Source: an uncultured Verrucomicrobiae bacterium (GTDB lineage: Bacteria; Verrucomicrobiota; Verrucomicrobiia; Chthoniobacterales; Terrimicrobiaceae). Taken from it: 64,000 bases of DNA. Below, piece after piece: positions 1 to 64,000 of this stretch; within the stretch, counting starts at the first letter, position 1; each line of letters starts with the position of its first letter. The position numbers and the translations under genes are program-made. The notes under the pieces were generated by a model, which saw only the letters and a program-made list of their open reading frames with translations, had not been told where the DNA came from and ran no database searches. The stretch covers positions 34,282 to 98,281 of the forward strand of contig CAVPOC010000014.1 in the NCBI GenBank assembly GCA_963706955.1. Direction: 5' to 3'.

Positions 1-224
1 TTCGTTTCCCGAAAATAAAGCGCCGGCTCGAAACCAACCACCTCTCCGGCTATTTTGCACGGATAGTCACTGGCATCGAAGGCCGAAAATCGGCGGATGC
101 CACTGACACCATTCACGGTATTGCGCCAAAATTCTGAGACGCTTAGCCCGTTAGGAGCTACGATGCCGATGCCGGTAATCACCACTCGGCGCTGCGCCGT
201 GTTCTGTGCGATACTCGATGACAT
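1..224 (-). CDS. fabF: beta-ketoacyl-ACP synthase II, N-terminal part (runs off window)
   Basis: Manual translation from ATG at 224: MSSSIAQNTAQRRVVITGIGIVAPNGLSVSEFWRNTVNGVSGIRRFSAFDASDYPCKIAGEV, the typical FabF/KAS N-terminus. Confidence 0.85.
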   Translation of the reverse strand, partial: MSSSIAQNTAQRRVVITGIGIVAPNGLSVSEFWRNTVNGVSGIRRFSAFDASDYPCKIAGEVVGFEPALYFRET

Positions 225-435
225 GGAGTTGTAAGGAGTTTTTACATCTTATGCCGGAATTCGAGGCGACCGCTAGCAAATCGCCGTCCCAGCGGTTAGT
301 GACCGCTAAACAGCTCACGCATTTTCATCTTGATAGCTCGGCCTGGCACGGCTTTTCACTGAACAAGTCAAAACGGCGGGTCGGACATTGAACGGGCTTC
401 GCTCGTCACTTTCCTGAGCAAGTGTGTGTGTCCAG

Positions 436-645
436 CTATTCAACAGCGATCATGACACTCGAGGCCTTGATAATGGCGAAAGCATCGCGACCCACGGCAA
501 GCTCGAGAGACTGAACCGAGGTCCTGGTAATAATCGCGACAACTTCTACTTTCGGTGCAACTTCAAGGGTTACCTCACAGTTCACTGCCCCATCGACAAT
601 CTTCGTGATCCGTCCCTTCAGCATGTTCCGTGCGCTAAGCTTCAT
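436..645 (-). CDS. Molybdate-binding Mop/TOBE (molbindin) protein
   Basis: 69 aa, MKLSARN-LKG...ITRTSVQSLEL..G...AIIKASSVMI Mop signature. Confidence 0.92.
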   Translation of the reverse strand: MKLSARNMLKGRITKIVDGAVNCEVTLEVAPKVEVVAIITRTSVQSLELAVGRDAFAIIKASSVMIAVE

Positions 646-766
646 TCAATGGTTCAATCAGAAAGCCGCGCGCCAGACAACCGTTCGTAACCGCGATCTG
701 CCAGCCCGATGGCGGACGATGCTTGCGGGGTAAGGCGCACTTTCTTGCGCCAAGGCAGGTGTGGGC

Positions 767-1198
767 TCAACGCCTCCACGAACCCGAGCGACCACCGGCG
801 CCGTGCCACGAGCCCGATCCGCCGCCCCAGTTCGCCGAGCCTCCCCGATATCCGCTGATGTGACCCGAGCCATGATCCCACGAAGCCGTGCTGCCGCGCC
901 AACCGGTTGCGCTTCCGGACCCATCATTCCAGTGGGCGGAGCCGCCTCGCGCACCGTAGGCGCTCCCTGAACCGTCATGCCAATAGGCAGAGCCCCCATA
1001 CCGATTTCGGTAGTAGCCGGTATTCCCATAGTAGGCGCCGTGATAGAATCCTGCGCCGCCGTAGTAGCCACCCCAATAGGGACTATACGCGGGCCCCGGG
1101 TCTGACGTAACCACGTACCCTCCAGTGCAGCCAGTTTGCGAAACTGAAAACATGACCGCGAGCGTCGCTACCGCGCTGAGTGATAAAATTTTTTTCAT
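767..1198 (-). CDS. Gly/Tyr/Trp-rich putative lipoprotein
   Basis: Signal peptide with ..QTGC, followed by repeated GGSAxWxxGSG motifs. Confidence 0.7.
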   Translation of the reverse strand: MKKILSLSAVATLAVMFSVSQTGCTGGYVVTSDPGPAYSPYWGGYYGGAGFYHGAYYGNTGYYRNRYGGSAYWHDGSGSAYGARGGSAHWNDGSGSATGWRGSTASWDHGSGHISGYRGGSANWGGGSGSWHGAGGRSGSWRR

Positions 1199-1217
1199 CG
1201 AAGTCTGATTGTTCCTG

Positions 1218-2000
1218 TCAGCGAGACCGCGGCTGGATCACGGCGACGAATGGGATTTCCCGTCCTCCAGCTGGTTTGGAAAAGACAAAGTCACGAGCGT
1301 TCAGCCATGGATGAAGGTTCCACCGCGTGAATTCGACCAAGGTCCGTGGAAAATTCGCTCGATCGGTGAAAGTCACCGCCAGGCGCCAAGGCAGAGCGCG
1401 CTTTCCCGCCTCGATCCAAATTTCCCAATTCACGCCAGGCGATCGAAACGCCAAATGATAACAGGCAATTCGATTGACGCTGGCACTCCCGACCACAACG
1501 CCACTGATCAACCTTCGTGTCAGCACTTCGTAGGGATCGCTGAAAAGCAACGGTGCCGAAACAAATCGAATGCCGGTTTCCTGCTGCAATTCAGGGAGCA
1601 TCGCGTCGACGGTCGCCGGAGCTTTTGTCGTTGAATAGACCTTGTCTTTCGGAGCGAACGCAGAGGCGGTGGTCCCGTCAAAATAGAAGTCGAAATGAGG
1701 CGCCTCTCCCCTGAGTCGTGCGCGAAGCTTGTCGGGCCTCTTGAGAGATACCTCCGCCGAAGACAACAGGGTGATGAACTGCCCGGTCCTGATTGGAACT
1801 TCCATGACAATTCTCGAATGAAAGGTAAAAGCTTTGGCTGCGCCAAGAGTCGTGCTCATGCGCTTGAGAATTTCAAGCGCCTGGGGATCAATGCGTCCCA
1901 AGCTGCTACGGGAGGATTCCTCCGTGCGGCTTTCGGACAATGCCGGCGTGATCAGCCAGCAGACAAGTAGGGATATAGTAAGATATTGGACCAGTTTCAT
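1218..2000 (-). CDS. DUF2092-family periplasmic protein
   Basis: Signal peptide from ATG 2000; IDPQALEILKRMS...RPDKLRA...FYFDG...HLAFRSPGVNWEIWI motifs. Confidence 0.8.
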   Translation of the reverse strand: MKLVQYLTISLLVCWLITPALSESRTEESSRSSLGRIDPQALEILKRMSTTLGAAKAFTFHSRIVMEVPIRTGQFITLLSSAEVSLKRPDKLRARLRGEAPHFDFYFDGTTASAFAPKDKVYSTTKAPATVDAMLPELQQETGIRFVSAPLLFSDPYEVLTRRLISGVVVGSASVNRIACYHLAFRSPGVNWEIWIEAGKRALPWRLAVTFTDRANFPRTLVEFTRWNLHPWLNARDFVFSKPAGGREIPFVAVIQPRSR

Positions 2001-2328
2001 CGCTGAGAAGGTTCCTAGCGCCAGAGAACCGCCCAAATCTTTAGCAAGACCCGTCAAATCAAGCAAGATGATATGGCGCTAGACACACGAGCGCGGATTT
2101 TGAGACAAGACTGCGCCGAGACTTGATGGTTGAATTTCTCCTGGCGCACTTTCAAGATCTGCCGATGTCCTCTTACGGATCTTGCGCTTCGCCTGTCGGG
2201 GGAGGTAACGCCTCACGATATCTTCCAGATGAGCTCGCTGCGCCCGTTCGGTGGATGGTAGGGCCCGCCCCAATGGTCGAAAACCGAGGCATCGGCGATC
2301 GCCTCGAACTCAACTGATCAAAGGAGGC

Positions 2329-4140
2329 GTGGCTGGACCGGTCTTCATCCTGGCTAGCGAAATCGAGCCGGGAGCCACTTGTTGGACGAAGGCTGAGGAG
2401 CAGGCCTCGAGCCTGGCCGCATTTGCAACTCGTCTTCTCGGGTTTGGGGCACGTGCGACGCTCGCCGTGCTACCAACGCACCGAACCGATGATCAGCATC
2501 ATCTCGTTCAGGTAATCGAGCGCGAGATTTCTAATGGCGCGTCGGAACTCATCCTTCTGCCTTTGCCTTTCGAGCTCAACATTTGGCAGCGGGCGCTCCT
2601 CGGACAGACATTGAGCGAGATTCGGCGCCTTCATCCAGCCGTTTCGATTCATCACGACGATATCAATCCAAGCCACCCCCTCCTGGTTGATTGCCTCGCC
2701 GACAAGATTTTGCAGACACTGGTTGAGCAAGGCATTCCTCCGCGGAACGCCGGGCTTTTGCTCGTAGCCAACGGACAAGGTGATCCAGGAAGCCGGGCTG
2801 ACTCCTATCGGCTGATGCGCCTGCTTTGGGAACAAACGGGCGTGGGTCTCGGCGAGGTTGGATTCGTGCGTCATGAACAGCCGTTCTTATCGGCGGCTCT
2901 GCAGCGATGCCTACGTGAACCTCTCAACTGGATTCTGCTCCCACAGTGCCAATGGGACGGCGAAATGTATCAGCATGCCAAATTAATACTCGCAGACCAC
3001 CAACGGGCGAATCCCACCGCATACCCTTCGCTTTTTGTTGAGCCGGTTGGTGATCATCCAATGATCCTTGCGTGGCTCGAGCACCGCCTTCGCGATCTCT
3101 GGCAGCAAAAGCGCGCTCGCCAGGTCGCGCGGATGCCTTCGCGGATTCGCCAAAAGCACTCCTGCTCCCCTGAGGTGTGGCACAACGGGAGCTGGGGTTC
3201 ACCGCGAGCCGCAGACTCGAAACCCTGCTCGGTCTTTCTTGCCCGGGCGCGTAGCCCGGATGCTTTGGCCGAAATCTTCTCGCGAGTTCTTCCACCTGCA
3301 GATCGCTACTTGATAAAGGTCACCTGGCATGGCTATGCCACAGGAACATACACCGACGCCCTCGCTTTGGACTTGTTGTTGCGTGCACTCCCTGGGAAGG
3401 CGATTCTGCTCGAGGGCCATACCAGTAGCCGAAACTTGGGCGGCGCGAACTGGGACTGGGAGAGTCAGGCCAAGACGCACCGCAGGTGGATCCAGCAGCA
3501 GGAGCTTGAATTCCTCAGGCGGACCGGGTTGGCCCAGGTTATTGCGCAACATGGCGCCCAGTATCTGAACATCACCGAAGCGTGGTGGGATGGCGCCTGC
3601 GCGCGGGAAGAGGAGATTCGCGCGGCGCTCGGGGACGTCACACTCCGTCATCCCGAACTCGTGGGCTTTATCCCCTCAGTGCTACTCGCCCATCGCGGAA
3701 TTCCGTTTCTCAGCTTCGCGCGCTTCAAAGGCCCAACTCGACTCGGGATCTCGAACCTTTTTGGTTTGCTTCCGCAGCCCTTGCGAAGCGCGTGGCACGG
3801 TCCGAACATCACCTACTTTGCATCGGTCTGCTGCGATCTGGCCCGCCTTTATGGATGCCTATTCCCGTTGTTCGGTCTCATCGAGGCCTTTGCCTGGGCG
3901 GTGCGTTGGGATCGCAAAGGGCTCTATCGCAGCCGGTGGGGGAATTACGATTTGGTTCCCGGCGATGGCATCTTCACGTTCAGCGAAGGGCTCGTCGGTG
4001 CCGACCTATTGGCTAGCCGGCTGCAAGGACAGGATGTGCAACGAAGCGGTTTCTACGATGTGGTGCGGGATCGCCTCGGCTGGTCGCAATTAGCCGCCGA
4101 AATCCCGCTTCCGGTTGATCTTCAAGCAAGCCTCCGGTGA
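2329..4140 (+). CDS. CbiX/SirB-like chelatase domain fused to DUF362-like domain
   Basis: AGGAGG RBS then GTG 2329; N-half GQGDPGSRADSYRLMRLLWE..VGF..P is CbiX-like; C-half LIKVTW..LEG..SFARFKG..GISNLFGLLP..WHG is DUF362-like. Confidence 0.6.
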   Translation: MAGPVFILASEIEPGATCWTKAEEQASSLAAFATRLLGFGARATLAVLPTHRTDDQHHLVQVIEREISNGASELILLPLPFELNIWQRALLGQTLSEIRRLHPAVSIHHDDINPSHPLLVDCLADKILQTLVEQGIPPRNAGLLLVANGQGDPGSRADSYRLMRLLWEQTGVGLGEVGFVRHEQPFLSAALQRCLREPLNWILLPQCQWDGEMYQHAKLILADHQRANPTAYPSLFVEPVGDHPMILAWLEHRLRDLWQQKRARQVARMPSRIRQKHSCSPEVWHNGSWGSPRAADSKPCSVFLARARSPDALAEIFSRVLPPADRYLIKVTWHGYATGTYTDALALDLLLRALPGKAILLEGHTSSRNLGGANWDWESQAKTHRRWIQQQELEFLRRTGLAQVIAQHGAQYLNITEAWWDGACAREEEIRAALGDVTLRHPELVGFIPSVLLAHRGIPFLSFARFKGPTRLGISNLFGLLPQPLRSAWHGPNITYFASVCCDLARLYGCLFPLFGLIEAFAWAVRWDRKGLYRSRWGNYDLVPGDGIFTFSEGLVGADLLASRLQGQDVQRSGFYDVVRDRLGWSQLAAEIPLPVDLQASLR

Positions 4141-4384
4141 TCACTCACGCTTCCCGCTCGTTTGCAGAAGCAGCAGCAATACGAAAGGAGCGCCAACTCA
4201 TAGTGACTTTAACGTTATATTCGCCATGACGCCGCCGGCAAATCGGACGAACATGGCTGAGCAATCGTCTCGATTTCCACGCCCACCAACAACGTGAAAG
4301 CAAGGCGGTCGTGAGCGCGAAACCTCCTCATACCCGAGCGCGGATGCCGTTGCAGGCATTCCGGCACCGCTCCTCCGCTCCAGG

Positions 4385-5596
4385 CTATTGCGATTTCTGC
4401 GCCAGTATCCGGATAATGCAAAGCTGCAAGACAATCATCACGGCAACACCCAGCAATGGCACGAAGATCCCCACGCGCAGATCTCCAAATCCTTGCGAAA
4501 CAAATCCGACCAGCCACGGAAGCAGCGCTCCGCCGAGAGCGCCAATCACGAAAAAGGAACCGGTCATTTGGGACGCACCGTCCGCGAAAAAGCGAGCGAA
4601 GATCGCGAATGTCGTCGGGAAGACCGAGGCGAGTCCCAAGCCAGTCAAACCGCCGCCACATGTGACGCTGACGAGGTCATTACTCACGAGGATGAGGAGC
4701 AGACCAAGGCCCGCCAGAAGTAAGCCGAGCAAGATGAGAGCCGCATCGTTGACGCGAGTCAAGATCCCGGCTGCGGCGGCTCTTCCTATCAGCAATCCCG
4801 CCCAGAATGCTGATGGCGTCAGCGTCTCGAACCCGTTTGTGGACTCGCCAAGACGTAGGGCATAGGTGGCAATCCATCCACTGATGGCCGTCTCCGTTCC
4901 CACGTAAATGAAAATCAGCATGCCGGTGAAGAGCGCGTACGGACTCAACCAGCCGCGCAGAACAGATGCTTCAAAGCGCGCGCGATCATTTTCGCCCTGC
5001 ACTAGATGATTTTGTCCAACGGCGGAATTGCTAACAATCAGTTGCGCGGTCAGGAAGGCCACCGCCCCAAGCAGCACGGCCAAGCCAACCAACGCCTGAG
5101 CCAGTTGCCCGTCCCGACCGAGAAATGCAATCGTCGGCGGGCCCGCGACGGCGCCGAGCGCCCAGGCGAAGTTCAAGATATTCACCGCCGCGGCCGGACG
5201 CTCCGGATTCATCTTCGCAATGAGGAGATTGGTCGCCGGAGCGGTCAAGCCAAGCGCCAAACCCGCAACGGAAACTGATAGTAAACCGATCAACCAGGAA
5301 TTGATGCCAAGACAAACAACTGCCCCCGCCGTCGCGGCATACCCGCAAACCATGAGGCGCAGTAGGCCGGCTCGAACGATCACCCAGCTCGACAGAGCGC
5401 AGCCAATGATTGCCCCGGTAAACTGAGCCATGAAAAATAACCCAAGCTCTCCATCATCGAGAGACCACTTGGTCGCCAACATCGGCAGGATCGGTCCAAG
5501 TAAAGTCGTTACAACGCCAATCAAGAGAAAGCCGACGTGCAAGACGACCACAAGCTCTCTCGCCCGGGGCCACGACGAAACCGTGGAGTCTCCCAT
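4385..5596 (-). CDS. MFS transporter (FucP/TsgA-like)
   Basis: 403 aa, about 12 hydrophobic segments, LGPILP and FIYVGTE..ISGW motifs. Confidence 0.85.
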   Translation of the reverse strand: MGDSTVSSWPRARELVVVLHVGFLLIGVVTTLLGPILPMLATKWSLDDGELGLFFMAQFTGAIIGCALSSWVIVRAGLLRLMVCGYAATAGAVVCLGINSWLIGLLSVSVAGLALGLTAPATNLLIAKMNPERPAAAVNILNFAWALGAVAGPPTIAFLGRDGQLAQALVGLAVLLGAVAFLTAQLIVSNSAVGQNHLVQGENDRARFEASVLRGWLSPYALFTGMLIFIYVGTETAISGWIATYALRLGESTNGFETLTPSAFWAGLLIGRAAAAGILTRVNDAALILLGLLLAGLGLLLILVSNDLVSVTCGGGLTGLGLASVFPTTFAIFARFFADGASQMTGSFFVIGALGGALLPWLVGFVSQGFGDLRVGIFVPLLGVAVMIVLQLCIIRILAQKSQ

Positions 5597-5822
5597 TTAA
5601 ATTAGATGGTGCTCACCCATTGGGTCTTCGCAATCGCTGCAGCATGCAGGAAAGTCAACTCAGGCGGCGCGGATATCCTGCGAAAACCGGTGGCGAGGAT
5701 CTATTGCCGGGCCTCCGCATGCAAAGCGACCGGGCCGCTCCGAGGTCATCGCGGTCTGGCCGACGATCGATAGCAGCAGGGTGGCGTCGACGCGCTTCCT
5801 AAGTGATCGCAGCCGGTCAATT

Positions 5823-6674
5823 CTAGGAGGAGACGACCTGCACAGAAACTTCCATCCGGTGGAAAGCATCATGCGGGCCGTCCCATGTGCCCGAGAGGGG
5901 GGAGGCCTTGACATGCTCGGCTGACACAGCGACGGAGACATGCTCGAAACCGACCAGCTTGTTGTTGGTCGGGTCGAAACCTCGCCACCCGGATCCAGGC
6001 AGGTAAATCTCCGTCCAGGCATGGGTGGCGCCGTGCTGCCCCTCGCCCATCTGAATATATCCGGTCACAAATCGCGCGCCAAAGCCCAAATGTCTGGCAG
6101 CTTCCATCATCAGCACAGCATAGTCACGACAGGATCCACTTCTCGATGCGAGCGTCTGGCAAGGAAGCTGGACGCCCGCTTCTTCGCGACGCGCGTATTG
6201 GCACGAATCGTAAATGCGCGTATTTAACTTGTTCAAAAGCTCGAACGTGCCGATCAGCTGGCCAGGTCGATACAGCTCCAAAAGCCAGCTTTGCAACGCC
6301 GGACCATCATAAGGATAACTAGGAAGGCGATAGAGAACAAGTTCGACCTGTTCCGTTGACGGGTATTGAAAGGGGTACTGCGAGGCGCTCGGCTCAATAT
6401 CAAAATTGAGCGGATTGTCGTCGTAATGATCGACGTTCACCTCGCTAAAAACCCTTAGCTTTTGGCTTTGCTGAGCGAAGTTGAAAATGGCGATGGAATT
6501 CCCGTAAATATCGCGCAACCACCGTATGTCAGCCTTGGGCTCCACTTCGAGAACCGCGCTGTCGATATGCACATCGTGGCCTTCGCGTGGACGTAGCAAG
6601 GCGCGGTGCGGCCCGAAGGCGACCGGCGTGTGGTAGTGATACTCGGTGTTGTGGACAATACGTATGCGCTTCAT
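5823..6674 (-). CDS. Transglutaminase-like family protein
   Basis: IVHNTEYHY..LRPR N-terminal domain; GSCRDYA, ARFVTGY, HAWTEIYLPG.GW.GFDPTN catalytic motifs. Confidence 0.92.
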   Translation of the reverse strand: MKRIRIVHNTEYHYHTPVAFGPHRALLRPREGHDVHIDSAVLEVEPKADIRWLRDIYGNSIAIFNFAQQSQKLRVFSEVNVDHYDDNPLNFDIEPSASQYPFQYPSTEQVELVLYRLPSYPYDGPALQSWLLELYRPGQLIGTFELLNKLNTRIYDSCQYARREEAGVQLPCQTLASRSGSCRDYAVLMMEAARHLGFGARFVTGYIQMGEGQHGATHAWTEIYLPGSGWRGFDPTNNKLVGFEHVSVAVSAEHVKASPLSGTWDGPHDAFHRMEVSVQVVSS

Positions 6675-7098
6675 TAGGTCTCCTAAACTGAGATGACGCA
6701 GTTAACCCGTGTCATCAAGCCCATTCGGGCTGAGATGCTGGAAATCGCGACAGTTCGGCGGTTTGCTCAGGTCAACTGGGTGGAGGGCGAGGGCGACGCG
6801 CTGGTTTCCAGAAGAATGGGACTGCTCTCCATCGGAAATAGTCGACGAATAATTCCGGCGGGAACAGAAGCGAAGAGAAACGACCTTGACTTTATCCGCA
6901 ACGTCCAGATTTTCAGCCGGGTGGCCGCACGATTTTATTCCGCTAAGCAGGTCGTATCTAACTTACGGTCGACCCTCAGGATCCCGAAATCATGCATGAG
7001 AGCCGCGAATCCATCACTGCTCACGCGACTCCGACGGAGGGCCTAACGCGCGCGTTACTTGAAGCCATGAACATCCCGGCCTGGAATCTGCACAGCGA

Positions 7099-8151
7099 GT
7101 GTTAACCTCAAGGCAGACACCGATTCCAGCCTTGGTGCGCGTCAAGCCGGGAGCATTGGAGCGAGTGGGAATCTACGCGGAGCGCTCTGGCTTTAAGCGC
7201 GTGCTCCTGCTCTTCAGCGATGGTCTTGATCTCGAGCTCATGGAGCGCTTGAGAACCTCGCTCCTCTCACGAGAGGTCCACGTGCTCCAGGAGTTGCCGA
7301 TAAGCTCGATTGGTTTCGAACAAGCAACAGAAACGTTTCAGCAGTCGCCGCCGAATGCAGACGCAGTTATCGGGTTCGGTGGCGGCAAGGCGCTGGATGT
7401 CGCCAAGTACATCGCCTATCTGTCCCGAATTCCTTACTTTTCGGTCCCGACGTCGCTTTCGAACGATGGCTTTTGCAGTCCGCAATCGAGTCTCACGATA
7501 GCGAATCAGCGCCGGCCAGTTCCTTCGGGAATGCCGTTCGGCGTCGTGATCGATACCGCCGTTTGTTTGCACGCGCCCGAGCTTCTCTGGCACTCTGGTG
7601 TGGGAGATCTTGTCTCCAAGTTCACCGCAGTGACCGACTGGAAGCTGGCTTTTCATGCTGTTTCCGAAAACGTGGACGATTTTGCCGCCCTTCTTTCGGA
7701 TGCAAGCGTCTACCAGTTTCTGGCCCGACCAACCCGGGACTTGGAAGGAATGCGATTGCTCGGCATGGCCCTGCTCTTGAATGGCATTTCGATGTCGATC
7801 TGCGGTTCTTCCCGTCCGGCCAGCGGCAGCGAACATCTCATTTCGCATGCTCTCGATAGTCTCAGCAAGCGCCCGCGGCTTCATGGCCTTCAAGTTGGTG
7901 TAGCGACATATCTGGTCAGCCACCTCCAACGCCAGAACTCCCGCCGTATCGCCGATCTCTTCACAACAACCGGGTTTTGGCAGGTCATCGCGAACGATCC
8001 CTTTAATCGCGCCGAATGGCTCGACGCCGTCCGGATGGCCCCCTCAATTAAATCGGACTTCTACACCGTCCTTTCCTCACGTGACTGTCTCCCCGAAGTT
8101 GCAACCGCGCTTCACTCCGATCCTCTCCTCAGACCGTGCTTCCTGGATTGA
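7099..8151 (+). CDS. Glycerol-1-phosphate dehydrogenase-like (AraM/EgsA family) dehydrogenase
   Basis: GGGKALDVAK, VPTSLSNDGFCSP, SRPASGSEHLISHALD, HGLQVGV motifs. Confidence 0.85.
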   Translation: MLTSRQTPIPALVRVKPGALERVGIYAERSGFKRVLLLFSDGLDLELMERLRTSLLSREVHVLQELPISSIGFEQATETFQQSPPNADAVIGFGGGKALDVAKYIAYLSRIPYFSVPTSLSNDGFCSPQSSLTIANQRRPVPSGMPFGVVIDTAVCLHAPELLWHSGVGDLVSKFTAVTDWKLAFHAVSENVDDFAALLSDASVYQFLARPTRDLEGMRLLGMALLLNGISMSICGSSRPASGSEHLISHALDSLSKRPRLHGLQVGVATYLVSHLQRQNSRRIADLFTTTGFWQVIANDPFNRAEWLDAVRMAPSIKSDFYTVLSSRDCLPEVATALHSDPLLRPCFLD

Positions 8152-8346
8152 GCGTTTCCTACGCCCTGTCGTCGCCCTCTGGCAATGCGCGAAGGTCAAC
8201 GTCACTTTACACGTCCCATCGACACTGAATGTCTCATCCCCGAGCAATTCGCTGAGAAGCGAGCCCGTAGAATCTCAGCTAACCCGGACAAATAAGACAA
8301 TCCAGTTACTTACAGTCGAATCTTCGCTAAGACAACGTGTAGGATT

Positions 8347-8910
8347 CTAAGCGGTTCTGGACTTTGGCGCCGCCAGGCCAAGCATAAGGAGGGACATTCC
8401 GTTAAACAGCAAATTGATCCCGAAGAAAAGTCCCAGCACCCAGGCTGAATCGGACGGCCATCTCGAGTAGACCATGATCCCGAGAATAAGCGCCGCAATC
8501 CCATTGATCAGAGTCCAGCTCCAGCCACTGTGCTTGCGCAGGCGGAAAGCTCCTCCGATAAGGAAGATCCCCTCCACAATTAAGAAGACCGCAAAGATCA
8601 GGGTGATGACGGCGATACTCGAAGCAACGCACACTAATAGGGTCAGACCCGCTGCGATGCGGATAAGCGCAAAGAGAGCTTCAAGGGCGCGGTGAGTAAC
8701 CTCCTTTCCGAAAAGTGCCAGGAACAGAGCAATAGCGCCGCTGACCAAGGCAAATGCGCCAAGAAATTGGGCGATTACCACCGAAAAGAAGAGAGGAGAA
8801 CTCATCGCCATGAGTCCTACGATAATAGAAAGAACGCCACCAGTGATCAGCCAACCGCGACTCATCGACAGGGCCTCGCGTGCGGTCGTAGGAGTAACAT
8901 TTGTCGTCAT
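8347..8910 (-). CDS. HdeD/DUF308 family membrane protein
   Basis: Six TM-like segments, GWSWTLINGI..WPSDSAWVLGLFFGINLLFNG; start taken at ATG 8910. Confidence 0.85.
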   Translation of the reverse strand: MTTNVTPTTAREALSMSRGWLITGGVLSIIVGLMAMSSPLFFSVVIAQFLGAFALVSGAIALFLALFGKEVTHRALEALFALIRIAAGLTLLVCVASSIAVITLIFAVFLIVEGIFLIGGAFRLRKHSGWSWTLINGIAALILGIMVYSRWPSDSAWVLGLFFGINLLFNGMSLLMLGLAAPKSRTA

Positions 8911-9353
8911 ACAAAAGCCCTTCAAGCGATTCGAGCCTCGAAAAGCTAGCAGTTTTTTTCTGCACGATTCGCAATGAGTCGCTAAAGTTCGCTGCCAGAG
9001 GCGCCACCCTCTCATAGGATTGGAGCCGGCCCGCGAACCGCATGCGTCCTCGACTTTGAATAAAATGGCGAGGTTTGTAATCGTAACCAACTGCCAAGGG
9101 AGCGTTCCGTCGCGTGGCGGTTTTGTTTAGCGATGGTAATTTCACGCCGCATTACACTCCGGCGCTCCCAGGGTCCAACTCGCCCTCATCACTTCGATGC
9201 TAAGAGCGGGGATAGCTCCCGCAATTAAACACTTGGATAGAACGATGCGGGAACTCATTGTCCCGGCCCGCACACTTGATTGGAGCCACCCTTACTCTCA
9301 GGAGATCAGCGAACTCGAAATCACAAAAACACCCACCCGTCAGCGAAAACCCC

Positions 9354-10547
9354 ATGCAGCTCGAAAGCTTTACGACATTCAATCTCGCAATCCTCGTCCT
9401 TGCCCTGGGCAGCTGGCTGAATAGCAGAATTGGAATCCTGCGGGACTTCAATATCCCTGAGCCTGTAACCAGCGGCCTGCTCGTTTGTGTTGTCACCGCG
9501 TTGCTGTATTGGTTTGTTGGGCTCGAAATCTCGTTTAGCCTCGCCACTCGCGACTTCCTGCTTCTCTATTTCTTCGCCTCGATCGGCTTAAACTCGGACA
9601 TCAAGACCCTTTGGGCAGGCGGTATCCCCCTCTTGATTCTTGTGGCGGTGACTATTGGATTCATGCTTCTGCAAAATCTCACGGGCATAGCCGTGGCCAC
9701 ATCCTTGGGGCTGGACGCCTTGGTCGGCTTGCTCGGAGGCTCCGTTTCGTTGCTCGGAGGCCACGGTACCAGCATCGCGTGGGCTCCGACATTTGCGGAA
9801 AAACACGGAATCCCCAACGCGACCGAGATTGGTATCGCCTGCGCGACGCTCGGCTTGGTGATCTCTTCTCTGATCGGAGGTCCGATCGCGCGGTTCCTGA
9901 TCACTCGGCATGGCTTGGAGCCAAAGGTCATCCATCAGCCGGACGTTGGCGTCACCTATGACGCGAAGATAGAGGAGATCGGATATTACAAGATGCTTAG
10001 CACGCTCTTCTGGCTCAACATGAGCCTTGCGCTCGGCAGCCTTCTGCAAACAGGGCTGCGTTATATCGGCGCTAACCTTCCTCTCTTTGTTTGCTCGCTC
10101 TTCGCGGCGATTATCCTGACGAACACGGTCCCGCAAATCTTAAAGACGCCATGGCCTGCGGGAACCCGGTCGCTGGCGCTGGTATCGGATGTTTCCCTGG
10201 GGGTATTTCTAGCAATGTCCCTAATGAGTTTGCAGCTATGGACCATCGTTGATGTCGCCGGACCCATTCTCGCGATCCTGACCGCGCAGACGATCCTCGC
10301 TGTGTTCTTTGCACTGTTTGTCATCTTTCGTGTTATGGGCCGCGACTACGAAGCGGCCGTCATCTGCTCGGGCTTCGCCGGCATTTCGCTCGGCGCGACC
10401 CCCACCGCCATGGCTAACATGACAGCCGTTGCCAAAAAGTACGGCCAGGCGCACCGCGCGTTCATTATCGTGCCGCTCGTCTCGGGGTTCTTCGTGGACA
10501 TTGCAAATGCCATCGTCATCTCCCGCTTCCTGGCTTGGTTCGGCTAG
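9354..10547 (+). CDS. gltS: Sodium/glutamate symporter
   Basis: FNIPEPV, GGHGT, GPIA, GATPTAMANMTAV, AFIIVPLV.GFFVD motifs. Confidence 0.93.
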   Translation: MQLESFTTFNLAILVLALGSWLNSRIGILRDFNIPEPVTSGLLVCVVTALLYWFVGLEISFSLATRDFLLLYFFASIGLNSDIKTLWAGGIPLLILVAVTIGFMLLQNLTGIAVATSLGLDALVGLLGGSVSLLGGHGTSIAWAPTFAEKHGIPNATEIGIACATLGLVISSLIGGPIARFLITRHGLEPKVIHQPDVGVTYDAKIEEIGYYKMLSTLFWLNMSLALGSLLQTGLRYIGANLPLFVCSLFAAIILTNTVPQILKTPWPAGTRSLALVSDVSLGVFLAMSLMSLQLWTIVDVAGPILAILTAQTILAVFFALFVIFRVMGRDYEAAVICSGFAGISLGATPTAMANMTAVAKKYGQAHRAFIIVPLVSGFFVDIANAIVISRFLAWFG

Positions 10548-10590
10548 CACCTTCAGAAAACCTCGTGCCAGTTCTTAGACCTGAGACGCC

Positions 10591-11667
10591 TCAGCGTCTG
10601 CTTGTCTCAGGGAGGAGGTCGCGGTCGTTTGGTCGGGAGGCAAACAGATTCAAACCGAGTCGCTCAGAAAGAAACCTGGCCACTAGCTGACCCTTGACAC
10701 TATTGCCGGCAGCGTCGAGTCGCGGGGCAAAAACGCCGAGTCCACCTTTGCCCGGAGACACGGCGACCATTCCGCCGCTGACACCGCTCTTGCCAGGCAG
10801 CCCAGTGTCATACAACCAATCGCCCGAATTCTCGTAGAGTCCTGCCGTCACCATCACTGCCAGGACGTGTTGGCAATGAATCGCGTCGATGACACGGTGG
10901 CTGGTGACAGGATTGATGCCCCCGTTGGCCAAAGTGGCAGCCATGACTGCGAGATCCCTTGTCGTGACGCTCAGCGAGCATTGTTTGGTGTAAACTTCCG
11001 TCGACCCTGCCGGATCAAAATAGATCCGACCATATGTCTGAAGCAATTTAGCGATGCCTTGGTTCCGTTGGTTGGCGGCCGCCTCAGAATGATAGACCTC
11101 GCTATTAAGTCTAAGGTTCCGTCCGGCGAATGCGGATAGACCGTCGCGGATGAATTGCCACTTGCTGTCTGCGGTTGCCCCGGGCGCTAGGCTGGCTGCG
11201 GCGATCGCTCCGGCATTAACCATCGGATTTGTGGTTCCCTCGTCAGTTCGCTCGATGGCGATGACCGAATTAAATGGCAGCCCGGTACTATTTACCCCGA
11301 GCTTTTCCCGCGCCTCGTCCTCACCAATCGCCTGACAAACCAAAGCAAAAACGAACGGTTTGGAAACGCTTTGAATGGAGAACTCATAGTTCGTGTCCCC
11401 CATTGCGTGAACGACGCCGTTGACCCCGGTCACACCCACTCCGAACAGATCGCTCGGAACTTCGGCGAGCGCGGGAATGTAGTCGGCATTCTGGCCGTCA
11501 TTCACTCCACGAAAGCGCTCATAGGCTTCGGCCACCAGGGCCGCCACGCGTTCAGACGACGGCAGGTGACCTGTCGATACGGACGAAGGATTGGTCAACA
11601 TCACGGTGAGACTATGCGCAGCGTTCTCGACGCAACAATCGGTCAGTGCAAGACGATCGGCCGCCAT
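10591..11667 (-). CDS. glsA: Glutaminase A
   Basis: ADYIPALA, FSIQSVSKPF, NPMVNAGAI, YTKQCS, GLPGKSGVSGG motifs; start could also be 11601. Confidence 0.93.
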   Translation of the reverse strand: MAADRLALTDCCVENAAHSLTVMLTNPSSVSTGHLPSSERVAALVAEAYERFRGVNDGQNADYIPALAEVPSDLFGVGVTGVNGVVHAMGDTNYEFSIQSVSKPFVFALVCQAIGEDEAREKLGVNSTGLPFNSVIAIERTDEGTTNPMVNAGAIAAASLAPGATADSKWQFIRDGLSAFAGRNLRLNSEVYHSEAAANQRNQGIAKLLQTYGRIYFDPAGSTEVYTKQCSLSVTTRDLAVMAATLANGGINPVTSHRVIDAIHCQHVLAVMVTAGLYENSGDWLYDTGLPGKSGVSGGMVAVSPGKGGLGVFAPRLDAAGNSVKGQLVARFLSERLGLNLFASRPNDRDLLPETSRR

Positions 11668-11746
11668 TGAGTCTCTGAACTCCAATTCCCAGATACAACG
11701 CGAGATTCGCCTTGTCGACACGATCGAAAGGATGAGGATGCGCGGC

Positions 11747-12247
11747 ATGTTCTCATGGAGCGCTCACGGGATCCGAGATCTCTTGCTTTACCAGGCGATT
11801 CGGTTTTTCCGACTGCGAGGAACTCGTGAGAAGGCCGCCCGAGGTTTTGCCATCGGGCTGGCCTGCAATTTTTATCCGACCTTTGGTTTGGGTGGTATCT
11901 TGGGAGGGTTCCTCGCGCGCTTGTCCGGCGGAAGCCTGGTCGCCGGATTTATCGGAGGAACCACCCTCGCGTTTATCTGGCCGATCGTCTTCTACATCAA
12001 TATCCGCACCGGGGCCCTCTTCCTTAGACCGGCCATCGTCATCGACGACCTCGAGGACGTAACCGAGAGAACAATGAGTGCGCTGCTTTGGGGAAAGACC
12101 TTTGCTATCGGTGCAATCGTCAACAGCCTTGTTGCGATTCTTATATCCTATCTACTATTTCTTTTGATGTTCGAGAAAGTCCGAACGCCTGCATTGAAGT
12201 GGCTGCGAGAGCGCGTCCGCCGTCGCAAAGTCTCGAGCGGGCGTTAA
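11747..12247 (+). CDS. DUF2062-family membrane protein
   Basis: GTREKAARGFAIGL..FYPTFG motif with hydrophobic helices. Confidence 0.75.
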   Translation: MFSWSAHGIRDLLLYQAIRFFRLRGTREKAARGFAIGLACNFYPTFGLGGILGGFLARLSGGSLVAGFIGGTTLAFIWPIVFYINIRTGALFLRPAIVIDDLEDVTERTMSALLWGKTFAIGAIVNSLVAILISYLLFLLMFEKVRTPALKWLRERVRRRKVSSGR

Positions 12248-12248
12248 C

Positions 12249-13742
12249 CTACGGCGGCTGCTGGAGCGGCCCGGTGTCAACTGGGAGCGGCGGGAGAACG
12301 AGTTCCTCGATACGCCCGAGCAAATAAGGAAAGAAGGGATTTGATGACTCGCGAAAGAGCATGTCGAGGCTCACGATGAGAGTTCCCCGCTCTCCCCTTC
12401 CGGCGATCGCCCCCAAGTTGACTCCGAAGCTCTCGTTGGGATCGGGTTCCGATCCATACAACGAATCCGTAGTCGGAAATGGAAGGGCGATGTGCGAGAG
12501 CGAATACGTATCGGCCGGATAGGCCAACCCCAGATCTTTGAGCTTTTCCGTCGTCTCTCCCGCCTCGGTTGAACGTTCCACGACATTGCTGCTGTCCGGA
12601 GTGGCATTGGTCACAATCGCCGTCCGGAAGTTTCGTGGCGCCTTCGGCAGCAGTCGATCGAGGATCGTCTCCAACTCGGGACGTACCAGTGGTCCGAACT
12701 TCGTATTTCGATTTAAATCGAACAGGACAAGCTCGCTCCCATTCTTAGGGAGGCGATTATAAAATGTTGAGATGACGGCACTCGTGCTGACGGTGGAATC
12801 TATCACCGATTGAAAGGTGACTACCGGTGGCAATTCGTCTAGTCGAGCTTCACGGGCGTAACGGACGATCCTCCTTTGCATTGCATCAGTAAGAAGAAAC
12901 GATTGCCGCGCTGCGTTGACGGGAAACGAATTATACTTGAATGGGTTGAACTCCGGCAACACGCTTAACCAAGCGGCCTTGGCGAAGGCGGGAAAGATCG
13001 CAGGAAGACCGGCCAGCCCAGCGAAACGCGCAAAGGCGGTAATTCCAATCATCGGCGAAATTAGTATGAGTCGGTCTGGCCGCGCCAGATCCCTATCCCC
13101 CAGGGCGTCGAGAGCGTAGATCAAGGCTAACGCCCCGCCATTCGAATAACCAACCAGGTGCAGGGGAACTGAGGGACCAGCACGCCGTCTGGCCTCCCGC
13201 ACCGCCAAGCGGGTGGCCGCCAGCCACTCTTCCCACTCCACGTCCGCTAGTGCTCCCGGCACGGTCCCGTGGCCGGGTAGCCTGATGACTACGGCAAGGT
13301 AGCCATGATCGCGATAGCTTTGAGCGATGTGGCGCAGACTGTAAGGGGAATCTGTCAAGCCGTGAAGAAGCACAGCGGCACCGACCACCGGTCCATTCGG
13401 TTCCAGAAGAAATGAACGATTCCAATCCTGCGAAAAATGGCCGGGATAGACCGGACTCCCTTCAAAATAACGATTGGCTGGAACACGGTCCTCGGGAGCA
13501 AGCTTCTCGGTAACGTTTTCTCGGACTGTCTCGAAGACCGAATCTTCGGACTTCATATATTCATTCCAGTCCGCTTGATTGAGCTCCTTGATGCTTAGCT
13601 CGCGAGGCATGGACGTATGCCAGGGACGCAGTGGCGGACCTCGCTGAGTGTCATAAATACGGACGACAAGAAAAGTTGTCAGGATCACCAGGAGGAAAAG
13701 CGCTCCGCTTTTCAGAATCCTTAACAACCAGGAAAGCATCAC
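12249..13742 (-). CDS. Alpha/beta hydrolase (membrane-anchored)
   Basis: LLHGLTDSPYS, GYSNGG nucleophile elbow, SLSHIALPF. Confidence 0.88.
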   Translation of the reverse strand: MMLSWLLRILKSGALFLLVILTTFLVVRIYDTQRGPPLRPWHTSMPRELSIKELNQADWNEYMKSEDSVFETVRENVTEKLAPEDRVPANRYFEGSPVYPGHFSQDWNRSFLLEPNGPVVGAAVLLHGLTDSPYSLRHIAQSYRDHGYLAVVIRLPGHGTVPGALADVEWEEWLAATRLAVREARRRAGPSVPLHLVGYSNGGALALIYALDALGDRDLARPDRLILISPMIGITAFARFAGLAGLPAIFPAFAKAAWLSVLPEFNPFKYNSFPVNAARQSFLLTDAMQRRIVRYAREARLDELPPVVTFQSVIDSTVSTSAVISTFYNRLPKNGSELVLFDLNRNTKFGPLVRPELETILDRLLPKAPRNFRTAIVTNATPDSSNVVERSTEAGETTEKLKDLGLAYPADTYSLSHIALPFPTTDSLYGSEPDPNESFGVNLGAIAGRGERGTLIVSLDMLFRESSNPFFPYLLGRIEELVLPPLPVDTGPLQQPP

Positions 13743-14111
13743 GCTGGCCGTTCGGGCTCGATGGAAGAATCGCGCAGAGCGACACTTTCAAGCGCTTCCA
13801 ATCTGGTTTGGTGAAGCGCTAGAGCGGCAACTGACGAGAGGTCGAAGCCTGAGCGCTTTTGCTGCGCCAACCAGTCACCGGCCATATTGTCAAAAACGTA
13901 TCACCAAAAGTTTAAAGGGGCTTTCTGATCCATGAGGACCGCTATCAGAGATGCCCACGAGAGACAATATAGTTGCTAGTTGCTAACAAACCCGTTGGCA
14001 TGCGAGCGGGTTCCTGCCACATCGAAACCCTTGACGCGTGCTCGTCTGCCGATAATCCAGATGCAAACACCATACCGGAATATGCCTTTTGCACCTGAGA
14101 TTGCTCGGAAA

Positions 14112-15296
14112 ATGAGACGGATGCTTTTGTTTGCAGTGTTGATAATCGTTTCCTCAGGCCATGCTTTGGCGTGGAAAGATGGCGAGCTTTTGATCTGGAT
14201 CAGCGACAATCGCGGCTATCGCGCGCTCGTCGAACTCGGTCAGAAATTTGAAAAAGAGTTTGGCGTCTCGGTGGAGGTGCAGACCCAGGATGATATCACC
14301 AACAAATTTCAGGCTGCCGCTCAGGCCCTGAAAGGTCCGGACATCTTTTTTTGGGCCAACGATCGAATCGGTGAATGGGCCGATGCCGGCTTACTGAGGC
14401 CGCTAAAAATTCGGTCGAAGTTCAAGGGGGCGTTCGTTCCCATGGCGTGGGACGCGGTCACACACAAAAATCAGATCTGGGGATACCCTCTCGCCCTCGA
14501 ATGTGTCTCACTGATCTACAACAAGAGGCTTGTTCCGGAAAAGCCACCGGATCAACTCTCGGAGTTCGCCGCCTTCGACAAACAATTGAAGGCGCAACAT
14601 CCGGGAGCAACGGCCATCATGTGGGAGTATGCCTCACCCTATTTTAGTTTTCCGTTTCTCGCGAGCGCCGGGGCTTATCCGTTCAAGAGAACTGCCAGCG
14701 GTTACGATCTCGAAGACATCGGCGTCAACAATGCCGGAGCGATCGCCGGTCTCACGGCAATCATTGACCTCATCAACGCGGGGGTGCTCCCGAAAGGTTC
14801 GACGCAGAGCATTTCCGAACAAAAAATGAGCAGCGGCCTGCTTGCGACGATGGTCAACGGCCCGTGGATATGGACGGATCTTCGCAAGAGCGGGATCGAC
14901 TTCGCATTGGCACCGCTTCCCGGAGTTGGCGGCAATCCGGGCAAGCCGTTTGTGGGAGTTCTCGCCGCGCTTATAAACCGTTCGAGTCCGAATGCCGACT
15001 TTGCTGTCGAGTTTCTTGAGAAATATGTCTGCACCAAGAAAGGCCTCACCGCCATCGATACCGAGGCTCCCCTGGGCGTGCCCGCACTTAAGGCTCTCGC
15101 CGAGGAGATGAGTGCCACAAATCCTCTGATAAAGGGCACCTACGAAAATGTCCGAAACGGAATGGTGATGCCCAACATTCCCCAGATGGGAAAGTTCTGG
15201 AGTTCGATGAAAGCGGCTTTCGAGCTTGCGACCAGCGGTCGAGCCAGTCCCGAGGCCGCCTTGAAAGCCGCCCGGAAGAGCATGAAGAGCAAGTAA
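14112..15296 (+). CDS. malE: Maltose/maltodextrin ABC substrate-binding protein
   Basis: GELLIWI, GPDIFFWANDR.GEWA..GLL, SLIYNK, INGPW-like, KPFVGVL, MPNIPQM..FW motifs; start uncertain. Confidence 0.88.
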   Translation: MRRMLLFAVLIIVSSGHALAWKDGELLIWISDNRGYRALVELGQKFEKEFGVSVEVQTQDDITNKFQAAAQALKGPDIFFWANDRIGEWADAGLLRPLKIRSKFKGAFVPMAWDAVTHKNQIWGYPLALECVSLIYNKRLVPEKPPDQLSEFAAFDKQLKAQHPGATAIMWEYASPYFSFPFLASAGAYPFKRTASGYDLEDIGVNNAGAIAGLTAIIDLINAGVLPKGSTQSISEQKMSSGLLATMVNGPWIWTDLRKSGIDFALAPLPGVGGNPGKPFVGVLAALINRSSPNADFAVEFLEKYVCTKKGLTAIDTEAPLGVPALKALAEEMSATNPLIKGTYENVRNGMVMPNIPQMGKFWSSMKAAFELATSGRASPEAALKAARKSMKSK

Positions 15297-15538
15297 AATC
15301 ACCCGGGGAGAGATGTTCTCGCGCATCGAATCACGGAGCCAGTCGAGTCGCAGTTCGGCTTGACCCAATCGACCAAGCCCACGGAAGCAGAAATTACCGA
15401 GGATCCTGGCTCGTCCTGCGAGACATTCTTCGTGACATCAAGAACCCGAATAATTGCGCTTCCAAAGTCACGCTGTTTGGCTCAGCCAAAGGCGAGAATC
15501 GATGCCATCCTTTCCTCGCCGCCAGGCGTATCGTCTGC

Positions 15539-16999
15539 ATGAGAGTGTTATTAACTGGTGCAAACGGCTATATCGGCCTTCGCTTACTCCCAGAGTTGCT
15601 CGCGGCAGGACACGATGTTTTTGCGGCTGTCAGGGATCCGCGGAGGTTGCCGGTGGCGGAATTCGAGAAGATGCCCGGCCGGCTCCAGACCGTCGAATTG
15701 GATTTGTTGGAAGGTCCGCTGTCGTTCCCGAAAGATGTCGACGTTGCTTATTACCTCGTTCACTCGATGGGAAGTGGAGGTGATTTCGCGAAACGCGAGG
15801 AAGACGTTGCTCGGAATTTTGCGGCCGCTATCGAGAGAACGGATTGTCGGCAGGTCATATTCCTTGGCGGGCTGCTGCCGGAAGGAGGCCACCTTTCGCC
15901 GCACCTACGATCTCGACAGCGAGTAGGAGAACTGCTCTCCCGCTCAGCAGTCCCTCTAACCACGTTGCGCGCCTCGATCATCGTCGGCAGTGGGAGCGCG
16001 TCATTCGAGATTGTCCGCGATTTAGTCGAGAAGCTGCCAGTAATGCTAACCCCACGCTGGACTCGCAATCTCTGCCAACCGATCGCCATCCGGAACGTGA
16101 TCCGCTACCTATTGGGCGTGGCCTTAGTGCGGCAAACCTTCGGTCGTGTCTTTGAAATTGGCGGACCGGAAAGTCTTTCTTACGAAACTCTCCTCAAACA
16201 ATACGCGCAAATGCGCGGTCTCCATCGCACGATTATTTCAGTGCCTTTCTTGACCCTTCGGCTCTCCTCGCTTTGGTTATTCTTCGTTACAAATACGAGC
16301 TTTCCTATCGCTCGTGCCCTTGTCGATAGCTTGACCCATGAGACGGTTTGCCGTGAAAGCGCTATTACCGAGATTGTCCCGCAGGTGCTGTTAACTTACC
16401 GGGAGGCGATCGAAAAGGCCTTTGCGCGAATCGCTCAAAATCGCGTCCCGTCCTCTTGGTGCGACGCCTTGGTCTCGGGGCGATTATCGCCTCAGCTCTG
16501 GAGATCGATTCACGTCCCCGAGCACGGTGTCCTGCGCGATCAGCAAAAGCAACCGCTGTCGCGAGGGAGGGAAGCGGCCCTCGATGCGATTTGGACGCTT
16601 GGAGGTCAGGCGGGGTGGCCATCAATGAATTGGGCTTGGAGACTGCGAGGCGCAATCGATCGGCTTTTCGGAGGGACTGGGTTACGACGTGGACGCCGCC
16701 ATCCTAGTCTATTGAATCCAGGAGATGTCCTCGATTTCTGGAGAGTGTTGCTCGCCGATCGTGCGGCCGGACGTTTGATCCTCTATGGAGAGATGAGATT
16801 GCCGGGCGAAGCATGGTTGGAATTTGAAGTATCGGAGCGTGAACTGGTGCAAACCGCGACGTTTCGACCCCGCGGACTATACGGACGAGCGGTACTGGTA
16901 TCTTTGCTTTCCCTTTCACGCCTTCCTGTTTCCGCGAATGGCCCGGCAATTGGTATGCTAGAAGCACGTTGTCCGACCGACGTGTCATCTTTTCACTAA
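15539..16999 (+). CDS. YbjT-like NAD(P)-binding SDR + DUF2867 protein; apparent +1 frameshift near 16891
   Basis: TGANGYIG Rossmann motif; GDVLDFWRV..EMRLPGEAWLEF; conserved-looking YWY..FPFHAFLF tail lies in another frame ending TAG 16961. Confidence 0.85.
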   Translation: MRVLLTGANGYIGLRLLPELLAAGHDVFAAVRDPRRLPVAEFEKMPGRLQTVELDLLEGPLSFPKDVDVAYYLVHSMGSGGDFAKREEDVARNFAAAIERTDCRQVIFLGGLLPEGGHLSPHLRSRQRVGELLSRSAVPLTTLRASIIVGSGSASFEIVRDLVEKLPVMLTPRWTRNLCQPIAIRNVIRYLLGVALVRQTFGRVFEIGGPESLSYETLLKQYAQMRGLHRTIISVPFLTLRLSSLWLFFVTNTSFPIARALVDSLTHETVCRESAITEIVPQVLLTYREAIEKAFARIAQNRVPSSWCDALVSGRLSPQLWRSIHVPEHGVLRDQQKQPLSRGREAALDAIWTLGGQAGWPSMNWAWRLRGAIDRLFGGTGLRRGRRHPSLLNPGDVLDFWRVLLADRAAGRLILYGEMRLPGEAWLEFEVSERELVQTATFRPRGLYGRAVLVSLLSLSRLPVSANGPAIGMLEARCPTDVSSFH

Positions 17000-17384
17000 T
17001 TGGCGGAATGACCGGATCGGACAGGTACCTTTTGGGCGAACCGACATTCTGGCGCGAGATGACCTCGCCAACGACGGGGCGAGAGCTGGATGAATACTCA
17101 TCTTCAGCGCAGCATGCCCGCGAGTTAGTCACAGCCGATATGATCCGGTCTCAATGCTGCGAGCAAGCCGTTGCGCTTTGGCAGCCGACTTCACCTGCCG
17201 TGCTTTTGAGTGACTTTCGCCATAGCCAATAGAGCGGTGATCATTGGCCGTGAATCGCTTTGAATCCCATCGTGCATTTTTCAGATGCGTTCTTGTCAGT
17301 CGGTCGAGAAGGAGACGATGTAGACAGACCGAAGACTTGGCTGGACGCGCTCTGGAACGAAAGAGCCACTGACATCGATTCGCT

Positions 17385-18125
17385 ATGAAAAACCCACTCT
17401 CAAAAATCGCCATCGTCACCGGCGCTTCACGCGGCATCGGCGCCGCCATATCCCGTCGCCTGGCGGCCGACGGGTTTTGCGTAATCGTCAACTATGCCGG
17501 GTCAGCCGATGCTGCCGAGTCGCTGGCGTCCGAGATCGAGAAAGCCGGAAGCCGCGCACTTGCGGTCAGGGCGGATGTTAGTGATCCGATCGCCGTCAAA
17601 ACGATGTTCGACATTGCGGAGAAAGAGTTTGGCGGAGCGGATGTGCTGGTGAACAACGCCGGTATCATGCTGCTCTCGCCGATCGCGGAGACGACCGATG
17701 AATTGTTCGATCGACAGATCGCCATCAACTTGAAAGGCGTATTCAACGGCATGCACGAGGCCGCCCAGCGCCTACGAAGTGGCGGACGGATCATCAGCTT
17801 CTCCTCCAGCGTCGTCGGCCTTTATCAGCCGACGTATGCCGTCTATGCGGCCGCAAAGGCGGGTGTCGAAGCCCTGACTCATGTGCTCTCGAAAGAACTG
17901 CGAGGCCGGAACATCACTGTTAACGCGGTTGCTCCTGGCCCGACGGCGACCGAGCTGTTCCTCAAGGGCAAGCCGCAGGAGGTCATTGATCATCTCTCAA
18001 AACTACCCCCCCTGGAGCGCTTAGGTCAGCCGGAAGACATCGCAAACGCGGTCGCCTTCTTAGCCGGACCCGACGGCGCATGGGTCAACGGCCAAGTGCT
18101 CCGCGTCAATGGCGGAATCATTTGA
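17385..18125 (+). CDS. Short-chain dehydrogenase/reductase
   Basis: TGASRGIG, NNAG, YAAAK, NAVAPG motifs. Confidence 0.93.
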   Translation: MKNPLSKIAIVTGASRGIGAAISRRLAADGFCVIVNYAGSADAAESLASEIEKAGSRALAVRADVSDPIAVKTMFDIAEKEFGGADVLVNNAGIMLLSPIAETTDELFDRQIAINLKGVFNGMHEAAQRLRSGGRIISFSSSVVGLYQPTYAVYAAAKAGVEALTHVLSKELRGRNITVNAVAPGPTATELFLKGKPQEVIDHLSKLPPLERLGQPEDIANAVAFLAGPDGAWVNGQVLRVNGGII

Positions 18126-18143
18126 AAGCTTCCACCGAGACCG

Positions 18144-18223
18144 TGTTGCCATGAAATAGGACTGACTCGGCTGCCTCGGCCTGCGGGCTACTTTTCGTGA
18201 GTCTGCAAGCTGTTGGCTCCTGA
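18144..18223 (-). repeat. Decayed RtT-like unit plus 17-bp copy of the tRNA-Asn 3' end/trailer (att-like)
   Basis: 18144-18206 aligns loosely to the 147-bp unit (tgttg..tga..tagga.tga.tcggctgc..ctgcggg.cta..agtctg); aagctgttggctcctga at 18207-18223 is identical to 25378-25394. Confidence 0.7.
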
Positions 18224-18363
18224 CGACGATTCAAGGGCCTACGGAACTCTTCCACTGTTGGGATTGACCAGCCTGGCAATCCTCAACCATAATTTACCTG
18301 TGAGCGCGCTTCCTCAGGCGGGTCTCGGAAAAACAGAGCCGCAAAGTAGTATGACCCGGTAAT

Positions 18364-21312
18364 ATGGGCGCCAGCGCCAAAGCACTCACAACCCGTGAGT
18401 CAAAGACACGGAATTTTTCTTCTCAGGAAAATAAGCCTGAGCTTTCTTCAGCGACAAACTCATCCGCCGAGCAGATTTTTTTCCTTCAGAGAACGGTTGG
18501 AAATCGCGAAGTGGAGCGATTGTTGAGATCAGGGGTCCTCCACGCGAAGCCCGCTAGCGGAGCCTCGATCGCCAGGTCAGGCTCTCAGCCATCCGTCACC
18601 GCGCTAGAGTTGCGCCCCAACCAGCGCGGGATACTGCAGCGCAAGTGCATCTGCGGTGGCGCAGCGGGCCTGTCGGGGGAATGTGATGAGTGCCGAACGA
18701 AGAAGCGGTCAGGCCTGCAAACCAAACTTAAGGTCAGCACGCCGGAAGATATCTACGAACAGGAGGCGGACCGCGTCGCTAATTCCGTGCTAAGCAAACC
18801 GGGAAAACCTTGCCTCAGCGAGGCTTCTCCGCGAATTCAGCGCTTCGCCGCTAATGCCTCTGTCGAGACGAATGCCGCTTCTGCCAGCGTCAGCGCTGCG
18901 CTGACAAGTTCCGCCAGCCCGCTGAATCCCACCTTACGGCAGGACATGGAGCAGCGCTTCGGACACGACTTTTCTCATGTGCGAGTCCATACCGGCGCCA
19001 TTGCCGGCCATTCTGCAGACGACGTGAACGCCCTCGCCTATACCGTGGGACGCAACATCGTTTTTGGTGCTGGCAGGTTCGCGCCAGAGACGCAGGAGGG
19101 ACGGCGATTGTTGGCGCACGAACTCACTCATGTCGTTCAACAAGGGCCTCCTACCGCGCAGAGGTCTCCGATCGCTGGGGACATTCACCATCTTTCGGCG
19201 GGCGTATTGCAGCGCGACCGGAAAGATGAAGGCAAAGACCCGTGGGATAACTTGGACCCGGCAGATCGACAAGAGGTCGCGGAGCTCTACGAAGACTGCC
19301 AAAACCTGATTGGCTGGCTCGCTCGCGCGCAGCAAGGCCACTCAAGTGGCCGCAGGAGCGATTGGCTGAAAGGACTTAACAGAACACTTAACAGGATCGG
19401 AGAACTAGATAGCGACGCGGATATCGACGAAGTCGCGCACTCCTTCAACAGCTATCGGAGGTTTATTGAGCGCAACGTCACCACTTATGCTAATGAATGG
19501 GCCAAGGTCAAAAAGCGCTATGGGGATGAACGCCAGTGGCTGCTTTCCCGCGCGGCGAGATCAACCGATACCATAGAGGCAGCCAACTACCTGGACGAAT
19601 TATACAAGCAGGTCATCGAGTGGCTGGATAAGGGCGCAGCGCTTTGTATAACGGATGAAGAATATCTTACTCTTAAGCAGACGCTAGATCAGGAAAAGCA
19701 TTTGTGGGTCGGCTCGATCCGCGGAGCACGCATCCGGGCAAAGCAACTTCGGGACATGATGGACGTGGTGACAGAGCTGCGTCAAAGCGGCGAAGATGCT
19801 GAGAAGTTTGTGCCTAACTGGATGGGCCAGGTGGAAACGGAAACCTCCTATCTCCAAGCCGCGACCACCCGTGCCACCGAAAGCGGCACCTCTGCGGCGC
19901 AGTTCTATCCTCAAGAGTTCTCCGGCTTGAGGCAGGATCTGGAGAGAAGGAAACAGTTGACTTTGGAAGCTCATCCGCGCGAGGTCTCGACGTTGGAAAA
20001 GGGCGCGAGCTTCGTGAAAGGAGGCGTGGGAGCCATCGTCGGCATCTTCGTCGAGGCGGCGAAGCAAGTGGTCGACCTCGTTCAAATACTGCTTCACTTC
20101 GTCACGCTGAAGAAATACCAGCCGCGGTTCGTCAGCGACATGGCCGAGGCTGCGAAACAAGGTAAAACCACGGGTGACCTGTTGAAAGGAATGGTCACTG
20201 GCCTGATTGAAACACCGGGACGTTTTCTCAAGGCATGCCGCGAGGGAGACTGGGAAGGTATCGGGCGCGAAGCGGTCAATATCTATTTGTTAGCTAAGAC
20301 AATTAAGGAAGTGCCGGAGATGGTCCAAAAGATGCCTGCCTTGGTGGAAAGGACCGCGGCCAGCCTAAGGATCTTGCGCGCGAGAAAGGTCGCGCTCGAA
20401 TTGCAAAGTGAGGCGCGGATGCTACCTAAGCCGCAAGCGCCACCTCAGGCCGGCGTAACGCCGAAGCGACCGATCGGATTTGAGCTGCCACATAATGCGC
20501 CGGTCAAACCCGCGCCTGCCCCGGGGCCCGAGCCGCAAGTCCTCACGACAATCACACCTAGCCGGCCCGTCGCCGGCTTTGGCAGAAAACTTGCACCCAA
20601 ACCAGAACCGGTCCCGTTGACGCCTGGCCAGACTGTCTTCACGGAAATGCCGCGCGTGCGATCGGTGCAGGGGAACCAACCGACCTATGGCAGTGTAACT
20701 CCGGCGCTGAAAGGCGAGCGGCTCGGCGCGCCTACAGCAACGACCAAAAAAGGACCGCCAAGCGGCGAGCCGCCCGTGAATGTCCCCGCGAAACAAGCGG
20801 TCCAACCTCCGAAGGACGTTCCCCAGACAGGCCAGGTGAAATATGAGGTAGGCAATCCGCGGCGGTACGCGGTGAAAGAGTATTTCGAAGGCGAGGCGGG
20901 CGTGGGTGGCCACCCGCAAGCGCGTTATTACGTCGATATGAAGATCGGCAGCGATGGGATCATGCACGGTGACTTCATGTTGCGCGGAGGCGGCTACCGG
21001 TCGGGTTCGCTTTTTGGGAAAGAGCAATTCATGAAAGCCAAAGCCTACTTCGAGCGGAAACTCGGCCGCGACTCCGTGAAGGGCATGAGGAGCGACTGGG
21101 GCGCGGGCGACAACCTCCAGCTCTTCAATGAACAGTTTAAGATTTCCAAAGGCAAGAGACTCGGCGACGAAGCCGCGATGCGCGAGGCGGCGCAAAAGAC
21201 GAAAACCGGCGAATGGGCCCAGGAAGCCGGATTTCGCAGAGTGACGATCGAAAGCTCGCAGCGCGGTGCCGGTGGCGAGTTCACGGAGGTAAAAGTTCGT
21301 TTCGAGAAATAG
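18364..21312 (+). CDS. DUF4157 (eCIS-core) domain protein with C-terminal putative toxin domain
   Basis: LQRTVGNREV, LQRKCxCGG..CxEC, EQEADRVA, FGHDFSHVRVH..LLAHELTHVVQQ (HExxH); Pro-rich linker; distinct ~150-aa C-terminal domain. Confidence 0.85.
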   Translation: MGASAKALTTRESKTRNFSSQENKPELSSATNSSAEQIFFLQRTVGNREVERLLRSGVLHAKPASGASIARSGSQPSVTALELRPNQRGILQRKCICGGAAGLSGECDECRTKKRSGLQTKLKVSTPEDIYEQEADRVANSVLSKPGKPCLSEASPRIQRFAANASVETNAASASVSAALTSSASPLNPTLRQDMEQRFGHDFSHVRVHTGAIAGHSADDVNALAYTVGRNIVFGAGRFAPETQEGRRLLAHELTHVVQQGPPTAQRSPIAGDIHHLSAGVLQRDRKDEGKDPWDNLDPADRQEVAELYEDCQNLIGWLARAQQGHSSGRRSDWLKGLNRTLNRIGELDSDADIDEVAHSFNSYRRFIERNVTTYANEWAKVKKRYGDERQWLLSRAARSTDTIEAANYLDELYKQVIEWLDKGAALCITDEEYLTLKQTLDQEKHLWVGSIRGARIRAKQLRDMMDVVTELRQSGEDAEKFVPNWMGQVETETSYLQAATTRATESGTSAAQFYPQEFSGLRQDLERRKQLTLEAHPREVSTLEKGASFVKGGVGAIVGIFVEAAKQVVDLVQILLHFVTLKKYQPRFVSDMAEAAKQGKTTGDLLKGMVTGLIETPGRFLKACREGDWEGIGREAVNIYLLAKTIKEVPEMVQKMPALVERTAASLRILRARKVALELQSEARMLPKPQAPPQAGVTPKRPIGFELPHNAPVKPAPAPGPEPQVLTTITPSRPVAGFGRKLAPKPEPVPLTPGQTVFTEMPRVRSVQGNQPTYGSVTPALKGERLGAPTATTKKGPPSGEPPVNVPAKQAVQPPKDVPQTGQVKYEVGNPRRYAVKEYFEGEAGVGGHPQARYYVDMKIGSDGIMHGDFMLRGGGYRSGSLFGKEQFMKAKAYFERKLGRDSVKGMRSDWGAGDNLQLFNEQFKISKGKRLGDEAAMREAAQKTKTGEWAQEAGFRRVTIESSQRGAGGEFTEVKVRFEK

Positions 21313-22227
21313 AAACTGCGAAGCCACGCTCGCCGACCATGACCAACTTGTCCCCTCGGATCTCTTTTATGGTCCGCCGGTCATGGAGCAAGCCACAGCC
21401 ACGAGACATCGTTACACTTGCAGGCCTCGGATCCGGAAGAAACTTTGGAAATCGTCCGCGGTGCGCGCTTTGAGCACCATATTCTTGGCCGCGCAATTTT
21501 GATGTGCGGCTCGCGCGGTAGAGCAGTGGAGGTTTCACCGTTGATAGCGGTCCCTATGATTTTGCCGTTCGCGTTATCGGGAGGTTTCCCGAAAAGCGGC
21601 TCTGTGTTGGTCATATGCGAAGCCTGACGGAACCGGCCTTAGCACGGGACGCTTTTTGTCCACCACCCGCCGGTTCGCTTCGTTCTTGACCATGTCGTGC
21701 CGATCCCGTTCGCTTGGTCGAGCACGACGTGTCACGTGGATTCCTTAACGCCGCGAAAGCCGATGTGCTCTGTTCTGGTCGGTCATCCCTGTGGCTGAGC
21801 TTCCGGCCAGCCTGCCTCGCACGACCCGCGTTCTTATCCTACCTAATCGCAAACAAGACGTGAATCCCAGCTCGGCGTTGCTTTACCGCGACAAGCACGT
21901 GAGCCAACGCCATCGCCAGGAGATGCCTCCGCCACCGTTTACCAGATTACCGCAGCCCAGTTCATGAGCCGGTCGGATATAATGCTGCGAACGAACAGCA
22001 CCTGCATTTAGAGAATTGGCAGAAAAACTAGTTGGGTCGATGTGCTGCAGCCTGTGTTGGCTCGCCAAAATACAAGAGCTTAAACTGATGCAACGGGACG
22101 ACTAGGACCAAAGTCCAATAGCCATCGCTATCCCGTTTGCTGCAAAAGACGGGCGTATGCACGAGGAGCAGCCCGCGCATTCACAATCAACAGACAACGT
22201 AAAGAGCAACCAAACCATACAAGTCCT

Positions 22228-22578
22228 ATGATGATTCGAGGAAACATCCAGCGTGTGCTTACAGTGGGCCTCGGGTGTGTCGTGCTCGGCTTCACTCACG
22301 ATCCAATTCACGCCAAGGAAAACGGCTTCGAGGCGGTTTCCGATGCCATAGACGCCTACGTCTACGGCTACCCGCTCGTGACCATGGAAATGACCCGGCG
22401 TGTGATGACCAACGTCCGTAAACCCGACGGCGCGCGCGCGCCGATGGGGCAATTCCTTCGGATGCGCCACTATCCCGATGCCAACTATCGCGACGTGACA
22501 GCGCCCAACGCTGACACGCTCTACACCACGGCTTGGATTGACGTCGGCAAGGAGCCGCGAGGGCAAACTCGCCGTTGA
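22228..22578 (+). pseudogene. Truncated DUF1254-family protein (N-terminus only)
   Basis: DAYVYGYPLVTM..DVTAPNADTLYTTAWIDVGKEP, then abrupt end. Confidence 0.8.
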
Positions 22579-22769
22579 ATTCTTCGGCGTATTCGCGGGA
22601 CTTTGGACTAAAGTCCTGAGCCTTTGACCCGGAGCTTGGCCCTTTTCTAGGTTTTCATCGGCTCACGAGTAGGTAAGCAACAACAATTACAACATTGCTC
22701 CTGAGGTAGGATTTGTAGGCGTCTCTCGTTGTTTTCAAGGTTGCACGCTCGGGCCGCGCGCATCCCGAT

Positions 22770-22880
22770 CGCGGACAGCAAACGACAAAGTCCGATTCGA
22801 ACGAAGCATTGGCGAAGATGGCGCAGAATCCGGTGGCCAACCTGATCAGCGTGCCCGTCCAATGGAACAGGGACCTTTGA
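22770..22880 (+). pseudogene. Fragment of conserved outer-membrane-type protein (NPVANLISVP motif)
   Basis: Manual translation ..SNEALAKMAQNPVANLISVPVQWNRDL*, no start or continuation. Confidence 0.5.
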
Positions 22881-23012
22881 GCGGCTCGATGACATCGCTA
22901 ATTGTTTACCGCGTCTTGGCATCAAAGGCGATCAGGCTGCCTTCTTTTTTGGTGCGGCTGCGAGTGTAAGCCCTTGAAACCTATTACTAATTTTATAATC
23001 AAACACCCATCG

Positions 23013-24413
23013 ATGAAATCGTTTCCCCTCTTGCCCAGAATCTTCACGCCCCTTGCAATCACCATCGTCCTATCCGGGTGCGTGAACCCGATCAACCCGC
23101 TCGGACGTTTCGATCCCGCCCCGAAAGTCCCCGGCACCCGGCCCGCGCCGAAGGCCTCCGAGAAATTTGCTTGGGGCATCTCGACCGCGAGCTATCAATA
23201 CGAAGACCCCGCTGTGAAGCCTGGGCAACCAAATTATTTTTCGACCGACTGGGACGTCCTCGTCTCGAAGCGCAAGGCTCCGCCGCGCGGGAACGCGCTC
23301 TATAGTTGGTCGAATTTCGAGAAGGACCTCGACGCGCTGAAAAAAATCCGTCCCACGCACTATCGCTTCAGCATCGAATGGGCGCGCGTTGAACCGAAGC
23401 CGGGGGTCTACAACGAGAAGGCTGTGCGCGGATACGTCGAGATGGCGCGCAGGCTCAAGGCCCTCGGCATTGAGCCCGTCGTCTGCCTCTGGCACTTTAC
23501 CTTCCCCGAATGGCTCTATGACAAAGAGCATCCCGGCCAATCCAACTGGCTCCATCCCCAGGTGCGCGAACGGTGGAATGTCTACGTCGAGAAAATGGTG
23601 CGCGCCACCTCACCCTACGTGAAGTATTACGCTCCGCAGAACGAGCCCAACGGCCAGATCACCACCGCCTACCTCGTCGGCCAATGGCCACCCGCCATGA
23701 CCCTCGCGGTGGACCATTACTGGAAGGCGATCGAGGCCAGCACGGGCATGTTCCGTGACGCGGCGGCGCGCATCAAGTCGATTAAACCCTCCGCAAAGGT
23801 CGTAAGCGTCGAGGCGCTGCCGTGGTGGCAGCGCGCGCCGCTCGACCCGGGAGGGCTCATCTACAACACGATGATTCACGGCAACACCGATCACCTCGAC
23901 CGGGTGTATGATGTCTGCGACATTCTCGGCATCAATTATTACTACTCGCAGGCCCCCGGCCCGATCTCGCTTTTGGCGGGACCATCCATCCGCGGCCGAC
24001 ATTTCACCATGATGGGTTGGCGGATCGATCCTGGCGGTCTTTACAAGGAAATCCAGCGCGTCGCCACCCGCTATGGCAAGCCCATGATGATCACCGAGAA
24101 TGGCATCGCCACGTCCAACGACTCGAAGCGCGAATGGTACATGCAAAACCACCTCGCCGCCATCGGGCGCGCCATCCACGACGGCTACGACGTGCGCGGC
24201 TACTTCGCATGGTCGCTGGCCGACAACTACGAGTGGCACTACGGATACAAGGCGACCTTCGGCCTTGCGAAAATGGACCCCGCCACGAAGGACCGCCTCC
24301 TCAAGCCCTCCGCTGACAAATTCGCGCAAATCATTCGATCGCATCCTACGGTGGGCTCGGTCGCAGGCATTCAGCCCCAACGAGAATACCAACTCGCTCC
24401 CACGCAACATTGA
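23013..24413 (+). CDS. Glycoside hydrolase family 1 lipoprotein
   Basis: Lipobox LSGC; YRFSIEWARVEP, QNEP acid/base, ITENG nucleophile, WSLADNYEW. Confidence 0.92.
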   Translation: MKSFPLLPRIFTPLAITIVLSGCVNPINPLGRFDPAPKVPGTRPAPKASEKFAWGISTASYQYEDPAVKPGQPNYFSTDWDVLVSKRKAPPRGNALYSWSNFEKDLDALKKIRPTHYRFSIEWARVEPKPGVYNEKAVRGYVEMARRLKALGIEPVVCLWHFTFPEWLYDKEHPGQSNWLHPQVRERWNVYVEKMVRATSPYVKYYAPQNEPNGQITTAYLVGQWPPAMTLAVDHYWKAIEASTGMFRDAAARIKSIKPSAKVVSVEALPWWQRAPLDPGGLIYNTMIHGNTDHLDRVYDVCDILGINYYYSQAPGPISLLAGPSIRGRHFTMMGWRIDPGGLYKEIQRVATRYGKPMMITENGIATSNDSKREWYMQNHLAAIGRAIHDGYDVRGYFAWSLADNYEWHYGYKATFGLAKMDPATKDRLLKPSADKFAQIIRSHPTVGSVAGIQPQREYQLAPTQH

Positions 24414-24910
24414 ATGGGAACGAAGTAGCTTTAGTTGCGGGGTCCTTTGACGAAACTAGGCGGGCGACCATCGGAGTTGTGTCGCGCAGAACAGCTCGCA
24501 GAATCAGTGAGTGTGAACTTCCGACATCTGAGACGACGCTTGCCAACGGGCGTGAAAGACCCCGGAGGGTGTTACCGCTCTATCTCTATCTTCATCGCCG
24601 TCTGATCCAACTGTGAATGGCTTCGGCAATGCCGCCATGCAAAGCCGAATGCGGGACATCTGCGCGTCGGGTTTGACTGGGGAACGGCAGGTAGTTGTCA
24701 TTGGGCATAGGCTTCAACGCCTCTCATCCCGCACGTTTCTCTCTACTCTCCCGGATTCAGAGAACTCCTCTCTTATAGTGAGATCATAACAGACTAGTAT
24801 TCGGAACCTCACCCAAATCCCGAAAACAATCCGAAGGACTTCATCCTATTGAGAAGGTTGTCATTGTCGTAGTCCACGGACATAGAGAGGGGTTCGAATC
24901 TCAATCGACG

Positions 24911-25384
24911 GGCGCTAGCGCGCCTCGCCAACGATAAAGCTGTTGGCTCCTGAGGTAGGATTGATTCGGCTGCGCCTCACCCCTGCGGGGCTAACCTGCC
25001 GGTCAGTCTGTCTCGCTGCGCTCGGCTCGAACCCAAGGCTTCGAATCCCAAACAATTGGCGCTAGCGCGCCTCGCCAACGATAAAGCTGTTGGCTCCTGA
25101 GGTAGGATTGATTCGGCTGCGCCTCACCCCTGCGGGGCTAACCTGCCGGTCAGTCTGTCTCGCTGCGCTCGGCTCGAACCCAAGGCTTCGAATCCCAAAC
25201 AATTGGCGCTAGCGCGCCTCGCCAACGATAAAGCTGTTGGCTCCTGAGGTAGGATTGATTCGGCTGCGCCTCACCCCTGCGGGGCTAACCTGCCGGTCAG
25301 TCTGTCTCGCTGCGCTCGGCTCGAACCCAAGGCTTCGAATCCCAAACAATTGGCGCTAGCGCGCCTCGCCAACGATAAAGCTGT
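24911..25384 (-). repeat. Tandem array of three identical 147-bp RtT-like tRNA-linked repeats plus a partial fourth
   Basis: Period 147 (ggcgctagcg at 24911, 25058, 25205, 25352); each unit ends (- strand) in AATCCTACCTCAGGAGCCA, the tRNA-Asn last 19 nt, with CCA ends at 25238, 25091 and 24944. Confidence 0.95.
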
Positions 25385-25459
25385 TGGCTCCTGAGGTAGG
25401 ATTCGAACCTACGACCAATCGGTTAACAGCCGACCGCTCTACCACTGAGCTACTCAGGA
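25385..25459 (-). tRNA. tRNA-Asn (GTT)
   Basis: TCCTGAGTAGCTCAGTGGTAGAGCGGTCGGCTGTTAACCGATTGGTCGTAGGTTCGAATCCTACCTCAGGAGCCA folds as a cloverleaf; CCA encoded. Confidence 0.97.
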
Positions 25460-25480
25460 TTACGGAAGGATCAAGTCGGC

Positions 25481-25510
25481 TAGCAAAAGCGCAAACCGCT
25501 ACCTTGTCAA
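25481..25510 (-). promoter_or_regulatory. Putative tRNA-Asn promoter (-35 TTGACA)
   Basis: TTGACA on - strand at 25510-25505; -10 box not clearly canonical. Confidence 0.45.
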
Positions 25511-25800
25511 GGAGGTGGCGCTTGTTTGGCGAGCCACGTCGCCAAGTTCCCTTTAACCCATTCTCGACCCTTTCCAGTTTTCAAGAAACGTTCTCTTCTC
25601 ATTGCTTCAGCGCGGGAACGTGCGCTTCCGAATAAGCAAGCAGCCACGGACCACGCCGCCGCTTGGTATGAAAACTCCGGCGATTATCTGGATCGTTGTG
25701 CTCCACGATTCGCCGGCGCACGTCTTCGGTTTGCCCAAGTATGTTTCGCCCGTTGGCTCACTGATGATCGCATACGTAAAGAATCGATCGCTCACACCCT

Positions 25801-25870
25801 CAAACCTACGATTCGCCGCGGCGAATTAACAGCCGACCGCTCTATTCGCCGCGGCGAAAGCTACTCAGGA
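25801..25870 (-). pseudogene. Pseudo-tRNA-Asn (5' two-thirds) with two TTCGCCGCGGCGAA palindrome substitutions
   Basis: acctacga/ttaacagccgaccgctct/agctactcagga identical to tRNA-Asn; palindromes at 25812-25825 and 25845-25858. Confidence 0.9.
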
Positions 25871-26101
25871 TCCCGGAAGGTGGAGGTCGGCTAGCAACTA
25901 GCGCAAACCGCTTTGTTGTCAAGGGAACCTGCACGCGACTTGCGTCCTGCTTGAGGCAGATTCGCTACGAGCGCGGCGACTACTTACGGGAAGGTTAATA
26001 CCAAGAGAGATTGCAAATTCGCAACTTCGCAAAGAGATTCGGGGGACACTCGGAGAGCAGCACCCTGAGTCGATCGGCGCGAACAGGCAGTCGCCTCTGC
26101 C

Positions 26102-27190
26102 ATGAATGCACAGACCCCCATCGATAAATTACCAAGAGCGAGTTTAATCCTGCGCTTGGCCACGATCGGCATGGTGATCGCGGGAATTGCTGGTTTGTTC
26201 GCATACGCGGGCGGCTGGCTGACAGCGAACAGACTCACGCCAAAGTCAATGATCGACACCTTCGAAAAAGTGAATGGGCCGCATCCCGGGTTTCGGCGCA
26301 ATCACGCCAAGGGCGTCTGTGTGAGCGGTTATTTCGAAAGCAATGGGCGAGGCGCTGCGCTGTCCAAAGCTGCTGTCTTTCGCGCCGGTCGTGTGCCGGT
26401 GATTGGACGCTTTGCCCTCGCGGGCGGGCAGCCCTACGCCGCGGATGTTCCACAAACGGTACGCAGCATGGCGCTGCTTTTCAAGCTCCCCGACGGCGAG
26501 GAGTGGCGCACGGGAATGAACAACATTCCCGTCTTTCCCGTCAAAACCCCTCAGGCATTTCACGATCAGTTGTTGGCCTCGGCGCCGGACCCGGCAACTG
26601 GCAGACCGGACCCGGCGAAAATGAAAGCCTTCGTGGCCAGTTATCCGGAAACCGCAAAGGCAATGCCTTTGATTGGCAATCGTCCGATCTCGTCCGGGTT
26701 CGACAACAGCACTTACAACAGCTTGAACGCCTTCCGTTTCATCAATACCAGCGGCGCTGTGGTCCCGGTCCGTTGGTCGATGGTGTCTGTTCAGCCGTTC
26801 GAGCCAACCAGCACGGCAGACCCCGGAAAGACCGGCAAGAATTACCTTTTTGATGCATTGATCGCGAGCATTCACAGCCACCCGCTGCAATGGCGTTTGG
26901 TCGTCACGGTGGGCGAACCGGGGGATCCCACCGATGATGCGACGATTCCCTGGCCGCCGGATCGGCAGCAGGTTGAAGTGGGAACGTTGACGATCGACCA
27001 CGTCGAGAGCGAGGAGACCAGTCCCGCGCGCGACATCAACTTCGATCCGTTGATCCTACCCGACGGCATTGCCGGTTCCGACGATCCGCTCCTTAGTGCC
27101 CGATCAGCGACCTATTCGCAGTCGTTCACGCGCCGTGAAGGCGAGCGCAAACAACCCAGCGCGGTCTCGATCCCCGAAACTGAAAAATGA
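26102..27190 (+). CDS. Catalase-related peroxidase (SrpA-like)
   Basis: GFRRNHAKG.C, RFALAGG, FDPLILPDGI..SDDPLL.ARS..Y..SF.RR. Confidence 0.92.
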   Translation: MNAQTPIDKLPRASLILRLATIGMVIAGIAGLFAYAGGWLTANRLTPKSMIDTFEKVNGPHPGFRRNHAKGVCVSGYFESNGRGAALSKAAVFRAGRVPVIGRFALAGGQPYAADVPQTVRSMALLFKLPDGEEWRTGMNNIPVFPVKTPQAFHDQLLASAPDPATGRPDPAKMKAFVASYPETAKAMPLIGNRPISSGFDNSTYNSLNAFRFINTSGAVVPVRWSMVSVQPFEPTSTADPGKTGKNYLFDALIASIHSHPLQWRLVVTVGEPGDPTDDATIPWPPDRQQVEVGTLTIDHVESEETSPARDINFDPLILPDGIAGSDDPLLSARSATYSQSFTRREGERKQPSAVSIPETEK

Positions 27191-27756
27191 ATACGCCAAA
27201 ACCCCGCACGCAATTCGCCCTCCAGTCGCGCATCCTCCATTGGATGATGGCCGTGCTGCTTCTGGCCATGCTGTTCATCGGAGTGTCGATGGTCGCCTCG
27301 TTGGGAGACTACCATACGCTCGTCGCGATCCATCGTCCACTGGGCATCATGATCCTGATTCTAGCGGCCATACGGCTAGCAAACCGGATATGCACGACGC
27401 TGCCCCCATTCCCGCCTACCATGTCCCGTCTGGAACGATTCATGGCTTCGTCATCCGAGAAGTTACTTTACGCTTTGATGTTCGCCCTGCCGCTCGTGGG
27501 TTGGGGCATGTTGTCGGCGGGCCACTATCCAATCGTGATGTTCGGGTCGATTCATCTGCCGCCGATTCTTCCGGCTAATCCGATGCTCTACGCGGTCTTG
27601 CGCCAGTTGCACACGATCCTGGCGTATCTGTTGTTCGCGACATTTCTCGCCCATCTCAGCGCGGTGCTGTTCCACACGCTGATCGTTCGTGACCGGCTTC
27701 TGGAGCGCATGGCTCTGTGGCCACTCCGATCACGAAAAAACAAAAGTCAAAGTTGA
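27187..27756 (+). CDS. Cytochrome b561
   Basis: RILHWMMA, HRPLGI, PLVGW, HLSAVLFH; overlaps the peroxidase stop (ATGA). Confidence 0.9.
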   Translation: MNTPKPRTQFALQSRILHWMMAVLLLAMLFIGVSMVASLGDYHTLVAIHRPLGIMILILAAIRLANRICTTLPPFPPTMSRLERFMASSSEKLLYALMFALPLVGWGMLSAGHYPIVMFGSIHLPPILPANPMLYAVLRQLHTILAYLLFATFLAHLSAVLFHTLIVRDRLLERMALWPLRSRKNKSQS

Positions 27757-28260
27757 TTGCCGAACTTCTGGTTTCCGATGCCCCGAATTGTGCCATTGTC
27801 TCTTCCACCGAATCCGGAAGAAACAAGTGCGAATACCCCGTGCAATACGCCAAGGCTTCGCTTCTTCGATCGCTTTTTGAATTAGACGATCCTCACCGCA
27901 GAAACGGCTTTCATAAATGCTTTTGAGTCGAACTCTCAATTGTCCAGCGCGACGACCAAGCGGTTGCGAGACACGTCGAGGAAATCGGGTCCGGTCGAAC
28001 TCGTTGTCACCTACTGTTGCCTTGAATCCGTTTTGCTCCCCTGCAATTCGACCTTGGCATTCAGTGATATTGGTAGCCGACGATCGCCACAAACGTGCCG
28101 CACGAGAGCGAGACTGGTCGGACTCGTCAACTTGGCCGATCGAAGTTACTTAATCACACGATTTTCGGGTTTTCCTGAGCAGCCGTCCAATTTGGAAGGC
28201 CGGAACACGAATCTCCGGCAAAGAACGAACTCAGACCGCTGTGGCTGGCCGCTGCTCAGG

Positions 28261-28343
28261 CAATGAACTTTTCGATTGCACAAGTCGCTTCGACGCAGAG
28301 TTTGCGCCGAAGGGATTCTCTGCCATGGCGTCAAATGCTCATA
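28261..28343 (+). repeat. Duplicated corA upstream region and first codons
   Basis: Closely matches 28997-29080, including ATGGCGTCAAATGCTCA (MASNAH). Confidence 0.88.
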
Positions 28344-28345
28344 CC

Positions 28346-28417
28346 TTCGAACCTACGATTCGCCGCGGCGAATTAACAGCCGACCGCTCTGTTCGCCGCG
28401 GCGAAAGCTACTCAGGA
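28346..28417 (-). pseudogene. Second pseudo-tRNA-Asn with the same two palindrome substitutions
   Basis: ttcgaacctacga..ttaacagccgaccgctct..agctactcagga; palindromes at 28359-28372 and 28392-28405; the next ~150 bp are similar to 25871-26023. Confidence 0.9.
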
Positions 28418-28607
28418 ACTTGGGATTCCGAGTCGGCTAGCAAAAGCGCAACCGCTTCTTGTTAAGGAAGCGAAGTTGCGCGTGACTCGCGTCTTCTTTT
28501 GAACAGATTCGCTACGGCCGCGCCCCACTTCTTAGGGGAATGTTAACACCGAGATAGATTGTAAATTTGCAGCAGAAGAGTAAGCGTGCGGGCGCTTCAA
28601 ATCTGCA

Positions 28608-28934
28608 ATGTCCGAGTCTCTCATCGTCTACGTCTCCCTCGTGCTCTGCGGAATGGCATTGAGCTGGTTCTTGCTTTACCGGTCTATCGTGCGGCGGCTG
28701 AGTGTGCGTCATCGGAAGAAGTATTTGGCCATGCGGACGATCTCGGGAGTTCCAAAAAACAGCATCGATTGGCTGTTTTCTTTTCTGCGGTATCTTTGCT
28801 TGGGAGAACACCGTGAGCTTCGAGATTCAACGATGTCCGGTTTGTGCCTGCTGCTTAAGGGATGCACTCTCGCGATATTTCTTCTTTTCGTGTTCTTGAT
28901 GTTCAGTCCGATGTTTCTGCCAGGCGGCCACTAG
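28608..28934 (+). CDS. Small membrane protein, unknown function
   Basis: 108 aa, N- and C-terminal hydrophobic helices. Confidence 0.55.
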   Translation: MSESLIVYVSLVLCGMALSWFLLYRSIVRRLSVRHRKKYLAMRTISGVPKNSIDWLFSFLRYLCLGEHRELRDSTMSGLCLLLKGCTLAIFLLFVFLMFSPMFLPGGH

Positions 28935-29061
28935 ACCTATCAACTCCCCGCTAACTTCAAACAGATCCTGCGCAGCCGAGTTGGCCAATGGCCACTCAGT
29001 GAACTTTTCGATTGCATAAGCCACTTCGACGGCAGAGTTTGCCCCCAAAGGATTCTCTGCC

Positions 29062-30075
29062 ATGGCGTCAAATGCTCACAGCGCGACCGAGGAAGCACCG
29101 AGCCTAGAGGGTCGGGCGCCGGAGATTGTTTCGGTCGAGGAGAATAATGCGAGCGTTCGGAGCTTTTTCCGCTTGGTCGGCGGCCATCTGATCCCCTGCG
29201 AGCCGAACGCGGCCGAGATCATCGCCTACACGTCGCCAACCATGGACGACGAGGCTGAATTGCAGGAGCAATACAAGATCGATTACCACACACTTCAGTC
29301 CTCTCTCGATCCGGACGAACTCTCGCGCCTGGAGATCGAGCACGGTCATATATCCATCATTTTCAAGCGGCCGAAGAGTTTCTGTGCCGGCGACAATTTC
29401 CTGATGAAGCTGACCTCGACCGGCGTCTTTGTTTACGAAAACTATTTGGTCATCGTGATGGCAGACGACTCGCCCATCTTCGAAGGTCGAGTTCCCTTTG
29501 GCGTGCATTCAATCCATGATGTCATCCTGCGCCTGCTCTATCAGGCCACAATGCATTTCGAAGGACATCTCAAGGCGATCAACATGCTGGCGGACTCTCT
29601 CGAGCGGCGGATCAATACCTCACTCGAGAATAAATATCTCCTCAACATGTTCTCGCTCGAGAAGAGCCTCGTGTTTATTCTGAACTCCATCAGCTCGAAC
29701 GGTTCGCTGCTGGAAAGGATGAAAACTTTATCCGAGAAGCTCGGTTTTAATAACGAGCAGGCCGGAATCTTGGAGGATCTCATCATCGAAAATCAGCAGT
29801 GTTACCGGCGCGCAGAGATTCACGCCCAAGTGCTCGCCAACCTCATGGGAACGCGTGCATCCATTGTTGGTCACAACCTGAATCAACTTATCAAAACGTT
29901 TACCATTTGGACGGTGGCGATCATGATTGCGTCCCTGGTTGTCGGGCTTTTCGGAATGAACGTCGCCTTGCCTCTTCCGATGGAAGAGGCCTTCTGGCCA
30001 TTCTACCTTATCATCATTCTGGCAATGATAACTGGCGGAGCGGTCTTCTACCTTCGCCGAATTAATAAATGGTAG
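29062..30075 (+). CDS. corA: CorA-family Mg2+ transporter
   Basis: SSLDPDELSRLE; C-terminal TM pair with GLFGMNV (GMN motif). Confidence 0.9.
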   Translation: MASNAHSATEEAPSLEGRAPEIVSVEENNASVRSFFRLVGGHLIPCEPNAAEIIAYTSPTMDDEAELQEQYKIDYHTLQSSLDPDELSRLEIEHGHISIIFKRPKSFCAGDNFLMKLTSTGVFVYENYLVIVMADDSPIFEGRVPFGVHSIHDVILRLLYQATMHFEGHLKAINMLADSLERRINTSLENKYLLNMFSLEKSLVFILNSISSNGSLLERMKTLSEKLGFNNEQAGILEDLIIENQQCYRRAEIHAQVLANLMGTRASIVGHNLNQLIKTFTIWTVAIMIASLVVGLFGMNVALPLPMEEAFWPFYLIIILAMITGGAVFYLRRINKW

Positions 30076-30164
30076 CCGAGCCAAGCTTGCAAAGCGGCCA
30101 GGGAAACTCTCTCGCGTCGATCTTTGAGTTCGAACTCCGATCCGTGCCGGGAACGTTGGCGGAT

Positions 30165-30602
30165 CTAGCCGCGCGCAAACTGCTCGCTTAGGCGCGCAAG
30201 TGCCAACGCGCCGAGGAAGAGACCGAAATCACGCAGGGCGACGTCGAAATAGCCGGGGATGAGCAGCAGATTCGCGATGATGATCAACAGCCACGCCGCA
30301 ACGACATAGGCAAAGATACGCGGCTTCAACGCGACGCCCACACCCGCGACAATTTCGATCACGCCGACCACCATCATGAGTTGGTGCACACCGAACGGCG
30401 AAAACTGCGCGACGAAAGCAGGCACATACTGATCCCAGTTCACCAGCAGGTGAAAGAACTTATCGAGCCCAGCCAGAATTGGCGCGGCCACAAAGCCCAG
30501 TTGAAGAATTCTGAACGCCTGATATCCAGGCGAGCTCCAATCAGTCTCAATCTCCCCCGCGTCGGAAATCACTGCATTGGGATTGTTGAATGTTGCTTTC
30601 AT
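30165..30602 (-). CDS. DoxX-like membrane protein
   Basis: APILAGLDKFF..W..Y, VGVIEIVAG, YFDVALRDFGL. Confidence 0.8.
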   Translation of the reverse strand: MKATFNNPNAVISDAGEIETDWSSPGYQAFRILQLGFVAAPILAGLDKFFHLLVNWDQYVPAFVAQFSPFGVHQLMMVVGVIEIVAGVGVALKPRIFAYVVAAWLLIIIANLLLIPGYFDVALRDFGLFLGALALARLSEQFARG

Positions 30603-30688
30603 GATCTAAACCTGCAACAAGTATTATAATAAGTCAAATAGTTTTTGTGTTTATTGCGTTTTGGAGAAACACAGGTTAATGTCATCTG

Positions 30689-31345
30689 GTGAATGTTTCC
30701 CGTTGGGCGCGTCGTTTTCTTGAGAGCACGCGCGGAAAGATCATTTTGCTTCTGCGACGGGAGGCGCGCACGGTCGCCGAGTTGGCGGAGGCGCTGAGCC
30801 TGACCGACAACGCGATTCGGGCGCACCTCGCCACGCTGGAGCGTGATGGGATCGTCCGCCAAGGGGGCGAGCGGCCAGGCTTTCGCAAGCCGCATTTCTC
30901 CTATGAATTGACGACCGAGGGCGAGGAGCTCTTTCCGAAGGCGTATGGCCCTCTCCTAAACCAAATTCTTACTCAGCTTAAAGAGCGCTTTGGTTCTGAG
31001 CAGCTGGAAGCGGTCTTGCGCCAAGTTGGTCATCGCCTGGCCGCGACTCATGCTGTAGCTGGTTCCACCGGGCTTGAAGAGCGGCTTGAGGACGCAGTCA
31101 AAATCCTTTCCAGCCTCGGGGGCCAGGCGCGAATTGAACGTGAGAATGGCAAGGTCTTTATCCGCGGCGCCGGGTGCCCCTTGTCCGAAGCCACAGCTGA
31201 GCATGCCGAAATGTGTAGGCTAGTCGAGACGCTCCTGGCCGAGATTATCGACGCTCCTGTGCAGGAATCCTGTCAACGCGGACCTTCTCCCCAGTGCTGC
31301 TTCGAAGTAGAGGTAACGAGCAACAGGGAAAAGGTATCTCGCTAA
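30689..31345 (+). CDS. Winged-HTH transcriptional regulator (ArsR/SufR-like, C-terminal Cys motifs)
   Basis: TVAELAEAL.LTDNAIRAHL..LERDG; CP..C..C..CC cluster; divergent from the DoxX-like gene across an AT-rich spacer. Confidence 0.85.
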   Translation: MNVSRWARRFLESTRGKIILLLRREARTVAELAEALSLTDNAIRAHLATLERDGIVRQGGERPGFRKPHFSYELTTEGEELFPKAYGPLLNQILTQLKERFGSEQLEAVLRQVGHRLAATHAVAGSTGLEERLEDAVKILSSLGGQARIERENGKVFIRGAGCPLSEATAEHAEMCRLVETLLAEIIDAPVQESCQRGPSPQCCFEVEVTSNREKVSR

Positions 31346-31545
31346 GCGTGTTCTTGCCGTCGTGTTCAAGGCGCCAACTCAGCGAAATTCTGAGGCCGAT
31401 CAACGTGAACCGACAGATCTTGGGATCTTGACGATTGTGAGAAACCCTTGTTGTCCGCGACCTGGCGCCGGGCCGGTCGCGGATTGGCACCGGCGCTAGC
31501 ACAGCAAATCGTCTGCGATCGGCCCGCCGGAGATTTGGCGCACGC

Positions 31546-32112
31546 TCAAAACAGTTCCGTCTGCGCATCTCCCAACGGATAGCTGACGTTAATGCCTCTC
31601 CTCATCGCGAAAGATCGGAGTGCGTGGGCCTCCGTGCGACTTTCGCTCATGATATGCCTGGTTGGAACTCCTTGGGCGACCAAGGCGTCGGCAATCAGAG
31701 AGCGATGGCAGCGCCAGGGAACGGCTTCTGCGCACATCAGCACGACGCGTTCTTTCTTCGCAAGCTTGAGAAGATTCTCCAGACTGGCCGAAAATTCTGG
31801 CGTCTGCATATGGTCCGCATAACCGCGGAAAGATGCGTTTTTCCAACCGGTATTGATCGAATCCGGCTTCGGTCGGCGCAAGCCGCCGAGTCCAGCCACA
31901 TGAGTGTAGTCAATACCAGCGACCTTGAGCGACCCTGGCAATGTGTCCTGGTTGAATTGGGGGTTGCGCCGGGACCGAGGCAGCGTCCGCACATCGACCA
32001 CGCAGGTGGCGCCATGTGTTGTCAACAGACGAATGAATTCCTCGATGGTCCGAGTCGAGTGTCCGATGGTGAGCACTGTCGGATGAGTTTCGGACTGTTT
32101 CTCTTCAGCCAT
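31546..32112 (-). CDS. DUF488 family protein
   Basis: TIGHSTR, DVR..P.SR.NPQF, LGGLR, LMCAEAVPWRCHRSLIAD. Confidence 0.92.
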   Translation of the reverse strand: MAEEKQSETHPTVLTIGHSTRTIEEFIRLLTTHGATCVVDVRTLPRSRRNPQFNQDTLPGSLKVAGIDYTHVAGLGGLRRPKPDSINTGWKNASFRGYADHMQTPEFSASLENLLKLAKKERVVLMCAEAVPWRCHRSLIADALVAQGVPTRHIMSESRTEAHALRSFAMRRGINVSYPLGDAQTELF

Positions 32113-32512
32113 GGAAAAGAATTCTGCGGTGATTCTCGCATCCTAGCGAGCGACGCGTCCAAGGCTCAGGCCAGACCATGCTAAAGTGTGGCGTCCAGCG
32201 TAGCTAGGCATGTCAGCTTGGAAGTCCTCGTCACGGCGATCACGCAGAACGCAGTGGCCCGGTCCTTTTCATAGCGTTTGCGGACCGCTGCAAATGAACG
32301 AGTCGGACAAATTCTCGGGCGACATGGTGCCGTCGTAATGAAGGTGCCGGATGTTGCGAGATGAAGACAAGAGGAAGGGGGCCGGAAAGCGGAAAATAGC
32401 GATGTAACAGCATCCTGCGCATACGGTGCCATTCGCCACCATCGTGAATGTCCAGAGGAACTTGGAATTTGAAACCCGGAGAGGCTCTGAAGGGACGAAA
32501 GGAGCTTGGAGG

Positions 32513-34129
32513 CTAGGTTCTCGAATTGATATCCATGGCAACAAGGCAGACATCGTCGTCAAATTCATGGGTCGCTGAGAACCGCTGCACGTCGGCAATG
32601 AGGCTACTGCAGAGTTCCGCGGCGGGAAGCTGCGTGCGAGTGCCGACCGCTTTGAGAAGCCGCTGATAGTCGTAAAGCTGGCCCTCCGAACCCTCGACCT
32701 CGAACAGCCCATCCGTAAACAGTAGGACGACCTCATGCGGCGAGAGCCTGCAACTGTGGGTTTCATATTTCGCACCTTCGAAGATTCCGAGGACCGGGCC
32801 CGGCCGCTGTCCCCCATCGAGCGGCAAGGCTGTTGATGCGGATCTGTTCCCTGCGCGCGCGAGGCGCAAGGGATGCGGATGTCCGGCATTCGCGTAGCGC
32901 AACTGGCCCTTGGCAAGATCGGCCACCACGTAACACGCCGAAGCAAAGAGCGTGGTCTCGCTGTTTCTAAATGCCTCCAGCAGCGCGCGGTTAAGTCCAA
33001 TCAACAATTCGCCAGGTCTCGTCCACAAGGAACGCAACTCGATGACTACTGAGCGGACAATCGCCGCGACGAGTGCGGCGCGCACACCATGCCCCATGAC
33101 ATCGCAGATGAACAACCCGACCTTGTCGCCGGAGATGTCGAAGACGTCAAAAAAATCGCCACTGATAACCATCGATGGCCGAAAAAACGGATAAAAATGA
33201 ACGGCGCTACTCTCTTCGTTGGCGTGGCGAGGAAGACTTGGGAACCGTTGCGGCAAAAGAGCACTTTGTAATTCGCGCGCCATTTCCAGATCTTGTTCAA
33301 GAGATTCATTTTTCGTCCGAAGCTCCTCGGTAAGTCGGGCCAGCTTTTCCGCAGCGCGCTTTTTCTCGGTGATGTCGCGGGAAATGCCGAACGTGCCGAT
33401 AACCTTCCCCTGCGCGTCGCGCAGCGGCATCTTCGTCGTTGAAACCCAGGTATCGTCGCGATCCGGCCACGTCTCCTTCTCCTCATAATCGAGTATCGGT
33501 TTGCCGGTCCGAATGATTTCACGTTCATCCGCGAGGGCGCCCTCGGCGTGTTCCCTGGAAAAAAAATCGTGGTCGGTCCTGCCGATGATTTCGGCCGGAT
33601 CCGACTTGCCAAACGAACGCGTCATGGCCCGGCTAACCGCAATGAAGCGGCTGTCGAGGTCCTTGAAGTAGATGGCGTAAGGGAGGTGATCCATCAATGT
33701 CTTCAGCAGGTTGCGCTCTTTGGCGAGAATCAGTTCAGTCTTGCACCGTTCGGTGATGTCCCAGGCGACGCCGACGATCCGCGAAACCTCTGTATTGTCA
33801 TCGCAGTACGGTCTTGAACGCATCCTTATCACACGCTCGCTTCCGTCCGAGGACCAGATCACCCGGAACTCTGTATCCATGCCGGTGCGTGCCTCGGCCG
33901 CGCGGGCAAATTCGTCGCGAATCCTTTCCCGGTCCTCTGCGTGCAGCAAACCAAGAAAATCCTCGTAACTCCCCGTGCACGCGCCGGGTGCCAGTCCGAA
34001 AAGGCTATGCATCCGATCATCCCACCAAATCACCGCAGCAGAGACGTCCAAATCCCAAGTTCCCATCTCCGCGGCAGCAAGCGCCAGATCTACTCGATCC
34101 GCCTCGCTGTCGCGGTGGGTGTTGCTCAT
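32513..34129 (-). CDS. PAS-PAS-SpoIIE (PP2C) serine phosphatase
   Basis: Two PAS/PAC domains; SGDFFD, CDVMGHG, LFTDGL.E, DDVCL. Confidence 0.9.
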   Translation of the reverse strand: MSNTHRDSEADRVDLALAAAEMGTWDLDVSAAVIWWDDRMHSLFGLAPGACTGSYEDFLGLLHAEDRERIRDEFARAAEARTGMDTEFRVIWSSDGSERVIRMRSRPYCDDNTEVSRIVGVAWDITERCKTELILAKERNLLKTLMDHLPYAIYFKDLDSRFIAVSRAMTRSFGKSDPAEIIGRTDHDFFSREHAEGALADEREIIRTGKPILDYEEKETWPDRDDTWVSTTKMPLRDAQGKVIGTFGISRDITEKKRAAEKLARLTEELRTKNESLEQDLEMARELQSALLPQRFPSLPRHANEESSAVHFYPFFRPSMVISGDFFDVFDISGDKVGLFICDVMGHGVRAALVAAIVRSVVIELRSLWTRPGELLIGLNRALLEAFRNSETTLFASACYVVADLAKGQLRYANAGHPHPLRLARAGNRSASTALPLDGGQRPGPVLGIFEGAKYETHSCRLSPHEVVLLFTDGLFEVEGSEGQLYDYQRLLKAVGTRTQLPAAELCSSLIADVQRFSATHEFDDDVCLVAMDINSRT

Positions 34130-34538
34130 AGGGAAGAGAAGAACCTTTATTTTCTTTGACAACAAAGTAGGCCCAAACTCTACCGCGGTCGAGTGTCCGA
34201 CATATGTTTTCGCGAACAGCCGCGGCAAAGCAATCTGTATCCAGACGGTCCCGAGATAAATTGGGACCACGCTTTGCCGGCGCTGATGATTTCCGACGCA
34301 ATCTGGATTGCCGACCTTGGGTAGACCCGACCGAGCTTTTCATCTCAGCGAACGCCTCCGTGACGAACCTTTCTGCTGAGCAATCTGGTAGCGCGGGTTT
34401 TGCACCGCGCACCAGACCTTCTCACAAACCTCGCGGCAACTTTAGTGAGTTCGTCGTTGAACTTGCCGATCTCGGGTCGACGATTCTTGCTAAATCAGTC
34501 CTCTCGCAAAAAAACCGCGGCCGCTCTCGCGGTTGGAC

Positions 34539-34910
34539 TCACCCGCGGCCTGGATTTCGCTTGTGAATGCAGATGGTGTTGCCATCGGGATCAAAGATCA
34601 TCGCCATTCGGCATACTGGCGTGGAGAGTGGCTCGATTCGAAATTTGACATTGTGCTGCTGCAAGTGAGCCACGGTAGCGTCGAAGTCTTCCACTTCGAG
34701 CGCGGCACTACAGCCGTCAGGATTGGGTTTGAATCCCGGTGCACAACCGAGGGCCAGCGCGTCCGGACCAAATTCATATTCGGTCCACTGACCGTGCTCG
34801 TTATTGGTCACGGTGGTTGGAGTGAGATGCAAAACGCCTTCGTAAAATTCGCGCGCACGCTCCATGTCAGTGACCGCGTAACAGCAAAACGCTAGTTCGA
34901 TAACTTTCAT
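34539..34910 (-). CDS. VOC/glyoxalase family protein
   Basis: VTDMERAREFYEGVL, EVEDFD, DPDGNTICIH. Confidence 0.88.
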   Translation of the reverse strand: MKVIELAFCCYAVTDMERAREFYEGVLHLTPTTVTNNEHGQWTEYEFGPDALALGCAPGFKPNPDGCSAALEVEDFDATVAHLQQHNVKFRIEPLSTPVCRMAMIFDPDGNTICIHKRNPGRG

Positions 34911-35307
34911 ATGATTCTCCATTTGTGGCATCGCTCACTGCTGAGCGCCTAACCTCTTTTTGAGTATTGCTCGTTCTATAACTGAAAACCAACACTCATT
35001 CAGCGTCTACTCGACGAAACGCGAGGCGTGCGCCGCACCGGTTCCGAACCGGCGAATAGTCGCCAGTTTGAAAACGTGCGGCTATGGCAAATATTGACTC
35101 TAAGAACATTGCATCGAATACATTTGCCTTAGCTGAGCGTTCGGCGTGGCACATTCTCGAAGTGCGCCGTGGCCTCGAGGGTATAAACCATCTGCAGATC
35201 CGGTGCGAGCAGTTGAAGTGGGGCTTGACGCCGCTGAAATCGAATCTTCGAGTGTAGTCACGGGTTTCCTCTGCAAGAGCGACCGAAAACGCAGCGTTTG
35301 TTTGAGC

Positions 35308-35772
35308 TCACCCTTGGAGTGATCGCTGTAAAAATTGGAGAATGGCCGGGGCGGGTAGCGCTCCAGATTGCCGCGCGGCTTCGTGGCCAGCTTTAAACAA
35401 GATCAGCGCAGGAATGGCGCTGATGCCAAAGCGCGCGCCTACGCCGGGCAGTTCGTCGGTGTTCACTTTGGCGACAAGCCAACGGCCAGCACCCTCGGCA
35501 GCGACTTTAATTAGCTCGGGCGCGACCATTTTACAGGGACCACACCACGGCGCCCAGAAATCGACCAACACGGGCAGCGCAGACCGAGCGATGAGCGAGT
35601 CGAATATCGATACACCCGCCACCTCGACCGGTTCCGTCGGCTGGGGAATTTCCGTGCGGCACTTGGTGCAGCGAAAAATCGAACCGAGACGTTCGTAGAT
35701 TAACCTGTTGCGCTGACCGCATTGCGGACAGGCACGGATAAGTCCGCGCTCGTCGGGCTCAACCGTAGTCAT
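35308..35772 (-). CDS. trxC: Thioredoxin 2 with N-terminal Zn-finger
   Basis: CPQC..CTKC plus WCGPC active site. Confidence 0.9.
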   Translation of the reverse strand: MTTVEPDERGLIRACPQCGQRNRLIYERLGSIFRCTKCRTEIPQPTEPVEVAGVSIFDSLIARSALPVLVDFWAPWCGPCKMVAPELIKVAAEGAGRWLVAKVNTDELPGVGARFGISAIPALILFKAGHEAARQSGALPAPAILQFLQRSLQG

Positions 35773-36013
35773 GGCGATCTCCGAATTGAATCTGGAATCG
35801 GGCCGCTATTGATAGCGATCAGCCGGTCCGCCTCCGACCGAAGTTTCTATGGGAGCAAGGCAACCATTTCCGCAGCAGCCTCGCCTCGAGCCAAGCGGCG
35901 AAGCTAACACTTGCCATGCCGGTTTGATTGATCCCGCCAGGCCGAGATTTGCTAGAGACCACTTGCCGGCGAATCGCCAAGCGATAAGGCCTATATCGTC
36001 GATCTCTTAATAG

Positions 36014-36163
36014 CTACTGAATTCGACCGTCCACTTCGCTGCTATACTCACGCTTATCTTTCTTTTCGAGCGCACTTTCCGCGGGAGTTGGTGGCGGTTG
36101 ATTGGCACATCCGATCACTACCAAGGAGACAATGAGGGCGAGGGCGGCAGAGGGAAGCTTCAT
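36014..36163 (-). CDS. Small putative lipoprotein
   Basis: MKLPSAALALIVSLVVIGC lipobox-like signal. Confidence 0.45.
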   Translation of the reverse strand: MKLPSAALALIVSLVVIGCANQPPPTPAESALEKKDKREYSSEVDGRIQ

Positions 36164-36997
36164 AGAATGGCGTTTGCCGCATTCAACATGACCGCGCGGA
36201 AAAAGGACAGGAAAAAGATAGCTCATTTCTAGTTTGGGAATTGAATGAGCTCAGCCTTTGTATGAGGCGCGCGAAAAGCTCGGTTCCAGCAATGAACTTA
36301 GCAGGAGTACCTAACCCCGCCGCCCAGGCACTAAACGAGCTCTGTGCCAGACCTTTTGGCAGCCGTCGATAGCTCTCAACTGTCTTCCTGACCGTGCTGG
36401 AAATCCTTGCCCTGTTGCATGGTTCTTCCGTAGCTGGGTGCCAGCATAACTCTGCTTAGGTTACGTTGTTTTTCATCGGGTCGAGACTTATTCAGTGAGT
36501 AGGACCATCTTATTTGCAGACACGGAATGCGACAGGGATCTAAGGGGACGAGTCCTTCACCGGCATCCTTTCCGCGGACAACGCATCCTCACTTCGCTCG
36601 GCAAGATCACTAACTGTTCGTGGGACATAACGTTCCGTCAGGATCGGACCGAGAATCGCGGTCGTGACCAGATTGTCTGACGTGCCGCACGCAAATTTCG
36701 CGAGAACAGGCAGCCGCCATGGCGTGCGAACGGAGAAATTTAGAGACTCCGGAGTTCCAGTGAAGATGGCTCGCCCTTGCGCTTCGAGGCGCCAGAACCA
36801 TCTGCTGCAGTTCCAAACGATCTGCAGGAGGTCACGCGAAATTACCGTGCGTCTCATGAATCGCTTTAATGCCCGACCAGGCACATCGGCGTTTCGTCTT
36901 CGGCAAGATATCATCGGGACCACGACCACGCACTGCCCCATCTGCGGGGCCAAGCGCGGAGAGTGAGCATCACGCGGGCTCGTTTCGAGGATAGAGG

Positions 36998-37930
36998 CTA
37001 ATAGCTAAAGGTCAGACCAACATTGGCCCAAACCTCGTTTCCCTGGTCGATCTGTTGAAGGGCGGTCAGCGCCACGCTGTAGCTAATTCCTCCGTGAATC
37101 GATATCAAGCGGCTAAGCTGCCAGCTCGCCTTGAGGCCAAATTGAAAGTGATTCCACCCGTAATAAGCGGTTGTGTTGTAACCAAGGTTTAGTCCGAGGA
37201 GCAGATAGGGTTCCAAGAGAAAGATCCTGCGAGGAAGAGGAATCGCTCCATCAAGCCGCATTTGCAGGTATGAACCGGGCGTGTTGTTAAGGTCACAAAC
37301 GAAGAGCAGACTAGGAGTGACGTGCGGAATGACTTTCGTTCCCACGACGAAAAAAAGCTCGTTGCCGTAAGTGCGATGCGAATGGCTCTCAGTATGGCCG
37401 GTATCCTCGTGACTGAGCGCATGATGGTCTTCCTCATGCTCGACATGTTCGTGGGCTTCATCCGTTCCGTGATCATGGCTGGCTGATTCGGAATGCTCAT
37501 CTGAGATTATACCAGGTTGATAGCGAAAGTTGTATCCTGGCGTGAAAAAGAATGTCTCCGTTCCGAACGTGTAGGCGATAGTGAAATCCCATTCCTGATA
37601 CTCATTTCCAGTGCCGAAGCCGGACCATACGCTTAGTCTCAGTCTCTGAATTCGCAAGGCGAGTTCAGTCGTCCAGGCGCCGTAGAGTCCAGTTTCGTCC
37701 ACGCCATAGTGCATTTCCCTACTGGTCCAGCCGGTGGTGAGGCTAGCACCCCACCATCGATCCCGTGCATCGAATGGCGTAGTGAAAGATTTGCCGGCGA
37801 CCGAAGCCTGTCGGTCGCGAGCGACTTCGCGCTCGTCGTCGGCTGTGTAAAAATCTCCACCGAGTCCGTGAGGGAGAGCGGATGACGCGGTAACGATGAA
37901 GACTATAAAAGAAAGAGAGAATTTTTTCAT
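36998..37930 (-). CDS. Putative outer-membrane beta-barrel protein with His/Glu-rich insert
   Basis: Signal peptide, alternating beta-strand pattern, C-terminal ..VGLTFSY, HDHGTDEAHEHVEHEEDHHALSHEDTGHTESHSH loop. Confidence 0.7.
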   Translation of the reverse strand: MKKFSLSFIVFIVTASSALPHGLGGDFYTADDEREVARDRQASVAGKSFTTPFDARDRWWGASLTTGWTSREMHYGVDETGLYGAWTTELALRIQRLRLSVWSGFGTGNEYQEWDFTIAYTFGTETFFFTPGYNFRYQPGIISDEHSESASHDHGTDEAHEHVEHEEDHHALSHEDTGHTESHSHRTYGNELFFVVGTKVIPHVTPSLLFVCDLNNTPGSYLQMRLDGAIPLPRRIFLLEPYLLLGLNLGYNTTAYYGWNHFQFGLKASWQLSRLISIHGGISYSVALTALQQIDQGNEVWANVGLTFSY

Positions 37931-38112
37931 ACGAACAGTCAAATGAGGCGGCAATCGCGAGATCGGCCGCAAAGCTTAGACCACTCCGGCAAAACGCCGG
38001 GTGTATATGTAAGTCATCGAAACGCGGAGAGCGTCTCGATCTTAGGAGAGCCTTTCTGCTCCTGTGCCGATGTTTCGGCCAGAGGAGAAGGACGCTCCGC
38101 TATTTCCCGGTA

Positions 38113-38517
38113 TTATGAAAGTCTCGGGACCGGAGCTGGAGGCGCCTGTGAACGCTTAGTCGGCGTGGCGTCGTCCAGGTCGAAATATCTGTAATCCTTA
38201 ATGCCCGGCCGCTGGAGATGATGACGGATAGACATCAAGAAAATCTCGCCCTTTTTATCGAACTTGACTGTCGCCGGGGCGCTATTCTCTTTCTGCCGCT
38301 CTTTGGAGATCTTGGTGCACATGCCACATGGAGAGCGCCCGTTGAACGTCTTGGCGATCGCCTCGGCAATTGTCCCAGTCTTGGAGTAGTCCCGTATCAT
38401 CTGCGCCCAGGCAATCGTCTGAAACACCGCCCAATGTCCGCCTGACAATCCAAAGAATGCCAGACAGATCAAGGGAAGGCCGAAAAGCCGGAGCATCCTA
38501 GGCACGAGAGCCATCAT
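38113..38517 (-). CDS. Small CxxC/Pro-rich protein (DUF2946/CutF-like)
   Basis: Hydrophobic N-terminus, GGHWAVFQTIAWAQM, PCGMC, C-terminal RSQAPPAPVPRLS; start uncertain. Confidence 0.65.
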   Translation of the reverse strand: MMALVPRMLRLFGLPLICLAFFGLSGGHWAVFQTIAWAQMIRDYSKTGTIAEAIAKTFNGRSPCGMCTKISKERQKENSAPATVKFDKKGEIFLMSIRHHLQRPGIKDYRYFDLDDATPTKRSQAPPAPVPRLS

Positions 38518-38711
38518 CCAAAGTCTTGCAGCGGAAAACGGCGCCAAAGTCCAGAGATTTGTCCGAAGAATCGAAGCGAACCGAGGTCGCCACCTCGAAG
38601 GTCGACGCAGCGTTCGCTGTCCAGCTTGCTCGCAGAACCATTTTTTTCGACAAGATTGCTGACAGGAACAGTGGCTGTGCTACTCTACGCAGCGATCCTT
38701 CTTCAGCATCG

Positions 38712-39037
38712 ATGCAACTGATCGCGCGCGCCCACGATCATGGGATGCGCATCATCGGCGCCACGTTGACTCCTTTCGCGGTTGCCTTCAAAGGAACGCC
38801 GCTCGAGGGCTACTACAATGCCGACAAGGAAGCAAGCGAGTGGCAGTCAACGAATGGATTCGCAATAGCGGCGCATTCGACGGCGTGATCGATTTTGACG
38901 CCGTAGTCCGCGATCCGGCTAACCCAGAGCAAATGGTCCCCGCCTACGACAAGGGCGATAACTTGCATCCCAACGACGCTGGCTACAAGGCCATGGCAGA
39001 GTCTATCGACCTTAAGCTAATCACCGGCCAACCGTGA
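38712..39037 (+). pseudogene. SGNH/GDSL hydrolase C-terminal fragment, frameshifted
   Basis: IARAH..G.RIIGATLTPF / VNEWIR..GAFDGVIDFD..DNLHPNDAGY in two frames; N-terminus absent. Confidence 0.8.
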
Positions 39038-39078
39038 CGACGTTCTCGGAAGTAATTTCCGAAAGTTAGATCGCCTCT

Positions 39079-39281
39079 TGTAGCGGCGGTGTCCCCACCG
39101 CCGGGGTGCCCTCGACCGTGAGGACACGGTCGCTACAGACGCCGTCATGATTAGCCTCGAGATCAAGGGCCGCTTTTCGATCTTGTCGTCAATGTGGTTT
39201 CGGCGGAGATAGATAGTCCTCGATCTAGCGGCGGCATCCCCGCCGCCGACGAAGCCACCGTCCGTGTCGGGGATACGGTCG
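39079..39281. repeat. REP-like palindromic doublets (one intact, one decayed)
   Basis: TGTAGCGGCGGTGTCCCCACCGCC...GACCGTGAGGACACGGTCGCTACA at 39079-39137; similar copy at 39226-39281; between convergent genes. Confidence 0.65.
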
Positions 39282-39289
39282 TCCCGGGA

Positions 39290-40336
39290 CTACTCCACCA
39301 GGCCTGTTGCCGAAAAATCTATGCCGACGCTGCGGCGGATCATGTCCAGAGTGGCCATCGTGTTGAGTGATGCCTCGAGCGTGCGGTAGGGGGTCTCCAA
39401 CTCACCGGCGGTGATGCATCGCGCCACCTCAGCGGCCTCGTAATAGAGACCCTCGAAGTGCCGTCCGGAGGGTTCCTCGTAGCGCAGCGTCTGTGATCCG
39501 TCGGCCGAACTCACCGTGAACGGGCCGGGAAGGTGAAAGTTCCTGTCGAACTGAATGGCTCCCTCGGTGCCGATGACGATGGCGTTCGTTGGCGTGAAGC
39601 CGTAGAGCGTCGTCCAAACGGTTCCCTCATTGCCATCCGCATCCGTAAGGATTGCGGACAACTGTCCATGAACGCCGCTGCGATCGAATTGGCTGACGCC
39701 CTTCACATCCTTCGGCACGCCAAAAATTTCGGTGAGAAATGAGACCGGATAAGTTCCCAAGTCGAGGAGCGGACCACCAGCGAGTTTGGGATCAAAGATG
39801 CGGTGATCGCGAGCGAAGTACTCCCCGTAGTCGGTGAATACTGATTTGATCTGGCCGATTGCCTTAGCTTCGAGCAATTGCCGAAGCACATCGAACTTTG
39901 GAAGATAGAACGTCCACAATGCTTCCGCGAAAAACCGCCCTTTCTGCCGAGCGAGTTCCACCATCTCGAGCGTTTGCGCGCGGTTGAGAGCAATTGGCTT
40001 CTCCACGAAGACGTGTTTTCCGGCGTTCAGCGCCAGAGACACTCCTTCATGATGCAGATTGTGGGGAGTGGCCACGTAGATTACATCCAGATCAGAGGCC
40101 GCCACTAACTCGTCATAGTCCCCATACGCTTTCTTCAAGCCCATGCGCGAGGCGAATTCCTGCGCTCGTTGCTTGCTCCGCGATCCAACCGCGACGATAT
40201 CTTGTTTCGTATGGGCGCGAACCGATTCAATGAACTTCTCGGCTATCCAGCCTGCGCCGAGGATACCCCAGCGTATCGCCGGCGCGTCGCTCGCGGATTT
40301 GATTCGGGATGGGGGGAGTGATTTCGGAAATGACAT
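39290..40336 (-). CDS. Gfo/Idh/MocA oxidoreductase
   Basis: WGILGAGWIA, YVATPH, GKHVFVEKP, GGPLLDLGTYP. Confidence 0.92.
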   Translation of the reverse strand: MSFPKSLPPSRIKSASDAPAIRWGILGAGWIAEKFIESVRAHTKQDIVAVGSRSKQRAQEFASRMGLKKAYGDYDELVAASDLDVIYVATPHNLHHEGVSLALNAGKHVFVEKPIALNRAQTLEMVELARQKGRFFAEALWTFYLPKFDVLRQLLEAKAIGQIKSVFTDYGEYFARDHRIFDPKLAGGPLLDLGTYPVSFLTEIFGVPKDVKGVSQFDRSGVHGQLSAILTDADGNEGTVWTTLYGFTPTNAIVIGTEGAIQFDRNFHLPGPFTVSSADGSQTLRYEEPSGRHFEGLYYEAAEVARCITAGELETPYRTLEASLNTMATLDMIRRSVGIDFSATGLVE

Positions 40337-40520
40337 AGCGTTGCATCCTGTGTTGATTCGACCAGCGGGGGTTCGCAATGTTTGCGATCCAGACCCTCGC
40401 GGGTCGAGCCAATTTCGCGTCCAACCTAGGTTGAGTGGAGGCGAGTTCCCATAGGCGCTATGCACGGGAAAGTCAACCAGGCAGACGACTCGCCGACCCC
40501 CGGTCTAGCGATGACATTAT

Positions 40521-43500
40521 TCAGCCGAAGCGAGCCTCAATGATGGAAAAATCGTCCTCGAGGCGATGCGACCCACGCAGCTGATAAACATGCTGCACGA
40601 GTTCGTCCATGAGGCTACCCTGATGATCTGCAGACGCGGCCAGGTAAGCTATACACGCATCGAGATTCCAGGCGTCACGTCCGTCACGAAATATTTCAAA
40701 CACACCATCGCTGAAAATCAGCAATCGTCCCCCGACGGGGATTCGGCACGACTGAGCCGGAAATTTCACGTGGCGCAGCACCCCCATCATGAGACCGGAA
40801 GAGGGCAGACCGGAGTTCATCTGATCCTCCAGGAATCACCACGATAGCAGGCGGATGGCCGCCTCCACTCCAGGTCATCGTTCGGCTTAAGCGGTGATAC
40901 ACGCCATACCAAATCGTGAAGAAGCGCTGGCCGTGCTGTTCGCCTTGGAAGACGTTGTTGAGCCTGGCCAGGACCTGCTCAGGACGTCTCATGTCTGCGC
41001 CCGGCAATGCGCCAGCGCGAACTACGTTGGTAATGGTGACCGACAAGAGCGCCGAATCGAGACCGTGACCGGTGACATCGACAAGATAGAGCGCGAGATG
41101 ATCGTCATCCACCCAGTGATAGCCGATCGTATCACCACCGAGCGTGGAGGCCGGCAAATACCTCCAATCTACGGAAACTAGCCCGCTCATCGGCGCGGGC
41201 ATGCAGTCACGAACGTATTTAACGCCCGCGGCAAACTCCGCGCGCATCCGGTCATCGCTTAGACTCTCGAGCAGGGCGGCGGCATCCATCAGATCAGGTG
41301 TGGTGAAGCCTTCAGTGAATGTGCCGTGCACGAGCGCTCAGCGCCTCGAAGGCCTTTTCGCTACGGCCCTGCTTCCGCCATAATCGCGCAAGACTGATCA
41401 TCGCCCGCAACTCCCAAGCTTTGCTTTGTTGGCGACGGGCCGTGGCGACAGCACGTTGAAAGCATTCCGCCGCGATGGTCTGATTTCCGGATTCCGCCAG
41501 CATTAATCTCGCCTTCCAGTCGCTGAAGCTCCGCCTCTTGGAATCGCTCATCGTTCTTCTCGACATAGGAAAACGCCTCCTGAAGAGCGCTCCGAGCCTC
41601 TGCCAATCGACCGGCCCGCAAACAAGCGTCTGCCAAAATGCTCAAATAGTATGGGACTGCCAGTTCGGCGCCGGTAGCTCGATAGGCATCGAGGCCACTC
41701 TGCAACAGTCGGATGCCTGGCTCCAACTGGCCCTGCAGCAATATCCCGCTAGCGGAATAGAGCGTCCCCGATGGCATGCCAGAAAAGAAATGCTTGTTCG
41801 GTAGCGATACGAATTTGTTCATCGCCCGCAGCCTGCGCTTTCGCACCGAGCCTGCAGTGTTGATGAAGCCAGCCGGTATGATGCAAAGCATACTCGAGGC
41901 TGAAAGGGTGATTGATGGAGCGGGCCAGCTGAACCATTTCCTTATTGAGAGCTAGTGCTCGATCGGCGAAGCCGAGATGCCACAAGGCCAGCGCTAGATA
42001 ACACCGGTGCGTCACCCCCGCATCTTCGCCCACCTGGCGGGCCCAAAAGGCAGTGCGTTCTCGATCATCGAATTCTTCGATCGCGCGGGCACAACATTCC
42101 TGTGCGCCGGCGAAATCGCCCCGATAAAGCCGGGTGAGGCCCTTAAGAAAGAGAGCTTCCATCAGGATGCCCGGATCCTGAAAGCGTTCTCCGAAGGCAA
42201 GGGCTTCATCCGCCAACTCGCTGCAGATGCGGAAATCTCCACGGACAATGTGGTAGGCGAAAGTTCCCCCACATCATGGTAAAAAGCTCCGGTCTTTGCT
42301 CCACGCGCTCGCACAGAGCGCGCGCCCGATGGAAGATCGGCCCGACTTCCGGTGCTGCGTATCCCCGCGCGGCGATATAGGTCGTGCCGAGCGCGCCAAG
42401 CAATTCCAACTCGCGAGTTATCCCGGGCGGCCGAAGGCTCGAGGGTTTCAAGCAATTTGAGACCCTTAGAAAGGTGGCTGATGGCTTCGGTATGAGCAAA
42501 TCGATCGCGCGATCTCATCCCCGCCTTGAGACAGAATCCGACGGCCTTCTCCGTGGCGCCGGCGACGGCGAGATGCTCCGCCACCATTTCCGGCTGCGTC
42601 TCAAGCAACTGGCCAAAGCGCGTTTCGATCGCTTCGGCAACTTGAAGATGAAATTGCCTCTTCCGTGCTTCGCTGGTGGCGCTGTAGAGGGCCTCTTCGA
42701 TAAGAACGTGCTTGAAGGTGTAAATGGATGCGGGTGGCTGCCCTCTGGCATAGAGAATGCCCGCCGACAAAAGTTTGCCTAACTCCCGTTGCAGGGTTTC
42801 TTCATCGACGCTTCACGACTGCCGCCAGCAACATGTAGTCAAATTCGCGTCCGATGGTTGCGGCGATTTGCACCACATCTCGATCGCACGACATCTGATC
42901 GAGTCTTGCGACGACGAGATCTTCCAGAGTCGCCGGCAATTCGTTCAATCTTGTGCGAGGGCCGATCTGCGCCGGCAGTCCGGTCGGTTCAAACATTGCC
43001 GATTCGCGGGCCATTCTACTGAATTCTTCGACGAGGAGCGGCACGCCCGCGCTGCGGGTGTAGATCTGAGCTAGCAGCCCTTCGGGCAGTTCGTCGCCTG
43101 CATCTCGGCGCATCCACTCGGCTACTTGCCGTCGTGTCAGTCGATTCAGTGCCAGATTGGTTTGATGCGCCAGGGCAGGCCAGGGCGTTCTGAATTCCGG
43201 ACGAAACGTCAAGACAGTGAGAACTCGATCATGCGCACCCTCGCCGATAAATTGGGTGAGGAACTCCAAAGTCGAGGCGTCAATCCAGTGCAAATCCTCG
43301 ACGATAAAGAGCACTGAGCGAGTGCGAGAACGGGCGAGCAACCAGTCGCGCAACGCGGAAAAGGTTTGCTCGCGCTCGCGCGCCGGTGTGAGAGCAGATT
43401 CCGGATACCGCTCGTCCGCGGGTAGCAAAAGTAATTTCGCGAACAGAGCCACTATTTCTGGCCGCCCCAAATCGCAATCCTCCAAGTGTCGCGCCAACCG

Positions 43501-43923
43501 CTCGAAATGATCAGCCGCGCTCTCTTCGCGTCCAGCATCGATGAATCTCTCCAGATAATCCGTTACCGGGTAGAGCTCGGAGTTTTGAAATTGTTCAGAG
43601 CATCGCCAGTCGATGAGAATCGGACTATCGTCTCTCCTATCTGCCCTTTGCTCGTCCATTTCCAGGTGACTCCCCTGGCCCTTCTTCTGCAATGATTGGA
43701 TGAGTGTTTGCACGAGGCGAGACTTGCCCAGCCCAGCCTCGCCGATCACGAGGACGACTTGACCCATTCCCTCCTGCGCTTGTTCCCACCGATCTTTGAG
43801 AAGACTCAATTCGGTATCTCTTCCTGTTAGCGGCGTCTGCCAAGGCTGCGAGGTGCGCCCTTGGTCCGTAGCTGGCTTCGATCTCGGCCACTGGTTTTCC
43901 TCAGCAAGTTTGGAGAAATTCAT
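40521..43923 (-). pseudogene. STAND/AAA ATPase-TPR-SpoIIE phosphatase fusion split into ~8 ORF pieces
   Basis: GEAGLGKSRL Walker A, IVEDLHWID Walker B, TPR-like helices, then GGDT..DVTGHG..FSDG..DDFSI PP2C; about 7 frame changes. Confidence 0.8.
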
Positions 43924-44133
43924 CGCCTTTATTCGAAATAACACAATCCGGCGCGACGACAATCGCGGACCAATGTAGCAGGAAGCGACGGTAGAGATCG
44001 ATTCTAAATTCGGAAGAGACATCCCCACGGTCTGGTGTCGCGCGAGTCGGCCGGATGTTTCGACAAATCCCGCCCTCCAATCTCGGCACAGCAGAGGAAG
44101 GCGCTTCGCAAGAAATGCGGGTCCTTAGGAGTT

Positions 44134-44628
44134 TCAGCCGGTAGTCGGTTCGATTGCCTCGATGATCGTCCGGACGATCTCCTGAGGTTCCCCTGCAATG
44201 TCGACGACGAGTGCGTCTTTCGGAACTTCCAAACTGTCGAACTGACTACGCAAGAGCGCCGCTTTGAAGAAGTGGCTCTTTCTCTCTTTCAGTCGCCGTG
44301 CAATCAGATCAAATTCCCCGTGCAGATAGGCGAATTTCACGTCGGGATCATCTCGTCCCAGAATTTCACGATAGCTCTCCTTCAGTGCGGAGCAGGCGAG
44401 CACATGACCGGGCTCGTTACGCTGCCATTGCTCGATGGCCGCCCGAATTGTGCGCAGCCACGGTTCGCGATCGTTGTCGGTCAAAGCGATTCCACTTCTC
44501 ATCTTTTCGACATTCTCGCGCGTATGGAAATCGTCCGCATCGCTGAAGTTCCAGTGCAAAGCGTCCGCGAGTGTCTGTCCGATGGTCGTTTTGCCGGAGC
44601 CCGACACACCCATGATAATAATCACCAT
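44134..44628 (-). CDS. gntK: Gluconokinase (GntK/IdnK)
   Basis: MGVSGSGKTT, DADDFH..N.EKM..G..LTD.DR.PWL, ACSALK, SQF..LE. Confidence 0.9.
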   Translation of the reverse strand: MVIIIMGVSGSGKTTIGQTLADALHWNFSDADDFHTRENVEKMRSGIALTDNDREPWLRTIRAAIEQWQRNEPGHVLACSALKESYREILGRDDPDVKFAYLHGEFDLIARRLKERKSHFFKAALLRSQFDSLEVPKDALVVDIAGEPQEIVRTIIEAIEPTTG

Positions 44629-44805
44629 GCCAACTCTCCTACGCCGAATTGATCGGACAGAGAAGAGTCTATGACAGAAATCAGTCAAGAATCGATAGCA
44701 CGCTTAGGTAATAGTCTGCAGCGGCGAATGCCGCTTTCGTCCAGGTCTGCCAGGCACGGTCTAATGAATCGACCCAAGCTTGTCCATGTGTTAGCCTTCG
44801 AGCTG

Positions 44806-45840
44806 ATGACTAGGACCTCGCGACCACTTCTCGGATTGCTTTTTTCACTCGGCCTGTTGTCAATCAAATCCCTTGCGATGGCCGACGAGGCAGACCCGGC
44901 CGCCATGGTGTGGATTGCCGGAGGGACATTCACGATGGGCAGCAGCCTGCCCGGTAGCCATCGAAATGAGCAGCCTCCCCACGAAGTTTGGGTCGATGGC
45001 TTCTGGATTGAGAAACATGACGTCACTAATGCGGAGTTCCGGAAATTTGTTGAGGCGACTGGTTATAAGACCACGGCCGAGCGACCGATAGATTGGGAAG
45101 AACTCAAAAAAAAGGTTTCTCCCGGAACTCCCAAGCCTCCCGACGAGATGCTTCAGCCGGGATCGCTCGTCTTCACGCCCTCGAGCGTTCCAGTAGACTT
45201 GCGCAATATGAACGCCTGGTGGCGTTGGGTGACAGGGGCCAATTGGCAGCATCCCGAGGGACCTGGGAGCAATCTCGAGGGCCGCGAGAACCATCCGGTG
45301 GTTCAGGTCTCCTGGGACGATGCGAACGCCTATGCAAAGTGGGCAGGAAAGCGCCTTCCCACTGAGGCAGAGTGGGAGTTTGCCGCGCAGGGTGGCCTGG
45401 ACGGCAAGCGTTACGCCTGGGGAGATGAGCTTCAGTCCGAAGGGAAATACATGGCCAATACTTGGAACGGACAATTTCCCTACCGGAACACTGCTGAAGA
45501 TGGATTTGTCGGCACCGCGCCGGTGAAATCGTTTCCTTCAAACGGATATGGACTCTACGATATGGGAGGCAATGTTTGGAATTGGGTGAGTGACTTTTAT
45601 CGGCCCGACACCCACGTGCAGATGGCGGGCGAGCCCGCCTGCCACAATCCGCAGGGCCCCAAGGGAAGTTGGAATCCCGGACATCCTAACGAGAACGACG
45701 AACATGTAACGAAGGGAGGATCCTTCTTGTGCAATCCAAGTTACTGCGAGAGCTATCGTCCGAGCGCACGCCGCGGAACACCTTCGGACACCGGCATGAG
45801 CCACATCGGTTTCCGCTGCGCGAAATCTCAAACGCCGTGA
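44806..45840 (+). CDS. Formylglycine-generating enzyme (SUMF1) family protein
   Basis: HPVVQVSW.DA, RLPTEAEWE, GLYDMGGNVW, GGSFLC..SYC..YR, HIGFRC. Confidence 0.92.
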   Translation: MTRTSRPLLGLLFSLGLLSIKSLAMADEADPAAMVWIAGGTFTMGSSLPGSHRNEQPPHEVWVDGFWIEKHDVTNAEFRKFVEATGYKTTAERPIDWEELKKKVSPGTPKPPDEMLQPGSLVFTPSSVPVDLRNMNAWWRWVTGANWQHPEGPGSNLEGRENHPVVQVSWDDANAYAKWAGKRLPTEAEWEFAAQGGLDGKRYAWGDELQSEGKYMANTWNGQFPYRNTAEDGFVGTAPVKSFPSNGYGLYDMGGNVWNWVSDFYRPDTHVQMAGEPACHNPQGPKGSWNPGHPNENDEHVTKGGSFLCNPSYCESYRPSARRGTPSDTGMSHIGFRCAKSQTP

Positions 45841-45868
45841 AAGACGGCTTGCAAGCGCACCTTAGCTC

Positions 45869-45934
45869 CGTCCTCGTCCTCGTTCTCGTTCTTCGTCCTC
45901 GAGATCCAGTGCCCCAATCGAGGACGCGGACGAT
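45869..45934. repeat. Intergenic (CGTCCT/CGTTCT)n ... GAGGACG imperfect inverted repeat
   Basis: cgtcctcgtcctcgttctcgttcttcgtcctcga...tcgaggacgcggacga. Confidence 0.55.
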
Positions 45935-45954
45935 TACCCCACCCACTCGAACCC

Positions 45955-46891
45955 ATGAAAAAGCATGTTAATCGCTCGACCAGCGTCATCTTCGGGGCAA
46001 TCGCTTTGTGCGGCGCACTACTCGCTACAACCAAGGCCCAAGAGGACAAACCCGGTTCCTTCACATCGGCAGAGCTGGCCGAGCGCACGCTGCACCGCCG
46101 CGCGATCGAGGCGGTTATCTGGGGAATGCCGGCGGTCAACGCAGAGTTGATGTTTCAGGCGATGAAGGATGCCAAAGCGGACTTCAACCAGGTCGTCTAT
46201 TGGTCGCGACCGCTCAGCTGGAAAAACCAGACGTTGACTCCAAATCCGGATACGATTTACGTCTTCCCCTTCTTCAATACGAAGGATGTCGGGCCGATGG
46301 TGCTGGAGATTCCGACCGCGGAAGAGGGCGCCTCGATCACAGGCAGCATCGACGACGCGTGGCAGAACGGCGCTGGAAGATGTCGGACCGGCCGGCGTGG
46401 ATAAGGGGAAGGGTGGCAAGTATCTGATTCTGCCGCCAGGCTTTTCAGCGCGCCGAATTTGCCAGGAATGGTCTTCCCGCCGTTTCCAGCGGATCCGATC
46501 GACGGGCTCGGCGTCTACGCCAAGCATCAAATCCTTGATCAGACTGAGCGTGGGCGAGTTGCGAGGTGAACGGCGGGACGTCATCACCTATGTTTTTCAA
46601 CGATCGGGCGAATTCACCATTCCAGCCGCCCGACTGACCTGGTGGGACCTCGATAACAAACAACTTCAGTCGATTGACTTTCCGGCGCACGTCTTCGATG
46701 TGGCAGAAACTCCACCGCAAACGTCTTCCTCAAAGTCGTTCGCGTGGTGGAAACCAGCCTTGGCGGTTTTGATCGCGGTGGCGCTCGCCCTCCTCTGCTA
46801 CGCAAGACTTCGCCCTCTCTTCACTGCCGTATTGGCCAGATTCCGTCCAGTTCATTTGGCGCCATTGAATCCGGCTCCCACAAGCCAATAG
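45955..46891 (+). pseudogene. Chimera: DUF1254 N-terminus joined to BatD-like C-terminal fragment
   Basis: RRAIEAVIWGMPAVN..LTPNPDTIY..GPAGVDKGKGGKYLILPP (frameshift ~46370), then G.FTIPA..LTWWD plus TM tail. Confidence 0.65.
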
Positions 46892-47075
46892 CGTCTTAAG
46901 CCGAGGCGTTCATAAAAGCGCTCTCCCTCACACACCATCGCTTCGATAAAAGAACACTCGAAGGATCCACTGGGAAGGACCGCAGATGTTGTAGACTTTA
47001 TATCCGAGGATCTTACGTTGATTACAATGCAAAGAAAGTAACAACGTTCTCCCTCACATGCTCCAATTGCTGTAC

Positions 47076-47981
47076 TTACTTTTCATTGGTCAAGGCTTCC
47101 CTCGCTGCAAAGAGCTCCTGTTTCTTCGCCGGACTAACTTCTGGATAATGCAGATCCAAAGAAGCAAGGGCGTCGACAATCGCTGCTGCGACGATGACGC
47201 GTGTGAACCATTTGTGATCCGCAGGCACGACATACCAAGGAGCATCTTCCGTCGCTGTCTCTTGAATAGTCTCCTCATAGGCTTGCATATACTTGTCCCA
47301 AAAACCTCGTTCCGTGGCGTCATTCGCCGAAAATTTCCAATTCTTGTCGGGATTATCGAGTCGCTCGAGGAAGCGCTTTTTCTGTTCATCCTTGGAGACA
47401 TGGAGGAAAAACTTGCGCACGACGGTGCCGTTGCGCGTTAAATAGCGTTCGAAATTGCCGATGTCTTCGAAGCGTTCCTTCCAGATCTCTTTGGTGACAC
47501 ATTGTTTCGGCAGCTTCTGTCCCGCGAGAAACTCAGGGTGCACGCGCACGACCAGGGTCTCTTCGTAGTAGCTGCGATTAAAAATACCGATGCGTCCACG
47601 CTCCGGAAGCGCCTTGACACAGCGCCAGAGATAATCGTGGTCAAGATCTTCGGAGCTGGGGGACTTGAAGGAGGTTACCTGGCAGCCTTGCGGGTTTATT
47701 CCCGACATGACGTGTTTGATGGCGCCATCCTTTCCCGCAGCATCCATCGCCTGGAAGATCAGCAGGATCGCCCAGCGATCTTGCGCATAGAGCACATCCT
47801 GCAAATTCGCCAGGGCTTCAATTCCGCTCTGGAGGGCTTCCTTTGCGCGCGACTTGTCTTCGGACGTAAGCTCGCCCGTGTCTTTGGGATCCACGTCCTT
47901 AAGACGGAACTTTTTTCCTTCGGTAACTCGATAAGGCTTTGAAAATCGCCTGGCGCTTTCGATCACTTCACTGGTCTTCAT
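47076..47981 (-). CDS. ppk2: Polyphosphate kinase 2 family
   Basis: FQAMDAAGKDG, HDYLWR, IFNRSYYE, PWYVVPADHKW. Confidence 0.93.
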   Translation of the reverse strand: MKTSEVIESARRFSKPYRVTEGKKFRLKDVDPKDTGELTSEDKSRAKEALQSGIEALANLQDVLYAQDRWAILLIFQAMDAAGKDGAIKHVMSGINPQGCQVTSFKSPSSEDLDHDYLWRCVKALPERGRIGIFNRSYYEETLVVRVHPEFLAGQKLPKQCVTKEIWKERFEDIGNFERYLTRNGTVVRKFFLHVSKDEQKKRFLERLDNPDKNWKFSANDATERGFWDKYMQAYEETIQETATEDAPWYVVPADHKWFTRVIVAAAIVDALASLDLHYPEVSPAKKQELFAAREALTNEK

Positions 47982-48117
47982 AGTTTTGGCCGCAACAATA
48001 GCACCGCACGGATCAGTCAGCCCGCCTAATTCGAAGTGTCCATTTCAGAGACCTTACTCGGCCGCCGGAAGAGCGAGGTCGAAAAAGGGCACGATTCGCA
48101 GCTTCGACAATCACGAT

Positions 48118-48991
48118 TCAGATCTTAGGACGAAGGGCATCCCGTCGGTGGTCGTTTAGGTAAGCATAGAAGAGGCCGATGACAAGTCCCGCCGCCCACA
48201 TAGTTGCCGAGAAGGGAAAAGAAGAAGTTCTTGCCCACGTGCAAGAGGTGAACGCTCTCCGGCCGCTCAAAGAGAGCCATGGCAAACAGCGCAGAATTCG
48301 CGACGACATGTTCAAACCCCATGTAAGCGAAAACGGTCACTCCCATCATCAGCACCACGATCTTGGCCAGATGTTCGGTGAGCTGCATGGCGACGATCAC
48401 TGATGCGTTAATAAAATAGTTGGCGAAAATGGCTTTGACAAAAATCAGCCATGCGCCGCTGCTTACCGTCTTGGCATCGACGGTGTGCACCAGGTGTTCC
48501 ACCACTCCGTCGCTGAGCATGCCACAGCTCCACACTAACAGGGCAATGAACTCAATGCCGACCAGATTGCCGATCAGGCACAGGCCCCAGATCTTCATCG
48601 TATCGCCCCAGCTCACCTTGTCGTAGTAGCGTCCAACGGTGAAGTACATGAAATTGCTGGTGAGCAACTCCGAGTTGGTGAAATAGATGAAAACGAGCGC
48701 CATGCTGAAGCTCGCACCCATCAGATACTTGCTCAGCGCGGAGTTGAAATCAGCGCCGAGATCCGCCTTGATCTGATACACGAAGACATACATCAGGCAG
48801 ATGATGACCCCGGCCATGGCCGCACGGAGCGTGTAGCGAACGAAAAAGCGCTGATGCAAAGCCCGCTTGACGTCGATGGTGTCAAGGATGCGCTCCATCA
48901 CCTCCCGGCCGTAATAGATCCGGGTCCACACCATCTTTTCGGCTTTCAGTTCTTTTTCCTTTTCTGCCGCTCTTTGGCCTCTTGTTCGCAT
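48118..48991 (-). CDS. Formate/nitrite transporter family; frameshift near C-terminus
   Basis: SELLTSNFM, GNLVG, GFEHVVAN, LGNYVGGG; last TM continues in another frame (GLVIGLFYAYLND). Confidence 0.85.
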
Positions 48992-49427
48992 ATATTTTTC
49001 TCTCCGGGCAGAACGTGTAGCTGTTTCCCGAGGTGGCGGCGATTCTGAAAAAAGTTCTCCGAAAACTCGCTCTATCCATCTCTTCCGAAGAAGGTCACAC
49101 CGAAGCGATTGATGTAGGCACCCTTTCCTCACGGGTCGATGGGCCAGTCTTTCGGCTGGCGGCGAACCGCCGTGGATCGTCACGGCCATCGTTCAGAATT
49201 TTCCGGAAGGTGATAGAATCAATGCGAGCGGAGAAGCCGATTGTGCGAACACGACGGCAGATGAATCGGGCGAAAGACGAGATGTGGGGTCCAATGCCCA
49301 GTCCGAATTTACAAACGCTTGGCAGAAGGCTTCGGCAATTTTCGGAGGTCTACTCCAGTGGCCAAGCTCGGACTTACGCTACGCCGCTCGCCATTTCGGA
49401 CATCGAGGAAGTTGCTTGATCGGCGGA

Positions 49428-49808
49428 TCAAGCTTGTGGGGTATTGTCTGCGTTGGCGCGCTCTGAATCGATAGGCCGGACTTCAAAGGACAACCCACAA
49501 TCCAGGCAAGGGTTGCCACGGGCGAGCTCCGCGGCTTCATCAAGGCTGCTGGCGAGAATGAACCAATATCCGCCAATGACTTCTTTCGATTCGCCAAAAG
49601 GGCCGTCCGTGATGACGTTTTTCTGAGTAATGGTTTTGCCTTCGTAGGTAAGGCGCTGTCCCCGCCGCATTTTTCCCGCGTCAACCAATCCATCGAGCCA
49701 CTCATAGAATCGATCAATGACGTTCTCTATTTCGTCCCGTGAGAGAGCCTGGTCCCACTGGCCTCGGGAAATTACGAGGTATTCAGCAGGAGGAAGGGGT
49801 TCACTCAT
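49428..49808 (-). CDS. YciI/DGPF family protein
   Basis: TDGPFGESKEVIGGYW..SLDEA...EVRP. Confidence 0.88.
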   Translation of the reverse strand: MSEPLPPAEYLVISRGQWDQALSRDEIENVIDRFYEWLDGLVDAGKMRRGQRLTYEGKTITQKNVITDGPFGESKEVIGGYWFILASSLDEAAELARGNPCLDCGLSFEVRPIDSERANADNTPQA

Positions 49809-49818
49809 CGTGGTCTGT

Positions 49819-50546
49819 TTACCTGGTTGTTTCGATCGAGCCCGAATATGCGTAGACGGCGACGGCATGGCAAATAGCGCCGGCAAGCACGAAGAGGTGC
49901 CAGACAAGATGCGAGAAACGCAACTTCTTTGCGCTGTAGAATGCCACGCCGGCGGTGTAAAACACGCCTCCGGCCAGGATCAATCCAATGCCAGCGAGAG
50001 GGACGGTGTTGATGAAGTCAGCGATGAAAAACAGTCCGAGCCAGCCCATCCCGATATACAAAGCATTCGAAATCCGCACGCTGTTGTTTCCACCGCAGAG
50101 CACAAAGCAAAGACCGATCAGGGCCAGCAGCCATTCCAGAGCGAAGAGCAAGATCCCTCCATGCGTGCGAAGGGGTCCGAGAGCGAACGGGGTATAGGTT
50201 GCCGCGATCAGCACAAAGATCGCCACATGGTCAAGGAAGCGTGCGACGCCCTTCGCAGGTTCGCCAATAAGCCCGTGATAGGCAGTCGATGTCAGAAAGA
50301 GAATCAAGAGGGCTACGGCGAAAACCCATTGGCCGACTGTGGCGTCCCATGCCAGAAAAGTGCAAGCGCAAACCCAAAAGCGCCCGCCAATCCCAACGCC
50401 GCACTCCACGTATTCGCAAGCTCTTCGAACGGTGTCTGGGTCGCCACGGAACGAAATCCGGAACCACGGAACTCCGCGCTTGGAATAGTAGAGCGCCGCA
50501 GCTCGATGGCCGCAGGAACGACCGGTCGAGCCCTCAACGAAGACAT
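49819..50546 (-). CDS. Hemolysin III/PAQR membrane protein; frameshift near 50350
   Basis: EELANTWS in one frame; STAYH, LDHVAIF.LIAATYTP, YIGMGW, HLVWHLFV in another. Confidence 0.85.
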
Positions 50547-50786
50547 GGCATATTTTCGGGAATGAATTGCACCGCCTTAGGCAATCGCACAACAGCACGA
50601 GATGGAAAGGGCTTTTTCAAATTTTGTGCGGTAGACTCGCGCGCTTAGGGTCTGGACGAACTGCGAAGGCGGGTGTAACGCGATCCGTCCGAGACTTGCG
50701 CATTCGGACCAGTCTGAGTATCGTCGAGGACGTTGCTCGCCGTCGCGACACGCTTCGGTCGGGCGCGCGATTTACCGAAGACTAAT

Positions 50787-52259
50787 ATGAGCAGTCAAAG
50801 CTCTGGCGACCCAAAGCCGGCGCCGCTACCAGAGGTCAAAGTCCCGGCGCCTGAGCCGCGCAAGCAAATCCCGAAGCCCAAGCGGTGGAATACCAAACTC
50901 ATCATCGGCGCTTTGGTTGCGCTTGTCTTGCTGATCGTGGGACTGCCGAGAGTTCTGCGCGCTTTCAAGACTGTCTCGACCGACGATGCTTATGTTAATA
51001 GCTACGTTACCTTTGTTGCGCCCCGGGTTTCCGGCCAAGTGGAGCGAGTGCTAGTGGACGACAACAACCGGGTGCGCAAAGGCGACGTGCTCGTGGAACT
51101 CGATCCGGAGCCCTTTCGCGTCCAGGTGGCGATAAAGCAGTCGGCTGTTGACGTTGCCGAGGCAAACCTCGTTCTGGCCGAGGCGAACGTGCGGGGATTA
51201 GTGGCACAAACTCGGAGTCTCAGATTCAAGCTCGCTCATGCCATCGAGGACGTGGATAACCAGGTCGCGCTCATCCGGCAGCGCGTGGCAACCTGGGAGG
51301 AAACTAAGGCAAGCCTGGTATTGGCGCAGCAGGAGTTTGACCGTGCGAAGCAGTTACTCACGACCAAGGTCGTAAGCAAGGAGGAATACGACCAAAAACA
51401 GGCGGCCCTTGGCGTGGCGAACGCACAGGTTGCCCAGGCGCTGCAAAATGTCTATCAGGCGCGCGTGAACCTCGGCCTGCCAGCGGTGCCGCCTGCCGGA
51501 ACAAGTCTCGCCGATGTGCCATCGGACCTCGACCAGACGTTCTCCTCGGTGCGTCAGGCCCTGGCGGATCTTCTCCATAGCGCAGCGCAACTGGGAATCA
51601 CGCCTTCCTCCTACGATCTTACGCCAAAGGAAATCATCGCGGAATTTTACCGACGCGACCCGCAAGGCGACATCAACAAGATTTACGCCCAAGTAGTTCG
51701 GGACGCCCCGAGCCTGAAGCAAGCCCAGGTGAGCGTGGAACAGGCTCAACGCGATCTCGATCAGGCAAAACTCGATCTGAGCTACTGCACAGTTTTCGCG
51801 GAAATCGATGGGGTGATAACCCGCCGCAACGTGAATCCCGGCAATAATGTCCAAGTCGGCCAGACTCTCATGGCGATCCGCTCGCTGCGCGATATCTGGG
51901 TGGACGCGAACTTCAAAGAGACTCAACTCCGTGACCTTCGCATTGGCCAGCGCGTCGAGCTCCAGGTCGATATGTATGGAGGCAAGCACATCTTTGAAGG
52001 GCGCATTTCCGGGTTTACGATGGGGACAGGCTCGACGCTGGCCTTGCTGCCGCCGCAAAATGCAACCGGCAATTTCGTGAAGGTCGTCCAACGTTTGCCG
52101 GTGCGGATTAACATCACCAACTACGATCCCGACAAACTCCCTCTCTTCGTCGGCCTGTCCGTTGAGCCGTCGGTCGATGTAAAGAGCGCGCCAACCGGAC
52201 CGAATGCGGGCAAGTTTCTCCAAGAACTAGCACAGCCTATCCCCGAAACGAAGCCGTGA
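50787..52259 (+). CDS. EmrA/HlyD membrane-fusion protein
   Basis: VSTDDAYV, WVDANFKETQL, LLPPQNATGNFVKVVQRLPVRI. Confidence 0.93.
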   Translation: MSSQSSGDPKPAPLPEVKVPAPEPRKQIPKPKRWNTKLIIGALVALVLLIVGLPRVLRAFKTVSTDDAYVNSYVTFVAPRVSGQVERVLVDDNNRVRKGDVLVELDPEPFRVQVAIKQSAVDVAEANLVLAEANVRGLVAQTRSLRFKLAHAIEDVDNQVALIRQRVATWEETKASLVLAQQEFDRAKQLLTTKVVSKEEYDQKQAALGVANAQVAQALQNVYQARVNLGLPAVPPAGTSLADVPSDLDQTFSSVRQALADLLHSAAQLGITPSSYDLTPKEIIAEFYRRDPQGDINKIYAQVVRDAPSLKQAQVSVEQAQRDLDQAKLDLSYCTVFAEIDGVITRRNVNPGNNVQVGQTLMAIRSLRDIWVDANFKETQLRDLRIGQRVELQVDMYGGKHIFEGRISGFTMGTGSTLALLPPQNATGNFVKVVQRLPVRINITNYDPDKLPLFVGLSVEPSVDVKSAPTGPNAGKFLQELAQPIPETKP

Positions 52260-53875
52260 TGGCCACGGCCGAGTTAGCGGCGGCGCCCTCGGACGCCAAG
52301 GTGCGCGAGTTCAATCCTTGGATCGTCGCGCTGGCGGTGATCATCCCGACCTTCATGGAAGTGCTCGACACGACGATTGCCAATGTGGCGCTCCGCTACA
52401 TTGCGGGCGGCCTTTCTGCACCGTCGAGCGATAGCGAATGGGTCATCACTAGTTATCTGGCGGCCAATGCCATTATTCTTCCCATGTCCGGCTGGCTTTC
52501 GGTGAGGCTCGGAAGACGACGTTACTTTCTCATCTCGATTGCGGTTTTCACGCTCGCCTCCGCCATGTGCGGAATGGCGATGAACCTGGAAATGCTGATC
52601 GCGTCGCGCGTGTTGCAAGGCTTGGCTGGCGGCGGGTTGCAGCCGTCGAGCCAGGGTGTGCTTCTCGATGCGTTTCCGCCGGAGAAGCAAGGCGCCGCGC
52701 AGACGTTATTTGGCATCGCCGCCCTGCTTGCCCCGGTCGTCGGTCCGACCCTTGGCGGATACATCACCGACAACTATGGCTGGCGCTGGATCTTCTATAT
52801 CAATATTCCCGTCGGGCTCTTCGCCTTATGGTTCTGCAGCAAGGTCGTCATCGACCCCGACTACTTGAAGTCCCAGCAGACTGCAATGCGTAGGAAGGGT
52901 GCACCTTTCGATACCCTGGGTCTCTGTCTCCTGTGTCTCACCATGATTTCCTGGGAGATCGTGCTCAGCAAGGGACAGGAATGGGACTGGCTTGGAGATC
53001 CTTTCTACCGGGTGCACTTGCTGTTGGTTCTCTTCCTCGCAGGTCTGCTTACCCTCGTCTGGCGTGAGCTGAGAATTTCGAACCCGCTGATCAACTTCCG
53101 AACCCTGGCCGACCGAAATTTTCGCTGGTCGTGCATCATTGTTTTCTGCGCCTTTGGAGTCCTCTACGCAAATACGACCACCCTTCCTACGTTGCTGCAA
53201 TCGCTCTTTGGCTACGATGCCACCACTTCCGGAATGGTCCTCTCACCAGCGGGCCTCTTCGCCGTCATGGGGCTGATATTCGCCGGCGCTTTGATGTCCC
53301 GAGGTGTTGATGCACGTTATTTCATAGCCACGGGCTTGATCTTAATGGGCATCGGCAACTACTGGACGTCACAGCTGACGCTCGAGATCAGTCCCTGGCA
53401 GGTGGTCTGGCCTCGAGTCGTCGTCATCGCGGGACTTTCCATGGTTTTCGCACCGTTGAATGTGGCGGCGTTCCTTTACATCCCGAAGGAACTGCGTGGC
53501 GCGGCCGTCGGGCTGTTGGCCCTTCTGCGCAACGAAGGTGGCAGTGTCGGCACCTCGATCGCCAAAACAATCCACGAACGCCGCGATCAATTCCACAGCC
53601 TGCGCCTTGGCGAGTATCTCGATCAGCTGAATCCAGCCGTGAATTCGTTCCTTGAGCAAGCCCAGGCCGGTCTCCTTCAGCTCAGCGGGGATCCGGTCGC
53701 AGCCCGACAGATGGCACTGCAATTACTGGAGGACTTGCGCCAGCAACAAGCCTCCGCGTTTGCTTACTTCGATATTTTCCTGCTCTTAGCCTTGCTCTCG
53801 GTCCCACTGGTCGCGCTCGTATTCATGATGAAGCGCTCCGTCCCACAAAAGGGAGCACACGTTTCCGCGGAGTAA
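52256..53875 (+). CDS. EmrB/DHA2 MFS efflux transporter
   Basis: FMEVLDTTIANVAL, WVITSYL, GPTLGG, WRWIFYINIP. Confidence 0.93.
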   Translation: MMATAELAAAPSDAKVREFNPWIVALAVIIPTFMEVLDTTIANVALRYIAGGLSAPSSDSEWVITSYLAANAIILPMSGWLSVRLGRRRYFLISIAVFTLASAMCGMAMNLEMLIASRVLQGLAGGGLQPSSQGVLLDAFPPEKQGAAQTLFGIAALLAPVVGPTLGGYITDNYGWRWIFYINIPVGLFALWFCSKVVIDPDYLKSQQTAMRRKGAPFDTLGLCLLCLTMISWEIVLSKGQEWDWLGDPFYRVHLLLVLFLAGLLTLVWRELRISNPLINFRTLADRNFRWSCIIVFCAFGVLYANTTTLPTLLQSLFGYDATTSGMVLSPAGLFAVMGLIFAGALMSRGVDARYFIATGLILMGIGNYWTSQLTLEISPWQVVWPRVVVIAGLSMVFAPLNVAAFLYIPKELRGAAVGLLALLRNEGGSVGTSIAKTIHERRDQFHSLRLGEYLDQLNPAVNSFLEQAQAGLLQLSGDPVAARQMALQLLEDLRQQQASAFAYFDIFLLLALLSVPLVALVFMMKRSVPQKGAHVSAE

Positions 53876-53943
53876 TTGAGAATCTCGGAGCGCCTCGACT
53901 CTAGTAAATAAGCAGCTACCCTCGACGCAAAAAGGAGTGCCCG

Positions 53944-54885
53944 ATGATAACGATGAGGATCATGCGCTTTAGCGATTCCCAGGATGCGTCAGACCTGATC
54001 GCCGGCACAGCTCCCCTTCCGAATCCTGGTGAAGGGGAGATATTGGTGCGCGTTCATGCGGTCGGAGTGACGCCGACTGAATCGCAATGGTACCCAACCA
54101 CGCACACCCAAGACGGCGGGATCAGAACCGGCGCAATTCCTGGGCATGAGTTCTCGGGGGTAATCGAAGCCGTCGGCGTGAATGTCGATCCGAGTCAGAT
54201 TGGCCGCGCGGTTTACGGTATGAACGATTGGTTTGCCGACGGCGCCACCGCCGATTACTGCGTCAGCGTTCTCGAAGCTGTCGCGGACAAGCCGCCGAGC
54301 CTAAGTCATCTGGAGGCCGCCAGCGTCCCGATTGGCGCGCTCACTGCGTGGCAAGGATTGTTCGCTCGGGCGAAATTGCGCAGGGGCGAGCGCATCCTCG
54401 TGCACGGCGGATCTGGCGCGGTCGGTCTCTTCGCGATTCAACTCGCCCGACGAGCCGGCGCGCACGTAATTACCACCGCCTCGGCGCGGAATTTTGAGCT
54501 TCTCTCACAGCTCGGAGCTGACCAGATGATCGACTACACTCAGGAACGTTTCGAAGAGCATACTCGTGATATTGATGTGGTCTTTGATACGGTCGGCGGC
54601 GAGACCCTGAAGCGCTCGTGGGATCTTCTGAAGCCAACCGGCCGCATGGTCACCATCGCAGCGGACAGCGAGCGAACCAAGGAGCCGCGTACCGAGCAGG
54701 CTTTCTTTATTGTCGAGCCCGACTCAAGACAACTGGCGGAAATATCTCGCTTGCTCGACTCCGGCGAAGTTCGCTGTTTCGTCGACGCCGTCGTTCCGAT
54801 GGCAAGGGCCGCCGAGGCATACTCCCGGCGGATTGAAGGCCGGCGCGGCTACGGTAAAGTGGTGATCTCGGTCACGACGGGTTAA
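53944..54885 (+). CDS. NADP-dependent oxidoreductase (MDR/quinone reductase-like)
   Basis: PGHEFSG, LTAWQGL, HGGSGAVG, GKVVI. Confidence 0.9.
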   Translation: MITMRIMRFSDSQDASDLIAGTAPLPNPGEGEILVRVHAVGVTPTESQWYPTTHTQDGGIRTGAIPGHEFSGVIEAVGVNVDPSQIGRAVYGMNDWFADGATADYCVSVLEAVADKPPSLSHLEAASVPIGALTAWQGLFARAKLRRGERILVHGGSGAVGLFAIQLARRAGAHVITTASARNFELLSQLGADQMIDYTQERFEEHTRDIDVVFDTVGGETLKRSWDLLKPTGRMVTIAADSERTKEPRTEQAFFIVEPDSRQLAEISRLLDSGEVRCFVDAVVPMARAAEAYSRRIEGRRGYGKVVISVTTG

Positions 54886-54997
54886 GGTCACGCCAAAGCG
54901 GGGTGCAGCCAGCATTTGTAAAGTTCCGATTCAGACACAGCCGCGACAAAGCACAGAAACTCCAATGTGCTGCACTTACTAGTCGCGTAAAACCTGC

Positions 54998-55688
54998 TTA
55001 GAACAGCCGAATCGCGGTTACGGCGATGCGTCCTCCGAAACAGACGTCGACGTCTGCACCACGCGTGCGCTCGCGGGAATGATAGACGCCGTCATAGAAC
55101 AGCCCGCCACCTTCCTCGTGCCTGTAGCTTAGCGGCAAGGGGTGAGGATCGAGCGCGCAGAAAACGATTTCAGGCTCATCTTCGGAGGGGCGGAGATGCG
55201 GCAGATTGACGTTGTAAAACAGGCCTGGTTTGGTCGGCCTTCGCGTGAGCTCTCTCAGGACCCGCGCCACCCAGGAGGCCGCCCGCTGCCAGTCAAACTC
55301 CATCTTGTCGCGGCGATAGTGCGAGACCGCCACACCCGGCCAGCCATGCAGCACCGCCTCGCGCACTGCCGCCACGGTTCCCGAATAGTGGACATCAGCC
55401 CCCAGGTTTCCGCCATGATTGATGCCACTGAGCACCCACTTCGCATCAGGAACAAGCTTGAGCAATCCAATGCGCGTGCAATCCGCCGGGGTGCCATAAA
55501 CGGCAAATCGCTTCTCTCCACGCGCTTCGATCCGCAGAGGACCGTGCGCTGTCACCGCATGGCTGACGCCCGGACTGCGGACCCGCTGGCGCGACCACGA
55601 CCGGTTCGCCGATCGCGCGTGCCGCGCACAGCAATGCCTCCAGGCCGGGAGCGTCGATCCCGTCGTCATTGCTAAGGAGGAGCTTCAT
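54998..55688 (-). CDS. surE: 5'/3'-nucleotidase SurE; frameshift near 55590
   Basis: LLSNDDGIDAPGL in one frame; SG.SHA.T, GTPADC, SGINHGGNLG..V.YSGTV in the other. Confidence 0.9.
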
Positions 55689-55785
55689 GGGACGCAACTT
55701 GATGGCCACAAAAGGCTTTCAATTTCCAGGCGACTCTCCTATTTTTCGGCAAATATCCGAACCGCCAGAGCGGGCGTCAAAAGCC

Positions 55786-56331
55786 GTGAATATCGAGTTT
55801 CTTCCCGTGTTGATAGTCGAAGAAGTGAGGACGTTGTTCGACGCTGATTCCAAATTATCTGAAATGCTTCCGGAGATGGAGCGCGCTTCGCTATCTCCGC
55901 AGGTTCGCAAGGCGATCAACCGACGGCGAGATTTGGAGCAAAGTCAAAGCAAATCTCTGGCGGAAATTCTTGCCAGGTTTGACGCCCATCCCAGCGGTGG
56001 ACAATGCCACGCCATGCGCGGCCTGATTGGCGAGGCCGAGGAAGTGCTCCGTCGCGAAAGCGGAATGTATCCGGCGCGGCTAGAACCAAGATTGCTGGGC
56101 GTCTTGCGCAAGGCTGGCCATTTGCGCATGGCCGCCTTGAAAAATCTCATCGCCGTCGCTCAGCTCCTCGAGGCGCATGAAATCAAGAAAACACTCGAAG
56201 ACTGTCTTTCGCAGGAAGTCGAGGCGGATCGCTTCGTCGCCGACCTCACCGATGACATGCTACGTTTGATGACCGCAAATTCGCACGGAGAAACGGCCAA
56301 CGCCCTCGACGCACTCCAACGCTATTCTTAG
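55786..56331 (+). CDS. YciF/DUF892 ferritin-like protein
   Basis: C.AM.GLIGEAEE motif, helical bundle; several metal ligands appear divergent. Confidence 0.6.
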   Translation: MNIEFLPVLIVEEVRTLFDADSKLSEMLPEMERASLSPQVRKAINRRRDLEQSQSKSLAEILARFDAHPSGGQCHAMRGLIGEAEEVLRRESGMYPARLEPRLLGVLRKAGHLRMAALKNLIAVAQLLEAHEIKKTLEDCLSQEVEADRFVADLTDDMLRLMTANSHGETANALDALQRYS

Positions 56332-56674
56332 GACGATCCGGATGTTTGTTCGCGTGACGCTGAGCAGATCTCTAGGATTCGAGGGAAAGTCGCAGTAACG
56401 GTCACTGCTGCGGCCGTTCGCAGCTCGGCAGTGATTCGTGATTTAATACTCCCTCGGCTCATTAACTTGAGCTCTCGCGTAAAATTGTTGCGACGATGTC
56501 GCCATGGTCGTTTTCTCACGACGGCGCAGCCACTGTGGATGTTCTCTGTGCATCACGCCCTCAGACGCTACGATGAGCGTAGCAGAGGGGTCCCCATTTC
56601 CGGCAGGGTCCCGCCGGAGGGGATACCGCCGCTTCCGCAAAGTAAATATTTCCGAAGACGGCAGAAAAACTGAT

Positions 56675-57736
56675 CTAAGCCGCGGCCTCTGCGGGACTTA
56701 GCGACGGAGCTTCCTCCGTTTCCCGCTCTGCTCGGTTGATTGCGTCTATCAGCAGCCGAATGGTGCCAAAGTCACGTTTATGAGGCGTCAGCACGATGCG
56801 GTGAAAGTGGGCGAGGTGCGTGTCGTCGGCCTCTTCGGGCAGAGCCGCGCTCTGCACAATGCGATCGGCGGCAAGAAGCGTGTCAAAGTCGCGATTTAGC
56901 TGATCGATGGCCGATTGCTGAAGCCGATGAGTCGTGCGAATGACCATTCTGTTCTTCACCCAACGGTAGGAATGAAAGTTGTGATAGAATTGCACCACCT
57001 CCTCGAGTGTTTCTTCCAGACTGTGGGTGATTTTGAAAAGGCTAAGATCCGTCGGCGAGATCAGACCCTGGTCGAGCAGGTCGTTGACGACAAACCGCCT
57101 CCATGTCTCCCAATAGCGGCCATTTGGTCGGTCGAGCAAAACCATCGGGACGATCGGGCTTTTTCCGGTCTGCATGAGAGTGAGGACCTCGCAACCTTCG
57201 TCGTGGGTGCCAAATCCTCCCGGGAGCAGCACGAATGCGTGCGTCTCCTTCACAAAATGAAGTTTTCGGGTGAAGAAATACCGGAAATTGATCAGCTTGG
57301 GATCGCCATGAATCGTTTGATTTGCCCGCTGTTCGAAGGGCAAGCGGATGTTCAGGCCGAAGCTCTTTTCTGCGCCGGCGCCCTCCTGAGCGGCTCCCAT
57401 GATCCCATCACCGCCACCGGTGATGACCATCCAATCAAGTTCGACCATGTGACGCGCAAGTTCCCGGGCGAGCCTGTATTCCTCCGCCTCTGCTTTCATC
57501 CGGGCGCTTCCGAAGATCGCCACTTTGCGAATGCCCTGATATTTGCCGAAGATGTTTGAGGCATGCCGCAGCTCCCGCATCGCGCGGTTATAGAGCTTCA
57601 GGTCGGCGATGGCTGTCTTGTCTTTCCCGAAACGCAAGACGGTCTCAATCATCTCTTCCAACATTTCGGCCTGCCTCCCTTCCGCGACTTCGGCCACAAG
57701 ACTCTTGATCCGGGGGTCCTTCACTCTTTCTTTCAT
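56675..57736 (-). CDS. LOG family (TIGR00730-like) nucleotide-binding protein
   Basis: IFGSAR, TGGGDGIMGA, LPFEQ, YFFTRK..FVKE, PGGFGT.DE. Confidence 0.9.
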   Translation of the reverse strand: MKERVKDPRIKSLVAEVAEGRQAEMLEEMIETVLRFGKDKTAIADLKLYNRAMRELRHASNIFGKYQGIRKVAIFGSARMKAEAEEYRLARELARHMVELDWMVITGGGDGIMGAAQEGAGAEKSFGLNIRLPFEQRANQTIHGDPKLINFRYFFTRKLHFVKETHAFVLLPGGFGTHDEGCEVLTLMQTGKSPIVPMVLLDRPNGRYWETWRRFVVNDLLDQGLISPTDLSLFKITHSLEETLEEVVQFYHNFHSYRWVKNRMVIRTTHRLQQSAIDQLNRDFDTLLAADRIVQSAALPEEADDTHLAHFHRIVLTPHKRDFGTIRLLIDAINRAERETEEAPSLSPAEAAA

Positions 57737-57805
57737 AACAAAACCTGTGCTGGAATTTCTGGCTAATCGCCCCAGTCTTTCCGGCTCACGTTAATATCCG
57801 AACCC

Positions 57806-58886
57806 ATGATCATAGTCATCCGCCCCAAAGCGTCAAAAGAACAAATCGCGGAGGTCATCTCCGAGGTCGAGAAGCTCGGCTACACGCCTGCACCCATTCA
57901 CGGAGCCATGCAGACGGTGGTCGCCGCAATCGGCGATGAACGGACGCATGCGAATCTCGAATCACTCACCGCCTTGCCGCAAGTCGAAAGCGTCCTGCGC
58001 GTGCAGAAGCGCTACAAACTGGCCAGCCGCGAATCGCACCCGGAAAATACCGTCGTCAGTGTCGACGGACTGGAAATTGGCAGCGACCAGTTCTGCCTGA
58101 TGGCCGGGCCCTGCTCGGTCGAGAGCGAAGAGCAGCTGCTTGCCACCGCGGCCGCCGTAAAGGAGTCCGGGGCCAGCGTCCTCCGCGGAGGCGCCTACAA
58201 GCCGCGCACCTCGCCGTATGAATTTCAGGGCCTCGGGAAAGGAAGGCCTGCGCCTCCTCGCCCTCGCACGGAAGGAGACCGGGCTCAAGATCGTCACCGA
58301 AGTGCTGAGCGAGCGCGACGTCGAGCACGTCGCCGCGGTCGCGGACATTCTGCAAATCGGAGCGCGAAACGGCCAGAACTATCAACTTCTCATCGAGGCG
58401 GCGCGAAGTGGCAAGCCGATCCTTCTTAAGCGGGGCATGAGCGAACGCATCGAAGAATGGCTGCTCGCTGCAGAATACATTCTTGCGCACGGAAATCCGA
58501 ATGTCTTGCTCTGCGAACGCGGAATCCGAACTTTCGAGACATACACCCGCAATACCCTCGATCTGGCGGCGGTCGCCGTCGCGAAGAAAGAATCTCATCT
58601 GCCAGTCATTGTGGACCCAAGCCAGGGTTGCGGACGCGCGGATCTCGTCATTGCTCTTTGCTGTGGGGCCGTGGCGATGGGTGCCGACGGATTGCTCGTC
58701 GAAGTTCATCCGAATCCTGCCGAGGCTTTGAGCGATGGCCAGCAGCAGGTCGATTTCGCCTCTTTCAAGAAGCTGGCGAGCGCCCTTCCGCCATTTCTAA
58801 CGGCGACGAAAAAAACCTGGCTAAAGCCTTCACCGGAGCGAAGAAGCGAGCGGTCTTGGCGAGGTGGCTATGCCTCGTTTCCATAG
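57806..58886 (+). CDS. aroF: DAHP synthase (class I beta); frameshift near 58240
   Basis: [25 protein letters not shown], then [30 protein letters not shown] in the next frame. Confidence 0.9.
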
Positions 58887-59539
58887 AACTTGATGCCGCG
58901 TTGAATTTTCGGCCGTCCATTGAGCGCGCGCCATTTATTGCTGTCCCGTAGCGAATAGATGCAGCCACAATACTCCTGCATGTAGAATCCCTCCTCTTTG
59001 GAGATTTCGATCATGCGTTGCGCGCCGCCTTTCTTTCGCCAGTTGAAGGTCCAGTAGAAGAGGCCAGGATAGTGAGAGGCAGCGCGGACGCCACAGGCGT
59101 TTATCTGGTCCATATTTTTCCAGCGAGAGATTCCGAGACAGCTGGTAATCACGGGGAAACCATTCTCGTGCGCGTAGAGTGCCGTGCGCTCAAAGCGCAT
59201 ATCGAAGCACATCGTGCAGCGCGCGCCACGCTCCGGCTCCCATTCCAGGCCTTTGGCGCGCGCAAACCAGTTCTCGGTATCGTAATCCGCATCGACAAAG
59301 GGAATCGAATGTTTCTCGGCAAACCGGATATTCTCAGCTTTGCGGAGGTCATACTCCTCGCGAGGGTGAATGTTCGGATTGTAAAAATACACCGTCAGAT
59401 CGATCGCAGACGCTCGCATTGCCTCGATGACTTCACCGGAACAGGGGGCGCAGCAGGAGTGCAAGAGCACCCGCCTCTGTCCTCCGGGTGGATCGAGAAT
59501 CGGACGTTCGAATTCCTGTGACGAGAAGGCAGAGGACAT
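58868..59539 (-). CDS. queH: Epoxyqueuosine reductase QueH
   Basis: [37 protein letters not shown]. Confidence 0.93.
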
Positions 59540-59559
59540 CGAATTACTTGTCGAACACG

Positions 59560-60023
59560 ATCATCCGGGCGTCAATCGCGGTAAAATCTCTCACCCAGCG
59601 TATGCGGAGGTTCAGGTCTCATATACGGCGCCCAGCGCGTCTCTATCTTCCCATGCTTGCCGCGTCGAGAAACGGGATACACAGTCCATCCGCGGAGGCA
59701 CGTGTTGGAAGGTCACCTCGCGGCGGGTGTTCGAGCTCTTCAGCCAGACAGCGTCCGCTCCATGAATTTGAGCATTGTAGATCATGCTCTTGCGAAGAAA
59801 ATTCCAGCCCTCGATCGCTTTCAAAGGCTAGGCGCCCAATTACCTTGAATGGTCGCGTCGGACGATTCGTGAGAATCGGGATCTGCGCGTCCGGCGGCTT
59901 GGCCGGAAAATCCTGGAGCGATTTGTAGTAGACGGCGGTCGATTTTACGGACGCGCAGCCTGCGAGCAAAACCAAGATTCCCGCAGAGCCTGCAAGAATC
60001 AGAGTTGCACGAGGCGAGCTCAT
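59560..60023 (-). CDS. Putative lipoprotein, probably frameshifted
   Basis: LLAGC lipobox; RPFKVIGRL..; continuation ([16 protein letters not shown]) in another frame; 3' end uncertain. Confidence 0.5.
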
Positions 60024-60054
60024 GAGCGTTAATGTACGGCAATATTGCGGTGCC

Positions 60055-60564
60055 GTGAAAACGAAAATCGTAATCAGCGCGGCTTTGGCCCTTGCCGTGG
60101 TCTTTGAGCTGGCACAGGCGGGTCCTCAAATTGGTATTTCTGCGCGAGCGGGCGCTGGCTGGTGTGCTCCGGCGAGCACAGTTTGTCCGCCCTTTAAGCC
60201 TTATCCGAAGTTCGTTACTTGCGCCTGGCCGACTTACTACTACCCGTGGTATTATGGCTACGTCTCGTCGCCAGTCGACGCTTCGACCAGCTTCAGCAAT
60301 GTCTCGCCAGTTTTCGACAACGGCCAAACGGGAATTTACCGCGTTCCGGCCCCGATCATTTCTCCTCCGCCGGTGATAACTCCGGCCGGGTCCCACTTTC
60401 GGCTGGCAACGCTGATTTCCCCCGCAGAAGTGCGGCCTTCCTCTGGATTAACAGACCAAGGAAGGCCGCCTCTGATTTTAGAGAGGCTCGCTTCTCGCCC
60501 TCGCGTCACCGGTGACCCGGCGAAGTCGCTCTGCGGCGCTTGCCGCTTCGAATTCCCCGGTTGA
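60055..60564 (+). CDS. Hypothetical secreted protein
   Basis: GTG start, signal peptide ..ELAQA, Tyr/Pro-rich; C-terminus uncertain. Confidence 0.45.
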   Translation: MKTKIVISAALALAVVFELAQAGPQIGISARAGAGWCAPASTVCPPFKPYPKFVTCAWPTYYYPWYYGYVSSPVDASTSFSNVSPVFDNGQTGIYRVPAPIISPPPVITPAGSHFRLATLISPAEVRPSSGLTDQGRPPLILERLASRPRVTGDPAKSLCGACRFEFPG

Positions 60565-60636
60565 CAAAGCAGCGGCGAATACCGAATTAAGATCTCACGG
60601 CTACGCGCAAGAATGCGTTGGGCCAACGCCATCGAT

Positions 60637-60709
60637 GGTGACCGTAGCTCAATGGTAGAGCTCCAGATTGTGGTTCTGGCTGTTGCGGGTTCGAGTCCCG
60701 TCGGTCACC
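60637..60709 (+). tRNA. tRNA-His (GTG)
   Basis: G-1 then GTGACCG TAGCTCAATGGTAGAGC T CCAGA TTGTGGT TCTGG CTGTT GCGGG TTCGAGT CCCGT CGGTCAC C; full CCA not encoded as written. Confidence 0.96.
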
Positions 60710-60710
60710 C

Positions 60711-61232
60711 ACCGACGGGACGAGAACGTAGTTCGACTACCCTGCGCGTTAGCGCCTTTCCGGGCCGAAGCCACTTTTGTAGAGCTCGCCGTAGGCGAGA
60801 TAATCCCGTCGGTCACCCACGTAGTTCGACTACCCTGCGCGTTAGCGCCTTTCCGGGCGAAGCCACTTTCGTAGAGCTCGCCGTAGGCGAGATAATCCCG
60901 TCGGTCACCCACCGACGGACGAGAACGTAGTTCGACTACCCTGCGCGTTAGCGCCTTTCCGGGCCGAAGCCACTTTTGTAGAGCTCGCCGTAGGCGAGAT
61001 AATCCCGTCGGTCACCCACCGACGGGACGAGAACGTAGTTCGACTACCTGCGCGTCAGCGCCTTTCCGGCGAAGCCATTTTCGTAGAGCTCGCCGTAGGC
61101 GAGATAATCCCGTCGGTCACCCACCGACGGGACGAGAACGTAGTTCGACTACCCTGCGCGTTAGCGCCTTTCCGGGCCGAAGCCACTTTCGTAGATCTCG
61201 CCGTAAGGCGAGATGAGTCCCGTCGGTCACCC
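60711..61232 (+). repeat. Five tandem RtT-like tRNA-His-linked repeats (92-110 bp)
   Basis: Units 60711-60818, 60819-60910, 60911-61017, 61018-61122, 61123-61232, each ending in TCCCGTCGGTCACCC (tRNA-His 3' end). Confidence 0.95.
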
Positions 61233-61403
61233 TTCTTCAGTGGCCAAAATACTCTGAGAATGGCTTGAATAAAGGCTGTACGGACGATCCAGCAAATTCC
61301 CTTGCATGTGCAGTTGGTTGCAGTTTCGGCGATATTTTTGTCCTGCTTTGTCCTGCAAGATTGGTGAAAAAAACGAGGTCTGCCGTGAAGGGAGCTGGCG
61401 AAG

Positions 61404-61433
61404 CACCGGGTTCGAATCCCGTTAGGGTCGCCA
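61404..61433 (+). pseudogene. tRNA 3'-half fragment (Glu-like), att-like remnant
   Basis: CACCGGGTTCGAATCCCGTTAGGGTCGCCA: T-arm, acceptor 3' strand and CCA, with no D or anticodon arm upstream; isotype inferred. Confidence 0.7.
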
Positions 61434-61556
61434 GAGGCGATGGCGAAGCCAATTCGAACCTCGGTTCGACTACCTGCGCGCCAGCGCAATTCTTACCAGC
61501 CGAAGGCCACTTTCGTAGAGCCCTGCGCAGCAGGGATAATCCCGTTAGGGTCGCTA
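61434..61556 (+). repeat. RtT-like unit with Glu-type tail
   Basis: Body homologous to the His units; ends AATCCCGTTAGGGTCGCTA. Confidence 0.88.
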
Positions 61557-62093
61557 CTCATTTAGAGTGGCAAATCGCCTTGTACATAAGATAAATAGAA
61601 GCTCTGCGTGCGATTCGCTAAATTCTCTTCAATGTGCAGTTGAAGGCAGTCCTGGCGGGAAAATTGTTACCTTTTGTTACCCTGTTTGGCTCCTGGCAGT
61701 CCCAGATCTTCAGATCTTCTTCCATTCCATCGGAACAAGCATTGTTGTGGATCAGGTCCAGAGCGGGCGGGAGCACCCAACTCATCGAGTGTGGCGGACT
61801 AAATCCGACCCACGCGTTCGAGCTCCGTAGCTCCGGGTCTGGTGCGTTACGAAAGCGGGGCAAGTCGTCTGGTCCTTGCGGGCCGCGCCGATCGCGAGTG
61901 AAAAAATCCCTTCGTTTCACTTCATTGCGGCCGATGCTAAGCTTTTCGCCGTGCAGGGTATCGTGCGCCAGCAACCCTCGGCATTGATTTCGTCGGGTCA
62001 CGACGGCGAATTGCGGGATTTTTCTGCGTTGTCGGCGCCTTTGCTCTTGGCTAATCTGTGGCGAAAGCGCCATTTTCCGCGGAAATCATTGCG

Positions 62094-62534
62094 ATGAAAT
62101 CGGGACACCTATTTCGCTACGTAATCATGACCATTGGAATGGGCGCCCTCGCGGGATGCGCGAGTCCGGGCTGGAGGGAAGTGGATGCTTACGGCCGCCT
62201 TTGGAAAGTCTTCCCGCTGGAGGAGGTTGGGATCGAGGTGCAGGTTCAGGACGCCGCGGGCACCCCGCTTTCCGGCTATCGTTTCGCCGTGCTGGATCAA
62301 AAAGTCGGAAATCTGACCGGCTATCAGGAGATTGAGATCGGGGGAAGTGTCATTTTCCTGCGTCCGCGCTCCGAGCCGGTCATCTTCAGCATCGAGGGTC
62401 GAGCCGAGGATGGGGCGGTATATCCCGTTTATCGCCAGTTCCAGCGTTCAGACCTTAAATGCAGCCTGCGGTTGGTGTTCCGGTTTGATTCGGAGGGCTA
62501 TTGCAGCTTTATTTCTTCATCAAAGGTCCGCTGA
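62094..62534 (+). CDS. Hypothetical lipoprotein
   Basis: MKSGHLFRYVIMTIGMGALAGC lipobox. Confidence 0.6.
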   Translation: MKSGHLFRYVIMTIGMGALAGCASPGWREVDAYGRLWKVFPLEEVGIEVQVQDAAGTPLSGYRFAVLDQKVGNLTGYQEIEIGGSVIFLRPRSEPVIFSIEGRAEDGAVYPVYRQFQRSDLKCSLRLVFRFDSEGYCSFISSSKVR

Positions 62535-62537
62535 AAT

Positions 62538-63563
62538 CATTGTGTTACGAAACGGTCACAACGGCTGAAACGATTGGATCGGACGCTGGTTTAGTGCTGG
62601 ATAATGCGGCGGAACGCCCGTCTTGATCCATTGCGGGAACGAAAGAAACTTCTCTTGGCGATGAGGCGTTGCAAGGCTTGGAGGAGGCGATTCGCTCGGA
62701 ATCGCCGGGGATTGAGATCGTCGATTTTCTCGGGTGGCGCGTTTTCGTCGAAGCGAAGAGCGTACCGATTTATGTGCGCGGTCTCGCGGACGGTGCACTC
62801 ATGCTGCGGTCGCCTTTGGGAACGCTCGTGGAAGGACCTTGATCAGTACCTGAAATTTGCTCCTCTACGCAAATTGCGGTCTCGTCGTGACGAAAGGCGC
62901 CGGCTTCTGTCTCGACCGGAACGGCCGGCTTTCGTTGGAGCGAACAATCCCGGGCGGCCTCGTCGCGGCGCCAAGCGTGGGTCGTGCTGGGTTGTAAGGC
63001 GCGTTACGGCAGCACCCGCGTGCGCCTGCTCTGGGTAGAGACCTCTAAGGAGGTGCTCTTGTTGGTGACCAACCAAGAGCCCGAGGAGATGCCGCCGAAC
63101 TGGTGGCCGCTCTGTCCCCACACCAACGTTGGCGCATCGAACTGTTCTTCCGCTGGATCAAATGCATTTTGGGTTGTCGGCATTGGCTGGCGGAGTCCCC
63201 CCGCGGGGTGGCCATTGAAATTTATCTCGCCCTCATCGCCGCTCTGCTCCTGCAACTCTACAGCGGGCGGCGTCCCAACCGCCGGATGCTGGAGCTTATC
63301 CAACTTTATCTGCTCGGGGTGGCCAGCAGCCAAGATCTGCACGCTGGCTGGCAACGCCAATTGCTGCGTCTGCAGAAAAGCAAAGCACCACAATCTTAAC
63401 TTGCCTGCTAGGCGTCTTTGTCGCTCGAAGTCGCCGAGCATTCGCATGCCCCAATGCTGCCCTCTGTCTTCGCACCTGCACGCTTCCCTCTTTTATCGCA
63501 GCCCTCACCCGACATCAAAATCCTGCAAGGAGCCAACAGCAATTTCCTTGCCGAACACTACTG
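62538..63563 (+). mobile_element. Degenerate IS4-family insertion sequence
   Basis: QRWRIELFFRWIKCILGCRH..ES..G..IEIYLALIA transposase C-terminus (63103-63399); candidate ends CATTGTGTTACGAAA (62538) and TTGCCGAACACTACTG (to 63563); N-terminal part broken. Confidence 0.7.
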
Positions 63564-63846
63564 GCGTCCCGCCTGCGATTCGCACGAAGACAGGCGAGAC
63601 GCCGCGAGACGCCTGTCCCACATTTTCTGACCGGCTTCCACAAAATGAGACACTACCAAATCTCAAAGTTAGAATGGTTCTCGCAAGTCGCCTCCGCGAA
63701 ACCCGAGGGGAGGGCGAGCCTCCCGGCGAGCGGCTACCTGATTCATTTCCATCAAAGAGTTGGACGATCGTGCGGTCAAAACTACGGTCGCCTCGGAGAG
63801 GCAACCCTGCCATTTACAAGGTAGGGACGGCTCTCCGAGCCGTCCG
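63564..63846. repeat. Cluster of REP-like palindromes of three types
   Basis: GCGTCCCGCCTG..ACAGGCGAGACGCC..TGTCCCACA (63564-63622); GGAGGGCGAGCCTCCCGGCGAGC (63709-63731); GGTAGGGACGGCTCTCCGAGCCGTCCG (63820-63846). Confidence 0.6.
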
Positions 63847-64000
63847 TTGCTTTCCTGGAAGCGTCCCATTGTTTTCGAAATGTGGTATCAGTTGTGAGAT
63901 TGGCCCGAACAGGGTCGATGGGTGGCCGGCCAGGGTTTGCCACTCGGCGAAGGTCCACCAAGCGGCGATTCGGACCGTGGCCACCAAGCGAATCGATAGC

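Follow-up and report, generated by a model that had tools for sequence, protein, structure and literature searches.

The DNA analysed here (the window) is a 64,000-nt stretch from an uncultured Verrucomicrobiae bacterium (assembly GCA_963706955.1, contig CAVPOC010000014.1). Its minus strand carries a tRNA-Asn(GTT) gene with an encoded CCA at 25385..25459 (ARAGORN; Rfam tRNA, 74.5 bits), the sole tRNA-Asn of the assembly according to ARAGORN tRNA calls over the whole genome. A 147-nt unit starts immediately 3' of this CCA on the same strand (unit 1, 25238..25384), followed by two identical copies (unit 2, 25091..25237; unit 3, 24944..25090). The array ends in a partial fourth unit of ~55 nt (~24890..24943, minus strand; 89% identical by BLAST), which consists of the trailer and a diverged inverted T-arm-like GATTCGAACCCC and is without the module described below. 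TRF assigned a period of 147 nt, 3.5 copies and 98% matches to the array (24893-25403). Searching the 4.16-Mb assembly by BLAST with one 147-nt unit returned the three copies at 100% and the 55-nt piece at 89%, with no further significant copy. ARAGORN, Rfam, TRF and BLAST thus bore out the original prediction of a tRNA-Asn followed by three identical 147-bp units.

Each unit runs from a trailer with a hairpin through an inverted T-arm-like GGGATTCGAAGCC, GGTTCGA and a four-hairpin module to AATCC, the tRNA-Asn 3' end and CCA. In tRNA terms, AT-CCTAC succeeds the module and leads into the acceptor 3' strand of tRNA-Asn. The terminal AATCCTACCTCAGGAGCCA is identical to the last 19 nt of tRNA-Asn (18/18 bases in a comparison of unit tails with the gene), and the 5' two-thirds of the tRNA are absent. 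All units are bounded on both sides by the same 52 nt, made up of the tRNA tail and the first 33 nt of the trailer. The trailer hairpin, GGCGCGCTAGCGCC then AATTGTTT, is terminator-like (minus strand, 25352..25365, repeated at 25205-25218 and 25058-25071); across the genus its stem is kept and its T-run is not. A T-loop split by an insert of small hairpins, with a terminal CCA, had been anticipated, and every element then named was found in each unit: the trailer, GGGATTCGAAGCC, GGTTCGAG, AATCCTACCTCAGGAGCCA and the hairpins CTGACC-GGCA-GGTTAG, CCCC-GCA-GGGG and GGC-GCA-GCC. The list of hairpins was correct but incomplete, having overlooked a fourth, CGAGC-GCA-GCGAG, which is the most conserved of the four and contains tandem G.A pairs.

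Copy number was assessed from Logan contigs and unitigs, which show neither transcript starts, ends nor strand. Unit-specific unitigs of DNA run X1 had depths of 22.1 and 19.9 against 7.4 and 9.2 for the flanks (~2.2-3 fold), and the unit unitig of DNA run X2 had a depth of 6.98 against 5.4-8.5 (~1 fold). More than one unit copy is supported in one DNA run; the exact number of three is not proven by the reads and rests on the assembly. That the three copies are really a single unit multiplied by the assembler is very improbable. The perfect identity of the copies and the X2 depth would suit such an artefact, but the X1 depth speaks against it, arrays of 3-5 units occur in the independent assemblies of G001, G009 and G018, and the four other arrays of this genome (all of the type-2 kind described below) have units slightly diverged from each other, which cannot be collapsed repeats. 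A joint 25461>25803 found in one run, 13-letter joints and uncovered parts of the array were explained by other organisms or by a pseudo-tRNA copy at 28340-28425 and set aside.

Homology to the RtT RNA of E. coli

The likeness to the E. coli tyrT RtT repeats, originally drawn from the layout of the units, was right and indeed understated. Infernal aligned the Rfam RtT model (RF00391) end to end with each unit (model positions 1-130; 42.6 bits, E 1.5e-6 in E-value mode) at 25239-25361, 25092-25214 and 24945-25067, and the match includes plain sequence identity within the insert. This score lies 2.4 bits below the gathering cut-off of 45 bits, and at gathering thresholds Rfam reports two tRNAs alone in the window and no RtT. 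Units of the same genus score 45.5-53.1 bits, above the cut-off. Among 61 genomes of relatives (the window's genome counted), RF00391 matches at E<=0.01 were found in 17 and matches above the cut-off in six, the best at 53.1 bits; within the family, 15 of 36 genomes have a match. The tRNA beside these matches is Asn, Ser(TGA), Ser(CGA) or Glu, or there is none within 1.5 kb.

A covariance model, R1, built mostly from enterobacterial units, gave 69.8 bits (E 1.9e-15) for the window units, at 25248-25328, 25101-25181 and 24954-25034. The enterobacterial homologs carry the label 'RtT sRNA' in E. coli RefSeq. Judged by model scores and shared insert sequence, the window units are true homologs of E. 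coli RtT and not mere look-alikes, and the RtT / tRNA-linked-repeat class is the best-supported assignment for the array. Linkage to tRNA-Tyr, as at the E. coli type locus, is absent from the window array; it is not a real requirement, as the family follows nine tRNA species.

A metatranscriptome, run X15, holds a low-depth 177-nt contig identical to the unit. Its unique flanks are uncovered, its length (147 + 30) is what 31-mers forming a closed cycle would give, and it may stem from carried-over DNA; the contig is a weak sign of transcription from a library that may hold DNA. A K. pneumoniae RNA-seq study places RtT RNAs among the differentially expressed ones (PMC4147364).

Structure of the inserted module

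The module is composed of hairpins H1 (five pairs, the inner two tandem G.A/A.G), H2 (six pairs), H3 (CCC/GGG) and H4 (three pairs), with loops that are mostly GNA triloops. Nested variants exist, from H1 and H4 alone up to all four hairpins. Pair statistics were computed over these 17 pairs for 150 aligned R1 matches (131 distinct rows) with a hand-set structure and a covariance model. In this alignment, which was fitted to the structure model and contains sequences related to one another, 79.9% of pairing cells can pair against 66.3% in shuffles (0/500 shuffles reach the value; 131 distinct rows). The covariation score is 0.265 against 0.072 when shuffled (0/500 reach it), with slid controls at <=0.047, and double changes occur in 6/6 H2 pairs and 3/3 H4 pairs. 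Structural covariation among homologs is present in this alignment. The tandem G.A/A.G of H1 is found in 126 and 125 of 131 sequences, with Watson-Crick replacement in five, a conservation that is partly built in because the retrieval pattern fixed some H1 sequence. The base after TTCG was free in the search pattern; 87 of 100 distinct units have an A there.

Tandem G.A pairs and GNA triloops make sense solely on the tRNA-sense strand. Counts of G.U versus A.C in the stems (27 vs 16) give no separation of RNA from single-stranded DNA. A single unit folds with an MFE of -53 kcal/mol, corresponding to z -0.17 relative to dinucleotide shuffles, so thermodynamics gives no support for a whole-unit fold. 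RNAalifold recovered 8 pairs from a MAFFT alignment because loops were misaligned in it. On comparative evidence, the module is a strongly covarying four-hairpin element that is specific to the sense strand.

Every unit also contains an identical TTG-started 46-aa ORF on the minus strand, and, on the model of tpr in the tyrT repeats of E. coli, each could encode a small peptide. This is scarcely credible. The modules of close relatives (80 vs 81 nt) differ by 1-nt indels within loops that shift the frame, on which ground the ORF was rejected as coding, and conservation tracks base pairing, not codons. As far as alignments can tell, the unit is a non-coding structured element.

Relation of the units to their tRNA genes

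Both anchors were present in 138 of the 150 aligned matches. The tail contains CCA in 119 of these 138 units, and 104 have an upstream same-strand tRNA within the locus; in 86 of the 104, at least 17 of 18 tail bases are common to the unit and that tRNA. The tail-matched tRNAs comprise nine species (units/loci): Lys-TTT 42/19, Tyr 15/11, Asn 13/4, Arg-ACG 5/3, Ser-TGA 4/4, Glu-TTC 2/2, Ser-GGA 2/2, Pro-TGG 2/1 and Ser-GCT 1/1. Removing the insert in silico restored a complete tRNA-Lys in 20/138 units, all from Photorhabdus or Yersinia. This restoration and the anchors place the module exactly between TTCGA and AT-CC of the T-loop, with the graft point after TTCGA, between tRNA positions 58 and 59. 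We take it that insertions after position 58 are tolerated by the two looped-out bases that the T-loop motif has there. An archaeal-type T-loop tRNA intron would sit in a complete tRNA and have a bulge-helix-bulge splice motif; the window units do not fit this, since they lack the 5' two-thirds, and complete tRNA-Lys with insert is restricted to Photorhabdus and Yersinia loci.

Outside the 20 units that restore a tRNA-Lys, the 5' arm can pair with the 3' strand of the T-stem and with part of the acceptor strand. Eight or more contiguous pairs between arm and own tail are formed in 37/116 units, against 38/580 pairings with the tails of other tRNAs. The closing stem of the window units is weak, with six contiguous pairs. 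Their arm, GGGATTCGAAGCC, pairs better with GGGTTCGA, and such pairing would bury the T-loop.

Distribution and evolution

A core-motif scan of one genome per species matched at least 120 stretches. Among the matches listed, many are by eye enterobacterial (Serratia, Yersinia, Photorhabdus, Pectobacterium, Dickeya, Sodalis and others), and Oceanospirillales (Neptuniibacter, Amphritea, Marinobacterium) and Verrucomicrobiota are also represented. Matches from Dehalococcoidia, Alphaproteobacteria, Microbacteriaceae, Acidobacteriota and Lachnospiraceae-like MAGs look like another repeat or coding sequence and were left out. R1 was built from 100 distinct units, and its search set was the window plus 99 of 144 loci. 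The 45 excluded loci were coding-like or Dehalococcoidia-repeat-like pattern matches, near-duplicate Photorhabdus and Pectobacterium loci, L054 and L150 (which repeat loci of G004 and G009) and the unrelated loci L165-L169. The search gave 163 matches at E<=0.001, the best 150 of which divide into Enterobacterales 91, Oceanospirillales 19 and Verrucomicrobiota 40; a Planctomycetia locus (L102) and a Limisphaerales locus (L094) had no R1 match at E<=0.001. Two phyla, Verrucomicrobiota and Gammaproteobacteria (the latter as Enterobacterales and Oceanospirillales), are the confirmed range of the module by model match within the searched loci.

In an even sample of the window's phylum, three of 151 genomes (its own included) match at E<=1e-4 with stricter filters, so the family is patchy. 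This patchiness and the truncated remnants noted below are equally compatible with a functional RNA and with an element that is dispensable or selfish. The single pattern match among viral contigs, in a Val-Val-Lys tRNA operon at a contig end, was taken as host flank.

Across tRNA-Asn loci of the genus that share the trailer, the units vary. G000 has three full units and G001 3-5, G018 has three units of 114 nt with the minimal H1+H4 module, and G009 has 1+1 units at a first locus and four units of 112 nt at a second. Truncated unit remnants are seen at the loci of G002, G005 and G014, and seven other tRNA-Asn loci of the genus have a different trailer and zero units. A search for orthologous empty sites with the downstream flank matched 2/19 genus genomes, one being the window's own, and found no empty site. 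The originally proposed recent amplification or homogenisation is plausible, with units 100% identical here and genus copy number ranging from 0 to about 5 with variable module content.

A quick module tree (68 columns, weakly resolved) required three changes between Verrucomicrobiota and Gammaproteobacteria versus about 35 with shuffled labels, and a tree holding all Verrucomicrobiota together was not rejected (p-AU 0.79). Inside each phylum tRNA types are intermixed, with 23 changes against a minimum of 10. This pattern fits old residence in each phylum combined with movement or concerted evolution among tRNA genes.

These comparisons also bear on whether the units could be neutral debris, that is, decaying partial tRNA duplicates or integration scars with no RNA or mobile function. 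We consider this unlikely. The truncated copies in G002, G005 and G014, orphan units without a nearby tRNA and a fold no more stable than shuffles all agree with decay, but the module is conserved from Verrucomicrobiota to Gammaproteobacteria, three of its four hairpins show compensatory changes, CCA is retained in most tails (119/138), and TTCG is kept along with the following A, a position left free by the search pattern.

A second module on the same scaffold

Of the 39 tRNA genes called by ARAGORN in the genome, five (Asn, Pro-CGG, Ala-CGC, Gly-GCC and His-GTG) are followed by tandem units that end in the tRNA's own tail. The array had been presented as a lone oddity; it is instead one of at least five tRNA-linked arrays in its genome, in a family spanning two phyla. 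The second array in the window is headed by tRNA-His(GTG) (60638..60710, plus strand; ARAGORN and Rfam), behind which lie five tandem units of 92-110 nt, each with the tRNA-His 3' end (60711..61232, plus strand; up to 101.4 bits with model R2). A further module of this type with a tRNA-Glu(TTC)-like 3' end was located with R2 at 61464..61546 (plus strand), preceded by a tRNA-like T-arm/acceptor fragment that ARAGORN did not call.

The Pro, Ala, Gly and His arrays have a scaffold in common with the RtT units: an arm (GGGGATGAGAAC or similar), a spacer, GTTCGA, the module and ATCC plus tail. Their module, termed type-2, differs in comprising a three-way junction and a CTCGCC-GNA-GGCGAG hairpin, and no Rfam family matches it at E<=1. 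R2, the type-2 model, matches 19 places in this genome. Among the genomes of relatives 38 of 61 have a match, and within the family 31 of 36 do. At the best 28 loci of relatives with an R2 match, a tRNA lies upstream within 900 nt in 22; the tRNAs upstream of relatives' type-2 units are His, Ala, Pro, Arg, Glu, Ser and Tyr. One type-2 unit, in G006, ends in a tRNA-Asn tail, so the two modules share tRNA partners. Both modules together amount to at least 22 units in this genome, spread over 8 loci. The presence of a second module, absent from Rfam, on the same scaffold suggests that function or mobility resides in the scaffold and not in the module it carries.

Neighbouring GIY-YIG elements

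A frameshifted GIY-YIG gene (25507..25795, minus strand) adjoins the tRNA-Asn promoter region on its upstream side. Logan contigs of three runs showed no differences from the sequence of this gene, and G001, G004 and G018 have intact orthologs of 95-96 aa. By sequence comparison, the gene is preceded by a tRNA-Asn-like leader (25800..25897, minus strand) with the same promoter-like upstream sequence as tRNA-Asn. In this leader a 14-nt palindrome, TTCGCCGCGGCGAA, occurs twice, replacing the D-loop and the 3' anticodon stem. The tRNA likeness stops behind GGTTTGA of the T-loop, and at this point the GIY-YIG gene begins. The same leader followed by an intact gene at the T-loop break is found in G001, G004 and G018, and a second leader (pseudo-tRNA) copy lies in the window at 28425..28340. 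G036 has two GIY-YIG cassettes before its RtT-bearing tRNA-Ser, each behind a tRNA 5' half broken in the anticodon loop.

GIY-YIG was considered as the enzyme behind the units and rejected: by tblastn it occurs beside Asn and Ser-TGA loci alone, and the G036 break lies in the anticodon loop, not the T-loop. Overall it is near four of about 21 distinct relatives' loci. Going by this distribution, GIY-YIG is a separate tRNA-gene-associated element and not a general partner of the units.

Discussion

We consider it reasonably probable that the array consists of RtT-class structured units, sense-oriented within the tRNA-Asn transcription unit and acting at the RNA level as tRNA mimics. Lying in sense within that transcription unit, the units would probably be made as part of the tRNA precursor. 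E. coli RtT has been reported to be cut from a tRNA precursor into a CCA-ended RNA; by analogy, the tRNA-processing machinery may cut the precursor here into CCA-ended RNAs of ~110-150 nt. Such an RNA would mimic the top half of a tRNA, presenting an acceptor end and a T-loop with no D or anticodon arm. As a best guess at its role, such a decoy could titrate some factor that recognises the T-loop or the 3' ends of uncharged tRNAs. The arrays themselves may grow, shrink and homogenise by unequal recombination, which the 52-nt shared ends make possible and which would explain the three identical copies here and the 0 to about 5 in relatives. Points against this RNA-level reading include the terminator-like trailer hairpin in every unit, the sub-cut-off Rfam score, the weak closing stem and a whole-unit fold no better than that of shuffles.

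The main rival, possible though doubtful in our estimate, is a selfish DNA mini-element without an ORF that targets the T-loop-coding site of tRNA genes and accumulates there, much as integrative elements in miniature might stack at a tRNA attachment site. With every insertion a unit would supply a new tRNA 3' end at its left and the module at its right, and the hairpins would be folded single-stranded DNA recognised by a recombinase or nuclease acting in trans. Such an element would account for the exact insertion after TTCGA in otherwise complete tRNA-Lys genes (20/138 units), for module swapping, in which two unrelated modules occupy the same scaffold and sometimes the same tRNA tail (the type-2 unit with Asn tail in G006), and for patchiness, together with the nested deletion variants, copy-number variation and remnants. 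The intermixing of units of different tRNAs within each phylum on the tree and the GIY-YIG cassettes that duplicate tRNA 5' parts at the same loci point the same way. GNA triloops closed by C-G, as found here, are unusually stable DNA mini-hairpins. A report on an E. coli 'mobilome' preparation (bioRxiv 10.1101/2024.07.17.603846) describes enrichment of the tyrT/rttR region, which would also suit a mobile element. Against these points, no enzyme is consistently associated with the units (GIY-YIG at four of about 21 relatives' loci), target-site duplications and terminal inverted repeats are absent, and the one match among viral contigs is host flank. E. coli RtT is, moreover, a detected RNA, and the 5' arm matches each local tRNA, as expected under selection for intramolecular pairing. 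The matched arms are left unexplained by a selfish element.

A scar of an integrative element at an attachment site was also considered and rejected, as the 147-nt units have no conserved ORF, integrase or element-gene remnants. Integrative elements and their ORF-less remnants can accrete in tandem at tRNA attachment sites. The arrays in the window resemble such accretion in that direct repeats of the tRNA 3' end bound the units and a functional tRNA is kept at one end. They differ in their units of 92-147 nt, the lack of an integrase, the junction inside the T-loop after TTCGA and the covarying interior.

Returning to the RNA-level reading, a wider version of it may be put forward tentatively. 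There could be a whole superfamily of 'T-loop-grafted' mimics of the tRNA top half, of which RtT merely received its name first. Its common scaffold would take up at least two unrelated modules, arise anew behind a range of tRNAs and be under active amplification, and the RNAs, with a working T-loop and a free CCA, would form a regulated pool of tRNA-end mimics. The scaffold would run from a 5' arm and TTCGA through the module to AT, the 3' strands of T-stem and acceptor stem, and CCA. The pool might act, for example, against factors or toxins that work on tRNA 3' ends, or in sensing uncharged tRNA, and the type-2 module would then be a new and abundant RNA family.

RtT has been an annotated but unexplained E. 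coli RNA for decades, and the covarying core turns a single-species curiosity into a comparative problem. The hooks for comparison are the one T-loop position used always, the tail that is always that of the adjacent tRNA, and the conservation of the module over two phyla. Conserved unpaired bases, tandem G.A pairs and the free CCA offer concrete targets for mutagenesis, pull-downs and processing assays. What is new here is an RtT-type array in a soil Verrucomicrobia, behind tRNA-Asn; the array class itself was already known from E. coli. Our literature search for RtT outside enterobacteria or for T-loop-inserted modules found none.

Comparison with known systems

Type III toxin-antitoxin systems provide an analogy in the way of working only, not in membership: ToxI-type antitoxins are tandem arrays of short structured RNA units that are cut into monomers. 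Unlike ToxI, the window array has no adjacent toxin gene, its units are tRNA-derived and there is no sequence relation.

The closest counterpart is the RtT/rttR array of the E. coli tyrT-tyrV operon, whose 178-bp repeats were reportedly first described by Egan and Landy in 1978 and by Bosl and Kersten in 1991. In both, tandem units lie directly behind a tRNA of the same orientation and end in its last ~19 nt with CCA. The insert after GGTTCGAG is identical in GAGCGNAGCGAGA ... CCCGNAGGG ... GAGGC, the 5' arm is complementary to the tRNA's 3' strand, and the Rfam model is matched over its full length. The window array differs in following tRNA-Asn rather than tRNA-Tyr, in a Verrucomicrobiota rather than an Enterobacterales genome, with a unit of 147 nt that includes a trailer hairpin against the 178-bp repeats of E. 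coli. Its 5' arm, GGGATTCGAAGCC, is complementary to the T-loop, whereas the E. coli arm is GGATGAGAAC. E. coli RtT is a detected RNA, and the window array is known from DNA and one possibly DNA-derived RNA-library contig.

The tRNA-linked repeats (TLRs) of E. coli K-12 are said to have been described by Rudd in 1999 as tRNA 3' ends repeated downstream of several tRNA operons. Repetition of tRNA 3' ends downstream of a tRNA is common to TLRs and the class described here. The TLRs are a descriptive class from one species, whereas the present repeats have a conserved structured module and extend over two phyla and at least nine tRNA species.

tRNA-Asn-like leaders and GIY-YIG genes

Two tRNA-Asn-like leaders were located in the window, at 25800-25897 (-) and 28340-28425 (-). 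Both carry promoter-like upstream sequence of the tRNA, and in both the palindrome TTCGCCGCGGCGAA stands in place of the D-loop and of the 3' anticodon stem, with the tRNA copy broken off in the T-loop. This arrangement is not a product of simple decay, since three related genomes (G001, G004 and G018) conserve the same leader.

Immediately behind the point where the first leader breaks off in the T-loop, a GIY-YIG gene begins (25507-25795, -). The window copy is frameshifted, its sequence being confirmed by contigs from three runs; in G001, G004 and G018 the gene is intact and encodes 95-96 aa. The corresponding position behind the second leader is taken by a small ORF (28240-28330, -), whose N-terminus (MAENPFGANSA...) resembles that of another small ORF at 28827-29063 (-) (MAENPLGANSA...).

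GIY-YIG genes were also found at other tRNA genes. Two tandem cassettes lie upstream of tRNA-Ser(TGA) in G036, another relative (locus L020:1630-2440, -), each preceded by a copy of the 5' half of tRNA-Ser(TGA), which breaks off in the anticodon loop, and by a conserved structured leader. The layout resembles that of a mobile cassette which brings the tRNA 5' half with it and so regenerates its target. Elsewhere in the window's own genome, on contig C3, tRNA-Gly(CCC) is followed after 50 nt by an intact GIY-YIG gene of 108 aa (locus L167:1440-1830, -), which has a direct repeat of ~50 nt (aaggcgcagcttcagcgggcag...gactgtgaaggagg) on either side.

RtT and type-2 modules at other tRNA genes

Arrays of up to eight otherwise complete tRNA-Lys(TTT) genes, each holding the RtT module in the T-loop between TTCGA and ATCC, occur in Photorhabdus (L059, L140, L052, L047 and L125) and Yersinia (L057 and L089); the arrays are preceded by normal tRNA-Lys genes, two or three in number. 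The RtT search pattern also matched another dispersed repeat (...CGAGCRCAGCGAGATACCCGCGGCGGAGCGCGGGTATGACGG...) in Dehalococcoidia MAGs (L058, L062, L063, L074, L081, L093, L096, L097, L101, L104, L113, L118, L120 and L126), which we set aside as a repeat of a different kind. It reaches at least eight copies in one chromosome, and among those of these loci for which ARAGORN results were listed, no tRNA was found within 400 nt.

Besides RtT, tandem units of another tRNA-linked family, with a module termed type 2, occur in the window's genome. These lie at 60711-61232 (+) and 61464-61546 (+) in the window, and elsewhere at C6:16902-17300, C10:141085-141420, C13:71392-71468, C8:338290-338839 (-) and C3:568777-568855 (-). 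Some stand behind tRNA-His, Pro-CGG, Ala-CGC and Gly-GCC; others are orphan copies. Matches were obtained at 19 places in this genome and in 38 of the 61 relatives' genomes, a set that includes it, and an Rfam search with the module returned no match at E<=1. Type 2 and RtT have the scaffold in common, whereas the structured insert differs.

Follow-up and report, generated by a model that had tools for sequence, protein, structure and literature searches.

Behind the tyrT gene of Escherichia coli (rttR), non-coding units of 178 bp are repeated in tandem on the strand of the tRNA, and each of them ends in a copy of the tRNA 3' end. The copy number of the units is fractional. Repeats of this RtT type came to light with the first tyrT sequences, and to our knowledge their origin and role have never been explained. 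According to the available text of one report, the rtT RNA is involved in the processing of the tyrT transcript and probably in the stringent response, with a mode of action that is unknown (10.1101/2024.07.17.603846). The palindrome behind Methanopyrus tRNA genes, as far as the accessible part of its description goes (PMC5217627), is unrelated to the units reported here.

The window that we analysed is a stretch of 64,000 nucleotides (genome G000, contig C14, positions 34282-98281), and its base 64000 coincides with the end of the contig. In this window, five tandem units lie head to tail directly 3' of a tRNA-His gene. About 200 bases beyond the array, an orphan tRNA-Glu fragment is followed by one further unit that ends in the tail of the fragment. 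A unit consists of a host-specific spacer, a conserved body of ~85 nt, the T-loop remnant AATC and a copy of the host tRNA tail, which comprises the T-stem 3' strand, the acceptor 3' strand and the end of the tRNA. A covariance model of the unit (R1) was built from 12 units of G000. The features are as follows.

60638-60710, + strand: tRNA-His(GUG) gene, host of the array (ARAGORN; Rfam tRNA, 65.9 bits)
60711-60819, + strand: unit H1, with closing-helix 5' strand, body and tRNA-His tail copy
60820-60911, + strand: unit H2, 92 nt (R1 match 60815-60904, 74.5 bits; tail spacing 92)
60912-61018, + strand: unit H3 (R1 match 60910-61011, 99.2 bits)
61019-61123, + strand: unit H4 (R1 match 61018-61116, 100.4 bits)
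61124-61232, + strand: unit H5, last of the His array (R1 match 61123-61226, 96 bits)
61233-61395, + strand: island end resembling a P' arm (direct repeats TTTGTCCTGC, twice at 61337-61356; alignment with post-tail sequences)
61403-61433, + strand: orphan tRNA-Glu(UUC) 3' fragment of 31 nt, T-arm to CCA (repeat families; no tRNA called there)
61434-61554, + strand: Glu-tailed unit of the same body family (R1 match, fold, tree grouping)
61555-61720, + strand: second island end resembling a P' arm (TTGTTACC twice; 70% to 61268-61331)
24893-25403, - strand: tRNA-Asn array of body type B, 147 nt x 3.5 (Tandem Repeats Finder; same architecture as the His-type units)

At gathering thresholds, Rfam returned two matches for the whole window, both to tRNA, and none to RtT (RF00391). 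When E values up to 10 were accepted for 60500-61800, six matches were obtained, none of them to RtT or to any other family than tRNA. ARAGORN and Rfam call only tRNA-His in this interval, and no cloverleaf was detected in the units.

Each His unit ends in the string TCCCGTCGGTCACCC, which corresponds to the 3' strands of the T-stem and of the acceptor of tRNA-His. A repeat search found this string six times, in the tRNA itself (60696) and at 60804, 60896, 61003, 61108 and 61218. The tail copies are 14-17 nt long, and their T-loop part reads AATC in the units versus GAGTC in tRNA-His; the tail of H5 starts with GAGTC, as in the T-loop of the tRNA. H1 matched R1 at 60711-60812 with 109.9 bits (tail copy at 60804), and H2 is devoid of the closing-helix 5' strand and of the 5' half of the second helix. 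Two blocks of the body also occur six times each, and their sixth copies lie in the Glu-tailed unit: a 54-nt 3' block (61492-61545, 74% to the reference) and a 29-nt 5' block (61464-61492, 90%). The open reading frames across the array run through its units of 92-109 nt in shifting frames. Upstream of tRNA-His, an ORF of 180 aa (60022-60564) had no Pfam match and was covered by contigs from three RNA libraries at ~95% identity.

Tandem Repeats Finder reported the array at 60819-61232 with a period of 105 nt (3.9 copies, 94% matches), and an alternative period of 213 nt (1.9 copies, 95%). Positions 60917-61019, in H3, are 100% identical to 60718-60820, in H1, over 103 nt. Both the identity and the 213-nt period show that the array has grown at least partly by the duplication of multi-unit blocks, and the tandem amplification that was proposed in the preliminary description of this DNA is thus borne out.

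The Glu-tailed unit matched R1 at 61443-61548 with 74.4 bits (E ~1e-19), far beyond chance, and together with the body-block copies this establishes that it shares the body of the His units. An exact 17-nt repeat, AATCCCGTTAGGGTCGC, is found in the orphan fragment (61415-61431) and at the end of the unit (61538-61554). The tail, earlier called Glu-like, can be assigned to tRNA-Glu(UUC) by way of a relative (G011), where the same tail belongs to a tRNA-Glu(UUC) gene called by ARAGORN with a unit 10 nt downstream. The hairpins compared earlier are as they were described, with CCCTGC-GCA-GCAGGG in the Glu-tailed unit versus CTCGCC-GTA-GGCGAG in the His units, and GCGC-GCCA-GCGC versus GCGC-GTTA-GCGC. 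In addition, a mini-hairpin recognised by eye, GGC-GAA-GCC, is flipped to GCC-GAA-GGC in the Glu-tailed unit. GGCGAU and the acceptor end of the tail form the predicted closing helix of this unit.

The preliminary description had read this unit as a neighbouring His body with a swapped tail. The body tree does not agree with that reading, as the unit groups with the tRNA-Glu(UUC) units of two relatives (G010, G011) and apart from the adjacent His units. A chimeric assembly is also unlikely, since the order of tRNA-His, island end, Glu fragment and island end recurs in two other genomes (G001, G013). The Glu fragment is followed by a unit in G000 and by none in G001 or G013; insertion of a unit, its loss between the two 17-nt repeats and the choice of the first tail by an island would each account for this difference. 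The composite is common to three species of the genus (G000; L219 in G001; L212/L220 in G013), and in G013 it has an extra third tRNA fragment with an island end, each fragment plus its arm measuring a few hundred bases.

The 5' end of a unit is complementary to its own tail, whereby the unit closes into a multi-helix junction. In the closing helix (P1), the unit 5' end pairs with AT and the T-stem 3' strand of the tail, and the body meets the tail at the T-loop remnant AATC, as had been described. The second helix (P2) is formed by GAAC/GTTC, and the third (P3, CTRC/GYAG) encloses GCGC-GNNA-GCGC and the three-pair mini-hairpin GGC-GAA-GCC, whereas the fourth (P4) is a variable hairpin. Single units folded to the closed junction with z-scores of -1.3 to -3.2. 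The closing helix is predicted to be retained even in a different register, as in the Glu lineage, which is not what simple inheritance of a T-stem would give.

RNAalifold on a plain MAFFT alignment of the 12 units from G000 predicted 23 pairs, 11 of which had compensatory changes. Larger alignments of 59 and 135 distinct copies were fitted to the model and are biased to its structure, and the plain alignment agrees with them. Among the 59 copies, 95.4% of the cells were paired and 154 cells carried double changes (6-28 in slid controls). Among the 135 copies, 94.3% of the cells were paired versus 83.0% after shuffling, and there were 358 double-change cells versus 104 in the shuffled and 17-55 in the slid controls. 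In both alignments, 15 of the 23 pairs had double changes. Covariation thus appears in plain and model-fitted alignments alike, and shows that the body is selected for its structure, as the preliminary description had supposed.

Outside P1, G-T/T-G combinations outnumbered A-C/C-A combinations (38 vs 19), which speaks modestly for folding of the tRNA-sense strand; with P1 included, the two were nearly equal (88 vs 80). Loop sequences were also considered as hints of a DNA hairpin and dropped: DNA-type C-GNA-G triloops fit in only 38 of 135 P4 loops, and the GNNA loop within P3 (112 of 135) suits RNA and DNA alike.

The G000 assembly (4.16 Mb) has 39 tRNA genes according to ARAGORN. Downstream of six of them, Pro(CGG), Ala(CGC), Ala(GGC), Gly(GCC), Asn and His, the 12-mer of their own tail recurs. 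Units lie directly behind these six genes and behind tRNA-Tyr, on the same strand; the His-type body is found at Pro, both Ala, Gly, His and Tyr, and the Tyr units are kept apart by islands several kb long. R1 had 26 matches in G000 at E<=1, and the strongest 17 (68-112 bits) all had a tRNA tail. The tail-less matches that were inspected (C5:159942, C5:155293, C13:79069) were weaker or decayed. tRNA-Ala(GGC) and its unit are ~1.28 kb apart (C3, ~568900-570150), and to the eye the DNA between them resembles an inserted opposite-strand gene, possibly an insertion sequence. On the minus strand of C9 (102403-102484), ARAGORN also called a tRNA without an assigned type, with an anticodon of two bases (ca).

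To describe the range of the family, R1 was searched in other genomes. Of the genomes sampled, 64 of 101 in the order had matches, as had 49 of 60 in the family to which the window belongs. In an even sample of the phylum, only one of 150 genomes besides G000 matched at E<=1e-5, and this one is from the same order. A pattern scan of all species genomes listed at least 119 stretches and is too loose to stand without the model, which confirmed 12 of the 80 loci put to it. Among the matches listed, ten of these 12 are labelled Verrucomicrobiae, Verrucomicrobiia, Verrucomicrobia, Terrimicrobiaceae, Chthoniobacter or Prosthecobacter, and two are from MAGs with other labels.

Upstream of the model matches, on the same strand, ARAGORN confirmed 14 host tRNA genes, namely His, Tyr, Gly(GCC), Arg(ACG), Ala(CGC, GGC), Glu(CUC, UUC), Pro(CGG, UGG, GGG) and Ser(CGA, UGA, GGA). 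Asn is an additional host by tail sequence, from one unit in G006 with a tRNA-Asn tail. The body is therefore carried on many different tRNA tails, and on this point the earlier claim was well founded. With hundreds of copies, two body types and ~15 host tRNAs, the family is large and well sampled in these soil bacteria, and it provides the material to tell an RNA of tRNA processing from a recombination device or a mobile element.

The second body type (B), with the sequence GTTCGAGCC GAGCGNAGCGAGACAGAC ... CCGAATCAATCC in the tRNA-Asn array of the window, had blastn hits in 26 of the 61 genomes searched, G000 counted. Its tails are from Asn, Ser(CGA), Glu(UUC) and others. Behind the tRNA-Glu(UUC) gene of G011, a unit of the first type (A) is followed by one of type B, and both are Glu-tailed, while in G017 two His sub-lineages occur within one array. 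The last unit of most arrays is partial: it retains its 5' portion, with the spacer, the P1 5' strand, P2 and sometimes the GCGC hairpin of P3, and breaks off at a different point in each locus (for example, G000 C6 ~17200-17235, C10 ~141402-141445 and C3 ~568700-568750; L207, L214, L298). Such a terminal partial unit may be one that has decayed, or it may be a relic of the process by which arrays form.

The body tree was used to compare the history of the units with that of their hosts. Of 144 model matches, those at named loci were removed and identical rows merged, which left 120 rows; the tree rests on ~85 columns and hence is coarse. Labels were counted on 70 rows from the genus with tails that could be classified by pattern, and 25 'orphan/other' rows, including some Ser tails missed by the patterns, were dropped. 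Host labels changed 16 times on the tree, compared with 48 times on average and never fewer than 41 after shuffling, and with a least possible number of 10, while genome labels changed 39 times (shuffled mean 49). Within the genus, the bodies thus track the host tRNA, and the incongruence that had been put forward as a mark of mobility was not observed.

Nor did we find sites with and without units at tRNA-His that would point to recent insertion. The gene is followed by units in seven genomes (G000, G009, G017, G004, G018, G015, G011) and directly by an island end in six (G007, G001, G003, G013, G005, G002). In G004 and G013, His-tailed units lie on the far side of the island, behind a tRNA-His fragment of 20-24 nt, which indicates that the 'empty' tRNA-His sites are sites of displaced units. 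The tRNA-Ala(CGC) locus has conserved flanks on both sides; it carries units in G000, G001, G010 and G015, decayed remnants in G002 and G009, and no units in G006, a pattern that shows inheritance with decay. From the host switches and the mixed arrays, the units must nevertheless have reached new tRNAs in the past.

Islands of the genus recombine in the same T-loop/T-stem region in which the units join their tails, as the preliminary description had noted for tRNA-targeting integrases. Modules of ~150 nt follow tRNA tails directly, in the window and at three more places in G000 (C8 ~23353-23520, C13 61050-61225 and C13 71476-71650). They are homologous to each other, with a conserved block (ATAAATA.AG..TCT.CGG.CGATT) and TGCA motifs, and then carry two or three direct repeats of 8-10 nt that differ by tRNA type (TTTGTCCTGC, TTGTTACC, TTGGCACC). 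The module at 61233-61395 aligns with the sequences after tRNA-Tyr and other tails, and modules of its type directly follow tRNA-His in G001, G013 and G005. They have the appearance of P' arms that belong to related tyrosine-integrase islands.

At tRNA-Tyr of G000, one such module opens an island of 10 kb whose end has direct repeats of the same kind, a PF00589 integrase (31.3 bits vs a cut-off of 27.1), a DnaB-type helicase and a 60-nt tRNA-Tyr fragment (C13:71285-71343). A second Tyr island, on the same contig, is bounded on one side by the unit 1 tail and on the other by a tail remnant of 12 nt before unit 2. Islands begin at unit tails, including that of Tyr unit 1 with its tail remnant, which shows that the unit tails are real secondary attachment sites, and tools that rely on tRNA fragments for island finding will therefore misplace island ends here. 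The body itself was considered as an island P arm or a remnant thereof, and this was rejected, as the arms beside true att sites are without the body.

RNA evidence came from four metatranscriptome runs on 59900-61900, all available as contigs, the best two being from one study. One contig (60555-60756) runs from upstream through tRNA-His into unit 1, a second (60616-60725) covers tRNA-His into unit 1 without mismatch, and a third (60896-61032) covers H3 without mismatch and with an extra G at 60916. These contigs give weak support to co-transcription of tRNA-His and the units, given that metatranscriptome contigs may hold DNA and that their strand and ends are not given. The intervals 61039-61239 and 61642-61900 had no cover by RNA contigs, which is uninformative as repeats collapse in contigs. 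The extra G (X16 and X19 contigs) changes CCGACGGACG to CCGACGGGACG and restores the closing helix of H3; it is a strain difference or an assembly slip. In a scan of 60300-61900, no promoter-like site and no terminator-like site on the + strand were found, and the one terminator-like site on the minus strand was no more than in shuffled sequences.

We consider it about an even chance that the units represent an order-specific family of structured tRNA-trailer modules of RtT-like design that are not homologous to RtT. The units would be transcribed with the tRNA from its promoter and would fold one after another, with the tail copy providing the closing helix and a tRNA-like 3' end. Unequal homologous recombination between the tail-plus-spacer repeats would make arrays grow and shrink and, rarely, a body would be joined to the tail of another tRNA, probably by recombination at T-loop-like edges (TTCGAA / AATCC). 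Of this account, we infer the RNA level, the processing and the way in which hosts change; the structure with its covariation, the distribution and hosts, the block duplication within arrays and the use of unit tails by islands are observed. Vertical descent and unequal crossover fail to explain host switching, given ~15 tRNAs, shared tails and the mixed arrays of G017 and G011.

The preliminary description had instead proposed a non-autonomous mobile element, in which the unit moves as DNA, possibly folded and single-stranded, into the T-loop or 3' end of a tRNA gene or fragment, is mobilised in trans by an integrase, an HUH enzyme or a reverse transcriptase, and regenerates the tail with each insertion. 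The structured body, the many tails and the tandem growth on which it relied held up. No enzyme, no viral copy and, off the tRNA tails, only a few decayed copies were found. One body lies behind 14 confirmed tRNA genes and Asn, the B body is joined to tails of Asn, Ser(CGA) and Glu(UUC), and both G011 (A and B) and G017 (two His sub-lineages) have mixed arrays, all of which suits such an element. The edges of the body mimic T-loop halves, the 5' end of each lineage matches the host tail, the islands recombine in the same T-loop/T-stem stretch, and the Glu fragment has a unit in G000 and none in G001 or G013. Against movement, the bodies follow the host tRNA within the genus, and the integration of an island at the first tail, or recombination between tails, accounts equally well for the sites that lack units. 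Only few low-scoring or decayed copies lie off tRNA tails, and the G000 matches do not show the many dispersed copies, unrelated to one gene class, that are typical of MITEs or IS200-IS605 elements. No enzyme adjoins the units, the window ORFs at 61618-64000 having no Pfam match, the body is absent from the islands with an integrase that were examined, and of 12 exact pattern hits in viral contigs none was confirmed by the model. A duplex circle of 92-147 bp is also too small for the usual integrase chemistry. Mobility is partly supported, for deep time only and without support from recent history or enzymes, and as an explanation of the units we regard the mobile element as unlikely.

A related proposal, which we think less probable again, is a self-propagating module templated by the tRNA tail, in which a folded copy of the tRNA-sense strand, made of RNA or of DNA that is accessible where tRNA genes are heavily transcribed, would become attached again to a tRNA 3' end through copying of the target tail. 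This would make the matched closing helix, seed arrays with partial ends and occasionally capture a new tRNA, and the arrays would in turn serve as landing pads for islands that attack tRNA tails. If true, the module would found a new class of non-autonomous elements restricted to tRNA genes, and would account in general for the origin of RtT-like repeats in different phyla. Landing pads at the DNA level could also be the very reason why arrays persist, with the tail copies as extra attachment sites that could favour tandem accretion and so serve the islands, or could spare the working tRNA from recombination and so serve the host. Island ends right after H5 and the Glu-tailed unit, the island after Tyr unit 1 with the 12-nt remnant at its far end, the islands at tails in G004 and G013, and the PF00589 integrase in one Tyr island all point in this direction. 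A duplex attachment site needs the tail alone, however, which leaves the ~85-nt body and the compensatory changes in five helices unexplained, and landing may be a side effect and not the reason for which the units exist; we find this reading very doubtful. Finally, the units could be scars of integrated elements, that is, small islands after internal deletion with the tails as displaced tRNA fragments. Displaced fragments are indeed present (the 60-nt tRNA-Tyr fragment and the 20-24-nt tRNA-His fragments of G004 and G013), and such fragments are described as island endpoints in the available text on Islander (PMC4383910). As in island scars, the repeat is identical to the tRNA 3' end from the crossover on, in tail copies of 14-17 nt; yet between the tRNA and the repeated tail there are units of 92-147 nt without a gene, and not integrase-bearing cargo. 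The island arms beside true att sites lack the body, a shared covarying structure is not expected at different tRNAs, and the units are without ORFs and conserved across the order, which makes scars hardly credible.

In the literature on tRNA-trailing repeats that was searched, we found no description of this family, and one may exist. The trailer modules that we favour resemble RtT (RF00391) in that they are tandem, non-coding, located behind a tRNA on its strand, ending in the tRNA 3' end and present in fractional copy number. Unlike RtT, the units are 92-147 nt long rather than 178, one body serves ~15 tRNAs and is joined by a second body type, the closing helix is matched to each host tail, and the family is confined, among the genomes sampled, to one order, apparently of Verrucomicrobiota. 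With tRNA-attachment islands, as portrayed in the available portions of two reports (Islander; Ms6-type T-loop attB; PMC4383910, PMC1762012), they share repeated tRNA tails downstream of the gene, over the stretch, T-loop to 3' end, that islands of the genus use as well. In contrast to islands, the units have neither cargo nor integrase, have a conserved folded body that islands lack, and are inherited with the host tRNA within the genus. Most likely, the units are produced as structured RNA together with the tRNA, have multiplied by unequal recombination and are exploited by islands as additional attachment sites, and the family looks like a new one, a relative of RtT by design rather than a proven jumping element.
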